Assembly: GCA_000146045.2 (NCBI GenBank) | Contig: BK006944.2 | Span: forward strand, 320,001 to 384,000 | Length of the DNA: 64,000 bases | From: TPA_inf: Saccharomyces | Lineage: Eukaryota | Direction of reading: 5' to 3' | Shown here: piece after piece, positions 1-64,000 of the stretch | How the letters are laid out: each line of letters opens with the position of its first letter | Position numbering within the stretch: position 1 is the stretch's first letter | Translations under genes and position numbers: made by a program | Notes under the pieces: generated by a model | Told to the model about the DNA's origin: nothing | Databases searched by the model: none | Seen by the model: the letters and a program-made list of their open reading frames with translations, nothing else

Positions 1-673
1 GTCAGATGATTCTAGTGATAGCGATTCTAGCGATAGTGATTCCGATTCGGGCGCTAGCGATGAGGATGCATTTCCGTTCGATGTCTATTCTAAAAAGACG
101 TCCTACTCTAGTGCAAAATCTAGTGTGAGTTCAAGAAGTATGAGCACTTCTGAAGCGTCATTCAATGCAAATTTGATAGGTTGGAAGAGAAAAGGAGATA
201 TGTTGAGGCGGATTGGTGAATGCCGTAAAAGAGTGATGAGTATACTAAGATTGCTAGGATCCAAGGCTGATGTGATAAAAGGATTTGCCAAAAGGTATAA
301 TGAGCAATGGGAAGCTTCGCCACAATCTGAAATCGCAATGTATTTGGGTGATATTCAAGATCATATTGTAACCATGGTCTCATCGCTAAACCATTATGAA
401 AAACTGTTAAGTAGATCGCATTCAAATTATCTGGCACAAATCAACATTGATATGACGAAGGTTAATAATGACATGAACGACGTTTTGGGAAAAATTACCA
501 TACTGGGTACTATTGTTCTGCCAATGAATGTGATTACGGGTCTGTGGGGTATGAATGTTATCGTGCCCGGACAATACAGGGATTCGTTGACATGGTTTAT
601 AGGCATTGTGCTTTTTATGTGTATGCTAGCATGTTCTGCATATATGTATACTAAGAGAAGATTCGGGTTTTAA
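1..673 (+). CDS. MNR2: 3' portion of a CorA-family Mg2+ transporter (vacuolar Mg2+ exporter); the N-terminal part lies outside the window
   Basis: The frame is open from position 2 with no stop codons. It encodes an acidic (SD)n repeat, then a GMN signature (ITGLWGMNVIVPG) followed by a C-terminal TM helix. Its position immediately upstream of YKL063C/MSN4 fits MNR2. Confidence 0.8.
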   Translation, partial: SDDSSDSDSSDSDSDSGASDEDAFPFDVYSKKTSYSSAKSSVSSRSMSTSEASFNANLIGWKRKGDMLRRIGECRKRVMSILRLLGSKADVIKGFAKRYNEQWEASPQSEIAMYLGDIQDHIVTMVSSLNHYEKLLSRSHSNYLAQINIDMTKVNNDMNDVLGKITILGTIVLPMNVITGLWGMNVIVPGQYRDSLTWFIGIVLFMCMLACSAYMYTKRRFGF

Positions 674-823
674 TTTAAGTGTTTTTTCGCGCATTAGCGC
701 TTGCTTTTCCTTCGATTTTAATTATCAGCCTAAATTATTGTTGTCTTTCCCGAAGGATAGAATTGTAAATTATCAGCGCCGTATCGTATACTTGTGGTGA
801 TAAATATCTTTAATCTATTTATG

Positions 824-843
824 TTTTTTTTTTTTTTTTTTTT
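824..843. repeat. Poly(dT) homopolymer (T20) in the convergent MNR2/YKL063C 3' intergenic region
   Basis: I counted the run directly in the sequence. Confidence 0.9.
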
Positions 844-1014
844 CGTGTCTGGTTTCTACATGTTTGTGAACGTTCTGCATATCTTTATGTACGTACACAG
901 TATGTTAGTATGCACTTATACTATACAAAGAATAAGGGAGGTGAGGTTAATCAATAAGGTTAACGTAAAACATTTATTATTTTCATCACCAAACTGTTGG
1001 AAGTTTTGAATTGG

Positions 1015-1518
1015 TTAATTATCAAGGATTTCATTGTTAGCCAAATTTTCCTTGGCGAGATCTTGTTTCTCTTTCTGGAGTTGCTGTTTTTGTTCTTTTT
1101 TGTCCTTGTTTATTTGTTTTTGCTTTTCTGAATCAATTTGTGGTTTCAAATCGTTCTCCAAATTCTTTACTTCTTGTTGCTTTGCGACTTCATTATTGAA
1201 CTTTTCTTTAGGTACTTTAGCTTGTTGTGGTTGCTTATTGTTAGTCGCATCAGCTGCACCGCCGGCTGCAATATTGGTATGATCGCTTGCACTTGCAGAA
1301 ACATCAGAAGAATGGCTTTCTAGCTTGATCTCAGTTTCTTTATTCAGATCAGAATAGGCAACTTTTATAACGAAATAAACGCCACATAACAGTATAATGT
1401 ATACTATAATCTTTTTCATAGGGGTAGTCAGATAACCGCCCCTTCTTCTGGAATTATATTTGCTTCCTGTTTTATAACGAGGTAAAAGATCTTTTTTCCT
1501 TCTGATATCGCCCTGCAT
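1015..1518 (-). CDS. 167-aa lysine/glutamine-rich protein with a single N-terminal TM segment (Golgi-localised uncharacterised ORF YKL063C)
   Basis: A 167-aa ORF begins at ATG (cat at 1516-1518). Its size and position between MNR2 and MSN4 match YKL063C. Confidence 0.65.
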   Translation of the reverse strand: MQGDIRRKKDLLPRYKTGSKYNSRRRGGYLTTPMKKIIVYIILLCGVYFVIKVAYSDLNKETEIKLESHSSDVSASASDHTNIAAGGAADATNNKQPQQAKVPKEKFNNEVAKQQEVKNLENDLKPQIDSEKQKQINKDKKEQKQQLQKEKQDLAKENLANNEILDN

Positions 1519-1765
1519 ATTTTCTATAATTATGAATCACTTTAGTTTGATTTATATTTGCTCAGAATACCCTAGCTTTATCTATATAGTACTACTACTT
1601 TGGAGGGGAGGAACGTATGTTGGAAGGCAATAGCACTCTGGTAAAGTGCTAACTCTTAATGTTAATGACGAAATCACTTTTTTTGCCTTTCTGAAAGATT
1701 GGAAGACTGTCACTGAGAAATTCGCTATTCTTTTCTTTTTCTTCGTGTTTTTTTTTGTTAGAATA

Positions 1766-1812
1766 CTGCACAGCTTGCTATCCCGCTGCACAGCTTGCTA
1801 TCCCGCTGCACA
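1766..1812. repeat. Perfect tandem duplication of a 20-bp unit (CAGCTTGCTATCCCGCTGCA ×2)
   Basis: Copy 1 is at 1771-1790 and copy 2 at 1791-1810. The block is flanked by partial CTGCA/CA. Confidence 0.85.
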
Positions 1813-2329
1813 ACATGAAATTGCTCACGTCGTGCCAAATTACATATAGGTGCTTACCCTGTTTATATTTTTTGCCTTCATAGCGGAGTTTTTAAGGGTA
1901 GCCCTTATGTTTTTAGCGTTCATTTGAACGAATGGCTAACGCTAAACGGAGAAGAGAGGAAAACAAGGCCGCTGGCGTTATTGCGCGTAAAAACAGGAGA
2001 TAAGCACTGTTTAACATACATTTCATTGAAAGCTTAAAGCCGCAAAAGATGAAGGGTTTTCAAAATTTTCATCTCTTGCAGTATAAGGATGCAGTGAATC
2101 TATCTACAGACAGTTGATAAAAACGTCTACCTTGCCTAGTGTACCCAGCTGCTGTCAACTTCTTTCCTTAGCGCGTAAAGAGCTATGTTTTCGATAAAAG
2201 ATGCAACATAAATGCTACGATGTAAGGCACCCAGGACCTCTGAAGGCAAAGAAGTTGTGAAATTTGAAAAATAATCGCTCAAAAAGGAATAATTGTCAAG
2301 CGTAACGATTTTTTTGATTTTCCGAAATC

Positions 2330-2358
2330 AGGGGAGGGGAAAAGAAAAGGGGAAGGGG
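2330..2358. promoter_or_regulatory. Cluster of four AGGGG (STRE, CCCCT on the other strand) pentamers within 29 bp, about 870 bp upstream of MSN4 and about 810 bp upstream of YKL063C
   Basis: AGGGG occurs at 2330, 2335, 2348 and 2354 (cAGGGGAGGGGaaaagaaAAGGGGAAGGGGtc). STRE is the Msn2/Msn4 binding element. Confidence 0.45.
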
Positions 2359-3227
2359 TCTCCTCACAGGTATTGTGAGCTCCAAGCAATCATTTTGCCA
2401 GCACTAGGAAATAATAAAATGAAAGAAAAAAACATACATAGAAAGTGCCGCTCCGGGGCATTTTGAGCGCGGCAAAAAAAGCCCGAAGATCCGTTCCTCG
2501 AAGGAACGGCAACCGCACACCAAGAAAAAGGGAAAAAGGTGGGGTTGGCTGTAAAGTACGAGCGCGGGGACGGATCCGTAACAATTTCTATGTGGGGCCA
2601 GCAGCCGGCTGCTGGTGGGTACTGTTGTACGAAGCGGTTGGTAGCGATGACAGTGGCCAGGGCTGCTAGGCATGGTGCCGTGAAAACCCAGCGCAAATGT
2701 CAGGCTGCAGGAACCGGCTTTCTCCCACGAGGTTTCACTGCTGGCGGCGTACTGGTCATTTTTAGAACCTGAAAACCCGAGCTAGAACTAGGACTCTTGA
2801 GCAATAAGGTTTGCGCATTGCTATTCTCCGGATAAACCAAACCCACCCTTTTAAGAGCGTTTAACAAAGGTCTCTTATCTATCAAAAGTATTATGGCTAT
2901 TTCTGGGATTCCGCTTGCGGGCCTTTCTACCCTCTTGATGCTACACATGTTTCCCTTAGATGCATGAGCATACCTGTAGGTACTTAAATTTTATTTTTAT
3001 GCATCTTATTTCTGTCTAAATTTGTATATAACAAGCAACTGCAGTTCTGTGATGTGTTTTTCGCAACTGGTCAACAGGCTTAAGAATTTTTCCGTCTCTT
3101 TCCGTTTTATTTCCAGAGAATTAACATTTATAGAGAAAAGAATTAAAACGTGAAATTTCCTTTTTGAATATTTAACGCCTTTATCAGTTCGGCTTTTTTT
3201 TCTTTTCTTCTTATTAAAAACAATATA

Positions 3228-5120
3228 ATGCTAGTCTTCGGACCTAATAGTAGTTTCGTTCGTCACGCAAACAAGAAACAAGAAGATTCGTCTATAATGA
3301 ACGAGCCAAACGGATTGATGGACCCGGTATTGAGCACAACCAACGTTTCTGCTACTTCTTCTAATGACAATTCTGCGAACAATAGCATATCTTCGCCGGA
3401 ATATACCTTTGGTCAATTCTCAATGGATTCTCCGCATAGAACGGACGCCACTAATACTCCAATTTTAACAGCGACAACTAATACGACTGCTAATAATAGT
3501 TTAATGAATTTAAAGGATACCGCCAGTTTAGCTACCAACTGGAAGTGGAAAAATTCCAATAACGCACAGTTCGTGAATGACGGTGAGAAACAAAGCAGTA
3601 ATGCTAATGGTAAGAAAAATGGTGGTGATAAGATATATAGTTCAGTAGCCACCCCTCAAGCTTTAAATGACGAATTGAAAAACTTGGAGCAACTAGAAAA
3701 GGTATTTTCTCCAATGAATCCTATCAATGACAGTCATTTTAATGAAAATATAGAATTATCGCCACACCAACATGCAACTTCTCCCAAGACAAACCTTCTT
3801 GAGGCAGAACCTTCAATATATTCCAATTTGTTTCTAGATGCTAGGTTACCAAACAACGCCAACAGTACAACAGGATTGAACGACAATGATTATAATCTAG
3901 ACGATACCAATAATGATAATACTAATAGCATGCAATCAATCTTAGAGGATTTTGTATCTTCAGAAGAAGCATTGAAGTTCATGCCGGACGCTGGTCGCGA
4001 CGCAAGAAGATACAGCGAGGTGGTTACCTCTTCCTTTCCTTCTATGACGGATTCTAGAAATTCGATCTCTCATTCGATAGAGTTTTGGAATCTCAATCAC
4101 AAAAATAGTAGCAACAGTAAACCCACTCAACAAATTATCCCTGAAGGTACTGCCACTACTGAGAGGCGTGGATCAACCATTTCACCTACTACCACTATAA
4201 ACAACTCTAATCCAAACTTCAAATTATTAGATCATGACGTTTCTCAAGCTCTGAGCGGTTATAGTATGGATTTTTCTAAGGACTCTGGTATAACAAAGCC
4301 AAAAAGCATTTCCTCTTCTTTAAATCGCATCTCCCATAGCAGTAGCACCACAAGGCAACAGCGTGCCTCTTTGCCCTTAATTCATGATATTGAATCTTTT
4401 GCAAATGATTCGGTGATGGCAAATCCTCTGTCTGATTCCGCATCATTTCTTTCAGAAGAAAATGAAGACGATGCTTTTGGTGCGCTAAATTACAATAGCT
4501 TAGATGCAACCACAATGTCGGCATTCGACAATAACGTAGACCCCTTCAACATTCTCAAGTCATCTCCGGCTCAGGATCAACAGTTTATCAAACCCTCTAT
4601 GATGTTGTCGGATAATGCCTCTGCTGCCGCTAAATTGGCGACTTCTGGTGTTGATAATATCACACCTACACCAGCTTTCCAAAGAAGAAGCTATGATATC
4701 TCGATGAACTCTTCGTTCAAAATACTTCCTACTAGTCAAGCTCACCATGCAGCTCAACATCATCAACAACAACCTACTAAACAGGCAACGGTAAGCCCAA
4801 ACACAAGAAGAAGAAAGTCGTCAAGTGTTACTTTAAGTCCAACTATTTCTCATAACAACAACAATGGTAAGGTTCCTGTCCAACCTCGGAAAAGGAAATC
4901 TATTACTACCATTGACCCCAACAACTACGATAAAAATAAACCTTTCAAGTGTAAAGACTGTGAGAAGGCATTCAGACGCAGTGAGCACTTGAAAAGGCAT
5001 ATAAGATCCGTTCATTCAACGGAACGCCCTTTTGCTTGTATGTTCTGTGAGAAAAAATTCAGTAGAAGTGACAATTTATCACAACATCTAAAAACTCACA
5101 AAAAGCACGGTGATTTTTGA
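3228..5120 (+). CDS. MSN4: Stress-responsive C2H2 zinc-finger transcription factor (binds STRE)
   Basis: The ORF is 630 aa. It has two C-terminal C2H2 fingers ([24 protein letters not shown] / [23 protein letters not shown]) and an S/N-rich N-terminus. The length and [10 protein letters not shown] start match MSN4. Confidence 0.9.
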
Positions 5121-5770
5121 AAAAAATAAGGTCAAAAGCAAATAAAAGCAAGACAAGCTACGGTATGACAAGTTTTCGGAGAAATAATATTCTTTCTTCC
5201 TCAGTTTACAAAACAAGTAGGTTGGTCATTTCATTCGGATATATTCTAAGGAATGAAATGAACATTGGTGTTTGTTTCTAATATAATCTTAAGATATTTT
5301 AAATTGTTTCTTTCCTTTTTTGCCTTTCTAACTATTACTTCAACTTCTTTTCCGTATATTTCCGTTTTTTCCATTTGGCAGATTAAAAAAATTGTGCACG
5401 TTCTGGTTTTAACGTATAGACTTCTAATATATTTCTCCATACTTGGTATTTTTTATTCACTTTTTTTATACATATTTGGTTTTTTTATACAATATCAAAA
5501 ATCAATAATAATTAATTTAATAACAAGAATATGTTGCTGTGATGACTCTTAATATACAATTGGGAAGCATTCAAGGATTGGTACGACGTTTGCTTTCTGA
5601 TAATTAAACGCTTGGCGTTTAATCTTTTTTGCCGATTAATAATATTATTATTACCCTCTTATTTATTAGCATTGTCTTCCGTACTAAAAGGAGTAGGGAA
5701 AAAGGCGAAGTAGAGTGACACGTCCATTACCCAGCGCTTCATAAGAATCCATCAGGTATATTAAATTGTG

Positions 5771-6112
5771 ATGGGAGAACAAAACAAATTGTACTATGAT
5801 GTCGAGAAATTGGTGAATTCTTTGCAGGAAAGTTTTGACCTGGATTGCGCGCAAAGTGTATCACTTTTCACCAGTAAATCAAGGAGCAATGAGGCTTGGT
5901 TGGAAGAGCTAGAGAATAAATTCAAGTTAAAAGATGATGTTGAACTTGATGATGTGGAAAATTTAAGAGCCGAAATTGACATGAAGTTAAATATGTTGGA
6001 GGATAAAGTAAGCTACTATGAAAGACTTTACAAAGAACTCGAAGAGTTCCAGAATGAAATAAAAATTAAAACAGTTGTGAATAACAGAAGACAATCGCGA
6101 ACTCCAAAATGA
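5771..6112 (+). CDS. BLI1: BLOC-1 complex subunit
   Basis: This 113-aa coiled-coil ORF begins [10 protein letters not shown]. The ORF track begins 3 nt upstream at GTG, and the true ATG is at 5771. Confidence 0.7.
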
Positions 6113-6407
6113 GCTATCAAAAACGATAGATCGATTAGGATGACTTTGAAATGACTCCGCAGTGGACTGGCCGTTAATTTCAAGCGTGAGTAAAATAGTG
6201 CATGACAAAAGATGAGCTAGGCTTTTGTAAAAATATCTTACGTTGTAAAATTTTAGAAATCATTATTTCCTTCATATCATTTTGTCATTGACCTTCAGAA
6301 GAAAAGAGCCGACCAATAATATAAATAAATAAATAAAAATAATATTCCATTATTTCTAAACAGATTCAATACTCATTAAAAAACTATATCAATTAATTTG
6401 AATTAAC

Positions 6408-7487
6408 TTATAAAGTGTTAGTGGTACGGAAAGTTTCCAAAGACTTGGTGATCTTAGCACCCATGGTCTTTTCACCTTCTCTAACCCAGACTCTTGGGTC
6501 GAAGAACTTCTTGTTTGGCTTTTCTGGACCTTCTGGGTTACCGACTGGGGACATTATGTAGTCCTTCTTGTTCAAGACGTAGTCTCTGATACCAGTCAAG
6601 TAAGCGTATTGACAGTCAGTGTCCAAGTTGACCTTGACAACACCGTTGTCAATACCAGTGTGGAATTCTTGGACAGTAGAACCGGAACCACCGTGGAAGA
6701 CCAAGAACAATGGCTTTTCTTCCTTGCAACCAACTTGTTCTCTGGTGTACTTTTGGTGTTCAGCCAAGATTTCTGGTCTCAAAGCGATGTCACCAGCGTA
6801 CAAACCGTGACAGTTACCGAAAGCAGCAGCAATGGAGAAGTTTGGAGAGATTGGGTGCAAAGCCTTGTAGACGTTGTAAACTTGTTCTGGCTTGGTGTAC
6901 AAGTCTTCCTTGTCAGCGTTTTCGTTGTTAACACCATCTTCTTCACCACCGGTAATACCGATTTCCATTTCTAACCATTGGTCCATAGCGGCCATTCTCT
7001 TGAAGTACTTGACACAAGTAGAGATGTTTTCTTCATCGGTTTCTTCAGACAAATCCAACATGTGGGAGGAGAATAATGGTTCACCGTGTTCCTTGAAGTA
7101 AGCTTCATCAGCTTCCAACATACCATCGAACCATGGCAACAACTTCTTGGCACAGTGGTCAGAGTGTAAGACAACTGGGATACCGTAAGCTGGAGCAATG
7201 GATCTGATGTAGTGGGCAGCGGCAATAGCACCCTTGATGGAAGCATTTTGACCTTCGTTAGAGATACCCTTACCAGCGAAGTAAGCAGCACCACCGTTAG
7301 AGGTTTGCAAAATGATTGGGGACTTGCTGTCTCTAGCAGCTTCTAAAGCAGCGACGGCAGTAGAAGAAGAGGTGACGTTAATAGCTGGAATAGCGAACTT
7401 GTGTTCCTTAGCGTAAGTGAATAAGTTGTGGACATCTTCACCAACGATGACACCGGTCTTTCTCTTTAAGATTTGTTCAACACCCAT
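6408..7487 (-). CDS. FBA1: Fructose-1,6-bisphosphate aldolase, class II
   Basis: The 359-aa protein matches yeast Fba1 throughout (MGVEQILKRKTGVIVGEDVHNLF...HGGSGS). Codon usage is strongly biased (GGT, TTG, AAG, GCT, TCT), as expected for a highly expressed glycolytic gene. Confidence 0.97.
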   Translation of the reverse strand: MGVEQILKRKTGVIVGEDVHNLFTYAKEHKFAIPAINVTSSSTAVAALEAARDSKSPIILQTSNGGAAYFAGKGISNEGQNASIKGAIAAAHYIRSIAPAYGIPVVLHSDHCAKKLLPWFDGMLEADEAYFKEHGEPLFSSHMLDLSEETDEENISTCVKYFKRMAAMDQWLEMEIGITGGEEDGVNNENADKEDLYTKPEQVYNVYKALHPISPNFSIAAAFGNCHGLYAGDIALRPEILAEHQKYTREQVGCKEEKPLFLVFHGGSGSTVQEFHTGIDNGVVKVNLDTDCQYAYLTGIRDYVLNKKDYIMSPVGNPEGPEKPNKKFFDPRVWVREGEKTMGAKITKSLETFRTTNTL

Positions 7488-7850
7488 TTTGAATATGTAT
7501 TACTTGGTTATGGTTATATATGACAAAAGAAAAAGAAGAACAGAAGAATAACGCAAGGAAGAACAATAACTGAAATTGATAGAGAAGTATTATGTCTTTG
7601 TCTTTTTATAATAAATCAAGTGCAGAAATCCGTTAGACAACATGAGGGATAAAATTTAACGTGGGCGAAGAAGAAGGAAAAAAGTTTTTGTGAGGGCGTA
7701 ATTGAAGCGATCTGTTGATTGTAGATTTTTTTTTTTTGAGGAGTCAAAGTCAGAAGAGAACAGACAAATGGTATTAACCATCCAATACTTTTTTGGAGCA
7801 ACGCTAAGCTCATGCTTTTCCATTGGTTACGTGCTCAGTTGTTAGATATG

Positions 7851-7994
7851 GAAAGAGAGGATGCTCACGGCAGCGTGACTCCAATTGAGCCCGAAAGAGA
7901 GGATGCCACGTTTTCCCGACGGCTGCTAGAATGGAAAAAGGAAAAATAGAAGAATCCCATTCCTATCATTATTTACGTAATGACCCACACATTT
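7851..7994. promoter_or_regulatory. Candidate FBA1 UAS, made of a duplicated 18-mer carrying Gcr1 CT-box-like cores (GGATGC = GCATCC) plus a Rap1-like site
   Basis: GAAAGAGAGGATGC(T)CACG is present at 7851-7869 and again at 7893-7910. tgACCCACACATTt at 7981-7994 resembles the Rap1 consensus ACACCCAYACAYY. The block lies 365-510 bp upstream of the FBA1 ATG on the minus strand. Confidence 0.4.
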
Positions 7995-8117
7995 TTGAGA
8001 TTTTCAACTATTACGTATTACGATAATCCTGCTGTCATTATCATTATTATCTATATCGACGTATGCAACGTATGTGAAGCCAAGTAGGCAATTATTTAGT
8101 ACTGTCAGTATTGTTAT

Positions 8118-9443
8118 TCATTTCTTAGGGCTTGCGTCAGCTTGATGAGGATTTGTGATAGTAGCCGTTGGAGGCATGAAGGGCATTGGAAACATGGGGA
8201 AAGGAGGTATACCGAAAGGTAACGGTACTGGTGGCACTGGCGTACCGCCGTTATTTACAGAAGTTGGAAGGCTGGTATTGTTGTTCAAGCCAGCGGTGCC
8301 AGTTGGATCCATCAACTTCATTTTCTTAGTTTCTGGCTGGTTGCCATCTTTAGAGCTTCCGTGTAGTTCCTCTTGTTTCTTCAAAAACGTTTCGACCTCC
8401 TTTTCCTTGTCCTGGTCGGGTACTAAAGAATCGAGAAGGATATCGCGGGTTTCGCAATTGGGGCATACAAAGTCGCTCTCTACCAGTGCATTTTCCAGCG
8501 CCTCTTTTGAGAAATCTATGTTACAGCACTTGCTTGTCTTTACCGGCTGCCTCAAAAGACCACCTGTCAAGGGACATTTTAAATCGTCAGGAAGATCTTT
8601 GAAATGGCCTTTTCTCCAAATGGTTTCATCACCATCAATTTGACGGTTCTCTCTTTTCCTTTGGTAGTCTTCCCATGATTGTTTGTCTTCAACTTGTACC
8701 ACGAACTTGCCTTCGTCCGTAATCATAATCTTTCGCTGAGCCATCTCTTCCGGTGTCATTGTCTCGGGATCTATTTCAATGGATTTTAAAAACTTCTTTG
8801 GAATACCTGTGGTTCTTCTGATTCTTTTTCCTTCAAAATTTGGATCGCTGTTAGTTGGACAATTTTTAATCCAGTGGTCTCTACCCCCACAACGATAGCA
8901 CATATAACCTGGTGGCGGTGGGCCTTCGTTTTCTTGTGCAGAATTCTTATTCGTCTGTGACTTGAAAAAAACAGGTGTGGCTGCAGACATTTCTTCTTGC
9001 GTTTGTTCCCATTGATTTTCTTGTGTGGCAAACATACTAGCAATTCTTTCTTCTTCCGTTGTACCACTAACATTAGCAGTGGTTGTAGCAGTGTGTTGTC
9101 TCTTTTGCAACACTCTTGGCCTACCAGTAACATACCTTGTTGCGTTCCCAAGAGCTGCTGCTCCCACATTCCCTTTAAGTCGACTGTGTACGGAGAATGA
9201 TTTAATTGCTGGAGATCTTTTTACTATGACACTAGTAGATCTAGGTATAACAAAGGCATCATCGTCGTATTCCTCTTCTGTATCTGGGTTGTAAATTTTT
9301 AATTGGAAATCTGTGCCGTCACCTAGTTTGTTCTCTTGAATAATTTCCCTTTTCAAATCAAATACTGTCAGGCCGGTACCATCAAATAAAATTCTTGATG
9401 TGTTTCGTTGAGACTTAAAGCGGTAAAATATCGTGCTACTCAT
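8118..9443 (-). CDS. MPE1: Cleavage and polyadenylation factor subunit with a ubiquitin-like DWNN domain, a CCHC zinc knuckle and a RING-like domain
   Basis: The ORF is 441 aa. It carries a zinc knuckle (CYRCGGRDHWIKNC), a C-x2-C RING-like segment and a proline-rich C-terminus. The size matches Mpe1. Confidence 0.88.
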   Translation of the reverse strand: MSSTIFYRFKSQRNTSRILFDGTGLTVFDLKREIIQENKLGDGTDFQLKIYNPDTEEEYDDDAFVIPRSTSVIVKRSPAIKSFSVHSRLKGNVGAAALGNATRYVTGRPRVLQKRQHTATTTANVSGTTEEERIASMFATQENQWEQTQEEMSAATPVFFKSQTNKNSAQENEGPPPPGYMCYRCGGRDHWIKNCPTNSDPNFEGKRIRRTTGIPKKFLKSIEIDPETMTPEEMAQRKIMITDEGKFVVQVEDKQSWEDYQRKRENRQIDGDETIWRKGHFKDLPDDLKCPLTGGLLRQPVKTSKCCNIDFSKEALENALVESDFVCPNCETRDILLDSLVPDQDKEKEVETFLKKQEELHGSSKDGNQPETKKMKLMDPTGTAGLNNNTSLPTSVNNGGTPVPPVPLPFGIPPFPMFPMPFMPPTATITNPHQADASPKK

Positions 9444-10165
9444 GTTACACTATTCCAGTCTCTGCCGATATGATGAGAGCTACCGAAATTTCAGTACCCT
9501 CTTGATTGTTCTTGCTTATTTTATGTTGGCCATAAACTTGGTTATTAACAATATGCTTGATATTCATCATCATTGTATTAACTTTCAGTAAAGTTACCCG
9601 CCTGAATTACAATGTTGTGACATAATATAATGGCATAAGGAAGGTTATTGCACCAGCAATGGATTAAGGTAGTTATATTTACCGCTTATACACTACATGA
9701 TAATGAATATATCAAGTCGATCATCCTTTTTTATGTTTTAAAATACTTTACATACATAACTGTGTTTTTACTTTATCTAAAAAAAGAGTTGTTATGAATT
9801 TGTGATTATTTATATTTCCAAATATTTATGATCTCAAAACGTAAAAAAACATAAAAAAAAAGTGTTAACCAAAGAAATTGAAGAAAGATAGATAAATAAG
9901 TTCCAAAAGTTCTATGAATTTTCAGGTTGCATGGCAGATAATGTCTTCTGCTAGGCAAATGTCAAACATGAACTGAATTGTCAATACAACATAATGTTAG
10001 CTTCATTATTGTTGTATTGCCGGGTAAGCTAATTTTACTAATAACAATATTTTCTTAACGCCTTAGAATACTTTGTGAAATATTCGACCGAATAAGGAAT
10101 AAGTAGAAGATGCACTTAGAGGTTAGGAGGGGGACACAGGCTATCGAAGATAACAGTAAGGATAA

Positions 10166-10534
10166 ATGGCAGTACCCGGGTATTACGAATTATATCGTAG
10201 AAGTACTATAGGGAATAGTTTGGTGGATGCTCTTGATACTTTAATTAGTGATGGGAGAATAGAAGCGTCGTTAGCTATGCGTGTTTTAGAGACATTTGAC
10301 AAAGTGGTGGCTGAGACTTTAAAAGACAATACCCAATCTAAATTGACTGTGAAAGGAAACCTGGACACATATGGATTTTGCGATGATGTTTGGACTTTTA
10401 TCGTAAAAAATTGTCAGGTTACTGTTGAGGACAGCCACCGCGACGCCTCCCAGAACGGGTCTGGAGATAGCCAAAGTGTAATTTCGGTGGATAAGTTGAG
10501 GATTGTGGCATGTAACTCAAAAAAGAGCGAGTAA
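10166..10534 (+). CDS. TOA2: TFIIA small subunit
   Basis: The 122-aa ORF begins MAVPGYYELYRRSTIGNSLVDALDTLISDGRIE, identical in length and sequence to Toa2. Confidence 0.9.
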   Translation: MAVPGYYELYRRSTIGNSLVDALDTLISDGRIEASLAMRVLETFDKVVAETLKDNTQSKLTVKGNLDTYGFCDDVWTFIVKNCQVTVEDSHRDASQNGSGDSQSVISVDKLRIVACNSKKSE

Positions 10535-10855
10535 TATCTATGCTATATGCCCGGATGCTTTGTTGACCAATAGTTACATTGAAATTTCTCTATTATCTCC
10601 TCTCTTCTACCGCTTTTAATACAAGCTCTAGGAACAGTGTCATGAAATAATGTTTTGTATTCTTTTATATTAGGGAACTTGTGATTCTTCTGTTTTTGTT
10701 TTTTATTTTTCCTGTCTGTACATTCATGTAATAATAATTTAGATTTAAAGTTCAATCTTTTTACTTAAAAAACAAACGAAGATCATGGTGCTAATATTCG
10801 GATTTGAGTTGATCAATTTTTTAAATGAAGTATTAATTTACAGTTTATATATTCA

Positions 10856-13800
10856 CTATAGACCTCGTAACTCATCTCTTAAATCAGTTAAAGTAACCAC
10901 TTTACTTCCGTTTAGAATCCATTGATCGTATGCACTATCAAAGCTAGATAAAACGTTGATGACCATTAGGTAACATTTTCTCTTTCGAATAACATCAAGA
11001 TCAGCTTGCATTAATATGTACTGGTACAGTACTTCTGCAGCAGCCCTCTCGCTTTTGTTCAACATTCTAAAACAATAAAGTTTCTTAAAACACTCCCAAT
11101 CACCACTCCGTAGATTTTGTGACAGAATACTATCCACTATTTTAATATCTACTGTACGAAGATATAGCTCGCCATTGTCTGAATGTGCGTTACACAAGCG
11201 CAGAAGTGTGCTGAAAAAATCTCGTGAATATATGTCTTCCTGTAATAATAATTGGAGAAAATTTGTTCTTACTGTGTCGGAAAGACACTCGTGACCCAAT
11301 CTCAAAACATCCAAGACTTCTTCAAACATTCTGAAGTGGATTAAAAGATTTAAATAATGAATATGCTGTTTTTCTTTGAAGTCTTGCAGTTCTTCAATCT
11401 GAATTTCTTTTAATGAATATTCTGCTGACTTAGATATACATTTCAAAGCAAATTCTTGGCTGTTATTTCTATCAAATAAGAGAGATAATTGATAATAGAA
11501 TGCAGAATGCCTATATGGAACTGTAAAGGTGCACAAAAGATCTTTCCATATACTATCACCGTGATAGTTTTCACTCTTAAGGTCTTCTAAGAATGTCGGC
11601 AATTTATCATTGATAGCCTCCGGATAATCGTGTAGTTGAAAAATTTCATAGGATTGATCGAAATTACCACAACTAAATAACGTCATGGCAAACATAAATT
11701 CTTGCACCTCGTTGTGGCGTAAGTAGAAGGGGCATTCAACGTTCTCGAGAAAGAACCTTATATTCTTATGAGATGTGTTTTCAATGATATATGAGCGGAA
11801 AAACGTCATAAAGAAAGAATTTTCAGTGATGGAAGCATTGTAAACATTAGAGTTTAAGGAATCGATATAGGCAATGAGTTGGCCGTAGTTAAAAAATTTG
11901 ACACCGAAAGAGAATTCAGAAGAATCCTTGAGAAGAACTTCCGCCAACAGACACTTATCTTGTCTATAAAGGTTTAACAATAAAAATTGCTTATAATGCA
12001 AATCCAATAATGTAGATATATGCTGTCCGAAAATTTCGGTATCAAGATCGAACAGAACGAATGTTAACAATACTTGTAAAGTAATACGATAATGTATGGA
12101 AAGTAACTGGTGAAGAGATTCTAGGGAAATTATACTTGTGAAACCATCGAATTTGATTGCAGAGATGAAATCCTTTTTCCAAAATATACCAGGCTTCATT
12201 TGGTTATTGATTAAATCATTTAAAACAACGGGTATATCAAAAGAGTTTAATTCGTCGAAAAGAATCTTTAGATTTGTGATTTCAAATTGATTTTCTAGGC
12301 AATTTTTGAAAATGTCCGTAAATTTTTCTACGGTAGTCATAGAATCAGGCAGCTCTCCTGTTATTATATCAAGAAACTTCTTAGAAATGGATCTAAGAAC
12401 ATCATTTGACAAAGTAGAAGCAAAACCATTCAATGTCCTTAAATACTTGAACAATTCAGAACCATCAGTTTCAGAGTGCATATTATAAAACCAATTCTCC
12501 ACAGTAGTATTCAGCTTGTAAAGGGAATGATTATACGGTTGGAAACAATTGACGAGAATAATTTCATCGCCATAAAGTGTTATAGAAGAAGCCTCGTTGA
12601 ATGCGGTTTTTACGTCTCTCAATATTGTTTCTAAATTAGCCAAATATTCTTCATCTTCGTTATGAGCCATAATAATCTTATTTTCACTCAATATTTGCTG
12701 TGCACGTTCAAAAATTTGGGTACCATATCTTGATTTCAAATTACAGAAACCCCTCTCAACATCTCCAGTCTTTGTAACGATATCCAAATCATGTTCGGAT
12801 TGCAAATCTACTAAGGATTTGTTAACTGATTCTATCCATTCATAGTTTTTGAAACTTTCATCATTTACGTTTAGTATCTGTAACTTGCTAGCAGTGCCAC
12901 TTTTCCATAAAACGATCAAATTTAAATAACTAGCCTCGACATTCAACTCCAATGGTCTCGTTAGAACTAAATCTACAATTGACCAAATAGCAGAAGCTGA
13001 AAGATTAGTGGGGATGTTATTTTGAAAAGTATAAGTCAAAATACCGCTTGAATCAACCAACAAGGTGCCCATTTGAAAAAGCCCATTTTCCAAAGGCAAC
13101 AATGTAACTAGAGTATTGTTATACAAGGAAAGGTATTCCCCTACAGCTTCCACTTTTCTAAAATGGCTTGGGTCTGAATCTGACTGTGAAACCATATCAT
13201 AATCTTGTATTAAAGTAAATGAAGTTAAATCCCAAATTTTCAAGTGGCAATTCTGAGTCAACACAATTAAGTATCTTTCATGGAATAATTTACAACTAAT
13301 CACACTATCGTAATCCGATTTAGAACTCCTAGAAAAAAATCGCGTTAGGCTTTTCAAGTATGAATTATCATTGAATAGTAAAGGCTCGTAATGTACGCCG
13401 TCAACTTTTTTTAAACCCAACAAACCGCCATCTTCCAAAAAAACAACTGAGAACTGGGGTGATACATAGAAAAGGAAATGAGGAACTCTAACTGTAAAGT
13501 CGTAGGGATTTTGGAGATGAAACCACTCTCCATTGAGAGTGTTGGCCGATGAAAATAGGAAACTTAGGGGTAGTTGTAACGTTAAAAACGAACCATCTTT
13601 TAAGATAACATTAACCAGTAATTGCTGTTCCACTTCTTGTATCGTTAAAGTGTATCTCTGATTCATAGAAGCATTTGGTAAGTGTATATTAATTGTCTTC
13701 CCATGGTATGCGTCACTCAAAGGATAAAATGTCAACAATGTTGATCTTGAGGAAAAATGGTAACAGATATACTCAGAGTTACTCAATAACAAACAATTGG

Positions 13801-13969
13801 AATATTCACTTCCGTAAGGCTGAGGAACTGGTGTAGAGATGGACTTATCTCCTTCTTTCAGCCCGTTATTATTACTGTTATTACTGACGTATAAATCAAC
13901 CGTATTATTGGGTTCAGGTTTTTCATAATATTGGAGCAAATTTGCATCAATTCTTGAGAGGCATGCCAT
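10856..13969 (-). CDS. NUP120: Nuclear pore complex outer-ring (Nup84 subcomplex) subunit
   Basis: The ORF is 1037 aa. Its size, position and strand match YKL057C, and it has a beta-propeller/alpha-solenoid-like composition. Confidence 0.85.
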   Translation of the reverse strand: MACLSRIDANLLQYYEKPEPNNTVDLYVSNNSNNNGLKEGDKSISTPVPQPYGSEYSNCLLLSNSEYICYHFSSRSTLLTFYPLSDAYHGKTINIHLPNASMNQRYTLTIQEVEQQLLVNVILKDGSFLTLQLPLSFLFSSANTLNGEWFHLQNPYDFTVRVPHFLFYVSPQFSVVFLEDGGLLGLKKVDGVHYEPLLFNDNSYLKSLTRFFSRSSKSDYDSVISCKLFHERYLIVLTQNCHLKIWDLTSFTLIQDYDMVSQSDSDPSHFRKVEAVGEYLSLYNNTLVTLLPLENGLFQMGTLLVDSSGILTYTFQNNIPTNLSASAIWSIVDLVLTRPLELNVEASYLNLIVLWKSGTASKLQILNVNDESFKNYEWIESVNKSLVDLQSEHDLDIVTKTGDVERGFCNLKSRYGTQIFERAQQILSENKIIMAHNEDEEYLANLETILRDVKTAFNEASSITLYGDEIILVNCFQPYNHSLYKLNTTVENWFYNMHSETDGSELFKYLRTLNGFASTLSNDVLRSISKKFLDIITGELPDSMTTVEKFTDIFKNCLENQFEITNLKILFDELNSFDIPVVLNDLINNQMKPGIFWKKDFISAIKFDGFTSIISLESLHQLLSIHYRITLQVLLTFVLFDLDTEIFGQHISTLLDLHYKQFLLLNLYRQDKCLLAEVLLKDSSEFSFGVKFFNYGQLIAYIDSLNSNVYNASITENSFFMTFFRSYIIENTSHKNIRFFLENVECPFYLRHNEVQEFMFAMTLFSCGNFDQSYEIFQLHDYPEAINDKLPTFLEDLKSENYHGDSIWKDLLCTFTVPYRHSAFYYQLSLLFDRNNSQEFALKCISKSAEYSLKEIQIEELQDFKEKQHIHYLNLLIHFRMFEEVLDVLRLGHECLSDTVRTNFLQLLLQEDIYSRDFFSTLLRLCNAHSDNGELYLRTVDIKIVDSILSQNLRSGDWECFKKLYCFRMLNKSERAAAEVLYQYILMQADLDVIRKRKCYLMVINVLSSFDSAYDQWILNGSKVVTLTDLRDELRGL

Positions 13970-14411
13970 AATAGGTCAGTTGTGTACGAGTGAAATTGCG
14001 ACCTCTTGAAAAATGCTTATGAACGTTGGATTTCGTCAATTTCTACTTGTTTCTCAGCTTCTCATGCTATTTCAATTCAATTTTTTTTTCACGTAATTGG
14101 AGAAAAAGACAGGAAAACAAAAAACATGAAAGTTCTGTAGGGTAATGGAAAAGAAAATATTGATGAACTATACATATCTACGGCAATTGATAAACGTGTC
14201 TTAATAAAATCATAGAATAATTAAAAACGTCCTAATGCGTGTTAAGAAGTAATTAGGAAGTTTAGATACCTATAGAATCAAAGAATAGAAGCTAAAAAGT
14301 TGATGCAGAGAAAAAAGAGAGAGAGGTTACATATACATTAAAAATGAGAAAGGGGAGTCCTACTCTCAAATTCAAATACAAAATACGAAAATTTTTCTAA
14401 TTTCGCTAGAC

Positions 14412-14915
14412 TTAGATCTTTTCTTCCACAATACCGTGCTTCCAGATGGCAACAAATGGAGTGGTACCATCTTCACGGTAGTTCAACATGACAACCATGG
14501 CATCTGGGTCCATGGATTCACCAGTGAAGAACTCCCAGTCCTTGAAAGAACCAATAACCTTCTTGACGTAAGTTTGAGCACCCTTTTCGAATTTAGGAAC
14601 TTCTTCTGGGTTAGTTTCTTGCAACTTAGCTTTAACAGCCTTCATGTAACCCTTAATGTAGGTCAAGAAGGACTTCTTGTCAAAAGCGGTTTGTTGTAGA
14701 CGGAAAGAGTGGACAACGTTGTTGACCATTTCAGCACCTTCTTCAACATCATCGTCACCACCTTCAGCAGATGGGTTAGCACCGATATCGATGTTGTCAC
14801 CTCCGACATTGACCATAGCACAGTCGGCTTCGTAGATAACGTCATCAACTAACTTAGCGTCGTAAGCATCAGACAACAATTCGTCGTTAGAGAAGATATC
14901 CTTGTAAATAATCAT
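14412..14915 (-). CDS. TMA19: Translationally controlled tumour protein (TCTP) homologue
   Basis: The 167-aa protein begins MIIYKDIFSNDELLSDAYD with a TCTP signature. Codon usage is strongly biased. Confidence 0.92.
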   Translation of the reverse strand: MIIYKDIFSNDELLSDAYDAKLVDDVIYEADCAMVNVGGDNIDIGANPSAEGGDDDVEEGAEMVNNVVHSFRLQQTAFDKKSFLTYIKGYMKAVKAKLQETNPEEVPKFEKGAQTYVKKVIGSFKDWEFFTGESMDPDAMVVMLNYREDGTTPFVAIWKHGIVEEKI

Positions 14916-15320
14916 ATTTGTCTATAGTATGTTCTGTGTTAATCTGCTAACCGCAACTGAGACCCCAGAAAGAAAATTGTTAAAAAGCTAAAATGAAAGT
15001 AGTAAACCATTGAATGAAAACATTAACCAAAATAAAATTTTTTTTTAAGTCCCAATTGAAATACTTCTCCTTATAAATATCATGAAAGGAAGAAAAAAAA
15101 GTGAAAAAAAAAAAAAAAACCAATAAAAAAATAAAAAAATATCAATTCTACGAGAAATGCGTGCGAAATCGATGAGTTTTGTTTTGCCTCTGAAAAATTC
15201 TGGAAAATTTTTCTTAGCGGAAAAAAGAAAAAAAAGAAACGTGATGTGAAAATGTGTTCACTGAGCTCATCGATATACACATTGAACAGACACAAATCTA
15301 TTATTTGTTTCGATTTTCTT

Positions 15321-16181
<861 letters not shown>

Positions 16182-16536
16182 CTATACCAATGTACTCATG
16201 TGTATTCCATAGTTCTCATCAGTTGCAAACAGTAACGGCGGAAATTTTGACGCTGTGATATATAAAACAGAAAAAGTGGCATTTCCAAAACCCCGCAAAA
16301 TAAAGACACAGCTAGCTAGATAGATAACACAACATATATATACCTTTTATTATTTACGTACGTATATATATATATGCAAAATTTAAATGATATATGACAT
16401 CATCAAAAGGATATGGAATCCTTGCCCAAACATTGAAGAAAGTAAAACATAATAGTGGTAATAAAATGTGTATTTAAATTCATTGTATTTTATTCCCCAT
16501 TTCGTTTTTTATGTGGGAGGTTCTACTTCTCCCTTA

Positions 16537-18753
16537 TTAGTAGAAACCTCTTGAATTTTTAGAATTGTAATCATAACCGTTGTAGCCATATGGTACACCT
16601 TGTTGGGCAGCAGCAGCGGCAGCGGCAGCAGCTTGTTGCTGTTGTTGTTGGAATTGATAGTATTGTTGGAACTGCATTTGTTGTTGTGGGTTAACAGGTT
16701 GGCCATTTTGCATTTGAACTTCAGGTTGGGGTTGACCTTGAGGTTGCTGTTGCTGTTGCTGTTGTGATTGCTTCTGTTGAGAGTCTTCAGAATGCTGGGC
16801 AACACCTTGATTTGGACTTTGCTGTTCCTGACCGTTTTGAGTTTGGTAATAGTTGTAATTGTTCTTTGGTAACTGGTATGGATATTGACCAGCTACACCG
16901 TATTGAGGTTGACCATATGGGAATGACTGTTGGTAAAAGTGGGCGTAGTATGGCATGAATGAGCCACCGTATGGCTGTTGTTGTTGAGGTTGGGCGTGAG
17001 CTGTAGCTGGAGAAGCGGCAGCAGCAGCGGCAGCACTAGTCAAATTAGCAGCAGCAGTGTTCGCGCCTGCTTGACCATAACCTTGTTGGAAATTATATTG
17101 GTTAGCATTACCACTAGTTTGAGCGTTGTTTTGAGCAAGTTGCTGATATTGTTGACCGTAAGCGTATCCTTGTGAATCAAACATACCTGGATAAGAATAT
17201 CCAGGAAATTGGTTTTGATACATGTAGTACTGTTGGGCAGCCACGTTGTTCCCTTGTTTTTGACTTTGTGGACTTTGCTGTGATTGAGGTTGTTGTGATT
17301 GAGGTTGTGGATGCTGTTGCTGTTGCTGAGCATATTGTTGTTGTTGGGACAAATACTGTTGCTGTAACTGATGCTGTTGTTGAGCGTATTGTTGCTGCTG
17401 TTGTTGAGTATAGTAGTTTTGAGATAATTGTTCTTCTTGGGCTTGAGCTTGAGCTTGTACTGGTTGTTGTTGCTGTTGCTGTTGCTGTTGTAGTTGTTGT
17501 TGTGGTTGTTGTGGTTGCTGTGGTTGTTGTTGTTGCTGTGGTTGCTGTGGTTGCTGTGGTTGCTGTGGTTGCTGTGGTTGCTGTGGTTGTTGGGATTGTT
17601 GTTGTGGTTGAGGTACAGTATTAGCTTGATCTTCTGGAGGCTCTGAAATAACAGCACTAATTTCAACCTTTTCTTCAACAACTGTAACTTCTTCTTCTGG
17701 AGCAGCAACATTATCTTGTTCTTGTTCCAGCTCTTCCGCTGTCTGTTCCTCTTCTTTTACTTGTTCCTTTTTTTCAGCTTCTTCTTGGACTTCTTCTCCG
17801 TCCACTTCAGGGACTCTGTCTTCATTTTCTTCAGAAGGTTCAGCAGTCTCCTCCTCTTGTTCTTGTGCAGATGTTTCTTGTTCATTAACTTTTTCTTCAC
17901 TAGCTTCAGACTTTTGGTCATCCTTCTTAATATCGCTTATTTCTTTCTTCAATTCAGCAACGTTTTCAAGAGGAGACTCGGTCTTTTTAACAGCCTTTGG
18001 CTTTGGTGTAGCAATTGCAGCCCACGACATTTTCTTTGGTTGTGAAGCAGATGTCCTAGAAGTTGTTTTCTTTGAAGATAAAGAAGGTTGCTCTATTTGT
18101 TTGTGTTCTTCTTTGTTATTATGCCCTTCCTGCTGTTGTTGCTCTTCTTGCTCTTTTTCTTGATTTTTCTCCTGCGCTTGTTGCCCTTGTGCTTCTAATT
18201 CTTCATTATTGTTATCATTTGAATCTTGAGGAACGTCATGTTTAGTATCTACAGAAACAGCTGCTGCCCACGATGTAGTGTTTGAAACAGGCTTGGATGG
18301 TACGTGCTTCCCCTTGTCGAGATTAACATGTTTCCCGGTTGTATGAGCTCGTGGTGTTTGTACCTTCTTCTTATTTCTGGCTTGAGTATAATTGTTACTA
18401 CTGTTATGCTTTGTAGAAGTAAAAGAATTGCTATTATTAGAACTCTTATATGTAATATCATCTTCTGGATTTGGCAAATGTTGTTGAGGGACATATGAGT
18501 GTTGTTGCTCCTTTTTTTCATATTTTTCCTTCTTAGCAGGTTTCTTTACTTCATCCCATCTTGTCACTGCGCCGGAAGTAATTTTATCAATTATAGTTTC
18601 CAAATCATCATATTCTTGAACTATATCAATTAAATCATCACTCGTCCAGTCAGGGAACAATTCTGTAAGCGTATCTATTTTGGACTTTAGCGCAGGATTT
18701 AGTTTTTTACTACTATGACTATTATGATTAGACTTCCTAAATTGTGTAGACAT
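16537..18753 (-). CDS. DEF1: RNAPII degradation factor with an N-terminal CUE domain and a long Q/P/N-rich prion-like C-terminal region
   Basis: The ORF is 738 aa, with an acidic middle section and extreme Q-richness including a (QPQ)n tract. The size and position match YKL054C. Confidence 0.9.
17504..17592 (-). repeat. DEF1: 9-bp tandem repeat (about 9 copies of GCAACCACA, reading Gln-Pro-Gln on the coding strand) encoding the (QPQ)n tract of DEF1
   Basis: The + strand shows tgtggttgc/t reiterated. The protein shows [35 protein letters not shown]. Confidence 0.8.
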
Positions 18754-19181
18754 TATATATATATGATGATGTAGATTATATTGAGAAAACGACCAAACAA
18801 AAATAAATATGTAAGTACTTTATGATGGTGATTTTTTTGGGGTAATTGGTAAGAGTTTTTCTTGTAGCTTCAAAAGATCAAATATAAAATACGAATGTTT
18901 CTGAAATTACTGTAAAAGACTTAGGAAAAGGAATGAAACGTTTATATGGGAGAGAACGAAAATTTTTCCTTTTCCCGCCACTACTTTTTGCCACCATTTC
19001 CCGTTATTTATTTGGGCGAGTGCTCACCTCCGACGGAATCACGGGTGACGGATATCCTAAAAAGGTAAAGAATTGAAACAGATCTATTAATATACGGATC
19101 ACTATACATTATTATAAGTCGATATTGCAGTATTAGTATTTACATGTTGAATAATGCACATTCTGTGCTAAAATATATACT

Positions 19182-19454
<273 letters not shown>

Positions 19455-19667
19455 TTATTGTTATTGTAATTCAAGTTAAAACACAAACAGATGTTTTCTA
19501 ATGACCTCTCCCGGCATATATCTGGCGCACTTAGAATAAATTTCTACATGCAAATACTCTGAATATTCTGAATGTGGCTCTCCCTATATCGAAGAAAAAA
19601 TATAGCGGGCCCATTACCCTGCGTTCTGATATTCATCACTAGTAAAAATTGTATGTACTTATTTATT

Positions 19668-20546
19668 CTATCTATTCGTAGAAAAATGAATGATGGTCCC
19701 AGGCTTTGGTACTTCTTTCGTACTCTCTTCTTCATCGGGCCCTTCGTTGTTATCATCCGCTTGTCCCTTCGGGTGGTGGTGCCCCTGCTTCAGAGGCGAG
19801 CTCTCTATATTATTGCTGTTCTCATCGTCGTTATCGCCGTCGTTATTAATATGTTCTTCATGAGCCAGTTGCTTCCGCATTTTATTGGGCACAATCGGAG
19901 ACGGTACCATGCTGGAACTAGACCCGTACTGCTGCTGCAAAAGTAGCGAAATCTTTCTTTTGCGGCTTTGTCTCTGTATTGTACTTTCATCTTGCTCATC
20001 ATCAGCTCCACCATGACCCTCGCCTGTAAGGTCTGTTTGCTCCCTTGAAGGCACCGCCTCTGAACCAGTATCTTCGTCGCTAGAGTCCGGAAGTTTCAAT
20101 ATCTGTCCCGTGGATGTTATATTCGCTGTGTGGAAATCATCTATACTGTCGTTATTAAACATAGAATGGACATCCCGGTTGACATGTACAGCTGAATCTG
20201 CCTCGTTAGGCCCATTGTCTGTCTGGGACTGCCTACTCGCCTCTTCAGCGGATGTAGGAAATATACCAACATTATTGCTCACAAGGCTTTTGACTGGAGC
20301 GTTTCCCACTGGTGCAGCTGCATTTGCCTGCAAATTCACCAGCCCAGTCTCTTGAAACATAGTCCCCAGCCATTCGGTGCTATCCATGATCCGCTCACAT
20401 ATTTCTGAATATGTAGCCACGTGTGGGATGATGTCCTGGGTGATCTTATGAAAGCAGAAACTCAAGTTAGAGTCTATCTTCTGCAGGTTCACTGTAATTT
20501 CTTGATCAAGTTTTTCCAATGTTTCCTCTTTGCTTGCAGAATCCAT
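19668..20546 (-). CDS. ASK1: DASH/Dam1 outer-kinetochore complex subunit
   Basis: The 292-aa protein starts [25 protein letters not shown]. The ORF track extends 16 codons upstream to a TTG. The true ATG is the cat triplet at 20544-20546. Confidence 0.8.
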
Positions 20547-20666
20547 TTTTTGTGTCAACAATCCCTTATGTTGCTCTTTCCATACGTTGATCAACCTGGC
20601 TCTATTCCCACCCCAAACTGTAGATATCTATTTTGTTGATGCCTCAGCTCACCAAAACAAACCAAA

Positions 20667-20720
20667 AAAACGGAAAAAAAAAACGGAAAAGAACGGAAAC
20701 AAACGGAAAAGAACGGAAAA
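20667..20720. repeat. Purine-strand 10-mer tandem repeat (AACGGAAAAG, 4-5 copies) in the ASK1/SFK1 divergent intergenic region
   Basis: The sequence is aaacggaaaaaaaa aacggaaaag aacggaaaca aacggaaaag aacggaaaag. Confidence 0.7.
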
Positions 20721-21311
20721 GAAAACAGGAAAAACTCGCTGTTCTGTTACCCGCGCGGCACTACCGCATTTAATCGGAGTAGCTACTAATCAAGCAAGGG
20801 CCTCCGTTCCTCTATGACGCACCGGACATATCGCATTTCCACTATAATAGTGCAAGTAGGACGGGATAAGGCCCAAGATTATCAATGAAGACTAACACAA
20901 CGGTCTTGCCAGCCATATCCAACTCTAAACATCTTCCACGGCTGTTCAAAAACGAAGATCTCTTACCCCTCTGCGGCTTAAGGGCTCTGTTCAATTGAAG
21001 GATCCGCGGCAGTAAAGTAAATGGATGAAAAAAAAAAACTGGAAAAATAGCAACTTTTTTCAGCCTGGAAGATTTGTCATCTAAGCGAAGGAGAATGAAA
21101 CCGGAATTTTCACTCCTTCTTAGGGGCATTCAGTTTATAAATATAGTTATTCCCTGAAGTTGAGATTTACTGATTTAACATCTGGACAACTAAAAACCTA
21201 AATAATAAGACACAATTTTTTGCGGGATTTTTTTTCCTTTAGATACTTTTAACATTCATAGTAAAAAGTTCTGCTACATAGTAAAAACACATAGAAGGTA
21301 CAAGCAATAGC

Positions 21312-22373
21312 ATGATTCAATTTAAAAGTCCAGGTAACTGGCTGTTCATAGTACCCTGGATTGCCTTCATTCCATGGTATGGTATGCTGATAGCCATGCT
21401 TATTTGCTGGGCCAGTCAAGGCCATCCCATATATTGGTTCATGCACTCGGAGCAATTCCCTGTGTACATTTCAGATATAGGTGCCACTAATTTAAGGCCA
21501 CTGTTTATATCGTGCGCCGGCTGGCAGGGTCTAGGCTATGTAATCACTGTTGCCCTTGAGTTTTTTCAAAGATCCGGCTATCTGCCTTTCCAACTGAAAA
21601 AAAAAGACCCTTCTATCTCTGATTCCACATCTTATGCTGAGAAATTGCACAGCGGTAAATACTTAATGCCTCCATATTACACAAAGGATGAACGGAACCT
21701 GATTTTCGCAGCTTTTGTTCTCGGCAGCATTGGTGAACTAGCCCTTTTATTCAGTTCCATCTTCTCAACCGCCCTGTACCATCGCGTTCACATTGCTATG
21801 GTCTCTGTTTTCGTCGTCTTCATGTTCCTATCCACTTGCTGCTTGATTGCAGAGTATTTCCTCATGGGAAGGCACTATGCCTCAGTCCACCCCCTAGCCA
21901 GCCCTCATTTCAATCCTCAATCATCTGAAAAAAGCTTTAACCAAGATTATAACACTGTGGATGAGCTGCCTTGGTATAAATGGAAAGGCCATGTATGGAA
22001 TAAATTTACCATCAGTGCAACTCTAAAAGTTATATGGTTAACTCTCGCAGTTGTATGGGCCATTTGTTTTGGTGCTATCAATGATAGATCTAAGAGTGCT
22101 TGTTTCGAATGGTTGCTAGCATTTTGGTTTGGTATCATATTTATGATTCTTTCCGCCGACTTTTATTTAGGTGGAAGATACAGACAATCCCGCTATTTCA
22201 ACCACGTGGAATCATTTTCGGGTTATTACAAGTATGACAAGGCGCTAGGCCTCTACCACAGTGAAGACGTTTTGCCTTCGGACGATAACGCCGGCGTGAT
22301 TGCCACAGAAACAGCATCTTCAAATATTTACAATAATTCCTCTTCCAACGAATCTATTCAAGTAGTCGTATGA
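21312..22373 (+). CDS. SFK1: Plasma-membrane multi-pass protein of the Frag1/DRAM/Sfk1 family (PI4-kinase Stt4 regulator)
   Basis: The 353-aa ORF has about six predicted TM helices. The size and position match YKL051W. Confidence 0.8.
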   Translation: MIQFKSPGNWLFIVPWIAFIPWYGMLIAMLICWASQGHPIYWFMHSEQFPVYISDIGATNLRPLFISCAGWQGLGYVITVALEFFQRSGYLPFQLKKKDPSISDSTSYAEKLHSGKYLMPPYYTKDERNLIFAAFVLGSIGELALLFSSIFSTALYHRVHIAMVSVFVVFMFLSTCCLIAEYFLMGRHYASVHPLASPHFNPQSSEKSFNQDYNTVDELPWYKWKGHVWNKFTISATLKVIWLTLAVVWAICFGAINDRSKSACFEWLLAFWFGIIFMILSADFYLGGRYRQSRYFNHVESFSGYYKYDKALGLYHSEDVLPSDDNAGVIATETASSNIYNNSSSNESIQVVV

Positions 22374-22851
22374 CCTCATATATGCTAGACTTGACTAGGA
22401 AATACCCTCTAACCTGCAAGATATATTCATCTTTTTCTTTCCAAAGCACAATTTAATAAAACTTGCAAGAACATCGTCATCATTTCCCCCTTTTATTTTT
22501 GTTATCCCCGTTACTGATGTAACTAATACCTAATTCTATGCTTCTCAATCTGTATAGTAGTTTTCCTTTTGCCGAAGAATTTCTTCTGGCTGCTTTTTTT
22601 TTTGACATATTTCGCATTGTCCACAATGGTCATTGCGTTAAAAGCTAGAAATTAAAAAGAGAATATTGTTCAGCATATGTAGTTTAAGTTGGCAAATTTG
22701 TTCTGCTCTTGATGTACCTAGAATAAATAAATATTAATCAGAAAAATAAAAAAAAAATAAAAGTAATGAAAAAAAATATAACAAAACCAACATTAAGGTA
22801 TATATTACAGCGAGTAGCGGCACCGGTTATCATCAAACGATTGATAGAAAG

Positions 22852-25620
22852 TTAGATAACCTCTTTGAAAAAACTTTCCTTAGGAGAGGTATTGGAATCG
22901 TTGGAATCGCGAACTCTTATCTCCGATCCCTCTTGATCGTCTTGATCATCTGTAACTTCATTACTATAATCATTTTCTATCGAACCTTGAGAAAAGCCAC
23001 TAAAAGACCGGCGGCCGTTGTCGTTACAATGGGTAAAATCGTGCCCCTTTTTTGAGTCCATTTGATCCACCACAGGCTCCCTCTTCATAGTTACAGACTC
23101 TGTTTTGGATAGTCCTTGTTTATCGGCATTCTTATTAAATAAAAATTGTTCTATCGTTATGGAGCCTCCACTGTTCGCCGCTGGTCTTGAAGATTTATCC
23201 CTCTTGTTTGCGATGGAATCTTCACCGGTGCCATCTACTGCTTGGTGCACTTTATATGACTTCACTTCATCGTCAATTAATTCATTCTCCTTATTGGAGG
23301 TTGGTGTTTTAGGCCCATCATCCAACACGCCGCTAACACCAGTGATTGACCTAGCACTGGCAGAACTATCAATATCCTTTCCTGTATTATAAGTAGAAAG
23401 GAAACGGCTTTTAACAACATCTTTTGGAGATGCACTCTTCCCTATAGGAGTCACTTTTTCATTGTTATCAGGTGTACTCATGATAACATCTCGAGAAAAA
23501 TTAGAATTATTCTTTGACTCCTCAGTGCCCCTTCTAGACCTCTTAGCCGTTTCCTTCTCCTCTTCGAGCTTCTTTTCACACTCCCGCAGCATAATGTTCC
23601 TGATTATAATCATTTCATCTACCTGTAATTCTTTCAACATACATTCTTCTGTAGCCATTTCTGCTTCTTCTTTTGCCATTTCTGCAGAAATAACCAAAGG
23701 ATCATTCACGGTAGCATCAAGAAGGTCCTTCCTTGTTGGAATTTTCTGTTTCTGTACAGCTGGTATAGCTCCACCAGCATCTGCTGTTTCCCCAAAACCA
23801 TGGATTGCAGTTTTATGTTCAGCAATGGAAGCGACAAGTCTTTCGATTTCTACCTGTATTTTGCTGCGCTCCTCCAAAAGCTCATCATACCCTCTTTCCG
23901 AATTTCCCAAATTGTCAAAGTGTGATCTGACGGCATAATAGTGTTCAATGCTCGAATTTTTGAGATCTCTTTCACATGCATCGTTCCAATCATTCAATTC
24001 ATCATTCTCTCCTGACAGGTTCTTGGACAACCTTTCCTGTAGTTCGTTTCTTAGATTTTCACGATTTTCCCTAGCATTTTCAAGTTCTTTTTCCTTCTGC
24101 TGTAATTTGATATTCATCTTTTGTACGAACTGATCATACCGTTGTCCCTCCTCGGCCTTTTTAGCTTCTTTCTCCTGTTGTTGTTTTGAAGCCATCGCTA
24201 ACAATAATTGCCCGTCGTTTTGCTCTTTTGCACGTTCCATAGAATTCCCATCCTCATATTCCTGATCAAGAACTCTTGACCTTCTCTCAATATCTTTATC
24301 AACATCACGTTGTCTGCTGGCTCGTTCATCAATTTCGTTCACCACTGGTGATATCAACTTTTTGGCGACTGCGTTAACCTCTTCTGGAGTCATCCACAAA
24401 CCACCACCCAAATATATTTTCTTTTTTTCTTCTTGTTTAACAGAATAGTGCTGTAGAGCTATGTTAACAGCAAGCTTATTGTAAGCTTGGTTACCAAATA
24501 AAAGCATGTAAGTATCGCGCGAGTCAATATCCTGCAATTTCCTATTCGCAAGCTTTTGAGCTTCATTTAGCACTACCGGAGATGCTACCTGCTTTATGTA
24601 CAGTTTCTTTTGTGCCTCTCTTGCAGCAAAATCTGGGTCTTCCAATGTCTTCGGGTCAAGATCTTTAACTGCATCAGCTGCACCCTTTGCACACATATAT
24701 TGTTGATCACTTAGCCTTTGTCTTTCATTACCAGCATGAGACTCTAAGAACTGCTCTGCGGAATGTTCAAGTTTTTCCAAAGTTCCTTTCTTAAAAACTT
24801 CTTTGTTAGCTTTTGATACACCACTTTGATCGCTGCTTTGTAATCCATTTTTAAAGTTTACCTTTTGGGGATACAACCTGTCATTAACTCTGCTAATCGC
24901 CCTTCTTTCCGCTCCATCCAATACCTTAGATAAATCGAGGGATTTGAAACCTGCAGGGTGCTGTGGATTAACTAAGTTTGCATCAAACTCATTACCAATA
25001 GGGGCACCAGAAAACCTCTTTTTTTTAACACTGGAACTGTCGGAGGTGCCCTTCATGGAATTGTCTAAAGAAGGACTGAAAGCCAATGCTTTTTGTGCAG
25101 CTAATCTTGTTAAAAAATCACGCCTTCCCTTCAGACCTAAATTGACCGTTATTGGGACGTCTTCAGGCGGGGTCAATGGAATCTTGGAAAAGGTTACTTT
25201 GAAAGCCTCACCTCTGGCCTTTTGCTCGATTGCTGTTTCGACACAGTCATCAGGCGAGACTTTCGTTCTCTTACTAGCTAAACGGGCCGCAAGATCAACT
25301 GACTCACTCTTGGAGTCTCCTAAACCAAGTGTTTTGTAATTAGCCGGAGTATTCAAAATGCCATACTTCTGTTTCGCACGGAATATCGCCTCTTTACTCA
25401 ATGGTTGTCCACTCTGCTGGTAAGTAGAATATATAGTTTTCAGTTTGTGAACGCTATTTGAAATTGAGCGAGGTGTTTCTGGAGCAGCGCGATGCATTTC
25501 AGAAGAATGTAGCGATTCTTGCAAAGTGGATACTCTAACCGCCTTTCTTTCAGTAATTTGCTCAGGGGACGTCTGGACAGATTCCACATCGGTGGTTTGC
25601 AACGCAGATATTAGTGACAT
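22852..25620 (-). CDS. 922-aa charged, coiled-coil-rich protein of unknown function (paralogue of eisosome protein Eis1)
   Basis: The ORF is 922 aa and starts at ATG (cat at 25618-25620). Its size and position match YKL050C. Confidence 0.75.
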
Positions 25621-26074
25621 TATAGTATTGTACTTGTTCCTAAAGTTTTATTGTCAATCACACTCTAAAACTACTGATTTGAACTCATGTGATCACTTTT
25701 GTTTAGACATTGTAGAAAACATGGTGCTTTCTATGAAGATTTTCATGTGTTAAATACCATCTTTGAGTGCATCATTTTCCATCATGTATATCCTGCAGAA
25801 GTATCCCTTAATCAGTCTGAAAAAGAAATAACCTCTACCCTTAACCTTTGATTTGGAGCTTCATCGCGAAATATAGGGGACTGCCAAAAATGTCTTACAA
25901 AGCCAACAAGTGAACATGAAAAAAAAACTGTCAACAGCGGAGAGCACTTGTCGAACCGAAAGGTATGCTAATATGACCTTATAATAACCTTATTTAAAAC
26001 ATTTAAAGTACCTTAAGTCAATATAAACCCCGAAAAAGGGAAAAATCGGCTCCAGCCCTGAAGCACAAATATCA

Positions 26075-26764
26075 CTAAATAAACTGTCCCCTGATTCTTC
26101 TTGCTAGTTGCATGTCTTTCTTCATTATAGTAATTCTTTTTGCATGCAGCGCCAAGAGGTTTGTATGTTCCAATAATCCTACCAGATACGCTTCGCTTGC
26201 TTCCTGTAACGCCATAATCGCCATTGACTGCCAACGTAAATCCTGATCTTTAGTTGTAAACTCGTCTGTAACTTCTTTCACTAGCCTTGCAAATGGAATT
26301 TTGGAGATTAATAAATCCGTGGAACGTTGGTATTTTCGAATTTCGTACAGAGCTAATTCACTAGGAGTATATTTCTTTTCGACGCGCTTTAAGCTCTGCT
26401 TTCTTTGTTTTTCCCTCCTTTTCTGTCTAACATATCTGTCTAAGGCATATGAATGAGTTCGCACTGGTGCAGGTACTTCAGTTTCCATTTCAGCTTCTTC
26501 TTCATTTTCTGTCTCGATTTCTAGATTACCTGCTTGGTCTTCGTAGTCTGTTTCGATATCTAGGTCACTTTTTGAGCTTTCATAACGTCTTCTTTCCTCT
26601 CTTCTTGGAAACAGGTTCTTTGTCGCTCTTGTTCTCTGCAATAACGATAACGCACGATCGTTAATAGATTGTTGGTCTCCTGCAAGCCTGTTGACGTTAC
26701 TGAGTGATCTTCCACTCGAATCACTTTGAATAGCAGAACTAACCCATTGTTGTTTACTTGACAT
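26075..26764 (-). CDS. CSE4: Centromeric histone H3 variant (CENP-A)
   Basis: The ORF is 229 aa. The C-terminal histone fold is H3-like ([17 protein letters not shown]...[21 protein letters not shown]), and it has the long unique N-terminal tail. Confidence 0.95.
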
Positions 26765-26914
26765 GATTATGTTATATTAGTATTCTTTCTATATTCAGTC
26801 CTTCTTCTGTTTTTTATAAAGTAAATTCTCAAGATTATCTACTACTGTTTTTAAGAGATGTTTTCTCAATATTTATCGATGAAGTTTTGTTTTTCTTTTG
26901 TTTTCAATTTACTT

Positions 26915-26929
26915 CCGCGATTTCGCGAC
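26915..26929 (-). promoter_or_regulatory. SCB/MCB-like element (CGCGAAA) about 160 bp upstream of CSE4
   Basis: CCGCGATTTCGCGAC on the + strand reads GTCGCGAAATCGCGG on the gene strand and contains CGCGAAA. Confidence 0.4.
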
Positions 26930-27213
26930 ACAGTGGGATCAAGATAAATCATATCGTTCGATATTCTCGCAATAGAAGACCACTAAACTCTCAATTGATA
27001 AATGTTGATGTCGATTTCAATTATCAATGATGGTATATTATGAATATTATCTTTAGTGTTATTAATACAAATGCAAATGTGGGTAATTTGCCGTTTCTAT
27101 ATATATATTTATGTATTTACCATAACCAAGTAAATCAATTAATAATCATATTTCACATCGGCTATACGATTATCAGCTAACCCAATCCGACAGATATCAT
27201 CCTGTAGTTTCAT

Positions 27214-29136
27214 CTATATTTGACCATTATCTGCAAAGTTCAGATACGTTTTTACATCTTCTACTGTTTCTCGAATGTCACTATCTTCCGAATTTATGTA
27301 TGCTTTAAAGTTGAGAATATTACTTGAATGAGCAAGCTTTCTAGCCCCTGAATTGTTAACCGTGCGCTTTCCAACAGTCCTATCCATTAGTGGGGAACTC
27401 GGTTTGTCCTGTGAGCAATTAATATGGGTTCTGTTCCCGTTCTCTTTAGGGGAACTCTTTAGTCTTATCATGGCTTTGATAGGTGTTGGGATTTTCAATG
27501 ACGAATGAGAGGATGACTCGCTTCTGTCAGTTTTCATGTCCGAATTCTGCTTATCATTATTCACAGTCAAATTAGGTAAGCTTTCATTTGACCTACAAAA
27601 AGTATCTAAGAAATCCGTAACCTGAATGGCTTCCTCCCCTAACGATGAACAATAATCGCTCGAGTCTGGCGAAGATCTAAGGACCGTAGTCGAAAAACAT
27701 TCTTTATCCGGTTCCTCGTCGATATGTATCGAAGGTGTTACTTTACTAGTTGCAGATACCAATACCTTGTCTTTCCCTTTTCCTGAGGTCTTTTTCTTTC
27801 CTTTTTTAGTCAGTAGCCTACCAAAAAATCTTCTTACAGGACCTTCGTTTCTTACGGGGTTCACACTGGACGATGAAATTTGACTGTGATTCCTAGAATC
27901 TATGGGCTGGTCACGCGACAAAACCTTTACTAAATCCTGAATACTTATGCGTAAAGTAACGTCTTTCTCCAATAACCTTTTAATGACTAAATCGTTTAAA
28001 GTATTACCATTTATTTTGGAACTCAATGATACTTCGATGATTTTGTGGTAGGTTTCGAATTCATTTTCCCCGAAAAATGGCAGCTCGTTGTACAGTAAGC
28101 AGTATAGTGTCACTCCCAATGACCAAATATCCAACTTAAAGCCATCCGTCACAAAATCTCTTTTGGAATTGCCCAAATGACATAGCTCTGGTGCAATAAA
28201 TGCCGGAGTACCAACAATTTTGTTCAATTCCCTCTGAAAACAATCTTCAAAATTAGCATCGCTGAAAGGTAATGATTGGGGAGTGAAAATACAACTTCCA
28301 AAATCAGAAAGTTTCGCTACTTTTTCTTCTTCATCCAATAAAATATTGGACGGTTTGATATCACGATGAATACAACCCTGAGAATGCAAATATTCCAACC
28401 CTTTTGTCATATCCTCCAGGATTTTTTTGGCAAATGTAGAAACACTACAATTTGAAATCACAATTTTTTTCCATTGCGGTAAAATATCTTCATCATCGTC
28501 ACGTTTCCACTGTAGTTCACCAAGGCTGCACCAATTAGTGACTATCCAGATAGATTCGCTGAAAGGAGAGTCCAAGCATTCTATTAGTCGCACAATATGA
28601 ACATTATTTCGAAGTCTTGAAGCCGCAAAAATTTCCCACCTACATTTTTCGATATTCATAAGTCTCATAGCCTCATTACCACTCATATTTGTCGTTATTT
28701 TTCCTTTACTCTTCCAAAGCTGGATTTGCCTCATTACTTGATTTACTGAATATTGCTGGGCATTCCAAGGTTTTTTTGGTATAATCTTGACAGCAACAAC
28801 CTTGCCTAAAGTAGAACTGTACGCTTTTCGTACATAACCAAATTGTCCACTTCCTGCAGAGACTCCTAGCGTATATTGGTTTATAGTTTTCTTATCTTGG
28901 TCACTAACAGTTATTTTTTTCACATATGGTCGAATTTCATCCAGGATCGTGTGTATATTTTCTCCTATAATTGTACTATAGGTTGGTTTCTGTTGAGAAA
29001 AAGAAGAACCAAATGAAGATGTCTGGCTCGTAGGCGTTATCGGGGGACTATCTAACTCATCCTCTCTTATGCACGATTGCTGGGATAATGGTGCCCATTC
29101 CGGAATTAATGTCGGTATAAGCTGTCGAGGTGACAT
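27214..29136 (-). CDS. ELM1: Ser/Thr protein kinase (septin/morphogenesis checkpoint; Snf1-activating kinase)
   Basis: The ORF is 640 aa. Its kinase catalytic motifs are HRDIKPSNILL, DFG and APE-like. Confidence 0.9.
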   Translation of the reverse strand: MSPRQLIPTLIPEWAPLSQQSCIREDELDSPPITPTSQTSSFGSSFSQQKPTYSTIIGENIHTILDEIRPYVKKITVSDQDKKTINQYTLGVSAGSGQFGYVRKAYSSTLGKVVAVKIIPKKPWNAQQYSVNQVMRQIQLWKSKGKITTNMSGNEAMRLMNIEKCRWEIFAASRLRNNVHIVRLIECLDSPFSESIWIVTNWCSLGELQWKRDDDEDILPQWKKIVISNCSVSTFAKKILEDMTKGLEYLHSQGCIHRDIKPSNILLDEEEKVAKLSDFGSCIFTPQSLPFSDANFEDCFQRELNKIVGTPAFIAPELCHLGNSKRDFVTDGFKLDIWSLGVTLYCLLYNELPFFGENEFETYHKIIEVSLSSKINGNTLNDLVIKRLLEKDVTLRISIQDLVKVLSRDQPIDSRNHSQISSSSVNPVRNEGPVRRFFGRLLTKKGKKKTSGKGKDKVLVSATSKVTPSIHIDEEPDKECFSTTVLRSSPDSSDYCSSLGEEAIQVTDFLDTFCRSNESLPNLTVNNDKQNSDMKTDRSESSSHSSLKIPTPIKAMIRLKSSPKENGNRTHINCSQDKPSSPLMDRTVGKRTVNNSGARKLAHSSNILNFKAYINSEDSDIRETVEDVKTYLNFADNGQI

Positions 29137-29462
29137 TTCATGCTAAGTAATTATTGTTAACCTGGCGTTCAAAAAATAATATCTATGCGAGTAAGTTTGT
29201 AACACCTAAAGAAGTATCATCGGGGGGTTTTCAAGGCCAAATTAGTTCATAGGACTAGAGACTGTTGCATTGTTTATTTGTTGCTACCTCATCATTCACA
29301 AATTATACGTTTAAAGTGATGTAAAATCATGCTATATACTAATTTGGCATAACCTCTGTTGAGCGGCATCATTTAATGATTTACTTCTATTTTAATAATT
29401 ACTTCATTTCGAACAACTTAATAGCTACTTCAAGAAGGATCAAGTAAGTTCCTCGAAGCACT

Positions 29463-31013
29463 ATGAATTCCGGAGGTGAAGAACCAACTATAAAGCCAAA
29501 TGTATTTAATATTACTCAACTTTTAAACTCAAATGGTGAAAAACCGGGAATTGCTTGCATCTTCTTAAGTAAATTTGACATGAAAAAGGGAAATATCATA
29601 ATATGGTCTAAAAGTATTAATGGTGCGGCAATTGACTTAAGCAATATTGAATTTAAATCGTTACCAGCCGGTATTCACGAACAAACTGACGATGTTGTCA
29701 ATTTTGTAGTTCCTAAAGAATTAGATGTCTGTCAAACTGCCAAGACGACAACTTATGATTACGGCATCGCCTATTTCAAACAAAATTCGTTCGATATTAT
29801 TGAGAATGACAATCGTATTGATAGGAGTAAAGTTCAAATGTTTTCTCTTGGTGTAATTATCGATGTCCAAAATGCCTCATCAGATAGTAAAAAGCACTTT
29901 TATAAGGAAATATACCATGCGTATGCTGCCAACAGATACTCAAGCTATCTAGAAAGTTTACTCGGTCAATGGATAAGGCAGCGTGATCTTGATAAGTTTG
30001 ATATTTTTGAAAAGTTTTTTGACGAGAATAACCAAGGGCACATGGCTGAAAATTCAGTAGAAGTCTTTGAACATTCACCCAAAGAAAGACGGCATTTGGT
30101 TGAATATTTGCCATACTGGACAAGGAAGTTAGGGCCTCTCATATTTCCACTTTGGAAAGCAAGTCTCCTTCAGTCAAGGATATTGATACTAGTTCCTCAA
30201 GGAGAATCGTTCGAATTGTGCAATTCTTTGGCCTATTGTGTCTTCTTAATATCAATGCTTCCAAAAAACTTGATAGGAAACCATGTAAGCGATGAATATA
30301 TTAAGCCTATTTTCACGGTATCAACATCAGATATTCCTTTTCTAGAGTCGTTCAAAAAGGGGAACGGTTATGTGGCTACGACCAGCGAGGAAATTTTGTT
30401 GTATAAGCCTGAAATTTACGACATAGTAGTCAAACTTACTTCGAGCTCAACTATAGAAGAATCACCAGAAAAAGAAGTGGAAATTCTTACCGCATCTGGT
30501 GAACAAAACAAAGCAACTCCTCTTGACTTAGAGGTGTATGAAAAACTTATACTGGGGGAGTTACAAGAGGATGCCTCTACAAATGCGACATGTCGACATC
30601 ATGAGGTGACAGAACCCATATCATGGCTACAGTTTTTAATTGATGGGTTTTTTCTTTTAACTACTGCAGGCTATCTGGTAGCGCCATATCACCTTGCAAA
30701 TAATTTCAAGATTCCGAGGCACGTTTCTGGCCCAGAACCCAACAATTCAGAAATACAGATCGCTGAAAATTTAGTTCGCTATTTTCACCGCAGAACATCA
30801 AATCTGTACAACGATCTGAAGGATGTCATACAAAAAAGTGAAAATATTGATTCAGAACAACCGATTACTATCGCAGCTTCATTTTTAACCAAGTTAAATT
30901 TGGATTGCTTTAGCAAACAAGATCATCAATTCGTCAAGGATATCGCCCTTAAATGGTTCCAAAGAAGCATTGATATTAGCAACCTACCAGAATGTTTGGG
31001 AAATCTCTGTTAA
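29463..31013 (+). CDS. ANR2: 516-aa protein of unknown function (YKL047W)
   Basis: The 516-aa ORF starts at ATG. Its size, position and strand fit YKL047W. Confidence 0.7.
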   Translation: MNSGGEEPTIKPNVFNITQLLNSNGEKPGIACIFLSKFDMKKGNIIIWSKSINGAAIDLSNIEFKSLPAGIHEQTDDVVNFVVPKELDVCQTAKTTTYDYGIAYFKQNSFDIIENDNRIDRSKVQMFSLGVIIDVQNASSDSKKHFYKEIYHAYAANRYSSYLESLLGQWIRQRDLDKFDIFEKFFDENNQGHMAENSVEVFEHSPKERRHLVEYLPYWTRKLGPLIFPLWKASLLQSRILILVPQGESFELCNSLAYCVFLISMLPKNLIGNHVSDEYIKPIFTVSTSDIPFLESFKKGNGYVATTSEEILLYKPEIYDIVVKLTSSSTIEESPEKEVEILTASGEQNKATPLDLEVYEKLILGELQEDASTNATCRHHEVTEPISWLQFLIDGFFLLTTAGYLVAPYHLANNFKIPRHVSGPEPNNSEIQIAENLVRYFHRRTSNLYNDLKDVIQKSENIDSEQPITIAASFLTKLNLDCFSKQDHQFVKDIALKWFQRSIDISNLPECLGNLC

Positions 31014-31274
31014 CCACTAGAAACGAGCTAGATCATGTGAGAGAGATAGTATATGTCTTTGTAACTGTATTTTATATTTATATGTATATGGTGAATTTTA
31101 CTTAAATTCCTTGGTAGATTACATACACGACTCTGTTGCTTGTTCATTCCCTAAAAATCAGGGAATCTAGGTAAAACACATATGAACAAAGGTCTCCTTT
31201 TTTTTTTTTCTTTCATTTCTTTCATTTTTTTCATTTTTCATTTATGGAAATGTTAAGCTTTCATAAGTTCTGCA

Positions 31275-32624
31275 TCAAAAGACTAACCACAGAGCACATG
31301 CGACAATTGAAATACCAATGACAGCGGTAATAATACCTGCACCTGCCTTTGAACCCTTAGTGATATTTAATGGTGCCAAATTTGTGGGTTGCGCTTGAGT
31401 ACCTGCTGCCCCATCACCAACAGATGAACCACCATTCTCTGCCGTGTATGGTGCGGGTTTATCTAAGGCCCTCGTGTTGACCATTACTTCTAAGGCGGAC
31501 ATTTGTTCACCTAGACCATACATACCATCCCAAGTCCCATTGAACCAATTCAATCCACAGGTATGACCATCAGTACCTCCAGAACATGATTTCGCGGCCG
31601 CAATGGCAGATGTATTCAACCAAGACATAATTTGGTTCCTAGTTTCTGGCACTAGTTGTGCAGTGACACCTAAGAAACGGGCAAAATAGGCTTTGAAGGA
31701 ACGTTGATCTGTATTACAAGAATTTGGACCTTGACAAGCAGCTTCATACACAATACCATCATGGAAAAACACTTGGGAAGCGTTCAAAAACTCTTTGGTT
31801 CTTGTGTGCCAGAGGTCTGATCCCGTAAAGTTGTAAAGGTAGGCAGAGCCAGCCAACAGCAAACCTTGATTATATGTCCATTGATATGAGGTCACTTTGG
31901 TGCAATTATCATCAATGCTGACACCATCGTAAACATACTTATAGGTACCATTAGAAATTAAGTTCACACCGACCATCCACTCGTAAACTTTTTCGGCCCA
32001 GTCAACATATGTTTGATTACCTGTATATCTTGCTAATCTTGCAGCTATGTGAAACAAGGCACCGTTAGAAACGGTGTTCTTGTAATCGTAACCAGAGTTC
32101 CAAACGAAAATTTGCCACCTCAAACCACCACCACAGGAATCGGCATCCCAACGCAAAGCCATGGTATTGAAAACAGCCTGTGCTAAATATAGCCATTGAG
32201 GCTCATTCTCGGGAGGATTAGTAAAGTTTCTCTCCGCGGCAGTCATAGCAGCAATACCCCAAAAGGCTTGGTCATCATTACCTTCAGTGGTAGATTGATT
32301 TAGCGGAATATAGTCATTATCATCACCAGCTTGATGTATCATTGCTGCTATAATTTCATCATTATAGGTGTCGTTATCCATGAAAAACCAGTAATCTAGC
32401 ATACAGCCCCAGGCACCACCGGCTTCCCACCAATAGTACGGATCTGAAAACATACCGACCGTCTTACCATACTGATTACCAGTGTAATAATCCATTAAAC
32501 CGTAGGCAATTAGTGAAGTAGCATTTTGCAAAGATTCGTAGTTGTCTAGATCCAATTCGACGGCATTTGTAAATCTTGTTGCGAAGAGTACACCCAGTAA
32601 CCCTATCACTTTATTTACTAGCAT
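31275..32624 (-). CDS. DCW1: GPI-anchored glycoside hydrolase family 76 (putative alpha-1,6-mannanase / cell wall biogenesis)
   Basis: The 449-aa ORF has an N-terminal signal peptide, a C-terminal hydrophobic GPI-attachment signal and many N-glycosylation sequons. It resembles Dfg5/Dcw1. Confidence 0.85.
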   Translation of the reverse strand: MLVNKVIGLLGVLFATRFTNAVELDLDNYESLQNATSLIAYGLMDYYTGNQYGKTVGMFSDPYYWWEAGGAWGCMLDYWFFMDNDTYNDEIIAAMIHQAGDDNDYIPLNQSTTEGNDDQAFWGIAAMTAAERNFTNPPENEPQWLYLAQAVFNTMALRWDADSCGGGLRWQIFVWNSGYDYKNTVSNGALFHIAARLARYTGNQTYVDWAEKVYEWMVGVNLISNGTYKYVYDGVSIDDNCTKVTSYQWTYNQGLLLAGSAYLYNFTGSDLWHTRTKEFLNASQVFFHDGIVYEAACQGPNSCNTDQRSFKAYFARFLGVTAQLVPETRNQIMSWLNTSAIAAAKSCSGGTDGHTCGLNWFNGTWDGMYGLGEQMSALEVMVNTRALDKPAPYTAENGGSSVGDGAAGTQAQPTNLAPLNITKGSKAGAGIITAVIGISIVACALWLVF

Positions 32625-33327
32625 TTTTATGTGTTCGTTTTTAAAACAGACTGAAAAGAAAGAAAGCTCAGAAAAAAAGTGGTGTGTATTTTGTTGTATC
32701 CACTATTATATGTCCTGGAAAGGTTTCCCTAGCGTTTTGACCCTTTCGTATCTTGTAATTTAAGCCTCTTTTTACCAAAAATCCTCCCGTTCGCACACCT
32801 ATTAAGCTGCTTATAAAATATGAGTATCAACACAGTAACAGTGAATATATAATAGATGAGCCCATTATACAAAGAGTACCTATGATCATCATGAAATCCG
32901 AGCTTTATTTCCATCTGCCAGTTTTCTTTCTGGATGTACGAAATTAAATCGCGCCTCGAACGGGTGCAAAACCGGGTGACGGGACACCGCTACGAATATA
33001 GTACGATACACTTATACATATATGGAAGCATTTATAGCGTATATTCATCGTACGGTACATTCTTTAAATAAATGATTGAATTTTTCTGAACCAACAGTTA
33101 TAAGCTGAGATCCAGTGCGTTCATGAAACGGAACATCTTACATCATCAAGAGCCCAGAAGCACGGCGTAGGATTGTTTCCGCTGCTACAGACAGACATGG
33201 AAACACTGTTTTTATCAGGCCAAAGGTGATACGACAGGTCTCTTCTTGTTTCAATATTGCCTTACATATCTGCTGCTCACTCTATTTGCTTTTTCCTGCT
33301 CATTTATAGTTAACTTGATTTGAAATT

Positions 33328-33350
33328 ACGCGTCGCGGGGAATCGCGTAA
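33328..33350. promoter_or_regulatory. Paired MCB (MluI cell-cycle box) elements about 150 bp upstream of PRI2
   Basis: The sequence ttACGCGTCGcggggaaTCGCGTaa contains ACGCGT (33328-33333), which reads ACGCGTAA on the reverse strand, plus a second CGCGT at 33344-33348. This is the spacing typical of MBF targets. Confidence 0.6.
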
Positions 33351-33492
33351 AACTCGATATTAAATCCTGTGATTTTGCAAAAGTAAATTTTTTACTATCT
33401 ACATCTCTCCAATTTGCACAACTTTGACAGGACTGATAACTACCCAGGTGGAGCAACCAGTGACAGCAGGTAAAGCACAATAAGGAGAAGAA

Positions 33493-35079
33493 ATGTTCAG
33501 GCAGTCAAAAAGAAGAATTGCCTCAAGGAAGAATTTTAGTTCATACGATGATATTGTCAAAAGCGAATTGGACGTAGGCAACACAAATGCAGCTAACCAG
33601 ATCATCTTAAGTTCAAGTTCATCTGAAGAAGAGAAAAAACTTTACGCTAGGCTGTATGAGTCTAAATTATCATTTTACGATTTACCACCACAGGGAGAAA
33701 TAACGTTGGAACAATTTGAGATCTGGGCAATCGATCGTCTCAAAATTCTGTTAGAGATCGAATCTTGCCTTTCAAGAAACAAATCGATCAAAGAAATTGA
33801 AACCATTATCAAGCCGCAGTTCCAAAAACTACTGCCTTTCAACACAGAGAGTTTAGAAGACAGAAAAAAGGATTACTACTCTCATTTCATTTTAAGATTG
33901 TGCTTTTGTCGTTCAAAAGAACTGCGGGAAAAATTCGTCAGGGCTGAAACGTTTTTGTTCAAAATTAGATTTAACATGCTAACCTCCACCGATCAAACAA
34001 AATTTGTTCAATCATTGGACTTACCCTTACTACAGTTTATCTCAAATGAAGAAAAGGCCGAATTATCTCATCAGTTGTATCAAACAGTTTCTGCGTCTCT
34101 ACAGTTCCAATTGAATTTAAACGAGGAACATCAAAGAAAACAGTATTTCCAACAGGAAAAATTCATAAAATTACCTTTCGAAAATGTGATAGAACTGGTA
34201 GGAAACCGTTTAGTGTTTTTGAAGGACGGGTACGCATATTTACCACAATTCCAGCAATTGAATTTACTTTCTAATGAGTTTGCTAGCAAATTGAACCAGG
34301 AGTTAATAAAAACGTACCAGTACTTACCAAGACTGAATGAGGATGACCGGTTGTTACCAATTCTAAATCATCTTTCGTCGGGGTACACTATCGCGGATTT
34401 CAACCAGCAAAAGGCAAACCAATTCAGTGAGAACGTAGATGATGAGATTAATGCGCAAAGTGTCTGGTCTGAAGAGATTAGCTCAAACTATCCGCTATGT
34501 ATCAAAAACCTGATGGAGGGTCTTAAAAAGAACCATCATTTGAGGTATTATGGGAGACAACAACTGAGTCTGTTTTTGAAAGGTATCGGCCTGAGCGCTG
34601 ATGAAGCGTTAAAATTTTGGTCTGAGGCATTTACAAGAAATGGGAACATGACAATGGAGAAGTTCAATAAAGAATACCGTTACAGCTTCAGGCATAATTA
34701 CGGTCTTGAAGGTAACAGAATCAACTACAAACCATGGGACTGTCACACTATCCTTTCCAAGCCCAGACCTGGGCGCGGAGATTATCATGGATGCCCTTTC
34801 CGTGATTGGAGTCACGAGAGACTATCTGCAGAATTGCGCTCTATGAAGTTGACCCAAGCGCAGATCATCAGTGTTCTGGATTCCTGCCAGAAAGGTGAAT
34901 ACACAATTGCTTGCACTAAAGTGTTTGAAATGACACACAACTCTGCATCAGCGGATTTGGAAATTGGCGAGCAAACGCATATCGCGCATCCTAACCTATA
35001 CTTCGAAAGATCAAGGCAACTGCAAAAGAAACAGCAGAAGCTGGAAAAGGAAAAACTATTCAATAATGGTAATCATTAG
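33493..35079 (+). CDS. PRI2: DNA primase large (regulatory) subunit
   Basis: The ORF is 528 aa. The C-terminal domain carries the 4Fe-4S cysteine ligands (CIKNL...CHTIL...GCPFRDW...CTKVFE). Confidence 0.92.
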   Translation: MFRQSKRRIASRKNFSSYDDIVKSELDVGNTNAANQIILSSSSSEEEKKLYARLYESKLSFYDLPPQGEITLEQFEIWAIDRLKILLEIESCLSRNKSIKEIETIIKPQFQKLLPFNTESLEDRKKDYYSHFILRLCFCRSKELREKFVRAETFLFKIRFNMLTSTDQTKFVQSLDLPLLQFISNEEKAELSHQLYQTVSASLQFQLNLNEEHQRKQYFQQEKFIKLPFENVIELVGNRLVFLKDGYAYLPQFQQLNLLSNEFASKLNQELIKTYQYLPRLNEDDRLLPILNHLSSGYTIADFNQQKANQFSENVDDEINAQSVWSEEISSNYPLCIKNLMEGLKKNHHLRYYGRQQLSLFLKGIGLSADEALKFWSEAFTRNGNMTMEKFNKEYRYSFRHNYGLEGNRINYKPWDCHTILSKPRPGRGDYHGCPFRDWSHERLSAELRSMKLTQAQIISVLDSCQKGEYTIACTKVFEMTHNSASADLEIGEQTHIAHPNLYFERSRQLQKKQQKLEKEKLFNNGNH

Positions 35080-36321
35080 TGCAGAAAGGGAAAAGGAAAA
35101 AAGCGAAGAGATAACTAAAAAGGATTAATAGTATACGTAATTTAGTCTACTGTAAGTATGGTCAAAAATTTTCTTTAGTGAGAAAAAAAAAAAAAAAGAG
35201 AAACGATAAACGCTGTACAATACCAGTGACTGCACTGCTCCGAAAACGTCCGAGATATGTATATTGTCCGAATTTTTTCATACTTTAATAGCTGGCCAGA
35301 GAAACCTTATAATTTTGTGGCTGCAAGCTATCGCGCTGTTCCTCTGTGACAGGCAACACAGAACAACTAACCGCCTGTCTTTTATGCCTGTACACTTCAT
35401 TAAAATTTACCGTTTTCTTCCATTACAAGCGGGGACACTTTCCGTTTAAACCTGCAATATGTTGCAGGGCCTATCCACGCCAATTTACTGTGGCAGAAGT
35501 TACTGCAGTGGAAGAACTACCTTTTCCAGCATAGCCTCCGCCACCAAAAAATGCAGGTGCTGCGTTTTCTGGATACGTGGCTGGCCTTTAAAACGCATGG
35601 GAGGGACAGTATCTCACCGATTTGGTAATGCCGTGATGCAACCTCGAGGATCCGGTTTTCAAGAGCGGAAGTAAAAAACCGGGAAGATCTAATATTTCCT
35701 TATGCAGGTATTCTGTGACTAAAAAGTATAGAAGACTATTTTGCACCGCTCCCTGATTAGACTTCGTGCGATATTATTGATGGATATCGTCTTTATCTTT
35801 CCGTGGACCTAAAACGGCACCCCTTCGTCTAGGATAAACGCGGTCGGCTCTTTCGAAGACTAAAAAAGCAGCCACAATAACGTTACATGCAAAATCAGCC
35901 CACTCGAAGTTAGATACTGCGTAGACGGATTTGCACGATGCGATGATAAATATTAGGGACAGTGCGTGCCCACCCATAAGTTGCTGTAGAGCTTACAAAT
36001 TGTAAAGACTAATTCCAATCGCACGCCCACCCCTCACGGGAATAAGTTAGAATGTTGCGGAATGAACGATAACTTCATATTAGGTAAAAGGGAAGAATGC
36101 AACGCTGCGGTCTACGGGCTTTTTTCTGCGAGACCAATTTTCTTCTTTTGTTTTTTTATTTCGATATTTAGTTTTCATGCAAACGGGTATTATTCTTGAC
36201 AGGCCATTATGTAAGAGTGTGGAAACATAATTCTTGCACATACGACGTTTTCTTAACTGTTCCTGTTTCAAGTTACGGAAACGCCTGTGGCCCAGGTAGC
36301 GTAGGCAAAATCAAGCTCAGA

Positions 36322-36642
36322 ATGGGTTACGTAATTATGACGTTTTCGAGTGCGAGGATGTCAGAAAGGAGAGCCAGAATTATATATATATGGATGCATC
36401 TCTCTGCATATAAAATTAATTTCCCTTTCGTACAGTTCCCTACTTTTTTTTCCCTCTTTCGTTTGCAAAAGAAGGCGGCCATACTCATTAAAAACCCCTC
36501 CCCATTTTTCCTTTTTTTTTTGTTTCCATATAGGAAGAACTCTACAGCTCGAACAATACATCAAATCAATCAAGCAGTCGCTCTCGTTCTATTGTGTGTT
36601 TCTCACCACCTTACATATCTCCCCTCAGTTCCCAGCCTATAA
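36322..36642 (+). CDS. MMO1: Small 106-aa ORF within the long PHD1 upstream region (mitochondrial protein of unknown function / YKL044W)
   Basis: The first ATG at 36322 lies inside a longer TTG-initiated track ORF (36196..36642) and yields 106 aa. The sequence is hydrophobic and of low complexity. I assigned it by size and position only. Confidence 0.35.
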   Translation: MGYVIMTFSSARMSERRARIIYIWMHLSAYKINFPFVQFPTFFSLFRLQKKAAILIKNPSPFFLFFLFPYRKNSTARTIHQINQAVALVLLCVSHHLTYLPSVPSL

Positions 36643-36747
36643 CTTTGTGGTTCTCTTCTTTTCAACTTCTTCTTCTTGACATTATACTTTAATAAGACCA
36701 TTACTTCTTTTTCTTTGCTGGAATTCATAATTCATTAAGCAGAAAAT

Positions 36748-37848
36748 ATGTACCATGTTCCTGAAATGAGGCTACATTACCCCCTGGTGAACACTCAATC
36801 TAACGCCGCAATAACACCCACCAGAAGTTACGACAATACCCTTCCTTCGTTTAACGAGCTATCACACCAGAGTACAATCAATCTTCCATTCGTCCAACGC
36901 GAAACTCCAAACGCATATGCTAATGTTGCCCAATTAGCTACGTCGCCAACTCAGGCTAAATCAGGGTATTATTGTCGCTATTATGCTGTGCCTTTTCCCA
37001 CATATCCACAACAACCACAATCTCCATATCAACAAGCTGTACTTCCTTATGCCACCATTCCCAACAGCAATTTCCAACCATCTTCTTTCCCTGTGATGGC
37101 AGTGATGCCTCCAGAGGTTCAATTTGATGGATCATTCTTGAACACCTTACATCCTCACACAGAGTTGCCTCCAATCATTCAAAACACTAATGATACTAGC
37201 GTCGCACGTCCAAATAACCTTAAATCAATAGCAGCAGCGTCACCAACAGTGACAGCAACAACAAGAACACCTGGCGTCAGTTCAACGTCAGTTCTCAAAC
37301 CACGCGTTATAACTACGATGTGGGAAGATGAGAATACTATCTGCTACCAAGTAGAGGCGAACGGTATATCAGTCGTGCGTAGGGCTGACAACAACATGAT
37401 TAACGGCACCAAGTTGTTGAATGTCACGAAGATGACAAGGGGGAGAAGGGATGGAATATTAAGATCCGAGAAGGTTAGGGAAGTCGTGAAGATTGGCTCC
37501 ATGCACCTCAAGGGTGTTTGGATTCCTTTCGAAAGGGCTTATATCCTGGCTCAACGTGAACAGATTCTAGATCATCTGTACCCGCTCTTCGTCAAAGATA
37601 TAGAATCCATTGTTGATGCCAGAAAGCCCAGCAACAAGGCATCTTTGACCCCCAAATCTAGCCCTGCCCCCATCAAGCAAGAACCATCTGATAATAAACA
37701 CGAAATTGCTACTGAAATTAAGCCGAAGAGTATTGATGCTTTATCGAATGGAGCATCTACTCAGGGTGCTGGCGAACTGCCCCACTTAAAAATCAACCAT
37801 ATCGATACTGAGGCCCAAACAAGTAGAGCAAAAAATGAATTATCATAA
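36748..37848 (+). CDS. PHD1: APSES-domain transcription factor (pseudohyphal growth activator)
   Basis: The ORF is 366 aa. It has a KilA-N/APSES DNA-binding domain ([28 protein letters not shown]...GVWIPFERA). Confidence 0.9.
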
Positions 37849-38170
37849 GCACATAACATAATCCGTTAACTCTTTGCTCTATGAACAAGAACCGAAGTTC
37901 TAGAAAGGCTGATAGGATTCGTACAATCATTTTTACGGTCGAACTTCTGTAGTTACTCGATATATAAATATAAATAACGGACATAAAAAAAAAAATTGTA
38001 ACATTATAAATCATAAAATCATAATCATATCTATTTCTAACTTCTGACTATTGCGCAATTCGTTAGAGTCTTTCCACCACGTCGATTGGACAAATCTTTA
38101 TCTGTCTACTTCTAATATACTGTACATCATACCTGTCTTTTTATGCTGCTATTGTGGAGGAACCGTCATC

Positions 38171-38247
38171 TTTTCGCGCGAAAAAACAATATGATGCCTT
38201 TTTGAAACATGTTATTATTTGATTTTTTAATGGCTTCTATTACGCGT
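38171..38247. promoter_or_regulatory. SCB/MCB-like palindrome TTTTCGCGCGAAAA and an ACGCGT box 230-300 bp upstream of SPC42
   Basis: ttttCGCGCGAAAAaa lies at 38171-38186 (CGCGAAA on both strands). ACGCGT lies at 38242-38247. Confidence 0.45.
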
Positions 38248-38474
38248 CGTGGTTGGTGAACCTGGTACAAAATAAATAAAAAAACACCTGCTAAAAAATA
38301 TCAAATAAAGTAAGGAAGGTAATACAAAAAGAGAGCGTTGGCTCGTGTTACACAAAAGCGGTTTCGAACACAATCAGAAGAAAACAACAAGGACTTTTTT
38401 GCAGCGCCAAAAAAAAGAAAAAAAAAACCAAGAGAACGAAAGCTTTATAATAGCCTTTTTTTTTTTTAGAAAAC

Positions 38475-39566
38475 ATGAACGGATCTCCCACTCCTAAGCG
38501 ATATTCATCCAAATCTTCAAGGCTTTACGACGACTACTATAACATCCCGTATCAATATTCCAATCCGACTCCAATGAATAGAGACTATAATGACGTGGGG
38601 TCACGTATCAATGCAGATAAACTGGTACCAGAGGAATACAAACGGAATACAGAATTTATCAACAAAGCTGTCCAACAAAATAAAGAACTTAACTTCAAAC
38701 TGAGAGAAAAGCAGAACGAAATATTCGAACTCAAGAAGATTGCAGAAACTCTGCGCTCAAAGCTCGAAAAATATGTTGACATTACCAAAAAGCTTGAAGA
38801 CCAAAACCTCAACCTACAGATAAAAATAAGCGACCTAGAAAAGAAACTTTCTGACGCTAATTCTACTTTCAAAGAAATGAGATTCCCCAAGGTCAAGGAC
38901 CCCATGGTAGATGACGACCCTGTCTCCGAAAATTATGATCAGATAAATGTACCAAAACACAGAGCACCGGATGCTACAGGTAATCCTCGTACAACTAACA
39001 AAGTCTCCAATACTTCAGACCAAGATAGCAGACTAAAAGCCATTGAAAGAACCCTCTCGGTCCTCACAAATTATGTTATGAGGTCAGAAGACGGTAATAA
39101 CGACAGGATGTCACCCTTACCTTCTCCTTTAAATACGATATTGCCAATAAATAATCGTCTGAATTTTCAAGAGCCAAAGAGATATAATCCAACCGTTAAG
39201 GTAAATCCGTCTGATGACGATATCATGATGTATGAAAGTGCAGAGCTGAAGCGTGTCGAAGAAGAAATAGAGGAGCTAAAGAGAAAAATACTTGTTAGGA
39301 AAAAACATGACTTAAGAAAATTGTCTTTAAATAACCAACTCCAAGAGCTGCAAAGCATGATGGACGGTGATGACAATATAAAACTTGACAATGTTTCGAA
39401 GCATAATCATGCTACGCATCGTCATTCTTCCCAATCCAGTCGCGATTACTCACCCTCTTCGGATGCTTGCTTGGAGTGTTCTAATGATTTATACGAGAAA
39501 AATAGAGTCAAGCCTGAAAATAATATGTCAGAAACATTCGCAACTCCCACTCCCAATAATCGATGA
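38475..39566 (+). CDS. SPC42: Spindle pole body central-plaque coiled-coil component
   Basis: The ORF is 363 aa with a long coiled-coil centre. The size and [10 protein letters not shown] start match Spc42. Confidence 0.88.
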
Positions 39567-40142
39567 TGATTTAAAAAGCAGTTAAGGAGTATGGCGCATT
39601 CTTAAAGCGTTCTGTGTAATTACGGCAAAAAATTCCATCACAAAATAGAAAGTCTTTATTTTACTTTCCATTGTTATTTTCCAACAGAAGCCGGAAACGT
39701 AAAGGCCTTTTATATTAAGTGTTTTCTCATTATAGGATATATAATAAGAATTTGTAATTGTTACTTTTCTTTCAGTTTTCATTAACTACTTTAAACCTTA
39801 GAAAATACATTCCAATCCTACGAATAGACGTATAAGTAAGGATTAATGCTATCGGAAAGCAACTTAAATAACTATAAATGGTGGATGGTTAGTGTCATAA
39901 TATCTTAATGAATATCGCTTTTGACGATATAGTACTAGCAATCTGCGGTTCCAATGGAATGGCGTAAACGCATAATAATGAAGTTGGAATAAAAATATGC
40001 TATACCAACAACTTTCATCTAAGTAGTCTTTATTTGACATATATATGTATATACACCGAACAATAGATTTACCGGTGCATTTCATTATCAACCTTTAGTA
40101 GTTTGGGGGGCAGTTTTCTGGGCAATACAAAGTTTACTTTTG

Positions 40143-40817
40143 ATGGATTATATAAAAAAAGCCATATGGGGGCCAGACCCTAAGGAGCAACAGAGGAGAA
40201 TCAGATCGGTCCTGAGGAAAAATGGTCGAAATATAGAGAAATCGTTGCGGGAACTCACAGTTTTGCAAAATAAAACCCAGCAGCTTATCAAGAAATCTGC
40301 AAAGAAGAACGATGTTAGGACAGTTCGACTATATGCAAAAGAACTGTACCAAATCAATAAACAATATGATAGAATGTACACTTCCAGAGCGCAGTTGGAT
40401 TCTGTTCGAATGAAGATAGATGAAGCAATCAGAATGAACACTTTGTCAAATCAAATGGCTGACAGTGCGGGCTTAATGAGGGAGGTAAATTCATTGGTTA
40501 GACTACCTCAATTGAGAAATACGATGATTGAATTAGAAAAGGAACTTATGAAATCTGGGATTATAAGTGAAATGGTGGATGATACCATGGAGAGTGTTGG
40601 GGACGTAGGGGAAGAGATGGACGAAGCTGTTGATGAAGAAGTTAATAAGATAGTTGAACAATACACAAACGAGAAATTCAAGAATGTTGACCAAGTGCCA
40701 ACCGTAGAATTAGCAGCCAATGAAGAAGAGCAAGAAATTCCGGATGAAAAAGTTGATGAGGAAGCAGATAGGATGGTAAATGAAATGCGTGAAAGGCTGA
40801 GAGCTTTGCAAAACTAG
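40143..40817 (+). CDS. VPS24: ESCRT-III subunit (Snf7 family)
   Basis: The 224-aa protein starts MDYIKKAIWGPDPKEQ, with a basic N-terminus and acidic C-terminus. The track ORF starts one codon upstream at TTG. Confidence 0.9.
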   Translation: MDYIKKAIWGPDPKEQQRRIRSVLRKNGRNIEKSLRELTVLQNKTQQLIKKSAKKNDVRTVRLYAKELYQINKQYDRMYTSRAQLDSVRMKIDEAIRMNTLSNQMADSAGLMREVNSLVRLPQLRNTMIELEKELMKSGIISEMVDDTMESVGDVGEEMDEAVDEEVNKIVEQYTNEKFKNVDQVPTVELAANEEEQEIPDEKVDEEADRMVNEMRERLRALQN

Positions 40818-41057
40818 AGTGTTACTGTGACTGTACAAAGAAAATAAATAAATAAGTGAATAAATAATGGTACGAATAACACAGTAAAAAGGGCACCCGT
40901 TTTTAGTGTATGGAAAAAGTTGAGTGCTTTACCCTTTTTCCATGATGACCGTTGAAACATGTACGGACTATCAAGTAATAGTGAGGGTAAAGACAGTATA
41001 TACACACTTCCTTTTATTTTCGTCTCATCTTGTATTTTCATTTGAAGGACGGAATAT

Positions 41058-41828
41058 TTACTTTTCATGGCTTGTATTTTTACTCGATTCCAACTTTTTT
41101 TCAAGCTTATCAAATTCCTTTAATGCTATTTCTTGCTCAGGATCCATGATCTGAATCACTTCTTTCACTTCATCCACATAGTGCTTCAACATGGACTCAA
41201 TACCGTACTTCAAAGTCACTTCACTAGAAGAGCATGAGGTACATGCACCTTGTAATCTTAAATAAACGGTTCCAGTCTTTGGATCCCACCCACGGTAATC
41301 GATATCACCGCCGTCCTCCAAGATGGCTGGTCTTATTCTTGTATCTATCAGCTCTTCAATCAATTCGCTGACCTCTTCATCTTCTTCGGTAAGTTCAAAT
41401 TTGGGCATATTTATTTTGTAGCCACCTTCTCCTTCTTCTTCTTGGACAGCATGGAATTCTTTGGATATAACATCTTCACCGTAAGCAAGTTGCTTGGTTA
41501 ACAAATCTATAATTTCAGGCTTGATACTATTCCAATGGACCATTCTGTCTTTATTAATAGTGAGAAAATCATCACCTATCATTAAAGACTCCACTCCTGG
41601 ACACTGCAAAAAAATTTGCTGTGCTAACTTGGAATGGTTGATGAGGTTTTCATCAGTGTTCTTAATAACTATACTCTTGGAGCCACGCGTCTGTAGCATC
41701 TCGCCATCTGTGGAGAGAAATTTTAAAGCATTTTCATTTGGAGTTGTTAAAGTCTTAATATGAATTAATCTCTGAGAATTTAAGTAAAAAATCGGAGACT
41801 TCCCCAATTTAGCCACTGATTTGAACAT
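41058..41828 (-). CDS. NFU1: Mitochondrial NifU-like Fe-S cluster scaffold/transfer protein
   Basis: The ORF is 256 aa. It has the Nfu C-terminal domain with a CxxC motif (GACTSCSSS). Confidence 0.9.
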   Translation of the reverse strand: MFKSVAKLGKSPIFYLNSQRLIHIKTLTTPNENALKFLSTDGEMLQTRGSKSIVIKNTDENLINHSKLAQQIFLQCPGVESLMIGDDFLTINKDRMVHWNSIKPEIIDLLTKQLAYGEDVISKEFHAVQEEEGEGGYKINMPKFELTEEDEEVSELIEELIDTRIRPAILEDGGDIDYRGWDPKTGTVYLRLQGACTSCSSSEVTLKYGIESMLKHYVDEVKEVIQIMDPEQEIALKEFDKLEKKLESSKNTSHEK

Positions 41829-42621
41829 TGTTAGTCAATTTCTTGCTTTTTTGCTTAGATTACGCTGAGAATGCCTTATGTATTCTAATTAGTCCGCTAA
41901 ATACGCTTCTTTTTATAATGATTAATAAGCAATATTGTAAGTAGATCACTGAAATTCGGAAAACTTAAATTATTTATCACTTGATACGTTAGAAGGCTAT
42001 TTCTACAATCACCAGGACTCCGCTAAGTGGTCCTATAGATTTGATGAAATGCCTGCTTTGACGGTCTTGATGATACAAGCTAACGCTTAGCATGTTACTA
42101 TACTCAATGTACATTGTTTTATCCTCAAGAGACCGCAGACGTTTCAATTTTGTGTTTAAAAGAACAATGGACAGTATATACGTAGTGCCAATTTTCTTCT
42201 ATGGTGTATTATGCGCATTGAACATTGTAATATCCGTAATGTTGAACATAATTTGGGAATTGCTTCCGAATCTTCAACCTTCATGTATACCTCTTTTCGG
42301 CTAGAGTGTGGTACTTTAATTACTGCTTAGTTGTTTTGCCCGATTTAGATATTGCACCCGTGCACGTCACACATAAGCTTGGTCTTTTAAATAGTGTGTG
42401 AAAAAACGAACTTGAAGAAAAAGATAGAGCAAGATATATATAGGAGTAGGAATAGGGAGAGTGGAAAAAAAAACTTAGCCTCAAACTAATAGTCAAGAGG
42501 ATCAACTATTCTGTTCAGGTTTTGCAGGTTAAAAATTGAAATAGAATATTTTCTCGGTAATTTCAAGAAACAGCTGGTAAAAAGGCAGTAAATTTACAGA
42601 AACTAAGAGTGTAAGGGCACA

Positions 42622-44193
42622 ATGAGAGTATATCAGTTTTGCCGACCTTTCCAATTATTCACCTGCTTCTTATGCTACCTTCTAGTGTTCGTAAAAGCTA
42701 ACAAGGAAAAGATAAGTCAAAAGAATTATCAAGTATGCGCAGGTATGTATTCCAAAGAAGATTGGAAGGGCAAAATAGACCCGTTTATATCATTCAATCT
42801 TAAAAAAATAAGTGGATTGAGTGATGAGTCTGATCCAGGCTTAGTCGTTGCAATCTATGATTTCCAAGACTTTGAGCACTTAGGTGTGCAATTGCCGGAT
42901 GAAGAAATGTATTATATTTGTGATGATTATGCAATTGATATCGGGATTTGTGAAGAGGAGAATCGTGATGAGTTTATTGTTCAAGATGTTGTATATGATC
43001 CATATACTTCCACAAATAGATCTTTGGCCAATCCAATCATGACGTTTTCTCAAAATGAGGTCGGCCTTCATGATACTAGATACCCAATAAAAGAAACCGG
43101 ATTTTATTGTGTTACTGCGTTCAGATCATCGACGTCTACCAAGTTCAACGCTGTGGTGAATTTCAGGAATGCTTATGGTCAGCTTGCGGGCACCGAGATC
43201 AACAAATTGCCACTATATGGTCTTTTGGCGGTCGCATACGTTGTGGCGATGGCGTTATATTCCTTCGCCTTCTGGAAGCACAAGCATGAATTGTTACCAT
43301 TACAAAAGTATTTGCTGGCCTTTTTTGTATTTTTAACCGCAGAAACCATATTTGTATGGGCTTACTATGATTTGAAAAATGAAAAAGGTGATACTGCGGG
43401 AATAAAAGTTTATATGGTGTTCTTGTCGATATTGACGGCTGGTAAAGTTACATTTTCATTTTTCCTATTATTGATTATCGCTTTGGGCTACGGTATCGTG
43501 TACCCTAAGTTGAATAAAACGTTGATGAGGCGTTGCCAAATGTATGGTGCGTTAACTTATGCAATTTGCATTGGATTTTTGATCCAAAGTTATTTGACCG
43601 ACATGGAGGCACCATCTCCACTAATCTTGATCACCTTGATTCCTATGGCGCTTGCATTAATCATATTTTACTACATGATTATTAGATCCATGACAAAAAC
43701 AGTTATCTATTTGAAAGAGCAAAGGCAGATCGTAAAATTGAACATGTACAAGAAGCTACTATACATCATTTATGCGTCCTTTTTGAGTGTACTAGCTGGT
43801 AGTATAGTTTCGTCATTTATTTACGTTGGCATGAACACTATTGATATGATTGAGAAGAACTGGAGGTCAAGGTTCTTCGTTACTGATTTCTGGCCTACGT
43901 TAGTGTATTTCATTGTTTTCGTTACCATCGCGTTCTTATGGAGACCAACAGATACTTCATACATGCTAGCCGCATCCCAACAACTACCCACAGACCCAGA
44001 AAATGTCGCGGACTTTGACTTGGGCGATTTGCAATCGTTTGACGATCAAGATGACGCAAGTATCATCACTGGTGAGCGTGGCATAGACGAGGATGACCTC
44101 AATTTGAATTTTACTGATGATGAAGAAGGACACGATAATGTAAATAACCATAGCCAAGGCCACGGGCCAGTGTCTCCCTCTCCAACAAAATAA
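42622..44193 (+). CDS. PTM1: Multi-pass membrane protein (lung 7TM receptor-like family) with a signal peptide and lumenal N-domain
   Basis: The 523-aa ORF has an N-terminal signal, seven TM helices in the C-terminal half and an acidic tail. Its size and position fit YKL039W. Confidence 0.75.
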
Positions 44194-44316
44194 CGCTACC
44201 TCCAGCAGATTTGATTAGGTGATGAGACAAATAGTTTCTTCGAGGGCAGTCACGAAATGTTTACAAGCGAAAAGAAAGAAATTATGAACCATATGCACTT
44301 CTGTTCAATGCGATGT

Positions 44317-44366
44317 GAATATGAATATGAATATAAATATGAATATAAATAAATAAATAAATAAAT
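44317..44366. repeat. AT-rich compound microsatellite ((ATGAATATAAAT)-like units followed by (AAAT)5) in the PTM1 3' flank
   Basis: The sequence is gaatatgaatatgaatataaatatgaatataaataaataaataaataaatg. Confidence 0.75.
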
Positions 44367-45604
44367 GCGTTGCACGTTTCTTTTCATTTATTTGTGCGTG
44401 CTTTTACCTGTTTATAACTGTAGTCACCAAAGCTATGCTATACTCTAGACCTAACTTTTTCGTTTTGTATTTATTTAGCCGCTCGCTGGAGTTTTTTTTT
44501 TTTCGGTGATAAGATGATTTATATCAAACCGAAACAAGCGAAAAGTTTCTGTTCATCGACTATAAAATGGAAGAGAAAATTGGTCCATAGACTTTTCATG
44601 TGTACTTGTTTATGAGAAGAGACGCAGGAAGACCAGAAGTGAGGAATTCCCTTTGTTCAAGGATGAACAACGAAGCCAGATAACGTAAGGTTGCGCGCTG
44701 CATCAGTGCTAACCTTATTAGCTTTCTCTGGCTTTTTCGGTCTTTCCTATGTAACATAACATGTATATTCTATTTGTTTATGATGAGACCACGTCCTTAG
44801 TGACAATGCTATAAACCCAGCTCTTCGATTCGTTTTTAATGAAAGGGAGAAGATTTTTTTGTCAAACGCTCTGAGTAATAGAATATACATGCGACAACAT
44901 TTGTAGTTACTTGTCTTACGCTTCCTAGGGAACGGATCATCCGAGTAGAATATCATTTTACGGGATCACTTTATTCGGTGTGATTGCTCGTTAAGCCGCA
45001 CGACCATTTTATGGGCACGCTTCCGCAAGTTGGTTCTTTCATCAGAAGCTTTACCACGATTGGCAAGTCATGTAGCATGTGCGCTAACATCGTTTATCGT
45101 TTTCTGTGACGTGGCTTATGAGCACCAGAGACGAATAATCAACAGTACATCAAACAAAAGCTACGTCACCTCACCAATAATCCGAGCTTCTTGAAATGGC
45201 AGGTATTGGATTCATAAAATATGTCGCTGCTTTGTGCATTTTCCTTTAGTTTTTTCCTTTTTTTTCATGTAGCTAACTAAGCAAGACGATTATGGGAAGG
45301 GACCTTTTAAGGAAAAACAGGAAAAAAAAATAGTAGCAACTAGTAAAAATTCAAAAAATAAAAAAAGTCAAAATAAGAACACATCAGTTAGGAACCGTGC
45401 TTGGAGTTTTGAGACTGGAGTATTGTCCATCCAACATATTCTGCTCTTTCACCATAGACTTCGTTGGAAATCGCCTCTCCCTTGTACTATATTGTGCAGA
45501 ACCGTTCCCGCAATTTTCATTGGTGCAATAATAACACGCTTCTTCGATTCTCACATTTGTCAAGAAGCTGTACTCTTCTCTCAAACTCCAATATATTTCA
45601 AATT

Positions 45605-48600
45605 ATGAACGAGCTGAACACTGTTTCGACTAACTCCAGTGACTCCACCAAGAACGGTGGTACATCCAATAGTCCCGACGATATGGACTCCGCAGCAGCA
45701 GCAAGTCACGCAATAAAGAAAAGAACAAAGGCCTCCCGGGCCTGCGATCAGTGTCGTAAAAAGAAGATTAAATGTGACTACAAAGATGAAAAGGGGGTCT
45801 GCTCAAACTGCCAAAGGAATGGAGACCGTTGTAGTTTTGATAGGGTTCCTTTGAAAAGGGGACCCTCGAAAGGCTATACGAGGAGCACCAGCCATCCAAG
45901 GACTAACGAAATACAAGACCACAATAACTCAAGGTCGTATAATACGTTTGATAATAGTAACAATACCCTGAATAATAATACGGGCAATAGCGGCGACAAC
46001 GGTATAAACAGTAACACAGTTCCAAGTACCCCTTCGAGATCTAATTCAGTTTTATTGCCCCCACTGACACAGTACATTCCCCAGGCTGGTGGCATTCCTC
46101 CTAGTTTCCAAAATCCAGCGATACAATCAACTATGCCCGCGGGTAATATTGGCCAACAGCAGTTTTGGAAAGTGCCCTACCATGAGTTTCAACACCAAAG
46201 AAAAGGATCTATCGATTCTTTGCAAAGTGATATATCGGTAAGAACATTAAATCCCAACGAGCAGTTGTCTTATAACACCGTTCAACAGTCTCCCATAACG
46301 AATAAACATACTAATGATTCTGGAAATGCAAACGGAAGTGTCACCGGCTCAGGCAGTGCCTCTGGTAGTGGTGGTTATTGGTCCTTTATAAGAACTTCTG
46401 GTTTACTAGCTCCTACTGATGATCATAATGGGGAACAGACAAGAAGATCAAGTTCCATACCTTCTTTGCTACGAAATACTTCAAATTCTCTTTTACTAGG
46501 TGGCCAGCCTCAGCTTCCCCCACCTCAGCAACAATCGCAGCCACAAGCACACCAACAAAAGTTGCAACAAGGACAGAACCTATACTCGTATTCTCAATTT
46601 TCCCAGCAGCAACCGTACAACCCATCGATATCATCTTTTGGCCAGTTCGCTGCTAATGGTTTTCATTCTAGACAAGGATCAGTCGCCAGCGAGGCTATGT
46701 CTCCCAGTGCACCTGCCATGTTTACTAGCACATCTACAAACCCCGTAAATGTTGCACAGCAAACACAAAGACCTCAAGGACAGCAGGTACCGCAATTTTC
46801 ATCTGAGTTGGATGGAAATAAAAGGCGACAATCAGCCCCCGTATCAGTAACATTATCCACGGACAGGCTGAATGGTAATGAGAATAATAATGGTGAAATT
46901 AACAACAATAATGGCAGCAATAATAGCGGTTCTTCTAAGGATACATCTCAACATTCCCAAGAATCTGTAACTACACCAGCGGCTTTGGAAGCATCCAGCC
47001 CTGGATCAACGCCACAGAGAAGTACAAAAAAACGCAGAAAAAGTTACGTATCTAAGAAGACAAAACCAAAGAGAGATTCATCTATATCTATAACATCGAA
47101 AGATTCTGCTCACCCAATGACCACTTCATCAACTATCGCGTATGGACAGATATCCGATGTAGATCTAATAGACACCTACTATGAGTTCATACATGTAGGA
47201 TTTCCGATCATACCTTTAAACAAAACGACCTTGACCAGTGACTTATTGTTAGTTAACACACAGCCAATTTCCAATATACACGAAGTCAATTCATATGTTA
47301 TTTTGTGGTTTAGAAATTCATTGGAATTGTTAGTTCGTGTTGCTCTGAAACAAAAGCCAGGTGGCAAGTTTTTCGATAATATTGTTGGCGTGGCTTTGTC
47401 GCCAAGTAATGACAACAACAAAGCTGGGTTCACTACAGCCACGGCAAGGGATGATGCTGAAAAAACAAGACGTGATTCACATAATGAAGTACAGGATACT
47501 TTGGAAGTGCAAAGCGTTTTTATTGCCGCCCTCAATGAATGTTTCCAAAAAATCGTGGATATTCATCCCAAATTCAGAGAAAACAACGACCAAATTTCGC
47601 CGAAGATCAAAGTCATTTATTTATCTACTTTTATTCTTTTAAATTACATTTTGGCATTTGTTGGATACGATAACTCATTTGTACTTGGAATGTCGGTGAC
47701 AATTTTTAACGAATTTAAATTATACAAACTTCTATTATTTCCGGAGCCGGATATAAATGATGTGAAGCCTCCAGTTGATGAAGAGGTCAGCACTGGTAAT
47801 GGGAATACAAAAACGTCCGAATTTGAAATTGGATCTGAAAGTGCTGGGCATATGAATCCATCCAATTCACCAAATTCCATGGACGAAAACATTAGTCACT
47901 ATTCAGTGTTGTTTAAAAGATTATACGTTTTGCTTTCAGTGTTTGATTCTTTACAAAGCTGTGCATTCGGTGGTCCCAAGCTATTAAACATTTCCATCCA
48001 AGGTTCTACAGAAAGATTTTTTTCTAATGATTTGGGCTCAAAATGGTGCCTGGAACAAAGCCAATTGAGACTGAAAAGCGTCTTGCAAAGCTTGAAATTG
48101 GGTGAATTGATGAGTGAGCTTACCAGGAATAGAATATCAATGAACGGCAATAGGAAGCCTGGGTTCGATATTACGAACTCGTCTTCACTCTTATCGGAAT
48201 ATGTGGAAACTCAACCTCTATCCGTAGCACAGTTATTTTGCAAGCTATTAATTGGCAAACACAATTTCATCAATTGCTTATTATCATTATACGATTCAGA
48301 AGCAGGAGTCTATTCAGATTTGACATTGGATTTGAGTTCGAAAATAGCAGACTCTCTGTGCTCATTGATATCAATAATTTTGCAAGTATTGACGTTGATA
48401 TTAAGACTGAATCCTACGAACAGTATTGATTTTAATTATAGACCACCGAACCCACCCGCTAATAATCCGACAGTGCAAGAGGGCCCATCTGCTATGGGCT
48501 CGTCTCCAGTCGCTGGGAACCTTAGCGCTGCACCTCCATCGGAGGGGAATCCAGATTTTTACAAGAAATTACTAGGCCTGAAACAAGACACTGGCACTAT

Positions 48601-49117
48601 CCTTTCAGACCTTTGCCGGGGGATAATTTCCCCCTTTGCTATTGCTATCCTGCACGAGGTCTACAACATCACTGAACTGGTCAAGCAGATGCCTACATCA
48701 CTCATTAGCATTATGATGACGGCAACTACAACGCAGAATACTCAGGACACCAAGAAGTCGCAGGACCTGGTCATGAAGCTGTCAAACTCGATGAATGAAG
48801 TAGTTCAAATCACCAGCGTGCTGACAATGATCAAGCCATTCAAGATCTTCGAGCACGAGCTTAATAAGCCCATAATGTCCCTGACAGGAGGACTTTCGTC
48901 CACGACCAGAAACGACGTCATGTGGCCAAAGTCGGGCCAAGGCCTCCGCGAGTCATCAGTCATGAAGACATTGCTTGATGAACGCCGTACTTCTGGTACA
49001 CAACCGACAACGGCGCCAGTAGCCGCAGAGGAACCCAGGCTTGAGAACGTTGCCCTGGAAAATTTCGTTAGTATCGGCTGGAAGCTGTTGGACGATTCCG
49101 AGTTAGGCTGGTATTGA
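45605..49117 (+). CDS. RGT1: Zn2Cys6 binuclear-cluster transcription factor (glucose-responsive repressor/activator of HXT genes)
   Basis: The protein is 1170 aa from ATG 45605 (MNELNTVSTN). The Zn2Cys6 motif is ACDQCRKKKIKCDYKDEKGVCSNCQRNGDRC. The track ORF extends 47 codons further upstream with no ATG. Confidence 0.9.
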   Translation: MNELNTVSTNSSDSTKNGGTSNSPDDMDSAAAASHAIKKRTKASRACDQCRKKKIKCDYKDEKGVCSNCQRNGDRCSFDRVPLKRGPSKGYTRSTSHPRTNEIQDHNNSRSYNTFDNSNNTLNNNTGNSGDNGINSNTVPSTPSRSNSVLLPPLTQYIPQAGGIPPSFQNPAIQSTMPAGNIGQQQFWKVPYHEFQHQRKGSIDSLQSDISVRTLNPNEQLSYNTVQQSPITNKHTNDSGNANGSVTGSGSASGSGGYWSFIRTSGLLAPTDDHNGEQTRRSSSIPSLLRNTSNSLLLGGQPQLPPPQQQSQPQAHQQKLQQGQNLYSYSQFSQQQPYNPSISSFGQFAANGFHSRQGSVASEAMSPSAPAMFTSTSTNPVNVAQQTQRPQGQQVPQFSSELDGNKRRQSAPVSVTLSTDRLNGNENNNGEINNNNGSNNSGSSKDTSQHSQESVTTPAALEASSPGSTPQRSTKKRRKSYVSKKTKPKRDSSISITSKDSAHPMTTSSTIAYGQISDVDLIDTYYEFIHVGFPIIPLNKTTLTSDLLLVNTQPISNIHEVNSYVILWFRNSLELLVRVALKQKPGGKFFDNIVGVALSPSNDNNKAGFTTATARDDAEKTRRDSHNEVQDTLEVQSVFIAALNECFQKIVDIHPKFRENNDQISPKIKVIYLSTFILLNYILAFVGYDNSFVLGMSVTIFNEFKLYKLLLFPEPDINDVKPPVDEEVSTGNGNTKTSEFEIGSESAGHMNPSNSPNSMDENISHYSVLFKRLYVLLSVFDSLQSCAFGGPKLLNISIQGSTERFFSNDLGSKWCLEQSQLRLKSVLQSLKLGELMSELTRNRISMNGNRKPGFDITNSSSLLSEYVETQPLSVAQLFCKLLIGKHNFINCLLSLYDSEAGVYSDLTLDLSSKIADSLCSLISIILQVLTLILRLNPTNSIDFNYRPPNPPANNPTVQEGPSAMGSSPVAGNLSAAPPSEGNPDFYKKLLGLKQDTGTILSDLCRGIISPFAIAILHEVYNITELVKQMPTSLISIMMTATTTQNTQDTKKSQDLVMKLSNSMNEVVQITSVLTMIKPFKIFEHELNKPIMSLTGGLSSTTRNDVMWPKSGQGLRESSVMKTLLDERRTSGTQPTTAPVAAEEPRLENVALENFVSIGWKLLDDSELGWY

Positions 49118-49364
49118 CAGGTAACTATGCTCCCTTCTCCTGTAGGTCAGGTTCTCCCTTCTCCTCAGGCAGAAATTCGCGTAAAGAACTACCATGCAAT
49201 GAATGACCAATTTAAGTAAAACACATAAATAATACTTACTTACACATATACACACTAGCTGTTTTAACCTGTAACAATACTGCCTTGTCAGAGTGCGCAC
49301 GGCCTTTTACTCTGGTGCTCCACCATCTTCCACGGTATTCGAGAGTCGCCAAGCTCAGGGGCGC

Positions 49365-49721
49365 ATGCAGACAATGGGCGGGGAGCACCTTCTTCTTTCA
49401 CAGCTAAAGGGGTCTTTCTTTCTCCTACTTTTGGCATACTTTTTCAGGGGCAGAAGTCCTTATTACGCACGTTGCTACCGCCGGCTTGCTGTTACACCTG
49501 GTGCCATCACTATTGCCATTGCCATTGCTACAGATTCAATTCCGGCGCTTGCAAAGTCCAAAGTTCTGGTGTCGGTTTGTTCTCACACAGATCCCTGTAC
49601 AGCGTCTTGTAACCTGATCCCCTTCCCCCGCCCCTTCTCGAACAGCCTGACGCGCTTCCTCTTTTGTTTGGGCTCGGCCCGTTTTTGCATTTCCTTTCCC
49701 TGTTTTGGATTGAGTATATAA
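49365..49721 (+). CDS. AIM26: 118-aa small ORF of unknown function overlapping the UGP1 promoter (YKL037W)
   Basis: An internal ATG inside the track ORF 49293..49721 gives 118 aa. The sequence is hydrophobic. I assigned it by size and position only. Confidence 0.35.
   Translation: MQTMGGEHLLLSQLKGSFFLLLLAYFFRGRSPYYARCYRRLAVTPGAITIAIAIATDSIPALAKSKVLVSVCSHTDPCTASCNLIPFPRPFSNSLTRFLFCLGSARFCISFPCFGLSI
49619..49635 (+). promoter_or_regulatory. Two CCCCT STRE elements about 260-270 bp upstream of the UGP1 ATG, inside the YKL037W ORF
   Basis: The sequence is gatCCCCTtcccccgCCCCTtctcg. CCCCT occurs at 49619-49623 and 49631-49635. Confidence 0.5.
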
Positions 49722-49890
49722 ATCTAAACAAACAACAAAGTTCTTCCAGCAGGTACCATGAGATTGAAGTTACGGTTTTAGGAGTTGGAGATTCAATTTC
49801 TGGTTCTTTCCACATCAGCAACGTTAAAAGGCCTAGTCCTCTTCCGATTATATAATATAACTTCCACAGCAAGTGTACCATAACATAATA

Positions 49891-51390
49891 ATGTCCACTA
49901 AGAAGCACACCAAAACACATTCCACTTATGCATTCGAGAGCAACACAAACAGCGTTGCTGCCTCACAAATGAGAAACGCCTTAAACAAGTTGGCGGACTC
50001 TAGTAAACTTGACGATGCTGCTCGCGCTAAGTTTGAGAACGAACTGGATTCGTTTTTCACGCTTTTCAGGAGATATTTGGTAGAGAAGTCTTCTAGAACC
50101 ACCTTGGAATGGGACAAGATCAAGTCTCCCAACCCGGATGAAGTGGTTAAGTATGAAATTATTTCTCAGCAGCCCGAGAATGTCTCAAACCTTTCCAAAT
50201 TGGCTGTTTTGAAGTTGAACGGTGGGCTGGGTACCTCCATGGGCTGCGTTGGCCCTAAATCTGTTATTGAAGTGAGAGAGGGAAACACCTTTTTGGATTT
50301 GTCTGTTCGTCAAATTGAATACTTGAACAGACAGTACGATAGCGACGTGCCATTGTTATTGATGAATTCTTTCAACACTGACAAGGATACGGAACACTTG
50401 ATTAAGAAGTATTCCGCTAACAGAATCAGAATCAGATCTTTCAATCAATCCAGGTTCCCAAGAGTCTACAAGGATTCTTTATTGCCTGTCCCCACCGAAT
50501 ACGATTCTCCACTGGATGCTTGGTATCCACCAGGTCACGGTGATTTGTTTGAATCTTTACACGTATCTGGTGAACTGGATGCCTTAATTGCCCAAGGAAG
50601 AGAAATATTATTTGTTTCTAACGGTGACAACTTGGGTGCTACCGTCGACTTAAAAATTTTAAACCACATGATCGAGACTGGTGCCGAATATATAATGGAA
50701 TTGACTGATAAGACCAGAGCCGATGTTAAAGGTGGTACTTTGATTTCTTACGATGGTCAAGTCCGTTTATTGGAAGTCGCCCAAGTTCCAAAAGAACACA
50801 TTGACGAATTCAAAAATATCAGAAAGTTTACCAACTTCAACACGAATAACTTATGGATCAATCTGAAAGCAGTAAAGAGGTTGATCGAATCGAGCAATTT
50901 GGAGATGGAAATCATTCCAAACCAAAAAACTATAACAAGAGACGGTCATGAAATTAATGTCTTACAATTAGAAACCGCTTGTGGTGCTGCTATCAGGCAT
51001 TTTGATGGTGCTCACGGTGTTGTCGTTCCAAGATCAAGATTCTTGCCTGTCAAGACCTGTTCCGATTTGTTGCTGGTTAAATCAGATCTATTCCGTCTGG
51101 AACACGGTTCTTTGAAGTTAGACCCATCCCGTTTTGGTCCAAACCCATTAATCAAGTTGGGCTCGCATTTCAAAAAGGTTTCTGGTTTTAACGCAAGAAT
51201 CCCTCACATCCCAAAAATCGTCGAGCTAGATCATTTGACCATCACTGGTAACGTCTTTTTAGGTAAAGATGTCACTTTGAGGGGTACTGTCATCATCGTT
51301 TGCTCCGACGGTCATAAAATCGATATTCCAAACGGCTCCATATTGGAAAATGTTGTCGTTACTGGTAATTTGCAAATCTTGGAACATTGA
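49891..51390 (+). CDS. UGP1: UTP-glucose-1-phosphate uridylyltransferase (UDP-glucose pyrophosphorylase)
   Basis: The protein is 499 aa from ATG 49891 ([18 protein letters not shown]...). It has the UGPase fold signature [11 protein letters not shown]. The track ORF begins 6 codons upstream at GTG. Confidence 0.95.
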
Positions 51391-51828
51391 AGGTGCGGCT
51401 TGCAATCCCTTTTTTACTTTCAATTCTCCGTTAGGTTATTTATTCTACTACACGCAGTTTTTTTTTTTCAATGGGTTATATATCTCTAATATATACACAT
51501 TTATATGTTTAGACTTATACAGAAGCAAAAAAAAATGCAAAAGAAGCTTAGTGTTCATAATTCTTCACTCACGTCATGTTATATATTTGTTAAGCGTAGC
51601 TTCAGTATATATAGAGATTTTCCTTTGGCGGGGTAAGGGTCTGTGAACTTTAGGGAAATAGAATAAACGTAAGTTAAAGGTGACAAGCTCGGATCGTCAT
51701 CTTTCAATTATCACCCCAAAAGATATTGTAAAAAAGCAAGTTCAATCTCGTTTGTTACATTTGTCCCGTATTTCTACTAATTCAGGCAAAAAAGGAAAGT
51801 CCTACAGCAAAAGAGGCAAAAGTACAGT

Positions 51829-54105
51829 ATGGAAATCGATGGCAACACTCTGGTGTTCATAATAGTGATCCTTTTCCTATTTTTCTCCTCACCGGGTGGT
51901 GATGGTGTGTCTTCTCAATATGAGTTCAATCAACTCCAGAGACTCAAGCAGCAGTTCCGAACAGAGCACAATACGTTCGTCAATATGACATATACAGATA
52001 GTTTTCGAAATATTACCGGGCTTAAACTCAGCTACCAAGACATGCTGAATAATCCTCTCCAAAATGCCACTTACCCACTACCAGGAAAAGATTATGATCG
52101 ATGGTTTCCCAATCAAAACTACATGGTTTTGCCCAACGATGTCATAGAGGCCATAAATACTGAAGTCTGGAATACTTCGAATGATGACGCTTCCAACCTT
52201 TTCCCTCCCAATATTACAAGCACCCTGTTAGGTAAAATCGACCTTGTATCAAATAACAAGTACGAAAAGATAAGGATGCCTGTACCCAGATTCTATGAGC
52301 CGGCAACTGATTTTTCAGAGGATATTCCTCCTGAAGGTGAGACGTACTGGTCTGAGTGGCCTTCGTATGGCGAACTTCATAATGTGAGTTTTCAGCATGG
52401 CGAAATAGCTATTCAAATTTCTCATATGAGCAATCTTCAGGACAATAATAATTACTTAAGGAGAAATTTCATAAATAAGAAAAATGACCGTTGGAAGTTG
52501 TTAAATCTTCAGATTGATTTCTCAGATAAGGCTGAAAAGGAAAAGCATTCCATATACTCGAAGGCTGTATATGACATTCAACGTGGTAGAATTCTTTCTA
52601 TTTCTCAGAGTTCTAAATTTCATTCATTGTTCGCCCTTCCTCATTACATGTCCTTCCAGAATGATTATAATGAGAAAATATTTAATGATGTCAAGGAACT
52701 CGTTGATGAATTTTGGAATTTCACGGATTACACAGATGTCATGACCATGAAAGACGTACAGGATGCTTATAATAATGCCAACTTTAAATGTGAGTATTTG
52801 ATTTTTCTTCAGTTGGAACCATGGAATCAGTACACAAGAGATCAGATCAAGTTAATAGATGATGAATTGAATTGGCCCCTGGGGCGTCCGGCAAATCTGT
52901 CTAGTTTACCGCCCATAAATGTTGTCTCTGGATTACTGTATTCTCCAGACTGTGGCGTACGATTAGGGCTTCATAACGTAAAGGGTACACGGTACGAATT
53001 AAAAATAATGTCGATCAGAAAACATCTATTGTTCGGTATTGCATTATTTGCAGCCCAGATATACTTATTGCTTACTCAGATGCATCATACAAATACCCCC
53101 TCCATGGTCAACAAAATCTCATTCTATTGTTTCTCAATGATAAACTTAGTCGATGGTTCCTTGGCCACTTTGTACTTTGTCGCAGCTAGTGTCGTTCCCG
53201 AATTGTACTTACCCCTAGTTATAAGTGCTTTTTCGTGCTTTATCTTGGCATCTATTTTTGAAATACGCTACTTAATTTCAATTTACGCTTCACAGGTTAA
53301 CGAACAGAATGTTGGGATTATCAACCTCCTGCGTGGTAACACTGGCACATATGATGAGAATAGGCCAAGACCCGCATTCATTCCCGATGAAGGGTCTATC
53401 GGTGGCTCGTTATATGGTAGGTTTTTCTTTATGCTAATCATTTTCACGTTTTTAATATTGAGTTCAACTTCATGGCCCCGTCAGCTAAGGATGGTATTTG
53501 AGTATATCCTAATCTTCATATTAAACTCATATTGGATCCCTCAAATTTTCCGTAACGCCGTTAAAGGTATTCCTTCAAGAAGAGAAAGAGCAAGATCTAG
53601 CATTGGAGGAAATAGAAGTCAAAACAAAATGCCATTATTGTGGAGTTTTGTAATTGGTACAACAATAATTAGAAGCTTGCCCGTTGTGTATGTTTTCACT
53701 TACTCCTCTAATGTGTTCAGGCACCATAAAGATGTTCATTTCGTCGTATTTTTATCATTGTGGCTACTGTTTCAAATTAGTATACTGTATTCTCAAGATG
53801 TATTGGGATCGCGCTGGTTCTTGCCTAAGCACACAATACCTGATGGATATTCGTATTTCAAGCCCCTTTCAAACGAGTATATATCGGAGCATGGTGGTGG
53901 AACTGCTGAACATACCGTTGATTGCGCGATATGTATGTCTGATGTTCCAATTTACATAGAGGAAATTCCAGAAACTCATAAGGTGGATCAGCACTCTTAC
54001 ATGGTAACGCCTTGTAATCACGTATTTCATACTTCGTGTCTAGAAAACTGGATGAATTATAAGTTACAATGTCCTGTGTGTAGGTCACCATTACCTCCGT
54101 TGTAG
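51829..54105 (+). CDS. TUL1: Golgi transmembrane RING-H2 ubiquitin ligase
   Basis: The ORF is 758 aa, with a lumenal N-domain and multiple TM helices. The C-terminal RING-H2 is CAICMSD...CNHVFHTSCLENWMNYKLQCPVCR. Confidence 0.88.
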   Translation: MEIDGNTLVFIIVILFLFFSSPGGDGVSSQYEFNQLQRLKQQFRTEHNTFVNMTYTDSFRNITGLKLSYQDMLNNPLQNATYPLPGKDYDRWFPNQNYMVLPNDVIEAINTEVWNTSNDDASNLFPPNITSTLLGKIDLVSNNKYEKIRMPVPRFYEPATDFSEDIPPEGETYWSEWPSYGELHNVSFQHGEIAIQISHMSNLQDNNNYLRRNFINKKNDRWKLLNLQIDFSDKAEKEKHSIYSKAVYDIQRGRILSISQSSKFHSLFALPHYMSFQNDYNEKIFNDVKELVDEFWNFTDYTDVMTMKDVQDAYNNANFKCEYLIFLQLEPWNQYTRDQIKLIDDELNWPLGRPANLSSLPPINVVSGLLYSPDCGVRLGLHNVKGTRYELKIMSIRKHLLFGIALFAAQIYLLLTQMHHTNTPSMVNKISFYCFSMINLVDGSLATLYFVAASVVPELYLPLVISAFSCFILASIFEIRYLISIYASQVNEQNVGIINLLRGNTGTYDENRPRPAFIPDEGSIGGSLYGRFFFMLIIFTFLILSSTSWPRQLRMVFEYILIFILNSYWIPQIFRNAVKGIPSRRERARSSIGGNRSQNKMPLLWSFVIGTTIIRSLPVVYVFTYSSNVFRHHKDVHFVVFLSLWLLFQISILYSQDVLGSRWFLPKHTIPDGYSYFKPLSNEYISEHGGGTAEHTVDCAICMSDVPIYIEEIPETHKVDQHSYMVTPCNHVFHTSCLENWMNYKLQCPVCRSPLPPL

Positions 54106-54504
54106 ATAGCATCTCTTGATCCTAAGAACTATATACTGTATTTGTATTCAAGATCCAAGATACCGTGACATTTCCTATTTGTCAACCATTGCAATAAGAA
54201 ATTTTACATGAATAGTGCATTAACTTTTTATTACCACTAAAGTAGTTTTGCTTAAATATACAATAGGCAAACTAGACTTAGGATAATTCACAAGGGTTTT
54301 TAGTGTTACCCTTTTTCCGTATGACACATTTTTCGAGGAATTAATTATTGGGAAAATATTGCCGATCAAGATCCATTGAGGTGAATCTAAATCGCTCCAA
54401 CTCCAAGTTGGGGAATCTTAAGACCGTCACTGCCTTCCAATTACACTGCTTTTGTTTCTTTGACAATAAGAACGCAAAAGTAAATTTCTTTTTTTTAACA
54501 AATT

Positions 54505-55215
54505 ATGACACATCCTGTAGCAGTGAAGGCATGTCTATTTGACATGGATGGTCTTCTCATCAACACAGAGGATATTTATACTGAAACTTTAAATGAAACT
54601 CTCGCAGAATTTGGTAAGGGACCTTTAACTTGGGATGTGAAGATTAAATTGCAAGGGCTTCCGGGACCGGAAGCAGGAAAAAGGGTGATCGAACACTACA
54701 AATTACCAATAACTTTAGATGAGTACGACGAAAGAAATGTTGCATTGCAATCTCTTAAATGGGGTACTTGCGAATTTCTTCCCGGTGCATTGAATTTGTT
54801 GAAATACTTAAAGTTAAAGAACATTCCTATTGCATTATGTACGTCTTCGAACAAGACTAAATTTCGCGGCAAAACAAGTCATTTAGAGGAAGGTTTTGAT
54901 CTTTTCGATACCATTGTCACTGGTGATGATCCAAGAATTGCAAAAGGTAGGGGTAAGCCTTTCCCGGACATTTGGCAGTTGGGTTTAAAGGAATTGAATG
55001 AGAAGTTTCATACCGATATTAAGCCCGATGAGTGTATAGTGTTCGAAGATGGTATTCCAGGCGTAAAATCAGCCAAGGCATTTGGTGCACACGTTATTTG
55101 GGTCCCCCATCCAGAAGCACATGCTGTTTTGGGGGACACAGAAGCTTTGTTAGCCGGTAAAGGTGAACTATTGTCTTCTTTGGAAAAACTGGAAATGTCC
55201 AAATATGGACTGTGA
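54505..55215 (+). CDS. HAD-superfamily phosphatase (pseudouridine-5'-phosphatase / GS1-like)
   Basis: The 236-aa ORF has HAD motif I DMDGLL, motif II CTSS and motif IV FEDGIPGV. Its size and position fit YKL033W-A. Confidence 0.8.
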   Translation: MTHPVAVKACLFDMDGLLINTEDIYTETLNETLAEFGKGPLTWDVKIKLQGLPGPEAGKRVIEHYKLPITLDEYDERNVALQSLKWGTCEFLPGALNLLKYLKLKNIPIALCTSSNKTKFRGKTSHLEEGFDLFDTIVTGDDPRIAKGRGKPFPDIWQLGLKELNEKFHTDIKPDECIVFEDGIPGVKSAKAFGAHVIWVPHPEAHAVLGDTEALLAGKGELLSSLEKLEMSKYGL

Positions 55216-55455
55216 ATTTCCAGTATTTACGTAAACAATATATTTGTATATTGCACTAAGTATAAAAAGGGATGATTTGTATTTGATTTATCACACTACT
55301 TTATGTGGTGAGCTCAGTTATTTTTGTATAATATACTATAGTACATGTTTGGGTTTTTATCGTTTTATTTCAATCTCATTACAATAAAATATTATAGTGA
55401 ACATGCACATCGAAAGGAAAGATTGCAATAGCTGGTGTTCAAAAGCTTTGTGCAA

Positions 55456-58400
55456 ATGAATTCAGACACGAATGCATTTAAGGACATAAGAATTTCATGT
55501 GTTGAACTTTCTAGGATCGCTTTTTTACCCACCGAATCATTTGATCCAAATTCATTAACGCTATTGGCATGTTTAAAAAAAGTTGAAGAGAAGTTATCAG
55601 CATACGAAGACGATTCACTTTCGCCAAAATTTGCAGATTATGTTTTTGTTCCTATCGCGAGTTTATTGAAACAGCCAGCTCTCGGCGAGTCTCAAACAGA
55701 ATACGTCCTACTAATTATATTTCATCTCTTACGGACATGTTGGTCATCTAATGGTAAATTCTCCGAGCAATTGGGACAACAACTGTTCCCCTTAATCACA
55801 TTTTTAGTCAGTTCTGATAAAGATAATCAAAAATTAATTACTAGATCAGACGAGTTCAAGTACGCTGGTTGTTTAGTCTTGCATCAGTTTTTCAAATCAG
55901 TAAGATCGCAAAGGTACCATAAAGAGTTCTTTTCGAACTCAAAACCTAATTTACTTCCCGCTCTAGGACATTCTGTTACCATTCTGTTGAAAATTCTGGA
56001 GCAATCGCCCCAAAATAATGAGCTTCAATTCAAAGCTTTGGCATCCTTAGAAGTACTATTTCAGGACATAATATCTGATGGTGAAATGCTTTCCTTTATT
56101 CTTCCGGGGAACGTTTCTGTTTTCGCTAAGATACTTACTAAACCAGGCCGTCAAATACATTATAAGGTGTGTGTTCGCACGCTAGAGGTTCTGGCAAAAT
56201 TATTGGTTTTGGTTTACGATGATTTTAGTTTGGATATCAAAGTAAATAAGTTAACAGATATTCGAGAGTTGAGCGATACAAAGTTAAAACACGAGATAAA
56301 TCAATCATTTATGTTTAATGGACCTATTGTTTTGTTACGCACAGATGGGAAGACGCATAGAGATACAAGTTGGTTGACGGCAACTTCTGGGCAAATCAAT
56401 ATTGCTTTGGAGGCCTTTATACCCAAACTATTAAAACGTAATAATGAATCAATTGATGAGGCATTAGCGACATTTGTATCAATCCTTTTAACTAGATGTG
56501 AAAATTCTTTAAATAATTGTGAGAAAGTGTTGGTATCCACTTTAGTACATTTGGAGCGTGATCCGATGTCCAAATTACCATCGCATTTGGTAAAATTAAA
56601 GGAAGTTGTCAATGAAGACCTGCACAAGCTAAGTGACATTATTCGGTTTGAAAATGCAGATAGGTTATCATCTTTATCATTTGCAATCACTATTCTAGAG
56701 AAAAATAACGAAAGAGATACAATGATCAATGAGGTAGTTAGATGTTTATTTGAATCGCTTAATGAATCTATTGAGCCACCAAGTTTGATCAATCATAAAG
56801 AGAGAATAATTGAACAAAGTAGTCAATTAACAACTACAGTAAATTTCGAAAACTTGGAAAGTACGAATGCTCTGATTGCTTTACCAAGATTATCAGAAGA
56901 CATGTCACTCAAACTGAAAAAATTTACATACCATATGGGTTCTTTGTTGTTAGAAAGACATATTCTCAACGATGTGGTGACAGAGTTGATTTCAGAACAA
57001 GTTGATTCACCAAGAACGCAGAAGATAGTTGCGCTGTGGTTAAGCACCAATTTTATAAAGGCTATGGAAAAGCAACCGAAGGAGGAAGAAGTCTATCTAC
57101 AATTTGAATCTGATGCCAACTATTCCTCTTCCATGGTTGAAGAAGTGTGTTTGATTGTATTGGAATTTTGCAATGAACTTTCTCAAGACATTAGCATGGA
57201 GATTGAAGGTAAAGGCATAAAAAAAAGTGATGAGTTTGCCGTATGTACAGTTTTATTCTCTATTGAAACGATTTGTGCGGTAATGAGAGAAGAATTTCAA
57301 CCAGAATTGATTGACTATATATACACAGTAGTTGACGCCTTGGCATCACCGTCCGAAGCCATTAGGTATGTGAGCCAATCCTGTGCATTGAGGATAGCAG
57401 ATACCCTATATCATGGGTCTATCCCAAACATGATCTTAAGCAACGTAGATTATCTTGTAGAATCTATTTCCTCAAGATTGAATTCTGGGATGACTGAACG
57501 AGTGAGCCAAATATTAATGGTGATTTGCCAATTGGCTGGCTATGAAACCATTGAAAATTTTAAAGATGTTATTGAAACGATATTTAAACTACTGGATTAT
57601 TATCATGGATATAGTGATCTCTGTCTTCAATTTTTCCAACTATTTAAAATCATCATTTTGGAGATGAAGAAAAAATATATCAATGATGATGAGATGATTT
57701 TGAAAATAGCTAATCAACACATTTCACAAAGTACTTTTTCGCCCTGGGGTATGACCGATTTTCAGCAAGTACTCAATATACTAGATAAAGAGACACAGGT
57801 TAAAGATGACATAACAGACGAGAACGACGTCGATTTTTTGAAGGATGATAATGAGCCCAGTAATTTTCAAGAATATTTCGACTCCAAATTAAGAGAGCCA
57901 GATAGCGACGACGATGAAGAAGAAAGAGAAGAAGAGGTGGAAGGAAGTTCTAAAGAGTATACTGACCAGTGGACCTCACCTATACCATCAGATTCATACA
58001 AAATACTATTGCAAATTTTGGGTTATGGGGAAAGATTATTAACCCATCCATCAAAACGATTAAGAGTGCAAATTCTTATTGTTATGAGGCTTATATTTCC
58101 CTTGCTATCAACACAGCATAATCTGTTGATAAGGGAGGTTGCTAGTACATGGGACTCCATCATACAGTGCGTCCTATGCTCTGATTATTCGATCGTTCAG
58201 CCCGCATGTTCATGCGTGGAGCAGATGATAAAATATTCTGGTGATTTTGTCGCCAAGAGATTCATTGAACTTTGGCAGAAACTGTGTCAGGATTCTTTTA
58301 TATTGAAAGAACTGAGGATTGATCCAACGGTGCACAACCATGAGAAAAAATCGATTAGTAAGCATGTCAAATTCCCACCAGTAACTGAAAATGCGCTAGT

Positions 58401-58572
58401 ATCGATGGTACATATGGTGCTAGAAGGGGTCAAAATTACAGAGTATTTAATTTCTGAAGCGGTACTTGAACAAATAATATATTGTTGTATTCAGGTTGTT
58501 CCAGTGGAGAAAATATCATCTATGTCATTGATAGTGGGGGATATCGTGTGGAAAATAAGAAATATAAATTAA
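55456..58572 (+). CDS. TTI1: HEAT-repeat protein, subunit of the Tel2-Tti1-Tti2 (TTT) chaperone complex
   Basis: The protein is 1038 aa from ATG 55456 (MNSDTNAFKD). It is alpha-helical repeat-rich with an acidic patch near the C-terminal third. The track ORF starts 7 codons upstream at GTG. Confidence 0.8.
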   Translation: MNSDTNAFKDIRISCVELSRIAFLPTESFDPNSLTLLACLKKVEEKLSAYEDDSLSPKFADYVFVPIASLLKQPALGESQTEYVLLIIFHLLRTCWSSNGKFSEQLGQQLFPLITFLVSSDKDNQKLITRSDEFKYAGCLVLHQFFKSVRSQRYHKEFFSNSKPNLLPALGHSVTILLKILEQSPQNNELQFKALASLEVLFQDIISDGEMLSFILPGNVSVFAKILTKPGRQIHYKVCVRTLEVLAKLLVLVYDDFSLDIKVNKLTDIRELSDTKLKHEINQSFMFNGPIVLLRTDGKTHRDTSWLTATSGQINIALEAFIPKLLKRNNESIDEALATFVSILLTRCENSLNNCEKVLVSTLVHLERDPMSKLPSHLVKLKEVVNEDLHKLSDIIRFENADRLSSLSFAITILEKNNERDTMINEVVRCLFESLNESIEPPSLINHKERIIEQSSQLTTTVNFENLESTNALIALPRLSEDMSLKLKKFTYHMGSLLLERHILNDVVTELISEQVDSPRTQKIVALWLSTNFIKAMEKQPKEEEVYLQFESDANYSSSMVEEVCLIVLEFCNELSQDISMEIEGKGIKKSDEFAVCTVLFSIETICAVMREEFQPELIDYIYTVVDALASPSEAIRYVSQSCALRIADTLYHGSIPNMILSNVDYLVESISSRLNSGMTERVSQILMVICQLAGYETIENFKDVIETIFKLLDYYHGYSDLCLQFFQLFKIIILEMKKKYINDDEMILKIANQHISQSTFSPWGMTDFQQVLNILDKETQVKDDITDENDVDFLKDDNEPSNFQEYFDSKLREPDSDDDEEEREEEVEGSSKEYTDQWTSPIPSDSYKILLQILGYGERLLTHPSKRLRVQILIVMRLIFPLLSTQHNLLIREVASTWDSIIQCVLCSDYSIVQPACSCVEQMIKYSGDFVAKRFIELWQKLCQDSFILKELRIDPTVHNHEKKSISKHVKFPPVTENALVSMVHMVLEGVKITEYLISEAVLEQIIYCCIQVVPVEKISSMSLIVGDIVWKIRNIN

Positions 58573-59347
58573 ACTTATGTGGCTAAACATATGCATTTGT
58601 ATATGGTAATACAGTGGTTTATTATTGCTCACATTGTTCACACCAGTGACTATAGTGATTACAATAAGTAATTAGACAATAAATGTTATGAGTGATCCAG
58701 AATGAGGAATGATATGTGACTTCAGAATTAGCAGGGCAGCTAAATTAAAGATCTTTTAATTCAATTTTAGCTTACGATTTATATCTATGAAAGACATGAA
58801 TTGTCACTTTGGGTAACCAATGATATCGGTGACTGCTATTTATACCTATCTCATATTATATTAAGAAGACCAGCTTTTATTCTCGGTTGGTAGTACCACT
58901 TGTCTACTAATCATCAACAATATATTCTAATAAAGTATTATGTACATATATATATATATATTACCAGCTCGGCCAGGCATTGGAAAACAGAAGAAACATT
59001 TCTCATGATTGAAATGGATAAACACGTTAATCAACAGGGACTATGTTGCAGGTGAAATATTAGCAATTAATAAGAAGGGCAATACGCATATTACAAATGA
59101 AGCGATAGAACAGACAGTGTCCAAGTAATGATAATAACCAATATATGCGAGTATTAGTATTTTCCTAAAAAAAAGCAAGATTATATACACGGAATGGAGG
59201 AGCAGTAGCTACTTTAGATTCGGAGTTCCCTTACACTTGGAGAAGTAAGTCTGCTATCCTGAAAATATCCGTTATACTAAGGGCTCCAGTAATAGCGGGC
59301 ATCTTGACAATCCTAATATCCTTAGGGTGGTGACTAGCACTCACCTT

Positions 59348-59650
59348 TGTTGGAGTGAAATCGTAATATCATCTATTGACTAGTATTTATGTTATTAGTA
59401 CACATTATCCCATGCGGCGTCAAAAGATGACATGAAAACTGAGAAACAGTCATAAGACTCAATGGAAGCGCAGAATCTCGGAACTAAACTAGTTGTCCAG
59501 GTATTTACACGTTTAACTGGTTTGTCTAGGCAGGGTATCGTTTGATGTAATAAATTTTGTCTGCTTTGTAACGAGTGTTTCTGACATGTTTCAAACATAT
59601 TTTATGTGTAAGTTGATAAGTCGCCCTTGTGTATCGTACAACTATGCCAC
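59348..59650 (+). mobile_element. Degenerate Ty1/Ty2 delta solo LTR. Its 3' boundary is uncertain.
   Basis: The element starts with the LTR terminus TGTTGGAGTGAAATCG. Its first roughly 150 bp align with the delta consensus (…CTAGTATTTA…GAAGATGAC…GAGAAA.AGTCAT…TGGAAGC…), and the remainder is divergent. It sits immediately 5' of a tRNA gene, the classic Ty1 target window. Confidence 0.5.
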
Positions 59651-59679
59651 TTTAAAATGATCAATTTTACAGATTAATA

Positions 59680-59753
59680 GGTTTCGTGGTCTAGTCGGTT
59701 ATGGCATCTGCTTAACACGCAGAACGTCCCCAGTTCGATCCTGGGCGAAATCA
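59680..59753 (+). tRNA. tV(AAC): tRNA-Val (anticodon AAC), intronless, 74 nt, CCA not encoded
   Basis: The sequence GGTTTCGTGGTCTAGTCGGTTATGGCATCTGCTTAACACGCAGAACGTCCCCAGTTCGATCCTGGGCGAAATCA folds as a cloverleaf. The 7-bp acceptor stem is GGTTTCG/CGAAATC, the anticodon loop is cTTAACAc, the A box is TGGTCTAGTCGG, and the B box is GTTCGATCC. Confidence 0.95.
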
Positions 59754-59764
59754 ATTAATTTTTT
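59754..59764 (+). terminator. RNA polymerase III terminator, a T7 run a few nt downstream of the tRNA 3' end
   Basis: The sequence ATTAATTTTTTTGG follows the discriminator base directly. Confidence 0.6.
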
Positions 59765-60064
59765 TGGCTTCATCACGCTCGTCAGTTGAGCTCGCACAGC
59801 ATCAGAGGCAAACTTGAATTTGGCTTAAGTATATTACAAAAACAAGAAGGAGGGAAGACTACACACATGCGTATATGTATACAGGCAAATACATATAGAC
59901 TGAAGTTAGAAAAAGGGAAAGAAAAATTATTATTAAATAAAGTAAAATTTGTAGTAATAGGAAATAGAGTAGTACAATATAAAACAAATGTTGAAAAAGG
60001 AATTCCTTATTCTCGTTGTTTGCGTGGGATAATGTTACAGTGGAAAACTAAAGTTGTTTATTTG

Positions 60065-60117
60065 TTATTCATTTTTTATGATCGAACCATTTGTAGTGGG
60101 GTCAGCCAATAACATGT

Positions 60118-60148
<31 letters not shown>

Positions 60149-61858
60149 TTGGAGCGGCTGCTGCTGTAATGAAATCGGAGGAGAAACGGGCGTATTTGGG
60201 TTGGTACTGTTACTGTTGCTTCCGGTAACTGAGTCGATGGCATTTGCGGTTATGTGCTCGATACTGTCTTGGTTCTCCATGATTTTAGTGTCCATATTCA
60301 AATTCATGTTCATGGCCTTATGTGAGTGACCGGTTGGGTTACCGTTTGGATCATTTTCGTCGGGATAACAACTTTCCCATTCCTTTAATCTTTTCTTGTA
60401 AGTTTCAGTGTATTCCGCCTTTTTGGCAGGGTCTAACTCGCGCCATCTTTCACCGATTATCTTGGTAATTTCGATTAAACCTTTATCAGGATTTTCCTTG
60501 ACGACGGTAGGTCTAATCTCCTGGGTGAACTGAATAAAGGGACCAGAGGGTCTCTTTGGGGGCAAAGTCTTTTCGTAAGCATCTCTCACAACTCTGTACT
60601 TCTCCCAGTTGGTTCTGAATTCTTCGTAGAATGGTTTTTTTTGATCATCCGTTAACTCTTTCCACCTTGCAGAAGCCAATTTAGACAATTCGGGGACCTT
60701 TGCTTCAGGGAATTGTTGAAGCAACTCATTTCTTATGGACATAGAAAACAGGAAATAAGCGGAAGAAGGTCTCTTTGGGCCTTGCTTTTTCAGTTGTTTT
60801 CTTCTCTCAATTCTGCTTTGAGTGGAAGATAATTTCTTCACCACTGGATGCTGTTGTTGCTGCTGTTGCTGTTGTAGATGATGATGTTGTTGTTGAAGTT
60901 GTTGTTGTTGTTGCAACTGGTGTTGCTGTTGTAGCTGCTGCTGTTGCTGCAACTGCTGTTGTTGTTGTAATTGCAGCTGTTGCTGCATCTGCTGCTGGTG
61001 GTGAGTCAATTGAGGTTGCAGATTGGGTGGTAACAAACCAGGATGAGTAGCGGTGTTGGCATTTCCTGCAGCATTTCCTGCAGAGGAAGGGTCCAAAAGA
61101 CTAGACAGAGCGTTCATGTTGTTCGGGTAGTATCTCTGCACCTGTGGGAGCTGAGACAAGTACGAAGCCGGGCCAGCAGCATTGTTTGCGGCGGCCGCAG
61201 CAGCCGTGGCAGGGTTTAATTGGGAGGCTGCCAGCTGGGCAGGATTACTGCTAGTGCTGTTATTGCCGCTACTAACATTGTTGTTGTTACTGTTGTTGTT
61301 ACTAGACGCGCCTGTACCCGTGACAGAAGGGTTTGTCTGTTTTTGAGTTAAATGACTTAAAAAGGAGTTGTAAAACTCGGAAAATTGTTGTTGATTGATC
61401 GTCGGATAGTTTTGGCCCGATCCGGTTTGTTGCATGTAACCGAAATCCTGAGGTAGCGCGTTAACATTAACATTGTTGTTTGAATTTGAGTTCGAATTAG
61501 CATACTGTTGTTGTTGTTGTTGCTGTTGTTGTTGTTGCGACTGCGAAGTAGGTTGCGTCAAAGATTGTGGAGGTAGTGGATAATAAACATTTTGCTGTTG
61601 TTGTTGAGGCGACTGCTGGAAGTGACCTTGATAAGGCGCTTGTTGTTGTTGCTGTTGTTGCTGCTGCTGCTGCTGTTGTTGTTGTTGAGGCTGGGCTTGA
61701 AACTGGTTCAAGTATTGGTGAGGTGTCTGGTGAGAAGCATCTCTGTACTGGGAGTCGTTGTGTTCGAGACCCTGATACTGCAGCGAATGGTCTTGGCCTA
61801 TGTTGAGTAAGTTGGAGTTAGAGGCGTCGTCCTGTTTGGGCGAGATACCGGTGTTCAT
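60065..61858 (-). CDS. IXR1: HMG-box (tandem) transcription factor with multiple polyglutamine tracts; binds cisplatin-DNA adducts and regulates hypoxic genes
   Basis: The protein is 597 aa from the ATG (cat 61856-61858; MNTGISPKQDD...). It has two HMG boxes (PKRPSSAYFLFSMSIRNELLQQFPEAK... and PKRPSGPFIQFTQEIRPTVVKENP...) and long Q runs. The track ORF extends 85 codons upstream with no supportable start. Confidence 0.9.
60841..61010 (-). repeat. IXR1: Long imperfect CAG/CAA (polyQ-encoding) trinucleotide tract inside IXR1. Further tracts lie at 60113-60150 and 61495-61690.
   Basis: The + strand reads ctgttgttgctgctgttgctgttg..., which translates to runs of Q interrupted by H and L. Confidence 0.85.
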
Positions 61859-62520
61859 TGCAGTTGTGGGTACTGTTAGCGTCGTACGTATATCACAGAA
61901 TGGATAGAAGAAGGGGATATAGTTGTGGTCTTGCCTTGACTTGCGTTGCCTTGCCTTGTCTGTGTGTAATAGAGTTCTTTGTGGGATATCAGAGCGAATA
62001 AACTTCAGCGTCACAGTCTCGGTAGCAGTAGCTGTTAGGCAGTGACCTAGCAGTAGAGGAAACAGAATACAATGCAGTACGATTACGGTACAGAGGATAA
62101 CGAAGTAAACCACATTTACAGCGAGAACGAGAGACAGAAGGAGAGAGAGAACGAATGCGCCGGGCCGTGTCTATACTTGGCTCCACCAGCTGATGTGTGC
62201 ATTTTTTTTTTGTTCCCATTCGTTCTCTCACCAAGGGGAGGTGGAAAAGAAAAGAAGAAAAAGAAAGTAAGGAAGGTCCGCTGCGCCTCTCCTTTGCTGC
62301 TGTTGCATCCGGACATCACACCCAACACAAAACCCCGCGCGGCCGTCGTCAGTAACCGTTCCACCCATTCCTCCACGGTATGTAGATCGCTAAGCACGAT
62401 GTGTATGTTTTATGGATATGTGCCGATTTTTTCCGCATTTGGTATCATATTTTGTTTTGATAATTACCGTTCTTGTTATTGCTAGTTGCTTGGGTTAATG
62501 TTCTTGTGCTATTGTTGCTG

Positions 62521-62560
62521 TTGTTATTGTTTTTATTATTGTATTATTGTATTATTATTA

Positions 62561-62596
<36 letters not shown>
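62521..62596. repeat. (ATT)n / (TTA)n trinucleotide microsatellite (about 11 pure repeats plus degenerate flanks) between the IXR1 upstream region and the MAE1 3' end. It is followed by T11 and A-rich runs.
   Basis: The sequence is ttattgtattattgtattattattatattattattattattattattattattattac. Confidence 0.8.
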
Positions 62597-62715
62597 GGTA
62601 TGTCAAGTATTATTTTTTTTTTAAAAATAAAGAAAAAAATTGTACAAATATATATATTTATATATTACTCTATATGGTTTTTTTTTTTTAAGTGCAGGCG
62701 TTGGTTATGCTTCGT

Positions 62716-64000
62716 CTACAATTGGTTGGTGTGCACCGATGGGTCATGTTGGACCTTGATCATAGGTCTGTACACAGGCTCCCACATTTGGGCTTTGACC
62801 CACTGTAAACATTCGTCAAAGTCACGAGGAACCTTGACAGTTTCGCCGGGAGCTCCTCCCGGTACTTGTTCTTGCTCGATACGGGCGGTTCCCTCCTCGA
62901 GTGCTTGCAAGATCACAGCGGTAGCTAGACGCGCAGAAGTGTTGGTGATGGTGTCCAGGCCGGGTAGCAACCCAGGTCTCGAGTCGCCCTCTCTTAGTGG
63001 CGACAATTCGGCTAGTTGGTCCACTGCAGCGGAGATCATCTTGTCTGTGATGGTGGTGGCACGCGATAGTACGGCACCTAAACCGATACCTGGGAAAGAG
63101 TAACAATTGTTGTTCTCCGAGATACGGTAACCATCAACAGGTGGGAAAGGAGATCCGGTAGCTACAAGAGCGTTGTTGTTGGTCCACTTCATTAAATCGG
63201 CAGGAACGGCTTCGTGTAGTCTAGTAGGGTTGGATAATGGGAAAATGATCGGTCTAGGATTGTGCTTGTGCATTTCTTCTACGACATCTTGAGTGAATGC
63301 GCCTGCTTGTGTGGAGCAGCCAACCAAACACGTTGGTTTGACGTTCTCCACCACATCATGTAAAGAGCGGGTGTTGATACCAGCCCATTCCGCATCACTC
63401 TTAGCGTATACGTGTTGGGCGGGAGTGGAGTTAGCCTCGTAAGATTGTAGAATTAACCCACGTCTGTCCATCAAGAAGATTTTCTTGCGCGCTTCTTCCT
63501 TGTCAACGCCGTGCGTGACCATATGATTCACAATTTGATCTGCGATACCGAGGCCCGCAGACCCGGCACCGTAAATAAGCACTCTGGTGTCTTTCAAGTC
63601 TCTGTTGGTATGTTTCAAAGCAGCAATCAACGAGGCCATCACGACGGCACCGGTGCCCTGAATGTCATCGTTGAATGATGGCAATTCGTACCTGTACTTT
63701 TCTAGTAATCTTCTAGCGTTCTTAACACCGAAATCTTCGAAATGCAGAACGGCGCTTGGATACACTTTCTTAACGGCCTTGATGAATTTTTCCAAGAAGT
63801 CGTCATATTGCTTACCCCTGATTCTGGAGAACTTGTTACCCATGTACAATTCGTCACGGGCTAGTTTCTTGTTGTTAGTACCGACGTCCAAACACACAGG
63901 TAGCACACGGCCGGGATGAATACCACCGCACAGCGTCATCAATGCCAATTTGGAGATAGCAATACGTACACCACCGATACCTTGGTCACCAATTCCCAGA
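62716..64000 (-). CDS. MAE1: Mitochondrial NAD(P)-dependent malic enzyme. Only the C-terminal roughly 430 codons are present, and the N-terminus lies beyond the window end.
   Basis: The malic-enzyme NAD-binding region (VLIYGAGSAGLGIADQIV, FNDDIQGTGAVVMASLIAA) is present. The frame stays open to position 64000. Confidence 0.9.
   Translation of the reverse strand, partial: LGIGDQGIGGVRIAISKLALMTLCGGIHPGRVLPVCLDVGTNNKKLARDELYMGNKFSRIRGKQYDDFLEKFIKAVKKVYPSAVLHFEDFGVKNARRLLEKYRYELPSFNDDIQGTGAVVMASLIAALKHTNRDLKDTRVLIYGAGSAGLGIADQIVNHMVTHGVDKEEARKKIFLMDRRGLILQSYEANSTPAQHVYAKSDAEWAGINTRSLHDVVENVKPTCLVGCSTQAGAFTQDVVEEMHKHNPRPIIFPLSNPTRLHEAVPADLMKWTNNNALVATGSPFPPVDGYRISENNNCYSFPGIGLGAVLSRATTITDKMISAAVDQLAELSPLREGDSRPGLLPGLDTITNTSARLATAVILQALEEGTARIEQEQVPGGAPGETVKVPRDFDECLQWVKAQMWEPVYRPMIKVQHDPSVHTNQL

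Follow-up and report, generated by a model that had tools for sequence, protein, structure and literature searches.

The DNA upstream of MSN4 very probably constitutes an unusually long cis-regulatory region of this gene, about 870 bp in extent, that is held under purifying selection (positions 2201–3070, plus strand, of the window, by which we mean the whole 64-kb stretch of DNA that was analyzed). This conserved block, which extends from approximately −1030 to −160 with respect to the MSN4 ATG and includes most of the elements mapped below, runs into the MSN4 TATA box and can therefore be attributed to MSN4. Of Msn2 and Msn4, the two factors behind the general stress response of yeast, the gene encodes the inducible one. 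Its coding sequence (630 aa; 3228–5120, plus strand) is an open reading frame (ORF) whose product is 83% identical to the Saccharomyces kudriavzevii protein named MSN4, and the divergent ORF on its upstream side, YKL063C (167 aa; 1015–1518, minus strand), is syntenic in all of the related loci. The region is an ordinary, largely known complex promoter whose regulatory logic is already known; it does not otherwise differ from regular regulatory DNA, and current understanding is left unchanged.

The induction of MSN4 by stress and its dependence on Msn2 have been reported (PMC13187839; Gasch 2000, as cited in PMC5634782), and both ChEC-seq and ChIP-seq data have been generated for Msn2/Msn4 (PRJNA573518; PMC5634782). 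According to Chapal et al. [quoted passage not shown] In all of these respects, i.e., the TATA box, the TSS near −105, the numerous TF sites and the need for upstream sequence, the region matches the “flexible/noisy” multi-input promoter of these authors, and conservation that reaches so far upstream is likewise that of a long multi-input promoter. The accessible portion of the same text makes no mention of GC richness, of an STRE quartet or of a footprint map. Among the other published regulators, Sok2 represses MSN4 (PMC1175993), and a network derived from location data gives as its inputs Hal9, which is a zinc-cluster factor, Phd1 and Rap1 (PMC4636536).

The initial annotation of this DNA had singled out an exceptionally GC-rich island (2440–2780), and this observation was confirmed: the GC content of the island is 56.3% versus 38.7% for the window, which ranks it first among the 341-bp stretches of the 64 kb, and it amounts to 55–58% in each of six Saccharomyces species. 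The conservation of the GC block within the genus, for which a check had been recommended, is also upheld, with 51% of the columns in the island invariant among the six species as against 26–29% in three neighboring intergenic regions. For the entire block 2201–3070 the corresponding values are 51–67%, and for the coding sequences of MSN4, YKL063C and BLI1 they are 60–64%; the YKL063C-proximal half of the intergenic region has 27%. Invariant runs of at least 7 bp account for 18.5% of the bases of 2201–3070 versus 3.8% of those of 1519–2200. Inside the island the A/T positions are conserved equally with the G/C positions (49% and 53%, respectively), and therefore selection has acted on the sequence and not on composition alone. 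This conservation takes the form of short footprints, densely arrayed amid variable DNA in which indels of 1, 2, 4, 5, 7, and 14 bp have occurred. Such a combination of footprints, frame-breaking indels and absence of a three-base periodicity is, as judged from the alignment, the signature of putative protein-binding sites.

Within the block, four AGGGG pentamers, all of them on the plus strand (starting at 2330, 2335, 2348, and 2354), are packed into the 29 bp of 2330–2358 (AGGGGAGGGGAAAAGAAAAGGGGAAGGGG) and presumably form a binding cluster for Msn2/Msn4. This STRE quartet had been noted in the initial annotation as four AGGGG/CCCCT pentamers, and it proves to be the only cluster of its kind in the 64 kb: the window contains 60 such pentamers and every other 29-bp span holds at most two of them. 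When the window was shuffled 200 times with its dinucleotides preserved, the largest cluster comprised one or two pentamers in 199 shuffles, three in one and four in none. The quartet is situated inside a 40-bp footprint that is nearly invariant among the six Saccharomyces species; three of its sites have been kept in all six and the fourth in five (it is AGGGA in S. kudriavzevii). Two of the marks of an STRE upstream activating sequence (UAS), at least two core pentamers and conservation in relatives, are present in the quartet. Its near invariance fits the published Msn2-dependent induction of MSN4, and cross- or autoregulation via the STREs is the natural reading of these presumed Msn2/Msn4 sites. 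The earlier suggestion that Msn2/4 and Hsf1 together regulate the gene consequently survives in its first half, which the conserved STREs and the published Msn2 dependence support, but not in its second, as the region has no heat-shock element (HSE; see below).

The quartet is ~900 bp from the MSN4 ATG; it precedes the reported TSS by ~790 bp, a long distance for a UAS in yeast, and it lies ~810 bp from the start of the divergent YKL063C. We infer that the STREs serve MSN4 and not YKL063C, an action on the latter being possible. In its closely spaced AGGGG/CCCCT pentamers, a presumed Msn2/Msn4 UAS, MSN4 resembles the STRE promoters CTT1, DDR2, and HSP12 (Martinez-Pastor 1996; Schmitt and McEntee 1996; both as cited in PMC3203618). 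It departs from these typical cases, however, in that its cluster is farther out, in that all four STREs have the same orientation and lie within a purine tract, and in that the target itself encodes an STRE-binding factor, which would close a positive loop. No STRE cluster was found upstream of the MSN orthologues in Naumovozyma castellii or in two further related loci (L009 and L010), a distribution that fits the proposal, made in PMC6874299, that MSN4 gained binding sites after the duplication.

The six-species alignment resolves a series of further footprints, and we have paired these with candidate factors by their resemblance to consensus motifs. Directly 5′ of the STREs, GATTTTCCG (2316–2324, minus strand) is invariant in all six species; CGGAAAA, the reverse complement within it, matches the Rgt1-type consensus CGGANNA, making Rgt1 a candidate assignment. 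In the island an A-tract followed by GTGGGG, AAAAAGGTGGGGTT (2529–2546, plus strand), has its TGGGGTT invariant in all six species and its full pattern kept in five, and it matches WWWWWNSYGGGG, presumably a Mig1-type pattern, for a candidate assignment to Mig1. A little downstream of it, GCGGGG precedes the 10-bp palindrome ACGGATCCGT (CGG-N2-CCG; the two together at 2564–2579), and GGGGACGG is invariant here. The footprint GGCTGCAGGAACC (2703–2715, plus strand), also invariant in six of six, contains TGCAGGAA, which matches TGCAGNNA, the Sok2/Phd1-type consensus, and is again a candidate assignment; a second match to this consensus, TGCAGTGA, occurs in the invariant footprint GATGCAGTGAA (2088–2098, plus strand), which is isolated and upstream of the block. 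Toward the core promoter there follow the invariant footprints CATTTTTAGAAC and CGAGCTAGAAC (2757–2788, plus strand), then GCAATAAGGTTT and CTCCGGATAAACCA (2801–2839, plus strand), the last of which contains GATAA and CGGATAA, and an invariant CTTATCT (2874–2880, minus strand), the reverse complement of a GATAAG-type GATA-factor core. The TATA box footprint TATATAACAAGCA (3025–3037, plus strand), ~200 bp upstream of the ATG, is invariant in all six species. The ACGG-NN-CCGT, A-tract plus GTGGGG, TGCAG..A, GATAA, and TATA footprints thus suggest that further candidate factors act on this promoter.

Among these elements ACGG-NN-CCGT (2570–2579) appears to be the best candidate for a site of the zinc-cluster type. 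Its half-sites are kept in all six species while the letters of the spacer vary (AT, TT, CT), as would be expected for a dimeric zinc-cluster site, and two CGG triplets in a fixed spacing and orientation, with conserved half-sites, are all found in it. The initial annotation had proposed for this role (binding by Zn2Cys6 factors) a CCG-N3-CGG element, CCGCTCCGG, which does exist, at 2448–2456 and not 2446–2454, and the idea is plausible; this possible zinc-cluster site is, however, intact in only four of the six species, having lost its left half in S. kudriavzevii and its right half in S. uvarum, and ACGG-NN-CCGT is the better candidate. A link of the latter to Hal9/Tbs1 may be presumed on the basis of an in vitro motif, CGGATCCG. 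The sites of zinc-cluster (Zn2Cys6) factors consist of paired CGG triplets with a factor-specific spacing and orientation (PMC9000951), and ACGG-NN-CCGT resembles them in having retained both its half-sites and their spacing in the six species.

A working scheme for this promoter can be proposed, in which the four tandem STREs at about −900 would act as a distal UAS. When cells are stressed or have reached a high density, Msn2 in the nucleus would occupy this UAS and induce MSN4, and the newly made Msn4 could act on it likewise, which would add a positive autoregulatory step to the feed-forward one. The island, between the STREs and the TATA-containing core promoter, would then be a mosaic of short sites, mostly for GC-specific factors: the CGG pairs of zinc-cluster proteins, C2H2 G-boxes of the Mig1/Msn type and the TGCA-core sites of APSES proteins (Sok2/Phd1). 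Factors bound there might integrate glucose/PKA and other signals and set a repressed basal state. The high GC content could result from the density of such GC-rich sites and possibly also from a selection for nucleosome-favoring DNA; the density of sites may fall short of explaining 55–58% GC over 340 bp. In any event the base-level footprint map (the STREs, CGG-N2-CCG, the A-tract plus GTGGGG, the two TGCAGNNA sites, the GATA cores, and the TATA box) offers testable targets for working out how one promoter combines feed-forward by Msn2, autoregulation by Msn4 and PKA/glucose repression, and it sets the conserved elements apart from an 18-bp palindrome and a pseudo-HSE that are specific to one species.

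The pseudo-HSE is the inverted repeat CCGTTCC-TCGAA-GGAACGG, which is present, at 2491–2509 and not at 2490–2508, but which does not merit its designation as a heat-shock element. The repeat does contain TTC and GAA triplets; it is nevertheless extremely unlikely that these constitute an HSE through which Hsf1 co-regulates MSN4, as their spacing is N3 versus the N2 of nTTCnnGAAn, and as the right arm GGAACGG is peculiar to S. cerevisiae, its counterpart being GAGGG or AAGGG in each of the other five species. Even two-unit HSE matches are absent from the island, and a search of the 1.7-kb intergenic region (1519–3227) and of its orthologues in the other five species turned up no three-unit HSE of the perfect or the gap type; the sole three-unit match has the step-type pattern and is located outside the island, at −132 in S. 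eubayanus. A perfect palindrome, which had been described as a 16-mer at 2597–2612, is likewise real; it is in fact the 18-mer CCAGCAGCCGGCTGCTGG (2598–2615), with the 16-mer at 2599–2614, but it is not conserved. It coincides with a deletion-prone spot, where 7 bp are missing in both S. kudriavzevii and S. uvarum and 14 bp in S. eubayanus, and it has two mismatches in locus L005 and one in S. arboricola. Among 2000 shuffled versions of the island, 0.65% contain a palindrome of at least 16 bp (P ~0.0065). The only other island palindrome of at least 10 bp is the ACGGATCCGT at 2570–2579, and these two, versus 0.34 expected (P ~0.04), make the description “palindrome-rich” a marginal one. It is scarcely credible that the island codes for a protein, whether as a full gene or as a small ORF, or that it is the decaying remnant of a gene that was lost following the whole-genome duplication. 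Six overlapping stop-free ORFs of 64–110 aa do exist on its two strands, as the initial annotation stated, and they are a by-product of GC richness; moreover, a gene caller predicts a 54-aa ORF at the equivalent position of locus L005. Against a coding function, the six island ORFs have no Pfam match even at E=10, the variable columns number 44, 47, and 49 in the three phases (p=0.94) and so have no three-base periodicity, the lengths of many indels are not divisible by three, and each species has its own ORF boundaries. In the unduplicated gene order (locus L009; SUB1-MNR2-CCS1-YKL063C-MSN-kinase-MIH1-IMP2), furthermore, the gap between the YKL063C and MSN homologues is only 486 bp and has no gene inside it. 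On the combined evidence of Pfam, periodicity, indels, the ORF maps of the individual species and this ancestral-type gene order, a coding or relic gene was rejected.

A conservation that approaches the coding level over hundreds of base pairs and yet carries no coding signal could also be that of a noncoding RNA, whether a structured small RNA, or a CUT/SUT or 5′-extended MSN4 isoform that modulates MSN4; we consider such an RNA unlikely. The folding z-scores of the island reach about −2.5 on both strands in S. uvarum and about −2 on the minus strand in S. arboricola and S. eubayanus, and one 120-nt window of the S. cerevisiae minus strand (2440–2559) has z=−2.98. For the island as a whole, however, the two strands of S. 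cerevisiae have z-scores of +0.16 and −0.70, and three other species have values near 0; the extremes over the six species and both strands are −2.5 and +0.8, and the majority of the values lie close to 0. With RNAalifold the covariation term is unfavorable on both strands (+2.3 and +3.0 kcal/mol); double changes affect 5 of 83 pairs, and the observed covariation measures were reached by 34–57 of 500 shuffles, a comparison that has little power with six sequences. The strongest local hairpins, formed by the 2491–2509 repeat and the 18-bp palindrome, are species-specific, and in the long-range pairing of GATCCG with CGGATC both S. uvarum and S. eubayanus have uncompensated changes in one arm. 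At the gathering threshold an Rfam search of the whole window returned nothing in this region, and one of 1500–3300 at E up to 10 returned only chance-level matches (E >3) and no family; a tRNA scan had no result there, and a look by eye alone for box C/D, H/ACA, B-box/TFIIIC, and ARS consensus sequences disclosed no conserved match. Literature searches on an MSN4 LUTI, antisense or upstream transcript brought up nothing specific and hardly any mention of YKL063C. The evidence for RNA structure in the island is hence weak and inconsistent, and the stable structured ncRNA that the initial annotation had offered as an alternative is not supported, for lack of an Rfam match, of a consistent folding excess and of covariation above that of shuffles; all of these results are compatible with a regulatory transcript that has no structure. 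A different possibility is that the GC content is mainly compositional, a nucleosome-favoring platform or the product of GC-biased gene conversion at a promoter recombination hotspot, to which the footprints would be secondary. In its favor, the 200-bp window with the maximum GC content of the locus lies upstream of the MSN gene also at S. cerevisiae MSN2 (56%), in N. castellii (48% in a locus of 36% GC) and in L010 (56% in a locus of 34% GC), and the nucleosomes upstream of these two paralogues, MSN2 and MSN4, have a similar pattern (PMC6874299). The equal conservation of A/T and G/C positions and the invariant strings of 7–14 bp are, by contrast, unexpected from pure composition or biased conversion, and PMC6874299 describes the required upstream region as nucleosome-free and TF-bound and not as a nucleosome platform. 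We therefore regard a mainly compositional origin as very unlikely; biased conversion as the sole cause is unlikely given the equal conservation of the A/T positions, and the compositional view can coexist with the mosaic of sites proposed above for the MSN4 promoter.

The GC peaks upstream of MSN2 and of distant orthologues that have no STRE cluster hint, all the same, at an additional role for composition. For MSN4, for its paralogue MSN2 and for orthologues from at least two further genera the GC maximum of the locus is upstream of the gene, with STREs or without them, and we would give a small but not negligible chance to the idea that a GC-rich island upstream of the MSN2/MSN4 family is an ancient promoter feature that is set by composition and not by sequence. 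If this were true, such a feature would encode something beyond TF motifs, for example, a nucleosome or chromatin platform that is programmed in the DNA and determines how noisy and how responsive the master stress regulators are, or, alternatively, the template for an upstream regulatory transcript that is conserved yet evolves fast. Between the MSN4 island and the upstream regions of MSN2, N. castellii, L009, and L010 there is only chance-level similarity by blastn (word size 7) or shared 8-mers; the 11-mer GAACCGGCTTT, which is common to the MSN4 and MSN2 upstream regions, is not conserved within Saccharomyces. MSN2 differs from MSN4 in having a single STRE and no quartet, with no alignable similarity upstream, and, according to PMC6874299, in its lack of a TATA box, its TSS at about −430 and its constitutive expression. 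Its upstream region (L008) nevertheless resembles that of MSN4 in containing the GC maximum of its locus, in a 200-bp window at approximately −850 to −650, and the CGG triplets number 22 in 360 bp upstream of MSN2 versus 19 in 371 bp upstream of MSN4.

In this stretch of Saccharomyces cerevisiae DNA, the GC-rich island at 2440-2780 and the neighbouring STRE quartet fall between -898 and -448 relative to the ATG of MSN4, within the 1709-bp intergenic region that separates MSN4 (3228-5120, + strand) from a divergent upstream ORF of 167 aa read as YKL063C (1015-1518, - strand). The 630-aa MSN4 product shares 99% identity with a protein cluster of 270 members and 83% with the S. kudriavzevii protein named MSN4 by NCBI; the 3' end of MNR2 (CorA family) is also found upstream of the gene, with BLI1 and the aldolase gene FBA1 downstream. 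A search with the MSN4 protein, followed by look-up of the encoding contigs, provided orthologous loci from S. kudriavzevii (L001), S. arboricola (L003), S. uvarum (L004), S. eubayanus (L006) and an isolate with 90% protein identity that is probably S. paradoxus (L005). These five loci have the same gene order and an intergenic length of 1669-1724 bp. The more distant loci compared were those of N. castellii (L007) and two further yeasts (L009, L010), together with S. cerevisiae MSN2 (L008).

The GC-richness remarked on in the initial annotation is indeed unusual: at 56.3%, against 38.7% in the window, the island ranks first among all 341-bp stretches, and it has 55-58% GC in each of the six species, the remaining intergenic sequence having 37-42%. 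Conservation was measured as invariant columns in a six-species alignment of the MSN4 intergenic region. Such columns make up 27% of the YKL063C-proximal part (1519-2200), 26-29% of three neighbouring intergenic regions and 60-64% of the coding sequences of MSN4, YKL063C and BLI1. Within the block from 2201 to 3070 the values are 60% for 2201-2329, 69% for the STRE quartet, 67% for 2751-2900 and 51% for the island; the poor conservation across Saccharomyces that would have told against the initial reading is not seen. Invariant stretches 7 bp or longer take in 18.5% of the block's bases, versus 3.8% in 1519-2200. In the island A/T positions (49%) are conserved like G/C positions (53%), the figures for the unconstrained half being 30% and 22%, and it is therefore the sequence, beyond its composition, that is constrained. 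The window's second GC peak (62690-63190, 54-55% GC over 341 bp) sits where two opposite-strand ORFs overlap (62486-63103, +, 205 aa; 62716-63948, -, 410 aa) and probably marks GC-rich coding sequence whose antisense ORF is spurious.

The simplest account of 2201-3070 is that it constitutes an extended cis-regulatory region of MSN4. The four packed AGGGG pentamers start at 2330, 2335, 2348 and 2354, all on the + strand; elsewhere the AGGGG/CCCCT pentamers of the window (n=60 in all) reach at most two per 29-bp span, and when the window was shuffled 200 times with dinucleotides preserved, four in 29 bp never occurred. Almost no variation is seen in the quartet or its 5' flank (GATTTTCCG, followed by AATCAGGGGAGG and then AAAGGGGAAGGG): three of the sites are kept in all six species and the fourth in five. 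Two reports citing Gasch 2000 (PMC13187839, PMC5634782) give MSN4 as stress-induced in an Msn2-dependent manner and MSN2 as not stress-induced; this induction and the conserved quartet together support the proposed regulation of MSN4 by Msn2/4, which is already textbook knowledge. Chapal et al. [quoted passage not shown] The authors further suggest that MSN4 acquired TF sites following the whole-genome duplication, and in agreement with this we find STRE clusters neither upstream of MSN2 nor upstream of the orthologues in N. castellii, L009 and L010. Sok2 acts upstream of MSN4 as a repressor, an inference that was validated (PMC1175993), a location-data network gives MSN4 inputs from Phd1, Rap1 and the zinc-cluster factor Hal9 (PMC4636536), and paired CGG triplets at fixed spacing are read by zinc-cluster dimers (PMC9000951). 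In such a regulatory region, a distal STRE UAS would be used first by Msn2 and then by Msn4 itself to activate MSN4, a GC-rich mosaic would offer sites for GC-specific repressors and activators, and a TATA core promoter would occupy the MSN4-proximal end. The island would be GC-rich largely because of dense CGG- and G-box-type sites; it is a promoter module, ordinary though unusually well conserved.

The useful product of this comparison is a footprint map, together with a list of conspicuous motifs that lack conservation. Factor names for these better-conserved footprints come from consensus motifs, and the assignments are candidate only. ACGG-NN-CCGT (2570-2579), with half-sites kept in all six species and variable spacer letters, is presumably a candidate zinc-cluster-type site; AAAAAGGTGGGGTT (2529-2546), kept as a pattern in five of six, we take as a candidate Mig1-type pattern, and GGGGACGG (2566-2573) is invariant. 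Both GGCTGCAGGAACC (2703-2715) and GATGCAGTGAA (2088-2098) match TGCAGNNA, which we take to be a Sok2/Phd1-type consensus, and are candidate sites for it. Further footprints, given no factor name, are CATTTTTAGAAC (2757-2768), CGAGCTAGAAC (2778-2788) and GCAATAAGGTTT (2801-2812); CTCCGGATAAACCA (2826-2839) has a GATAA core inside, CTTATCT (2874-2880) is the reverse complement of a GATA core, and TATATAACAAGCA (3025-3037) is a TATA box.

Among the conspicuous motifs, the palindrome first given as 16 bp is perfect but longer, an 18-mer (CCAGCAGCCGGCTGCTGG, 2598-2615); palindromes of at least 16 bp arise in 0.65% of 2000 island shuffles. Its orthologues are imperfect (two mismatches in L005, one in S. 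arboricola) or shortened, S. kudriavzevii and S. uvarum having lost 7 bp and S. eubayanus 14 bp through deletion. Mismatched or deleted in the other five species, it is unsupported as a meaningful element and, from these alignments, is under no constraint and apparently prone to deletion. The inverted repeat CCGTTCC-TCGAA-GGAACGG is present at 2491-2509, with a right arm (GGAACGG) found in S. cerevisiae only. It had been likened to a heat-shock element; its spacing is TTC-N3-GAA, no perfect or gap-type three-unit HSE was found in the intergenic region of the six species, and the Hsf1 proposal is therefore rejected. The sole three-unit match, of the step type, is in S. eubayanus, where it lies at -132 and outside the island. 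The CCG-N3-CGG element (CCGCTCCGG, 2448-2456) is intact in four of six species. Every element described was found, and the description was therefore correct save for 2-bp offsets.

A structured ncRNA had been the alternative offered, and the island does contain eye-catching hairpins; these are species-specific, and neither Rfam, which gave nothing in the region, nor the folding analyses support it. In S. cerevisiae the two strands fold with z-scores of +0.16 and -0.70, and across the six species z ranges from +0.8 to -2.5, inconsistently as to strand and near zero for the + strand in four; the RNAalifold covariation term is unfavourable on both strands, and the covariation measures of its structure were attained in 34-57 of 500 shuffles. 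GATCCGTTCC (2488-2497) and GGGACGGATC (2567-2576) form a long-range inverted repeat with both arms conserved; the right arm is altered in S. uvarum and S. eubayanus without compensation in the left, which points away from base pairing and towards putative repeated copies of a protein site of CGGATC type. An unstructured upstream transcript may cover the region; a literature search for one here found no report. The overlapping stop-free ORFs of the island are also present, and a coding role was rejected: variable columns spread evenly over codon phases (44, 47, 49; p=0.94), indels of 1, 2, 4, 5, 7 and 14 bp are frequent, the limits of the stop-free stretches differ species by species, and Pfam gave no family match for the six ORFs even at E=10. 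At L009 (1-12088) the order PC4(SUB1)-CorA(MNR2)-HMA(CCS1)-144 aa-MSN-kinase-Rhodanese(MIH1)-Peptidase_S26(IMP2), with YKL063C in the 144-aa position, interleaves the neighbourhoods that MSN4 and MSN2 have in S. cerevisiae and therefore looks like the pre-duplication arrangement; since only 486 bp separate its YKL063C and MSN homologues, no ancestral gene was lost at the position of the island. The stop-free frames do attract false gene predictions, as an automatic 54-aa call within the orthologous island of L005 (5247-5411) illustrates.

The locus-wide GC-richest 200 bp also lie upstream of the MSN gene at MSN2 (L008, 1221-1420), in N. castellii (L007, 7431-7630) and at L010 (4091-4290), and none of these regions can be aligned with the MSN4 island. 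Because such maxima recur without sequence similarity, composition itself may matter, for example to nucleosome behaviour.

The otherwise poorly conserved YKL063C-proximal half holds two isolated conserved footprints: TTCTTTTTCTTCGTG (1733-1747), invariant in all six species, and a Reb1-like TTACCC (1851-1857), as TTACCCT or TTACCCG. Between them, at 1766-1805, the 20-bp unit CTGCACAGCTTGCTATCCCG forms a perfect tandem duplication followed by a degenerate third start; only S. cerevisiae has the duplication, a single copy being present in the other five species, and in S. uvarum a GTGA/GCTGT microsatellite is inserted a few bp upstream of that position. Elsewhere in the window are the C/D box snoRNA snR69 (44776-44876, +; Rfam RF00475, 89.5 bits, E 1.8e-13) and a tRNA-Val(AAC) gene (59680-59753, +).
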